Origin: Mesotaenium endlicherianum | Taxonomy: Eukaryota | Direction: 5' to 3' | Length of the DNA stretch: 40,471 bases | Assembly: GCA_009602735.1 (NCBI GenBank) | Contig: WELA01002297.1 | Location: 638,805-679,275 of the forward strand | Shown: one piece after another, positions 1 to 40,471 of the stretch | Layout of the letters: every line of letters begins with the position of its first letter | Position numbering within the stretch: the stretch's first letter is position 1 | Notes under the pieces: model-generated | Seen by the model: the letters and a program-made list of their open reading frames with translations, nothing else | Told to the model about the DNA's origin: nothing | Database searches by the model: none | Program-made: the position numbers and the translations under genes

Positions 1-376
1 AAACTTCTAGGTAAATCGGCCTAGTCGGCATTCCGCGTTAGCCGAAATTACGTGAAAATTTGAATTCTCTCTAATGGGCCAGATCGTTCGACGCTGTCGG
101 TCAATCCGACAGTCGCGCTCACTGCGGATTTAAGGACAGTCGTCAACCGACCTCAAAACTAAAAAAAACTTCAGAAATTCATAACTTTCTCAATACTTAA
201 TTCAATGAACTTTGTATCAAAATGACCACACAAATGGAGTCTACACTACTTTGTAATCAAAATTTACTTTCTTGGAATTCAAAAATGCACTTTGTAAAGC
301 TATGACACACTACTTTGTAATCAAAATTTACTTTCTTGGAATTCAAAAATGCACTTTGTAAAGCTATGACCTTACA
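1..376 (-). mobile_element. Terminal part of a Gypsy-type LTR (outer LTR edge or solo LTR), running off the window start
   Basis: Ends in CCTTACA (TGTAAGG on the minus strand), like the LTR at 24558-25488. Shares the motif AAA(T/C)TCATAA(C/A)TTTCTCAATACTT (175-198) with 25366-25389 and ~28593-28616. No PPT follows position 376. Confidence 0.5.
243..370. repeat. Perfect 64-bp tandem duplication (243-306, 307-370)
   Basis: ACACTACTTTGTAATCAAAATTTACTTTCTTGGAATTCAAAAATGCACTTTGTAAAGCTATGAC occurs twice head to tail. Confidence 0.95.
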
Positions 377-3300
377 AGCAAGGTAAGGAAGAAGTTCGTG
401 TAACGACTTGCAATTTTCAGCTCAAATTTTCTCTTAGTAATTTGTATTGAGAGTTGGCCTCGCTTCCAAATGGGAAATCCGATAGCAAATCTAGCATATA
501 TATATCGCATTGACGATACTGTTTGACGTCATAGCGGTGGCACCGTGTACCTGGGACTTTTTCTCGTCCGACAGATATTGACTTACCAAATTCACAAGAA
601 TCTCCTATCATTCTGAATTGACATTTGCTTAGAGCGTTATATCGTCATTCATCTAGCATATCACAATAGATGCATCATTAGGCAATTCGCCAGTTTTGCT
701 TTCAGCGGTTAGGTGACAGTTTAAGAATATGTCAACGAGCTGACTTAGATGGACCTCAACGTGCTGCTCTCGGCTGAGTCATTAGGCTGAAATATAAGTA
801 AAGATCAACATATTGAATTTAATAAATAAATGCAATTCACTGAGTTAATATCTTTAACAATGTATTGATTCATTATATATTTTTTGCTTATGTGTGGATT
901 CACTGATTGCGTGATTAATGCTCAATTATTGACATGTGATTGTGAAGTAATACTTGCGCTCATTATGTTATTTTTTTGATATTAAATGAGTGAACCAAGA
1001 ATTCATAAAATGAATTGTTAATCAAAATAGCTCAAACAAGTTGTATGAGTTTATTATTATGTTTTCTCATGGGTAACACAATTTATTGTGATCGTCTAAA
1101 GGTTTTTACTTTCTGAACGACTTTAGAAAGTTTGCTATTTCGGCCATCTGTTGACACCAGGTGTACCAAGCTCCAGCAAAAGAACAATTTATGATTCCAA
1201 GTTATATATTTCTGGAATCCTTATTCACAATTAAGCAAGATAAAATATACATAAGTGGTGTACATATGCTTCTAATCAACACTCAATGTTTTTGTATAGG
1301 TTAAATTTCCTCTTATTTGAAGAACTTGTTGTCTTTTTTTACCTTTCACACGTGTGAAAGTTACGAGAGGATGAAATGCCTTTTTAATGTGTATAAAAAT
1401 GAATATTAAGCTTTTGCATATTACCCAGTGATATTCCTATCATATCCTTTTGATTTCTTTATGTCATGCACTTCAAATAGTAAGAATTAGATTTGTAATT
1501 GACTAGCAACCCTTTGATTGGTCAACACGCTAATCAGGGCGCGAGCAAGATGATGTAAAATGAATTATTGATAAACTTACACATTGCGTTTCTCAAGTCA
1601 ATAACACCCTAAATTTGGTAAGTTGATGAGCAATATGAAAATTATGCTAGTAGAAAATGTTATAAGGGCTTGTGTTTTTACAAAAAATAATTTTACACGT
1701 GAATTCCATTAAAATTGATAACATATATTTCAATAACGTTTGTTAAGTACAATGTACGTTATATTTGGCCATTGGAGATGCGAAGGAAGGTCAAAGGAAG
1801 TGAAATGAACTTCGTTTGTACACAAGGATCTTTTGTCAACCATAGAGCTTAGACCGTACAATTATGTAGCTAGAATGACAAGTGGGATACTATTACTTAT
1901 TTTCTTTGAGTGCGAAGAACATTGGGTGTCGCGCTAAGTTTCATTACTTCTGACCCAATTATTGAAATGAGGTAATCACTTTATCGCCCCCCTCACACTC
2001 TTGAACTCATTCTCAAACGTGAAGGACAACGTTTTGAACCCATTCATGAAAGAGAAAACATCCATAAAAATAGTGCTCATCATGGAACCATAAGTGGATG
2101 TAGATTCGTATATGGTTGCGTGGTATACCTTATATGTTGAGGTACACAAAAAATGTGAATGCATGCTAGAACGGATCCTTGGAAGTTTGTCCCATGTGGG
2201 ATCTGGAGATGGAGAACCCATAGTGGGTCTAATTCTAAGTACACCGAGGTTGACTTGAGATCGGTTGCATGGCTTTTCGAATTGATGAATTTGAGCTCTT
2301 TCTTAACTTACATTTATTTTTCTTTTGATTTGATGTCAGTTGTAAATAGAGCGGATTAACATATGCCAATACTTTTTTGAAGCTTCCAATAATTACTGTG
2401 CACTAAGGTGCAACCTTTGAAGACTTGCAACACTTGTAATTGAGCTGCTTAAGAGATCCATACTCGCTCGCTTTAGAGCCCGTCGGTCCGCCTACATTGC
2501 GTCATGCTTCAACTGTCCCTCACGCGTGGTCGGCAGCTTTTATACCTCTTTATTGCAAAAATCAGCAACAATGGTCGTGCCTGGTCGTGCCGGTGCGCGT
2601 CGGTCTCAGTCCGCTTATGCAGTGTACCGAACATCGACAACCAGGCTGCATCTGTAACCGTATCTTGAAGTACTGTACAAAAGCATACGGAAATATTGTA
2701 TTATACAATATATAACTGTCAATAACAATTTCGTAGTGCTGGTGCATGGGGTGGAAACTGGCGCTAATTTTCCGAGATTTCGAATTCGGAGGACGTGGCA
2801 TCGAGAGTGCCAAGTTGCACTACTGCAGCATGTCCTCTACTAGGAACATCTGCTGTCCTTCGGAGGTCTTCCCCCGGAACCGTCTGCACAGAGCCAAGGT
2901 GACGCTACGTTAGATATTAATTCCGAACTGCATCGAACCCACCCCGGTTGCCTCAGAGGATAAGCATGCCCCCTTGCTCTGTATACTGCTGTATACAAGT
3001 AACGAAATTGCTGCTGCGTCAACGCAGACGCCTCTTGAAGACCGCGCTAGCTTCACTCAACGAATTCCTGCAATTGTCGTCCTTCAGATAGGATGCGAGC
3101 AGTCGAAGCCTAAGCAGTCTGCTTGCATGGGATAGCGAAGTATTCGCATGCCTCCTCTCAAGTATGTACAGCTGTGAGTTGATCTCAGTCTTCTATGCCC
3201 TTATCGTTTGCCGACGAATTGGTGGTAATTGTGTCTTTGACGTGTGGTGTCGACTAGATCAAGGGGCATCGCGACCCTACTAAGATGCAGGCTTCCACTA

Positions 3301-3385
3301 CCCTAAAATTTACGGGCATGTAGGCTCTTTGGCTTCTATATCGGGCAATGCATACAGGGTCTCTGAACTTTTCTGATGAAGAAGT

Positions 3386-20195
<16,810 letters not shown>

Positions 20196-20399
20196 TTGCC
20201 GAGTGCCGCACGAGGAGGAATGGGGTAGGCAAGCTCGCTTTGCCCCTATGCATGGGGTACGTGTGGCAGGGCCAGCTGGCAATGCTGGGTAAAATGCAGG
20301 AGTCAGTGGGGGCCAGAGGCGTTCACGCCCTTCTCGTCGACTCGTGGGCCTGGCTGTCAGGTGCTCAGGGGTGCTCATGCGCTGCTCGTGCTCGTGCAG

Positions 20400-20593
20400 A
20401 AGCCTGTGGTGGGAGGGCGCCGCAAGCACCACCGCACGCGGGGTCAGCTGGACAAGAGGCAGACCGCAGCGGGGCACTGTTGCTGCACGACCCCGTGAGA
20501 GGTCCGGTTTGTGCAGGGGACACGCAACCCTTGGAGTTTGTGCTGCTCCCGGCAAATACGCAGGTCCGCGCGTCAGCCATCAAGGCCAAGTAA
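20400..20593 (+). CDS. Possible terminal exon 11 of the IDM1-like gene
   Basis: If donor 20124 (phase 1) is used, acceptors gtgcag|20400 or gtcag|20361 both enter the frame of ORF 20159-20593, ending ..LEFVLLPANTQVRASAIKAK*. GC content drops soon afterwards. Confidence 0.35.
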
Positions 20594-23129
20594 GGACAGG
20601 CCAAGTCCTGCCGCCTGTGCCCCCGGCAGTGAGGAACAGCGACTGTATGGCGCGCCCGCTCTGGAGTGGACTGGTTGTGCATGCATCAGTTTAGACTGAG
20701 CCCGTGTGGCAAGGTTTGATAGAGCTACGGTAGGCGTACCCCGCAGACTAAGCTTAGATATTCAGACTTTGTGGCTGGTGAATTTGGTGGGCATGATAGG
20801 TCCGGTGGATAATATAATGTACAGTACACATTAGTTGACTCATTCAAAACAAATTTTGATAGACTTCGCCGTATATGCTTTCCCAATGTGGCAATATGAG
20901 GTGTGACAAAGACACTGCCAGTCTTATGACACGAGCTTCAAGGACGCCCATGGCTCTATTGTTGTCAATGATTTGTGCATCGCCTGTACTAAAGATCTGG
21001 ATCAAAATTTTTTATGGAGTGGCTGCCGTAGTAGATTAATTGCAGGTGTGTATATGAGCATCAAAGACGAAGTGATAACCATACATGTCGCACTCCTTGG
21101 GAGTGACGCTATCTTCGTGCCAAAGAGCCGAGTAAATTTGCTCTTGAAATGTTGTACTTCTTGCTTTGTTGTCACCAATCTATACTCAATAGCATATTTG
21201 AATGTCAACATCCTTTTTGGGTCTGTACAAGTGATACCAGACATATATCCGACCAAAAGCACACGTTCAAGCTTTTATTATTCACGTGTTATTGTGATGT
21301 ACTTCATATATTATTGTGCGCGATGCACCATGACTTGACTGGTCAAAGTCATTACATTCTTCGTTGGTGGATTGTGTGTGTCCAGTTGGTGGACCAGCAG
21401 TTTCTATTCATGTCGCTGTATATTTGGTTGGAGTCTCTTGAAGCTAAACAGTAAGGTTCTAATCAACACCTAGCTTGACTATTATAGGTGTTGAGCTGCC
21501 TCAGACCTACATTGCTCCTACAATGTTGGGCCATCGCCAACCGGACGGAGCGCATTCTCTATCTTCCAGAGTGGCGCCCAGGAGACAGCTGCACTGCCTC
21601 CCTCCCGCTCAACATTGGGGACCCGCAGCCAACAGCAACCGCTCTCTACAGCTTCATGGCGCTTGGCAACGACGATGACAACCCTGTAGTCCGGATTGTC
21701 AAGGGGGAGCAAGAGGACGTGACATCTCCATCAGGGCCGACCTGCTTCAGCCCCAACTTGAGGAGCCACGACTCACCATTTTCAAGCTTTACCTCTCTCG
21801 TGAGGAGGAGATAGCTTTAATACAGGAGCAGCTTCGCGAGGAGACCCGAATACGAGGAGTCGTTGAAGCAGCCAAAGCACGCAGAGCCGCAGAGCTTCGG
21901 GCCGCATAGCCAGCACTCTCCGACGACTCCACTCGCATTAGTGCCAACCCACGTTCACGCATCAAGCTTCGGCAGGGCGTTCCCACGGGTACCACCATGA
22001 TGCTTGACATGCATATATCTTCTCACACACCGTCCCCTCATAGCTCCGCCAATAGTGCGCCGCTTCCTACACCAGAGGAGGAGCGTGCTCTCCCGCTTGC
22101 GTCTCGACACTGCTTCGTCCATGCTCAGGTGCGGGGTAGCTCTGTCGTTGAGCCTGTCCAGCCAAGGCCCAGCACCAAGAAGGGGCACAGGACCTCGTCA
22201 GCCCTCTCATGCTTGCACGCCAGAGCCACATGGGGGGCAGGTCCTAGCAGGCCTCCTGGCTTTGGCACGCTCTTGCGCAACGAGGTGTGGCCTAACTTTC
22301 AATATCGGGACGTTTCGCCGCCTCTGCCTGCCCATGCTGCTCACGCCTTGTATCAGTCCCCGCTAGCGCGACAGCCTGCGACTTCCCGCAGTCTGCTTGC
22401 AGGGGAGGGACCCTCAAGATCCCGACTGCCAACGACTGCATACCTTGGGGGTGACAGGCCCCCTTAATCCCCGAGTCGTGCCACCCAGCAACGCTTCGGT
22501 ATTTACACCCCGCCGTTGCCGCAGCCAATAGCTCCGCCTCCGCTTCACACAGACTCGGAGTCACTTTCTGGGACAGATTGGCTGTAGCCAGGTCCACCCC
22601 GTGCCACATGCGGCAGCATGTACGTATTTCCCCGTGGCCTCCTATAGACGTGCAGCAGCTTAGTAGGCGCAGTTCCATTAGGCCGCCAACCCGTTGCATC
22701 CACATCTCTCAAAGTCAACCCACGAGGGGATTTTTAGAAGCTTACAACAAGACAAGGTTCGCCTTGAGGCCAACCCTCCACCTCAACCTCAACGGACCAT
22801 CCCAAGCGGGTCTCCATCCTACGGCGCGGTGGGCTCGCCAAACCGTCTCACCCCCACTTTCTATGGAGGACAGGCTGTTCTGTGAGTCCAAGCCGTCTTG
22901 GATGAGCTGGCACACACGTTAATCTGTGCAGGCCATCTCCAAGAGACTAGGGGCGCACGTTGGGGTCGACAGACAAACAGCATTTGTAGGGCACAGCAGC
23001 TCTTACATCCCGTGCCTCATCTCATCAAGGTAGAACCCAAAGATTTCTGGCGTGAATGCCAAGAGTCAACTCGCGTGTTGAATTCTCAACCTATTGCGAG
23101 ACCCATCTCCGACCTTACACGCGAGGAGC

Positions 23130-24557
23130 ATCTACCTATAGAACAGCCCCTGGATAGGAAGAGGGTTGAGAGCAACGATGCGTGCTGTGAAGCTTGAGCA
23201 AAAATGGTTGCAAAGGGTGCAACTGCAGAAGATTTTGGCCACGTCTTTAGTCATGCCGCCCCACCAGTACTCAGCCTGGAAAACGCTGAGCGTGTGCTTG
23301 ACACCAAAGTGTCCAAGTGCCTTGCATGCTTGCACCAACTGGTTTCGTATAGCAGGCTCAAAAACCACCAAGACAGAGTCGTTCGCCATCACGAGTTACA
23401 CTCAGCCCTCCGTGTAGATATAGTTGCGGGCGCGCTTGAGCACGCAGCCGAGCTCCTTTGCGTCAATGTCGGGCACCATTTGTTGCATGGAGATGTAAAA
23501 GCAGCGTCGTGTTGTCCCACACGTCCTCTGGCCCTTTGCAGTGCATCTTGCTCCTCTGCTACTGCCATGGCAAGACAACGGGTGGTGATAGTGACGATGA
23601 CGAGGTTGGTGAGCCCCACGGGCCACACGTTGCCGTCGATGGAGAAGGCTAGGAATGCCGTTGCGTGACAGGGCACCGGCTTGTCCTTGTCGTGGCGGGC
23701 CGCTGTCAGAATTTGTGATGAAGGTTGAGGCTTACGGCTGAGGCCGTTGGCGTTGAGGTTGGTCTCTCTTGTGCGGTGGTGCACGTAAAACTCATACTCT
23801 TGGAGGATGAGGGCCCATCACGCGTACTTGCTTGTAAGGTGCTCCAAGGTCATAGACCACTTGAATGGTTGGTCGTTGATGACAAGGCAGAAGCGGGCAC
23901 CGTAGAGGTAGTGGACAATCGCCCAGAATGCTGCAAGACACTCACCCTTGTAGGGCTCGTAGTTACCCTGTGCGCGGTTGCTGCTACAACTGGCGTAAGC
24001 CATCTCGAGACTCGTGCTACACGCTCTCATGCTCCTGAACCAACACCACTTCCAACCCTGCCTGCGACCAATCCGTGTGGAGGATGAAGAGCTTGGTATG
24101 GTTGGGCCGCCGCAACATCGAGAAGCTCACCAGCAGCTTCTCGAGCTTGTCAATTGCTAATTGCTGCTCGGTGCCCTAAACGTAGGCCACCCCCTTTTCC
24201 AGCAGATCGTTGTGCGGCTTAGCAAGCTCGTTGAAGCCGGCACAAACTGTCGGTTATAGTTGGTCAGCCCAAGGAAGGCTCTCAACTCAGAAATGCCGGT
24301 GGGAGGCGAGATGCCCGCAATGGCCGAGAACTTGGCCAACTGCGGAGCCAACCTGCTGGTTTAAAGGAGATGCCCCAAGTACTTTACCTCCCTCGTACTA
24401 AGTATGCACTTGCCTCGGTGACACTTGTGCCCAGCGTCAGCCAAGCGCTCCAACACTGTCGTCATGTACTCCAGGTGCTCCTCGAACGTCACGTTGAAGA
24501 TGAGCACGTTGTACATATAGCATCAAGTGAAGGAAAGCCCAACCAACTCCCTTTGGA
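23130..24557 (-). pseudogene. Old degenerate Ty3/Gypsy pol remnant (RT C-half, RNase H, integrase HHCC)
   Basis: Minus-strand fragments: ELVGLSFT*CYMYNVLIF..FEEHLE..KCHRGKC..VKYLGH (YxDD decayed); ELRAFLGLTNYNRQFV; AYASCSSNRAQGNYEPYKGECLAAFWAI; NANGLSRKP; GHFGVKHT..YWWGGMTKDV..CTLC..PLPIQGLFYR. Many stops and frameshifts. Confidence 0.88.
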
Positions 24558-25488
24558 TGTGAGAAAAGGGTCACCGTAAGCTCAAAAGATGCGAAGTTCA
24601 ATATTTTGCCCTGCAAGTTAGCTTTTCACTCGGACTTTTAATATGTGCACGGAGCAGCGCGGAGAAGGGGAACAAAAATCACGGAGGAGAAATGAAATTG
24701 GGGTGTCAGGTTGAACACGTCATTTTTGACAGCTGGACCAACCATGACAAGGATAATTTGACGTGAGGGATGAAAGGGGGAAGGGGTGCAAGAAGTGCGC
24801 CCATACACACTCACGCACCCTCGCCCGCAAGTGGAAGCGTGCACGAGGACTTTTCCTAGTTGCATACACAAGGTGGAGTGGCCTGGTGGTATGCCACCCT
24901 TGCAAGAGTTAGAGGGCTACGTGAGAGAGGAGTAGAAAACAACTCACTTTTTCAAGAAAAGTCGGTTACAAGATAAGAAGGTTAGACTAGACTAGACAAG
25001 ACCCCCTCTCCTTCTTTGTGCTTCCTATTTACGCTTCAACTCTAAGTGTCCTCTCTAGCAAAGTACCTCAAAAACCTTCTACTATGGCTCCTTCCATGTA
25101 GGTGACCTTGCCTAGTTGGACAAGCTAGCACACTCACACGCACACAATCACTCTCTAGAATATTCTACTACACAATCCACTAATTCCTCACGGAGTTTCT
25201 AGAATTCCTACAATCACTTTGGAACTCTACGTAATTGTACGTAGTTTCTGGAATCCTCATCATTGAATGTCCCACTTCCTGGACTCCAACCGAAATTTTC
25301 GTCAGTGGACCTGTCCTTGTCATTAAATTGAATCTGTGACGATAAAAACTCACTTAAAACTTCCAAAATTCATAAATTTCTCAATACTTGTCCAAATGAC
25401 TTGAAATAAAGGCCGAAGTTGTTCTAAATTCACACTCTATTTATATAAAATGCTAGAAAGGTACAAACTACACTTTCATAACCTTACA
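24558..25488 (-). mobile_element. 931-bp 3' LTR of a second Gypsy-type element inserted into the old RT
   Basis: Bounded by TGTGAG...CTTACA (TG..CA, 5/6 inverted). The left edge coincides with the break in the old RT reading frame and the right edge abuts a PPT. Confidence 0.7.
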
Positions 25489-25503
25489 TCATCCCCCTCC
25501 TCA
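25489..25503 (-). promoter_or_regulatory. Polypurine tract
   Basis: Minus strand reads CGAGGACGTCGCATCTT-GAGGAGGGGGATGA-TGTAAGG, a typical plant Gypsy PPT/LTR junction. Confidence 0.75.
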
Positions 25504-28500
25504 AGATGCGACGTCCTCGGCGCATACTAAGCATAAGTGACGTCATATGAGGAATCGAGCTCATATATACGCTAGAAAAACACATATACACATACGTTAT
25601 ACAAGTTGCAGGTCTTGAACAGGCTCCAGGACGATACTCATTATTCCAAATTTGCTCCACTTAGTAAAAGCTCCATCACATACATTGGCTCCACACATGG
25701 CGTCTCCTAACACAAGTGCATCTTCTCTTCAACTCCTTTGTCTTGGAATAGCCCAATATCTTCATAAAGGCTGTAACATACTCCCTCCATCATCTCCACG
25801 TACTCCAAAGCTAGATCCAAGGCATAATAGTCCGTCAAATCGCCAAAATACTCATTCTTCGCCCTCTGGGACAAGTGGCAACTCCTCGTCGCGCCATGTG
25901 GCTTACTCGTGGTGCTCTTAGAATTTTGACCAGATTACATCATGAACTTGACTCCACTAGTTTCCTGAACCTTTTGGTACTCTTAGCTACCTCTAGCTCT
26001 AAGCCATACTCCTTGTAGAGGTATTGCACTCTCTCACTCGTGTGCGTGACTCGTGGTGACCTCTCAAGACGCCAAGTGGCACCCCCCTGGCTTTTTCTGA
26101 CATTTTTAGCCTGAAAGTTGTGCAATCTGTGTAGTACTACCCTTTTGAACTCACTGGCATGCTTTGTTACTCCTGATTCCAAGCCTAAGACCATGAAATC
26201 AGATTGCGCCTTGCCTCACACATGTGGCTTCCACGGCAGTCCAGCGAACCGCCATGTGGCACTGTCAGAACTTAATTTAATATTTAAAAAAAAACCATTA
26301 CTTTTTCTGAATCTCAACCTATAGAAATGCCTCTGCACAAAATTTTAGAATCTGAATCAAAGTCTAACTCTTAAATGGGATAGTCACTTTGCCTCACGCT
26401 CGTAGGACGCACGGGTGCGCAACACATATCAAGCTCCCGCGCCTACAAATGGCACATGCTTAAACCCCTGATTCTGAAACTTGACAATGATTCAGGGCAG
26501 GCCTCATACTAGACCTCTCACATCATGTAGGACTCCTACTGAAAATATTACCCACTCTCTTCTACGTAGACAAAAAGTAGCCAAAATCTGCTCACTTTTA
26601 CCCTTGCGCTCGCCTACCCGCAAGACGCTCAAACATGGACAAATTTGAGTGTCTCCCAAGCTCTTGCCCTCAAAATTCTTTCCACTTCACATCTCGTAGT
26701 AATAACTGGACTCTTAGGACTGGCTTGACCTTGCTTACAAGCATTATGAAGCTTACAAGCATTATAAACAACTATAACAGTCCCCTCCTTCATCATAAAG
26801 GTAAGGCGCTTACCACTCAAGTGTCCAAGTCCAGATTTTACGCCTCTCTCTTGCTTGCTTGTATAGGCGCTGATTCTCCTAGCTTCATGTCCAAGTCCTT
26901 GTCATAAATCTCCATCTTAGGCAGGACATATCAGCCCCATAAGTCTTGGGCTCCTCCTTGTAGGTTTATATCCATAAAGTCGTAGTCTCCATCAAGCGAC
27001 TATCTTCACAAGTCATGAGCGTGTAGGTTCGCTCTTGGTGCACCAACTCCATCATAGTCTTCTTCTTAGCTAGATGCTCACTCCCACATGCTCCAGTCTC
27101 TTCTTGAAGGTAAGCCTTCACACAAGGCTCCAAGAAACACATCTGGAACGCCTCCAAGAGCTCCATAACTTGGGCAAATACACATACTCTTAGTGCTTGC
27201 ACCTCATCTTGTGCTCGCACACACTTCGTCTTGCAAGCGGGCTTCTCTTCAGCTCACTTCTTAGGAGCTCCTCCACTTGAGAAGTTGGGGTCTGCTCTAT
27301 ATATGAGCAAGGGGATCATACACCTCTACTTGCTCCACCGGCGATGCGCGCTCGTCAATGTTGTTAGGAGGCGCGCTTGCTCCATGCGATGACCGGGCCA
27401 AGGTCACCAAACAAGCGCTTCTCCTTCACCTTCACCTTCCCGCGTCGCTTCTTTGCTAGCGGGCTGAAGATAGCTACTTGTGGTCTTATTTACCTCCACC
27501 TATTTCACTATCTTCACTTGACCATATTCCTCCTTGGTCTTCACTTGACCCGTGCACTAAAGCACTAGAGGATAGGCTACTCTCTTTGTGCAACTCCTTC
27601 CACATGCTTAGCTTCTTGAATGCACTCTAGCCTTGGTCACCCCAATGACACTTCTTACTACTAAACCCAGCTTGCCTTGGTGCTCTACTTTCACATGAAG
27701 AGCTTCCATAGATGCACCAAAATCTGCCCCTTAACTATGCCAACACACAATTATTGGGACACGCACTTCAAGTGGGAGACATCTCTTGCACTAGCCCTCT
27801 TGCACCAACTTCATACCTTGCTTCTTCTTCCACACCATAGGCTTGTCTTCTTCATAACTCTCAACTCCATATTAGTCTCCTCCTTAAGAAAAGAGAAATC
27901 TGAACTTGAAAGGCTCCATATCCACCTTTCTTCCTTGAAGAAAAATCTGCATCATTTCTTCTTGCTCCAAGCCTTCTCCACGGCGCTTCTCTTCACTTGA
28001 GGCTTCTCCAATCTCCATACAAAGTGCCAAGCTCCATCATGGCTGGCCAATAATTCCAGTGGCTATATAGGAGTGATGCAAGGCAACCCAAATCTGGCCA
28101 CATACTTGGCCAAATTGGTGCAACACCCCTGTGCACCCTCTCTTGAGCTTCTCATGAGCTCCTCTTGAGCTTGCGAGTGCTATGTCCGCCAAAGCTCCTA
28201 GACTTACAAGTACACATGCTTACTAAGTCCCCGGTTGCCTACTCTTGAAATCTGCTCCACCTTCATTGAAGATCTGAAATAAAGATGGGCACACACTCCT
28301 TTCTAGCCACTATTACCTCTATGCTAAGCCCCCCTCAAAGAAAGTGCTTAACACCAAAGAGCTTGCATCTTCAGAGAAAAATCCAGCCATGAAAACTCCA
28401 GATTTTCTTCAAGCTCATACGTCTCCATACTCAAGCAAAGGATGCTCTATGCTACTTATATCACTACCATCCTTGGCAACCTCCTCATACTACAAAGAAG

Positions 28501-28980
28501 ACGTACAAAAATCTGGTTGCATCCAAGTTAACACCTCTTGGAGCACCTCCCTCTTCCCATCTCTTCCCTCCTTCAAGAGAGTGAAAACTTCGAAACTCAT
28601 AACTTTCTCAATACTTGTCCAAATGACTTGAAATAAAGGCCAAATTTCTTCTAAAATCACACTCTATGCATATAAAATGCTAGAAAGGTACAAACTACAC
28701 TTTCATTACCTTAGAAGGGAAGTCTTGTATTTTTTAAAAGTTGCAAATTTCCTCGCCTTCATTTTCATTTTTTGGGGGGTAAAGTCATAATTTGCCCAAA
28801 CTTAAAACAAATACAAACTCAAATTCACTTTCAACCTCAAAGTCAAGCTCTAAAGTTTCTGAACTTATTGATCCACAATATCGTCATGGGCACGCTCAGC
28901 CAAATAGACTAACCAACCATAACAAAATGGCCAATTGCCATGACCATTTTTGGAAAGACTTGCCATACTTGACCATTTCA
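25489..28980 (-). mobile_element. Internal region of the 24558-25488 LTR element; degenerate, no recognisable gag/pol
   Basis: Adjacent to the PPT, purine-rich on the minus strand, only short ORFs. Contains a ~90% copy of the LTR end (28584-28715 vs 25356-25488). The right boundary is uncertain. Confidence 0.45.
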
Positions 28981-29038
28981 GTATTTTGAATAATCCTTTG
29001 ATATAGAAATTTCTCTGTTTGGCTCAAATTGTCCGCTT

Positions 29039-29193
29039 TGGGCCATAGATCTTGCTTTTTTACCAAAGTTACGGTTTAAGCGTGTTGCACAGGAGGAAAG
29101 TCATAAGACAAACTTTTGGGGTACTCACAAGCTCTACCAGCGGAAGGCGATGTCTTTCAAACTGAAAAACGCTCTCGCCACCTTCTAACGAGG
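29039..29193 (+). pseudogene. Short degenerate Gypsy RT fragment on the + strand
   Basis: Translates WAIDLAFLPKLRFKRVAQEESHKTNFWGTHKLYQRKAMSFKLKNALATF*R, aligning to IIDL..GKTAFWAQRELWQWTVMPFGLKNAPAIFQR of the RT in ORF 34029-35747. Confidence 0.75.
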
Positions 29194-29258
29194 ATGTCCC
29201 TAAAACATCAGTTTATCGTTATGTCTTTTTAACCCCAACTTTACCACGGGATCTTCAC

Positions 29259-29422
29259 ACCCTGCAAATTGGCCTTTCACTTGGACTTTATAAATGTGCA
29301 CGGAGGAACATGGAGAAGGGGAAAAAAAAGCACGAAGAAGAGGGGGAAAAAGGGAGTGTCGAGTAAAACACCTTATTTTTGGCAGCTGCATTGATATTGA
29401 CTGGGATAATTTGACGTGAGGG
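29259..29422 (-). mobile_element. Diverged LTR fragment related to 24609-24769
   Basis: Colinear blocks CCCTGCAA..TTTCACT.GGACTTT..ATGTGCACGGAG..GGAGAAGGGGAA..TTTTT..CAGCTG..GGATAATTTGACGTGAGGG occur in both. Confidence 0.7.
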
Positions 29423-29668
29423 TAGTTCCATATTCTTTGAATATTTGGGGTACTTTGCCTTTATGTTTTATCTTGGGGAGCAAAATCATAAATTGCCCTT
29501 TAAGTTCAGTTCAAAGGTGTTTACAGGTGCGGTCCCATTCTAGCTTGAGCCGTGGGCTAAGTAATTATTTGCTTATGAATACATTTGTGCTGCATCAGCT
29601 CACCATGGCAACTAAATAACAAAGAGAGCTTTGTGCCATAATAGAAACGCAAGAGTAATTTTGTAACA

Positions 29669-30136
29669 ATACGAACGAAGAGGTAACTCGAGGTACTTTG
29701 ATCGCGCGCCAATTTTACGTACACAATTCAAACCGACACTTCCTGTCGCTTTCGCGACGTGTCGCACGCGCAGCATCAGTCCACGCGGCGGATCGCTACA
29801 CTCCTCCCACCTACAAGTGTGCACTTTCCGGGCACTTAGGCCGCGGCGGTGCGAGGGACGTTGTTCCGGGATAGTGTTCTTCCTTCGTACGATCCAAAGA
29901 TTGCCATACGACGGTACCATCCACCAGTCTCGCATCCATTGGGGTTTGAACCCTCGTCTCCTAGATACGGTTGCGTATATTCGCGCTCCGGTACCAATAT
30001 GACGATACAAACAAAAAGGTAACTTGAGGTACTTTGATGGCGTGCCAATTGTACTCATACAATCCAAATTGACACTTCATGTCGCTTTCGCAATGTGTTG
30101 CACGCGCCGCATCCGGCCACGCGGCGGATCATTACA
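29669..30136. repeat. Pair of 132-bp direct repeats (29669-29800 and 30005-30136, offset 336 bp)
   Basis: Gap-free alignment AGGTAACT.GAGGTACTTTGAT...GACACTTC.TGTCGCTTTCGC...CCACGCGGCGGATC with roughly 20 substitutions. Confidence 0.9.
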
Positions 30137-31265
30137 AATTTTCTCATGTCTGTTGAGTCAAATGTACGTGAATGATTGCGCCGACGCATGGATAGCTAAC
30201 TTCTATGGTACAAAGCGGGCCCCCCGAAGTACAAGTTTTCAATTATAGGCAAAAGTGTGCCTTCTCGGGCTCCTTGTGGCCTTGGAAACTCCTTCCATTT
30301 CGCGCCTTCTCCTTCCTTCCCCCCCTCCCTCCTTCTCCTTCGAGAATGAGGGCTCGTGCTTTATCCAAGCAGCTGCATGCACTCACCTTGAAGTTAGTGG
30401 TTAAGCTAACTCATGACGAGTCCACAGGCATGTGCGCTTTGCCTCATAGGCATCGCGCGTTACAGCGTGAACCCCCCTGTCAGTGCCCAAGCTGACGTGG
30501 GTTTCAAGACCATGTCTGATGTTGTGGCAGCGCCTTCGTGGCAGCGATGCCAACAGGCCATGGGTTGTGGTGGCCTATTACCTCGTCTTTGCCTTGACTT
30601 AACAATGCCCATTTTGAATTTGACGATCGCGCATGCATCGGTACGTGCTTATTTGCATCCTCTAACTAATAATGACAATCCTTGTTGATAGAGTGATCGG
30701 CAAGAAGAGGTCATTTGAGAACTCGAAGGACTTCAAGTCTGCTCAAGAGCAGACTTCAAAATCGGAGCTCGATTGAGTGAAACCACGAAGGTCAATCAAT
30801 CTAATTTATCAACTTCAATCAATCATGTCGAGTCTGGAGATCATTGTAACAACACTTTTATCACGCTCTATTTGTATATGTACTTCAAGGTGCAACGCCG
30901 TACTTTTCAATCAATCAAGTCGCGTTTGATTTGGCCTCTGTTAATTGGGCCTTAGCAGCTGCTGGCATGGCCCTTCCTGGCTTGGGCAAGGGCAGTCCCA
31001 CAGCTAACCTGGCTTGCAAATCATTTCCTATTGTTGGGTGTCGGAATTGACCGGGTTTATGTGATGACTCTACACGTGTGATGAAATGGACTCGCGTCCA
31101 ACGCTGACTGACACATGTCAGCAGGGCCTGGTCAGTGGATCGACAGTTGACTGTCCGTTCCTAAGCACGCTCTGCTACGCGTGCCAAACCGCCCGGTGAG
31201 TAAGTCGCGGCATCGTATCGAACCAAGATTTAACCTACATTTTTGCAGATTCAACATACCTGTTG

Positions 31266-31564
31266 TGCCTAACAGTGTTGGTCCCTCGGCACGTGCGTAG
31301 CCTTCCAGCACGTGTGCCTTTGACCTGGTCGATGTGTCGGTGGCCCTCCTCACGTGTGGGCAAACATGGTCGATCGACCTTCGCACGTGTGTCGGTGACA
31401 AGCCTTACCAAGGTTGACCCATCCCTGGGCTCCTGAACTTGCACCATGCAACCATGACCAACACTCAGAGCAATGTTCTCCTTCACCCAGCTCGCACCAT
31501 CTGCTCATCTTAAGACTAAGCAGAAAATTTTAAAAATACTTGCCTTGTCTTAATTCCTCTTACA
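31266..31564 (-). repeat. Second copy of the LTR terminus (near-identical to 32823-33116)
   Basis: About 8 substitutions and one 5-bp indel over ~295 bp. Both copies end in CTCTTACA. Weaker similarity continues at 31090-31215 vs 32700-32820. Confidence 0.9.
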
Positions 31565-33116
31565 AGGACGGAAGTCTCTTACTTCCACATAGGCTTTATG
31601 CCTTAAGGTTCTTGGGCTCACAGGCGAGCAAATTGTAGTTAGCAAAAATCACACTCTAAGCAGCTTGACATACAACGTCAGATTCAGAGAAAATTGCCCG
31701 TCAGGCTTTTGCTTAAAATTCACAAAGTCACAGTTTCCAAAACTCTGAAACTACCCGTCTATGCTGGCCTGGGTCAAGCTCTTCACTTAACACCGCGCCT
31801 TAACAACTCTTCATTGCCAGGCTAGGCTCACTCAGTTCTTCACTAAGAGCTTTATCTGCCAATACTACTCTCTCTCTTCGAGATGCCAATGCGACTTCTG
31901 AGAACTTGGAAACTAACACACAACTCACCATTTTAAAGCTGCTTCACACACACTTGTGGCGTTCGGCCGAATCTGTGCTAATCTTCTAGCAGATTCTATT
32001 CTGCAGTTCTCCTACTTTCAACAGTGAGATTCCCTCTTGGGAACTCCTACAATCCTGACTTATCTATGATACACTGAGAAGAATCTTCAGCGTCGGCAGA
32101 AGCGTGGGGCCTCGGCTCTCCAATGGCCTTGGGAACTCCTTCTTCTTCTTTGCGCCCTTCTTCTCCTTCCTTTTGCTCCTTCTGCTCCTGCTGCTTCTTG
32201 ACAAAAGTGCGTGAGAGTGAATGACATGTCTCGGGCAAGATTCGTGCCTTTCGCAGGCACCACACAGCGTCATCTTCCGAGAATGCCGTGCTTAGTCACA
32301 AAGCTTAGCTGCATGTCGCTTCTGCCTAGCCGTGCTCAACTCAAGCTCGTAGTCGCTCAGTATGCATGCACACCTCGTGACTGTCGCGCGTGGCTGCTTA
32401 GCTTCTCAGCTGGCAGTCACGCCTAATTGGCTCATGGCTAAAAACTCCTGAGCGGCTTGTACAAGCAAATGCCACTTGCTCAAGATTCCCAACCGGGCGG
32501 CCGTAACCTATCTTGGCATTGCGGCCATGACCTGGCTTAATCTGCCAGTCACACAGTACCTGACTTGGTACCTGCTGGGCGGCGCATCACTGATCCCCAG
32601 CTTCTAACCTTGCGGTTGTCTATGCTGTCAAAACCTCCCCCATCCCTGGGTGTGGGGCACATTGACATTGACCCCTTGCCAGTGGTCTTGACGCCGACAT
32701 AACCGCTGACTGCGACGTAATCAGTCAAGTGGTCGGTGAGTCAACGTTGACATTCCGTACCTGGGTGGCCGTAGCTTGCGCTGCGCGTGCGGCACCGTCA
32801 AACGGATAATAGTCGCGACAGCTGCCTAACAGTGTCGGTCCCTCGGCATGTGCGTAGCCTCCCAGCACGTGTGCCTTTGACCTGGTCGATGTGTCGGTGG
32901 CCCTCCTCACGTGTGGGCAAACATGGTCGATCGACCTTCGCACGTGTGTCGGTGACAAGCCTTACCAAGGTTGACCCATCCCTGGGCTCCTGAACTTGCA
33001 CCATGCAACCATGACCAACACTCAGAGTAATGTTCTCCTTCACCCAGCTCTCACCATCTGCTTATCCTAAGACTTAGCAGAAAATTTTAAAAATACTTGC
33101 CTTAATTCCTCTTACA
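31565..33116 (-). mobile_element. 3' LTR of the DNMT-Gypsy element (~1.55 kb; left limit uncertain)
   Basis: Starts TGTAAGAGG at 33116 directly after the PPT and is non-coding. Its distal end abuts another LTR terminus at 31564 rather than showing a clean terminal dinucleotide. Confidence 0.65.
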
Positions 33117-33128
33117 CCCCTCCCTTTC
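33117..33128 (-). promoter_or_regulatory. Polypurine tract
   Basis: Minus strand GAAAGGGAGGGG immediately before TGTAAG, ~35 nt after the pol stop at 33164. Confidence 0.85.
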
Positions 33129-33163
33129 AGCTGAGGCGTCCCTGCCTTTTCTGCTAAAAGCTA

Positions 33164-34075
33164 TTATTTTCCAGCCCTGCGGCTGAGGGGTTTAGGAAGG
33201 CAGTCAGGACATTCCCATTGTCCTGCCATAATCTCTTCCTCGCCAATGCAGAAAGTGTGCCAACGGGCACCACACTTATCGCAAGTTACCATTGCTTCCT
33301 GATCATCTAGCACTTTGCAGCTGGCGCAAGGCGTGGCTGGCACCAATTCCTCGGGCACAACCCTAACCGTAGGATCAATATTCGGCAAATGGCATAGCGA
33401 GCAATTCTGCACGTGGTCTCTCATGGTTTTACCATCAGAATCTTCCAGTTTTAACACACCATTGTCAAACGCATGTTTCACGCGTAAGATCACTGCACCT
33501 GAATTGGTGTCGATGGTGGTCTTGGTCTGGCGCTTGCGGTAGACGAAGTCTCCTTCTTGAATCTGCGTCATCTGCAGGCAGTAGCTCCCGTCTCGCGTCC
33601 TGGCGTAACGCTGCGTATCTCTTTTCTGCGCAATTTTCAGATTGTCCAGTGCAACCGGCATCATGCGCTCAAATAACGCCTTACGGCGTACCATCACTTT
33701 TAGCAATTCATCAGGGCTGTCCAGGTCTTTCACCTGTTCAATCTCTTGCTTGATGCTGCTGGGCACTACTGGACTTCTGCCGAACAGTATCTGATATGGC
33801 GAGTAATTCGCCAAGGCAGCCTGCTTGCTAAATCTGTAACCCATGACCAGCCATGGCAGGGCCAGATCCTAGTCATGCTTGTCATGCTCAAGGCAAAACT
33901 TGCGCAAAGCAAACTTAATGATTTGCACCATCCTTTCTGCCAGACCATCTGCTTGCGGATGATCTCTAGACGTAGTGCGATGATCGATGAAGCATCTATC
34001 CAAGAGTTTCTGAAAAGACCCTTGGAACTCAAACCCTTGGTCTGTCAGCACTTTTGCTGGAGCTCCATGATGCAC
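33164..34075 (-). pseudogene. Integrase catalytic C-half, C-terminal region and PHD finger (33200-33328)
   Basis: HGAPAKVLTDQGFEF..HPQADGLAER (second D and E of DDE); in-frame TAG at 33869; YSPYQILFGR; CASC..CDKC..WH..C..WECPDC (C4HC3). Confidence 0.92.
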
Positions 34076-35965
34076 AGCTTTGGCAGGCCTTGATCACATC
34101 TTCACCTTGCTGCTTCATGCCCCTCCACCAGTACGACAGCTCCAAAAGACTATACGTCTTCTTGACACCATAGTGTCCAGTGTTCTCGTGCATTTCCTGC
34201 ACAAGAGCTCGTCTCCTGATGGGTTCTGGCACTAACTTCTCCTGACCAGTTTCTTCAATTTTGAAGAGGTTGTTGCGTTTCCAGCAAAACCTTTTAGCTC
34301 GATGGCTTACCTGGTCCTTCTCCTTCACTAATAGCCCTTCCAAGTGAGTTCTCGTCTTCAGCCAATGCATAGTAGCTTGATCTTTCCAGATCTCTGGATT
34401 GAACAGGGGTAGAGGCTCAGCTTCACCTGATGCTACCATTCCAGCCATTTCGGCTAGGCAAGCCACCAACTTTGTTGGGCTGCTCGGGTCTTCGTCCTCT
34501 CGAGCTCCTGTTCTATCGTCTGAAGATGGGTCTGGGTTCCTGCTGAGTCCATCGGCGTCGTTGTTGAGCACTCCTGCTCTGTGCACCACCGTCATTTGGT
34601 ACTCTTGCAGCTTAAGAGCCCAGCGAGCCAACTTACCAGTGAGGTCTCCATTCTTCATCAGCCATAGTAATGGTGAGTGATCCGTGATCAGCGTGAAGGG
34701 TCTTCCCCACAGATACTCTCTGAAGTGTGTGACAGCCCAAACCACTGCCAGCAGCTCTCCTTCGTAGGACGAGTAGTTGCTCTCCGCTCGATTGTTAGAG
34801 CGTGAGGCATAGGCAATGACATACTCCTCTCTAGGGCTTGCGGCCTGAGTGAGCACTGCGCCAATTCCCACACGACTCCCGTCAGTGTGCAGATTGAATG
34901 GCTTGAAGTAATCAGGTGTTCGCAAGACTGGGGCTGTTACCAGCCGCTCCTTAAGCTCGTTCATGGTTTTCTCCTGAGCTTCTGTCCATACAAAAGGCAC
35001 ATCCTTTTTCAGGAGTTCCGTCAGGGGTTTAGCAATTCTGCTATAATCCTTCACAAACTTACAATAGTATCCGCTTAGTCCCAATAAAGATTTCAGCTTA
35101 GACACATTCGCAGGTGCAGGTATCTTGTAAATAGCCTTAGTCTTTACAGCCTGAGAGGACATAGCATTGTTCCCATTCTCATGTCCTAGGTAAGGCACAT
35201 GTGCCTCAAAGAATCTGCACTTCCTAGGATGCAGCTTCATCTGGAATTTCTCCAGGCGCTGGAACACTTGTTCCAAGTGCTCGAGGTGCTCCTCTATGCA
35301 CTTGCTGAATACTACCACATCGTCAATGTATGGCTTAGCAAAATCCAGCCCCTCCAGCACTTTATCCATAGTCCTCTGAAATATGGCTGGGGCATTTTTC
35401 AGCCCAAATGGCATTACTGTCCATTGCCAAAGTTCCCTTTGAGCCCAGAAGGCGGTTTTACCTCGATCTTCTGTTTTCACAGGGATCTGGTTGAAGCCTT
35501 GGCGCAAATCAATGATGCTGAACACCTTCCCGATGGTGGCAATTGCAAAGATCCGCTCCGGCGTAGGCATCACATAGCTGGATGGCTCCGTGTAGAGATT
35601 CAGTTGCCTGTAATCTCCACAAATACGAGTGGCAGTGGAATTGCCGGCCTCGTTCTTTTTAGCGACTAGTACTGTGGGAGCCCCATGCACTGAGGTAGAT
35701 TTTTCAATCATGCAGAGCTTATGCAGCTCTTCGCAAGTTTTCTCCACACAATCCCACTCTGTCTGACTGGGTTATCAGTAGTTAGTGTGATCTCACACAC
35801 ACTGGCAGTGGTTCTACCAATCTCCTCCTTAATAAAAGCGAACACCTTGCGGTGTTTCTTCAGCAACCTTTCTACTTGTGCTCTCTGCTGGGCTGTGACC
35901 ATTTTCCCAATGGCAAAAGTCTCAGTTTCAGGTTGCTTCTCCCCAACAAAGGCATACAGTAGTTG
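34029..35965 (-). pseudogene. Reverse transcriptase, RNase H and integrase HHCC zinc finger
   Basis: RICGDYRQLN, IDLRQGFNQI, MPFGLKNAP, YIDD, LHTDGS, IAYASR, ELLAVVWA, TDHSPL, ADGLSR, H..GHYG..CQSC. Frameshifting deletions near 35760 and 34070. Confidence 0.95.
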
Positions 35966-37435
35966 CTACTCCTTGGGTGCAGGTGGGGGCTTTTCGCCCT
36001 CATCTTGGCCCTCAGGCTTTTCTGCCTGATTCTGGCTCTCAGGCTTTTCTACCTGATTCTTAGGAGGCGGGGTAGCAGGCTCTGCAGCTTGCTCCTCCGT
36101 TGCCATAGGCTCTGCAGCCTGTTTCCTAGGCTTTTCACCTTTCCCAATAACGCGTCGCCTCTCCTGCGGTGAGGTGTACGTCAGGCGCCTCTGGATGGGT
36201 TGCCTCAGGAACATTTCCTCGTCGACTGCAGTCCAACTGGTCTCCGTTCCTCCTTCTTCACGTGGCCGAGGTTGGTTTGCCATCGGCCAACCTGCAGGAT
36301 CTGTCCTAGGGCTGATTACCCAGCCCCACTCTTGCTCAATAATAGCCATGCGGGCGACGGTCGTGCCATACTCCTCCCTTGCGGGTGGTGTGACCGTCCA
36401 TGCCTGCGCCAACGTTTGCGGCCTTTGAGGTGCCGCTAGTTGTGCGAGGAAAACATCGTCTGCTGCAGTCAAGCGGCTGATGGTGTTTCTCAGATCCATC
36501 AGTTCCCATTCTAGGATTGCAGGTGTCATGGGAGCAGGTGCCTCCGACCTCTGCATCCTAAGATCTGATAGTTGCAACAAGGGCGTGTTAATGCCGGGCG
36601 GCACACTAATGCCCAATGCCATTGCCCTGCGAATCAAGCCGTCCTCTCCCTCTCTCTGCAGAATATCCCGCAGAGGCGGAGGAGGTGGGGCTGTGGTTCC
36701 TCGCGGAACGCCCTCTCTCTGAGCCTTCCCCTTATGCTTGAAATATCGCTTTAGCATCCTCATAAAAGATGCGTTACCCTCACGGGCCACCTTCCTTGGT
36801 CTGCTTGCGCGACCCTTGGGCTTACCTTGCGCTCTCTCCACTTTAGCAGTGCAGGCAGTCACCTCCTGCCGTTGCGACGGTCGTGCGATTGACTTGGGCT
36901 CTGCCACTGAAAGACTGGCAGTAGGGGTACTGGATGTTGGTGACCTTAGTTCTTCATAAAGGTCTGCCGGGCTTGGCCCCATCAGGTGGTCAGCTACCCA
37001 CTCGTCTGTCCTCAGCTCCTGCAAGTCAAGCAGATCCAACTCTGGCGTGGGAAAACGTGGAATTTCTTCCCTGGCTTCCCCTCCATTGTTGAGTGATGGC
37101 AACTCAAACTCTGCGAGGCCTTGCATCTCTGCATCCTCTCCCTCCTCCGGCTTCTCTGTTCCAGGAGGCGGCGGTTCTTCATCATCTCCTGTGTTGAGCC
37201 TCGCCATGTTGATGATGGCTGACTGTAGAGCGCGAGCTGCTTTCGCCACTTTCTCTTCTTTGAGTCGAGGTGCGTCTGCTTCTAGCAACTGCTCCATGAT
37301 TTGCCTGGTGATCGACTCAGCTGTGCTGCCAACTGTGCCTTGTGGTTGCCCTCTGGCCTCTGGCTCTGGGCTCATCAGAACAGGTGTGGCGGGCAATCTC
37401 TCGACCGTCTCCTTCCTGCGTTCTTCAAAGATCAC
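35966..37435 (-). pseudogene. Pro/Glu-rich pol linker of unknown function between DNMT and RT
   Basis: 489-aa open stretch in the same frame as the DNMT and the RT N-terminus, separated only by stops. Short internal repeats QAAEP x2 and (NQ)xEKP x3. Confidence 0.6.
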
Positions 37436-37471
37436 CTCCAGGCAAATGGTCTTTCAAGACCCTCCAAAATT

Positions 37472-39154
37472 TCATGAATTCTGACTGCATTCTTCGGCCC
37501 ATTCGCCAATATTGCACTGACGTTCTTCATATCTTGACGTTGCCGCGTCTGGGGATGAGTCTCCAAAGATCTGGTCTTGGGCCATGTTTCGTAACTCAGA
37601 ATTGGTCTCTTCCTCCCCTTCCGGCATCCTCACAAATATTTGGCTGGAGCGTTCTGCAGATAATGGGATCTCCTGTGATTTGCTTGCTGCAGCGCTCGCC
37701 AAAGGGTTTGCTTCACTAGTTGCCTGGTCTTCCATGGCTACGTCTTCTCCCAGCCTTCGCAGCTCTCTTTCTAAAGGGTCGTGTAGAGCCGTCATCCGAT
37801 TCTCAATTCGCGCCAGTAGGTCTTGACACCTGGTCAGCTCCGCCACTCTGGTTTCTCTGAGTGCTTCACCTTGGTCAGCCTCAGCTGCGTCCCTTTCAAC
37901 ACCATATTCTTCTTGTCGCTGATGCGCTTCCCTGATAGCTCTCTGATCAGAGGTTGGCACCACATGGACTTCAATTGTTACTGGTCTCGGCCTGGGCCTA
38001 GGCTTGTCAGAGAATGTCATCTGCTGCCAAGTCATAATCGTCTCCACCAACCACGTCATGGAGTGATGCCCAATCATATTGCCGAATATCTTCCCAGCGT
38101 CGTCCTGTCCCACCATCGCAACAATTTCTTGTGCAATGGAGTTGGGTACCCCCGAGCACCTTCCCTTCTCTTCACCTGTCGGCTCTCTCCACTGAGCTTC
38201 TCTGTCGTGCGCATTCTTGACCATTCCTGGTCCTCCATTCACGAATGCGTGTGATCCTGGGTATGCCGTGAAGGTGGGCAGCACCACCCTTGGCCGGCCT
38301 GGCTCGTTGACGACGTACTGTGGGTAGGAATCCCTCCTGATCACTGGCTTGGTTTCCACCATCAGTGCTTCTCCCACAGATACTGCTGTTGGTGAGCGCC
38401 GCGTAATCTCCTCCATCTCCCTCAGGACTTCAATGGACATGCCGTTGGTCCAGAATAGTCTGGCCCGATGTGAGAGTCCTCCGTGCCTGGCGTCATTGAT
38501 CAATACATGATGACCCAAGGTGGAGTCAAAGACCAACCATGGATCTCCTGGCTTCATCTGGTTGTATTCCATCCCTGGATGTACATTCTCAATCACAAAC
38601 ACTGGTGGGTAGAGATGCTGGCGTTCCCGCAGCATACTGATGATTTTCACCAACAATCCCCAGTGTTGTGCTCGCGGGTCATTGAATCCCCTCGTGTTCC
38701 CGGCTTGCGAGAAAGGTTGACAAGGGAATCCCGCAAAGATCCAGTCAATCCTGTAACCATACAGGTCCTCAGACTTCACATCGAGAGTGTTTCCTCCAGC
38801 AAGACACACCAAACTAGAGTCAGTAGGCACCAACGCCTTGTAAAGATGCATTTGCCGCATCTAACTCATGACCTTCTTAAATGCTATGAAAGCACTCTCA
38901 TCATTGTCCACATACAGCACTTTGGATACCTGGATACCTCGCTGAATCAGTGAGATGGTTCCAAAACCAAGTCCGGCGAACAATTCCAGCACCACTACTC
39001 CTCTCCTGCGAAAAGGATCTTCCATCCTCACAATGCCTTGCGGCAGCGGGTCTACTCCTGGCATCAAATTGGCAGCAGACTTAACTGGATAAGGAACTGG
39101 CAGCAGCTCTTGCGGGCCACGGTCCCTATTACTCACAGCTTCCAGTTGCTCCAT
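37472..39154 (-). pseudogene. C5-cytosine DNA methyltransferase (DNMT) embedded in pol, split by one in-frame TAG (38861-38863)
   Basis: Motif I VLELFAGLG (FAGLG 38966-38980); II YVDND; IV IFAGFPCQPFS (FPCQ 38717-38728); V DPR; VI VIENV (38582-38590); VIII HRARLFWTN (38444-38467); IX REPTGEEKGRCSGVP; X KIFGNMI (GN 38078-38083). All in canonical order. Confidence 0.93.
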
Positions 39155-39163
39155 AATCCGAGG

Positions 39164-39720
39164 TTACCAAACCAAGGGAGTCGGCATGTTGACGCTGGTG
39201 TAGCCCTCCTCTTTGCGTTGCATGATGAGGTCATAATGGTCTGGATATCGGTCATTCACACAACAGTACAGCAGTCCGTAGTTTGCCTCTCCCGAGCAAA
39301 CCAGTTTTACAGGAATTTCTCCTGTCGGCTGCCGATCTGTCAACTGGTAAGTCACCCTCTGCTTCCGCAGGTCGATGACCATACCCAGGAGAATCAGAGC
39401 TTCTGTCCCCAAGAGAACATCATAGTTTTTTGCCTCTGTCACCGTGCATTCTATGAGCAGTGACGCCTCCTCAGGTTTCCCCAAGTTTACTGTGATTTTC
39501 ACAGGCTTGCGGGTATTTCCACAAGACTTCGAAATCTGCCTAGATGCAGTCCTCAACTGAAAAGGACTTTCTTACAGGTCCCTTGCCGTCAATCCCAGAG
39601 CTTTCACAGCTCTCTTTCCCAAGATTACTGGCTGTGCGTCAGTGTCCAAGAGGATGTTGGGAGCGGTCCAGTCGTTGAACGTCAAAACTCTATCCTTGTT
39701 CTGCACTCTCACAGTGCTGA
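39164..39720 (-). pseudogene. Retroviral-type aspartic protease (active site DTG changed to DTD)
   Basis: NILLDTDAQPVILGKRAVKALGL (DTD at 39638-39646) ... YDVLLGTEAL. In-frame TAA at 39572 and 39164. Same frame as the DNMT. Confidence 0.85.
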
Positions 39721-39759
39721 AATTAGTAGGCAGCGAAGCGCTGTTTGCGCCTTCCTCAG

Positions 39760-40335
39760 CTATGTCCAGCTGCTGTCCGGCTTCTTCAACCGTGAAAGGA
39801 TACGTAAGACGCAGATCAGCGAGTGAAAGACAAGAATGTGCTGAATCTGGTGTTCCACAAGAGCCTTCAGCTTCTCCAGCGAAAAACTAAATGTCTTGCG
39901 TGGCCCAGGCTTGGCTTGTCGTAGCTGCGCAATCTCGTTCTCATCGAGAGTGATCGGAAAGGTCTGAGGAAGCTTCCCAGCATTCTTTGGAACCAGACGG
40001 TCATGATCTGCGCGCTCCGCAGCCGTTGCAGCCACGGCCTTCTCAGGCGTCAGCTTCTCGCCTTTGCAGACGGTCTTTTCGGCCACATTTGCATCATAAT
40101 AGACATTAGGCACATTTAGTCTTGCGAATTGAGCTTTCAACTCTGCAATCTCTGCACTCATATCATCATACTTCTGGTTACCCTTTTGGTTACCAAAGTT
40201 ATCTTTCTCCTTTTTCTTACCCTTATCTGCCTCTTTCGTGGCAGCATTAGCCCATGGTGGCTTCAGATTTGGATTCTTGGACCAACACTCATCTTCTGAG
40301 TGTCCCTTTTTGCTGCAATGTGCGCATACCTGCTG
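39760..40335 (-). pseudogene. Gag C-terminal part with CCHC zinc knuckle
   Basis: CAHCSKKGHSEDEC (40285-40326) is in frame with ORF 39760-40161. The frame shifts into the protease frame around 39800-39880. Confidence 0.85.
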
Positions 40336-40471
40336 AAATGAATCGACTTACCAAATAGGCGATTAACAATTAATAAAGATCTTTATATCAACAAGTAATC
40401 TTTATGGTACTTTCCGTTAACTGTTTAACGGCAAAAGGACAACGCACTAGCAGTGAATAATACTCGTCAGT

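Follow-up and report, generated by a model that had tools for sequence, protein, structure and literature searches.

A decayed Ty3/Gypsy retrotransposon carrying a predicted DNMT3-type cytosine methyltransferase domain between protease and reverse transcriptase

Why would a transposon carry an enzyme of the class that hosts use to silence transposons? The puzzle was raised in 2018 for elements of the same kind as the one described here (de Mendoza et al. 2018; PMC5890265). We met it again in a 40,471-nucleotide stretch of DNA, referred to below as the window, where the original prediction, made from the letters alone, had seen a C5-cytosine DNA methyltransferase (DNMT) encoded inside the pol region of a Gypsy retrotransposon, between protease (PR) and reverse transcriptase (RT). 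The precedent that it cited, DNMT-bearing retrotransposons reported in the 2018 paper, is correctly given (PMC5890265). We read the locus as a decayed Ty3/Gypsy element with a DNMT3-type domain between PR and RT, whose working copies likely methylated their own newly made DNA, and we put the probability of this reading at roughly 0.75.

The element lies in the final 9 kb of the window, on the minus strand. Its parts follow one another in the order gag, PR, DNMT, linker, RT, RNase H (RH), integrase (INT) and PHD finger, followed by a polypurine tract and by a terminal repeat that is present twice (Table 1). The Ty3/Gypsy domain order (gag, then PR-RT-RH-INT) was recovered by Pfam, by profiles and by tblastn, and the 3′ hallmark of these elements, a polypurine tract followed by a TG...CA repeat, is also present. 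In gag, the zinc-knuckle stretch matched the same region of four relatives (E 3e-6 to 4e-4). The GC content is 0.48 in gag and 0.34 above position 40350, and AT-rich sequence closes the gag frame upstream of about 40350; because the frame gives way there, we place the 5′ end of the element outside the window. The gag and pol frames differ by −1 near 39889, and we considered a programmed −1 frameshift; no clean slippery heptamer was seen, and in several relatives a single ORF spans gag and pol. The protease, which aligns with that of the Klebsormidium nitens protein GAQ92009.1, reads D-T-D at its active-site motif instead of the usual D-T/S-G, and its limits were set by a locally built profile that itself included the window segment. 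Positions 29000-40471 contained no Rfam family, and no tRNA was found. A neighbouring gene, with 60-70% GC, encodes Agenet, MBD, Tify-binding, PHD and IDM1_C domains. With the nearest named RT coming from Closterium, the host is probably a streptophyte green alga.

Table 1 Features of the element, in the order in which they are encoded
Feature	Position	Strand	Basis or remark
gag CCHC zinc knuckle	40285..40326	-	ORF 39760-40347, seen directly
Aspartic protease, decayed, one stop	39377..39712	-	Pfam gag-asp_proteas E 3.5e-4, under the curated cut-off
Predicted DNMT3-type C5 cytosine methyltransferase domain	38030..39028	-	motifs, Pfam, fold
In-frame linker, ~700 codons, 3 stops, largely disordered	35939..38029	-	stop count, spacing
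Reverse transcriptase, YIDD intact	35178..35935	-	Pfam RVT_1 E 1.6e-28
RNase H	34599..34988	-	Pfam RT_RNaseH E 5.9e-37
Integrase: HHCC zinc domain and C-terminal half of core	33374..34229	-	Pfam Integrase_H2C2 E 7.4e-15
PHD finger, integrase C-terminus	33200..33328	-	Pfam PHD E 9.9e-6, 25.9 bits (cut-off 24)
Polypurine tract, adjoining the first terminal repeat	33117..33128	-	seen directly
Terminal repeat B, first copy, 294 nt, TG...CA	32823..33116	-	
Spacer between B copies, 1258 nt	31565..32822	-	candidate 'A' unit of A-coding-B-A-B
Terminal repeat B, second copy, 299 nt, TG...CA	31266..31564	-	without preceding purine tract

The copy in the window is dead. A TAG codon (38863-38861) interrupts the DNMT between motifs II and IV; the tblastn frames reveal a frameshift near 35765-35770, between an N-terminal stretch of RT and the RT core; and the integrase core lacks about 80 codons near 34066-34080 (a tblastn gap against P0167 2016-2099), with a change of frame and a later stop. 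With this TAG in the domain, and more stops in the part of Pol that precedes it, no enzyme can be made from this copy.

We then characterized the methyltransferase domain itself. Its motifs lie where they had been predicted, on the minus strand and all in order: LELFAGLG (38989-38966), FAGFPCQ (38737-38717), IENV (38593-38582), RARLFWTN (38467-38444), EPTGEE (38185-38168) and GNMIG (38083-38069). Motifs I, II, IV (with the catalytic Cys), VI, VIII, IX and X are all represented, in an order that is unrearranged, unlike that of DRM. The domain had been called complete, and it is whole in the sense that every motif is there, but the TAG divides it. The span given for it, 37472-39154, does contain the domain, but also takes in linker sequence (about 560 nt) and part of the protease-DNMT spacer (about 125 nt). 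An HMM search had been proposed as a check: the translation of 38030-39046, with X at the stop, matched Pfam DNA_methylase (PF00145) with E 3.4e-18 and a score of 66.6 bits (cut-off 22).

Which kind of C5 methyltransferase does it resemble? A fold predicted from a 40-sequence family alignment (pLDDT 91.6) found DNMT3A/B as its top match (Z 27.1, rmsd 2.6, about 270 residues), with M.HhaI at Z 23.1; because it was built with the family alignment, the model leans toward the family. A profile of 40 family members, compared with solved structures, likewise ranked DNMT3A first (E 6e-25), followed by DNMT3B/C, and placed DRM-type enzymes (7e-12 to 1.5e-8), M.HhaI (3.5e-10) and DNMT2 (4e-5 to 7e-5) lower. 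The single window sequence, in the same comparison, matched only M.HaeIII (E 3.7e-6) and not DNMT3, a result that would mislead if taken alone. By profile and predicted fold, the domain is thus DNMT3-type, as proposed, and nearer to DNMT3A/B than to DRM, DNMT1, DNMT2 or the bacterial enzymes. Its catalytic residues are those of the family: the motif IV Cys and the motif VI Glu were each kept in 119 of 119 proteins and both Arg residues of motif VIII in 118 of 119, in a set that is 24-33% identical to the window DNMT and in which this conservation was partly selected by the homology search itself. In motif IX the window has K-G, at positions where the family has R (105/114) and E (111/114).

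In Ty3/Gypsy elements, the Pol polyprotein enters the particle along with the element RNA, and the protease cleaves it; a DNMT inside Pol would therefore share the particle with RT and integrase and be present where the cDNA is made. There, it would use SAM for de novo methylation of cytosines, probably in CG, with double-stranded cDNA as the target, before or just after integration. Each new copy would thereby carry the mark from the outset and have it preserved by the maintenance methylation of the host, which would either damp the copy or disguise it as normal methylated DNA of the host. More speculatively, the PHD finger may read histone tails to steer integration. We lean slightly towards SAM-dependent de novo methylation of the new cDNA, probably at CG, as the enzyme's job. 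CpG depletion, considered as a sign of self-methylation, was rejected and lends no support, because the observed/expected ratio in pol (0.49-0.64) is close to the values for the neighbouring repeats (0.64) and the host gene (0.67-0.71).

The same element and domain could instead have served another target, namely the element RNA, an RNA-DNA intermediate or, after integration, the flanks of the insertion or other copies. What is published on related elements bears on this in both directions. KnitGypsy-Dnmt3, the K. nitens counterpart, produced no DNA methylation in yeast, a result that its authors call inconclusive because human DNMT3B also failed there; the same text leaves the role of DNMTs in these elements open and raises RNA methylation for LINE-borne enzymes (PMC5890265). 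The PHD finger, too, suggests action on chromatin. On the other hand, the fold and motifs of the window domain are DNMT3-like rather than DNMT2-like, with DNMT2 at the weak end of the profile ranking, and the DNMT3-type domains carried by Symbiodinium DIRS elements are described as performing de novo CG methylation of DNA in yeast (PMC5890265). We consider a target other than the new cDNA the strongest rival reading, unlikely though by no means negligible, and keep self-methylation of new DNA as the preferred reading.

We next asked where else a DNMT occurs inside Pol. A full HMMER scan returned 646 representatives at E <= 0.001, some of which will be ordinary DNMTs, and 150 of the 646 were among the matches listed. 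In 98 of the 154 proteins that we fetched and examined, the DNMT stood beside another retroelement domain: 17 had the order of the window (PR-DNMT-RT) and 81 had the DNMT between RNase H and integrase, and the other 56 showed the DNMT alone. Domains were called here with profiles built from these same proteins, and the architecture count excludes P0001 and P0010 (a repeat-rich SdrD-domain protein). Two relatives, P0028 and P0178, are intact single ORFs of the form CCHC-PR-DNMT-RT-RH-INT. GAQ92009.1 is PR-DNMT-RT-RH-INT; three further proteins, one from K. nitens and two from Closterium, follow this order over the part of it that they cover. GAQ92009.1 and the window align without a break over protease, spacer and DNMT (26% identity over 564 columns, E 4e-35), and the protease-DNMT spacing of 120 aa in the window falls within the 62-314 aa of the relatives. 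The suggestion that the architecture might be undescribed therefore found no support, since a K. nitens Gypsy protein has it and the RT trees described below group the window there.

In the second and larger group, the DNMT lies between RNase H and a PHD-tailed integrase (RH-DNMT-INT-PHD). Organism names were absent from most family matches; where given, they were chlorophyte in five of five RH-DNMT-INT members (Scenedesmus, Hariotina, Haematococcus, Cymbomonas and a protein coded Chrzof1, which we take to be from Chromochloris) and streptophyte in four of four members with the order of the window (Klebsormidium and Closterium). Against three profiles, from all of which the window sequence was left out, the window DNMT scored 207 bits (18 PR-DNMT relatives), 183 bits (20 RH-DNMT-INT relatives) and 70 bits (10 viral DNMTs). 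Other searches added little. A word-index search with the single window domain gave nothing among 1698 longer candidates, and another gave one unrelated multi-DNMT protein among 1215 candidates. For the relatives' DNA, a metagenome scan yielded one weak locus, and scans of viral and prokaryote genomes with the RT, an RT alignment and a motif VIII pattern yielded none. Scanning the viral genomes with the DNMT profile recovered distant viral DNMTs only (best E 7e-11), ten of which served as outgroups.

Phylogenetic trees were built from RT-RH and from the DNMT, leaving out cluster duplicates and domains under 250-270 aa. In a quick RT-RH tree of 54 rows, all five PR-DNMT-RT rows, including the window and K. 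nitens, fell on one side of a branch with an SH-aLRT support of 98. The Closterium RT, dropped from that tree by the length filter, is present in a careful tree of 26 rows, where it is the nearest named RT to the window and groups with it and with two unnamed rows (96/92). In the same tree, the 19 RH-DNMT-INT rows, hand-picked from the larger group, form a clade (100/99). The six PR-DNMT-RT rows do not form one under the long outgroup, a long-branched Gypsy remnant from the same window that serves as the root, and K. nitens is placed beside the other group with weak support (80/64).

The DNMT trees gave a similar division. All 73 RH-DNMT-INT rows fell on one side of a branch (support 80), with the 15 PR-DNMT rows and the window outside. 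When ten viral outgroups were used, and the larger group was represented by 20 hand-picked rows, the 46 retroelement-type rows stayed together (97) and the window formed a long basal branch outside the other 45 (82). Constraining the window to its architecture group improved the tree by 7.83 log units, and the constrained tree was not rejected (p-AU 0.638). Two of the trees suggested that RH-DNMT-INT elements are nested within PR-DNMT-RT elements; we do not claim this, and a tree with two clades fit the DNMT data better. By its RT and its architecture, the window element belongs with the PR-DNMT-RT elements, and its DNMT may do so too; we read no sequence of events from these trees.

Given the shared order, the continuous alignment with GAQ92009.1 and the grouping of the RT, we conclude that the window element is very probably a relative of KnitGypsy-Dnmt3, a new member of the published kind that a 2026 preprint cites as 'streptophytes (Gypsy-DNMT3)' (bioRxiv 10.64898/2026.05.21.726589). 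We infer that GAQ92009.1 is one of the elements of the 2018 paper, and we took its domain order from the protein record and not from Fig. 4c of that paper (PMC5890265). KnitGypsy-Dnmt3 is described there, like the window element, as having an intronless, unrearranged Dnmt3-type domain within a Gypsy Pol ORF, and the K. nitens domains have a Ka/Ks below 0.2 (PMC5890265). The two differ in that GAQ92009.1 has 203 aa between DNMT and RT, compared with about 790 aa in the window, and in that the window copy is dead and bears a PHD finger. With an identity of only 26% over PR-DNMT, the window element therefore represents a different family, probably in a different host.

Could the window element have captured a host DNMT3 separately from the Klebsormidium elements, at the same site in Pol? 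Recurrent capture of DNMTs by retroelements is documented (PMC5890265; bioRxiv 10.64898/2026.05.21.726589), and some features of the window would suit it: the DNMT forms a long, basal branch of low identity to its relatives, the linker is unusually long, and the DNMT trees took in viral outgroups only, leaving out host DNMT3. Against an independent capture stand the nesting of the window RT among PR-DNMT-RT elements (96/92), the protease-DNMT spacing within the range of the relatives, the unbroken K. nitens alignment and the better fit of the tree that keeps the architecture group together. We regard it as improbable, and prefer descent with the other PR-DNMT-RT elements.

The domain also behaves as part of the polyprotein, as had been predicted. 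Protease, DNMT and linker share a common frame with six stops in about 1316 codons. The three segments contain 2, 1 and 3 stops, respectively, whereas 300 shuffles of each gave means of 13.9, 17.0 and 28.5 and minima of 6, 6 and 16. The proposal of a single frame, split by point stops alone, thus holds for these three segments but breaks down at the RT core, beyond the frameshift. The continuous frame shows no sign of introns and no repeat pair brackets the domain, in line with the prediction that it has neither introns nor separate termini, and its codon composition is like that of its neighbours (GC3 0.58, compared with 0.52 in protease and 0.55 in RT). The metagenome, viral and prokaryote scans supplied no DNA of sister copies for comparison. 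A one-off nested insertion, or a processed methyltransferase gene fallen in frame into an ordinary Gypsy element, is nevertheless highly improbable in view of the 17 proteins with the same order, some of them intact single ORFs, and of the missing bracketing repeats and matching GC3.

The presence of a related DNMT in a large, chlorophyte-named sister group hints that the domain was captured a single time, and long ago, in green plants. We slightly favour a history in which a DNMT3 was captured once, at or before the chlorophyte-streptophyte split, and gave rise to two sister groups that differ in the place of the DNMT in Pol and have kept its catalytic residues. Under a single capture, and going by the members with names, PR-DNMT-RT would be the streptophyte form (Klebsormidium, Closterium and the window) and RH-DNMT-INT-PHD the chlorophyte form. 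The latter group appears to be new to the literature that we searched, whose scope ended short of the main Supplementary Information of the 2018 paper (PMC5890265) and of the supplements to the preprint; in that literature, with most subscription papers, Repbase reports and theses outside its scope, we found no report of a chlorophyte Gypsy-DNMT3. DNMT-bearing retrotransposons are again given as those of 'streptophytes and dinoflagellates' in a further paper (PMC12344493).

To Gypsy-DNMT3, the window itself contributes one more host and a variant of the layout, with a very long linker and a PHD finger. The two-group picture carries more weight than this one dead copy, for the relatives are numerous and their architectures track two green lineages where names are given. 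If it is right, Gypsy-DNMT3 is no Klebsormidium oddity, and the capture is far older than reported. The question of why a transposon should carry a silencing enzyme would also become directly testable, as intact ORFs from culturable, transformable chlorophytes would be better material for an activity test than the K. nitens domain, which failed.

Other retroelements that carry a DNMT or a PHD finger resemble the window element in part. SymbioDIRS-Dnmt3 of Symbiodinium likewise has a Dnmt3-type domain in its Pol ORF, in two coexisting domain orders, but it is a DIRS element with a tyrosine recombinase, whereas the window element is a Gypsy with a DDE-type integrase; we draw this likeness from the published description (PMC5890265). 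The EpiLTRs of Cymbomonas and Euglena are also LTR retrotransposons that combine a C5 DNMT with a chromatin reader. Their DNMT, however, is sister to DNMT4, lies at the 3′ end of pol in Cymbomonas and is called distinct from the streptophyte Gypsy-DNMT3, and they carry an adenine methyltransferase and a chromodomain in addition (bioRxiv 10.64898/2026.05.21.726589). Pfam found neither of these last two in the ORFs of the window element, whose DNMT is DNMT3-like, and we rejected its assignment to the EpiLTRs. Gypsy-7a_cRei of Chlamydomonas reinhardtii is, like the window element, a green-algal Gypsy with a PHD finger in its polyprotein and LTRs made of subparts. The domains listed for it do not include a methyltransferase, and this likeness, too, is one of description and not of sequence (PMC9940879).

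Two features appear peculiar to the window copy, the very long linker and the PHD finger on the integrase. The DNMT-to-RT distance in relatives is 119-203 aa (nine rows, some of them cluster duplicates). The linker had no match in Pfam, among the fetched proteins or in the Atlas, and its single-sequence model (pLDDT 46) was unusable; null matches and a poor model of this sort do not amount to absence of a fold. One relative has a tail of 483 aa after its DNMT, and long linkers may therefore not be unique to the window. Seven PR-DNMT-RT proteins, some of them partial, extend into the integrase, and no PHD finger was detected in any of them.

Finally, we compared the terminal repeats with those of KnitGypsy-Dnmt3, whose repeat layout is that of a DIRS element according to the legend of Fig. 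4c, the DIRS layout being stated as A-coding-B-A-B (PMC5890265). The window shows only the 3′ half of such an arrangement, in the form B-spacer-B, and a long LTR containing end repeats internally would give the same picture. The 3′ end of the window element is compatible with the DIRS-like layout of KnitGypsy-Dnmt3. The two B copies differ from each other by eight substitutions, six of them C/T, and one 5-nt indel.

A large group of Gypsy polyproteins carries its DNMT between RNase H and integrase, in the order RT-RH-DNMT-INT-PHD. The group comprises 81 of the 154 rows of proteins examined for domains beside the DNMT, together with the fetched proteins P0049, P0085, P0168, P0172, and P0173; every named member of the group is a chlorophyte protein, and the DNMT that these polyproteins carry is akin to that of the window. 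We found no published account of the RT-RH-DNMT-INT-PHD group in the literature searched. In some RH-DNMT-INT elements an extra domain is present: the DNMT is followed by a G-patch, or a PTM/DIR17-like Tudor domain follows the PHD (P0029, P0039, P0012). The window also contains a second Gypsy remnant, which has no DNMT in its RNase H-to-integrase interval and was used as the outgroup for the 26-row RT-RH tree.

Mesostigma viride has at least four near-identical proteins in one cluster (P0018, P0179-P0181). The long members of this cluster contain a DNMT like that of the element, and no flanking retroelement domain was detected in them. Another fetched protein, P0001 (2187 aa), combines five C5 methyltransferase stretches with a phage GP88 domain and has no relationship to the DNMT-bearing element.

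About 100 nt of the terminal-repeat spacer (32095-32197) resembles the downstream flank (30248-30341), with 71% identity and a score of 72.5, where shuffled sequences reached no more than 40; the match is pyrimidine-rich in part and is perhaps the trace of an older related element.

Other features of the window
Feature	Position	Strand	Content
Second Gypsy element, remnant	23135-24558	-	RT end, RNase H, integrase start
Degenerate direct repeat	24609-24769 / 29260-29422		transposon-rich stretch
Degenerate direct repeat	25356-25486 / 28584-28713 / 165-198		transposon-rich stretch
Degenerate direct repeat	29666-29800 / 30002-30136		transposon-rich stretch
Host gene, intron-containing	3993-12598, frames on to ~20195	+	Agenet, MBD, Tify-binding, PHD, IDM1_C domains
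682-C run	10282-10964		within host gene; N at its end

Judged from its domain content, the host gene would encode an IDM1-like anti-silencing histone acetyltransferase, and its proximity to the DNMT-bearing element is probably due to chance. The run of cytosines inside it is most likely an assembly artefact.
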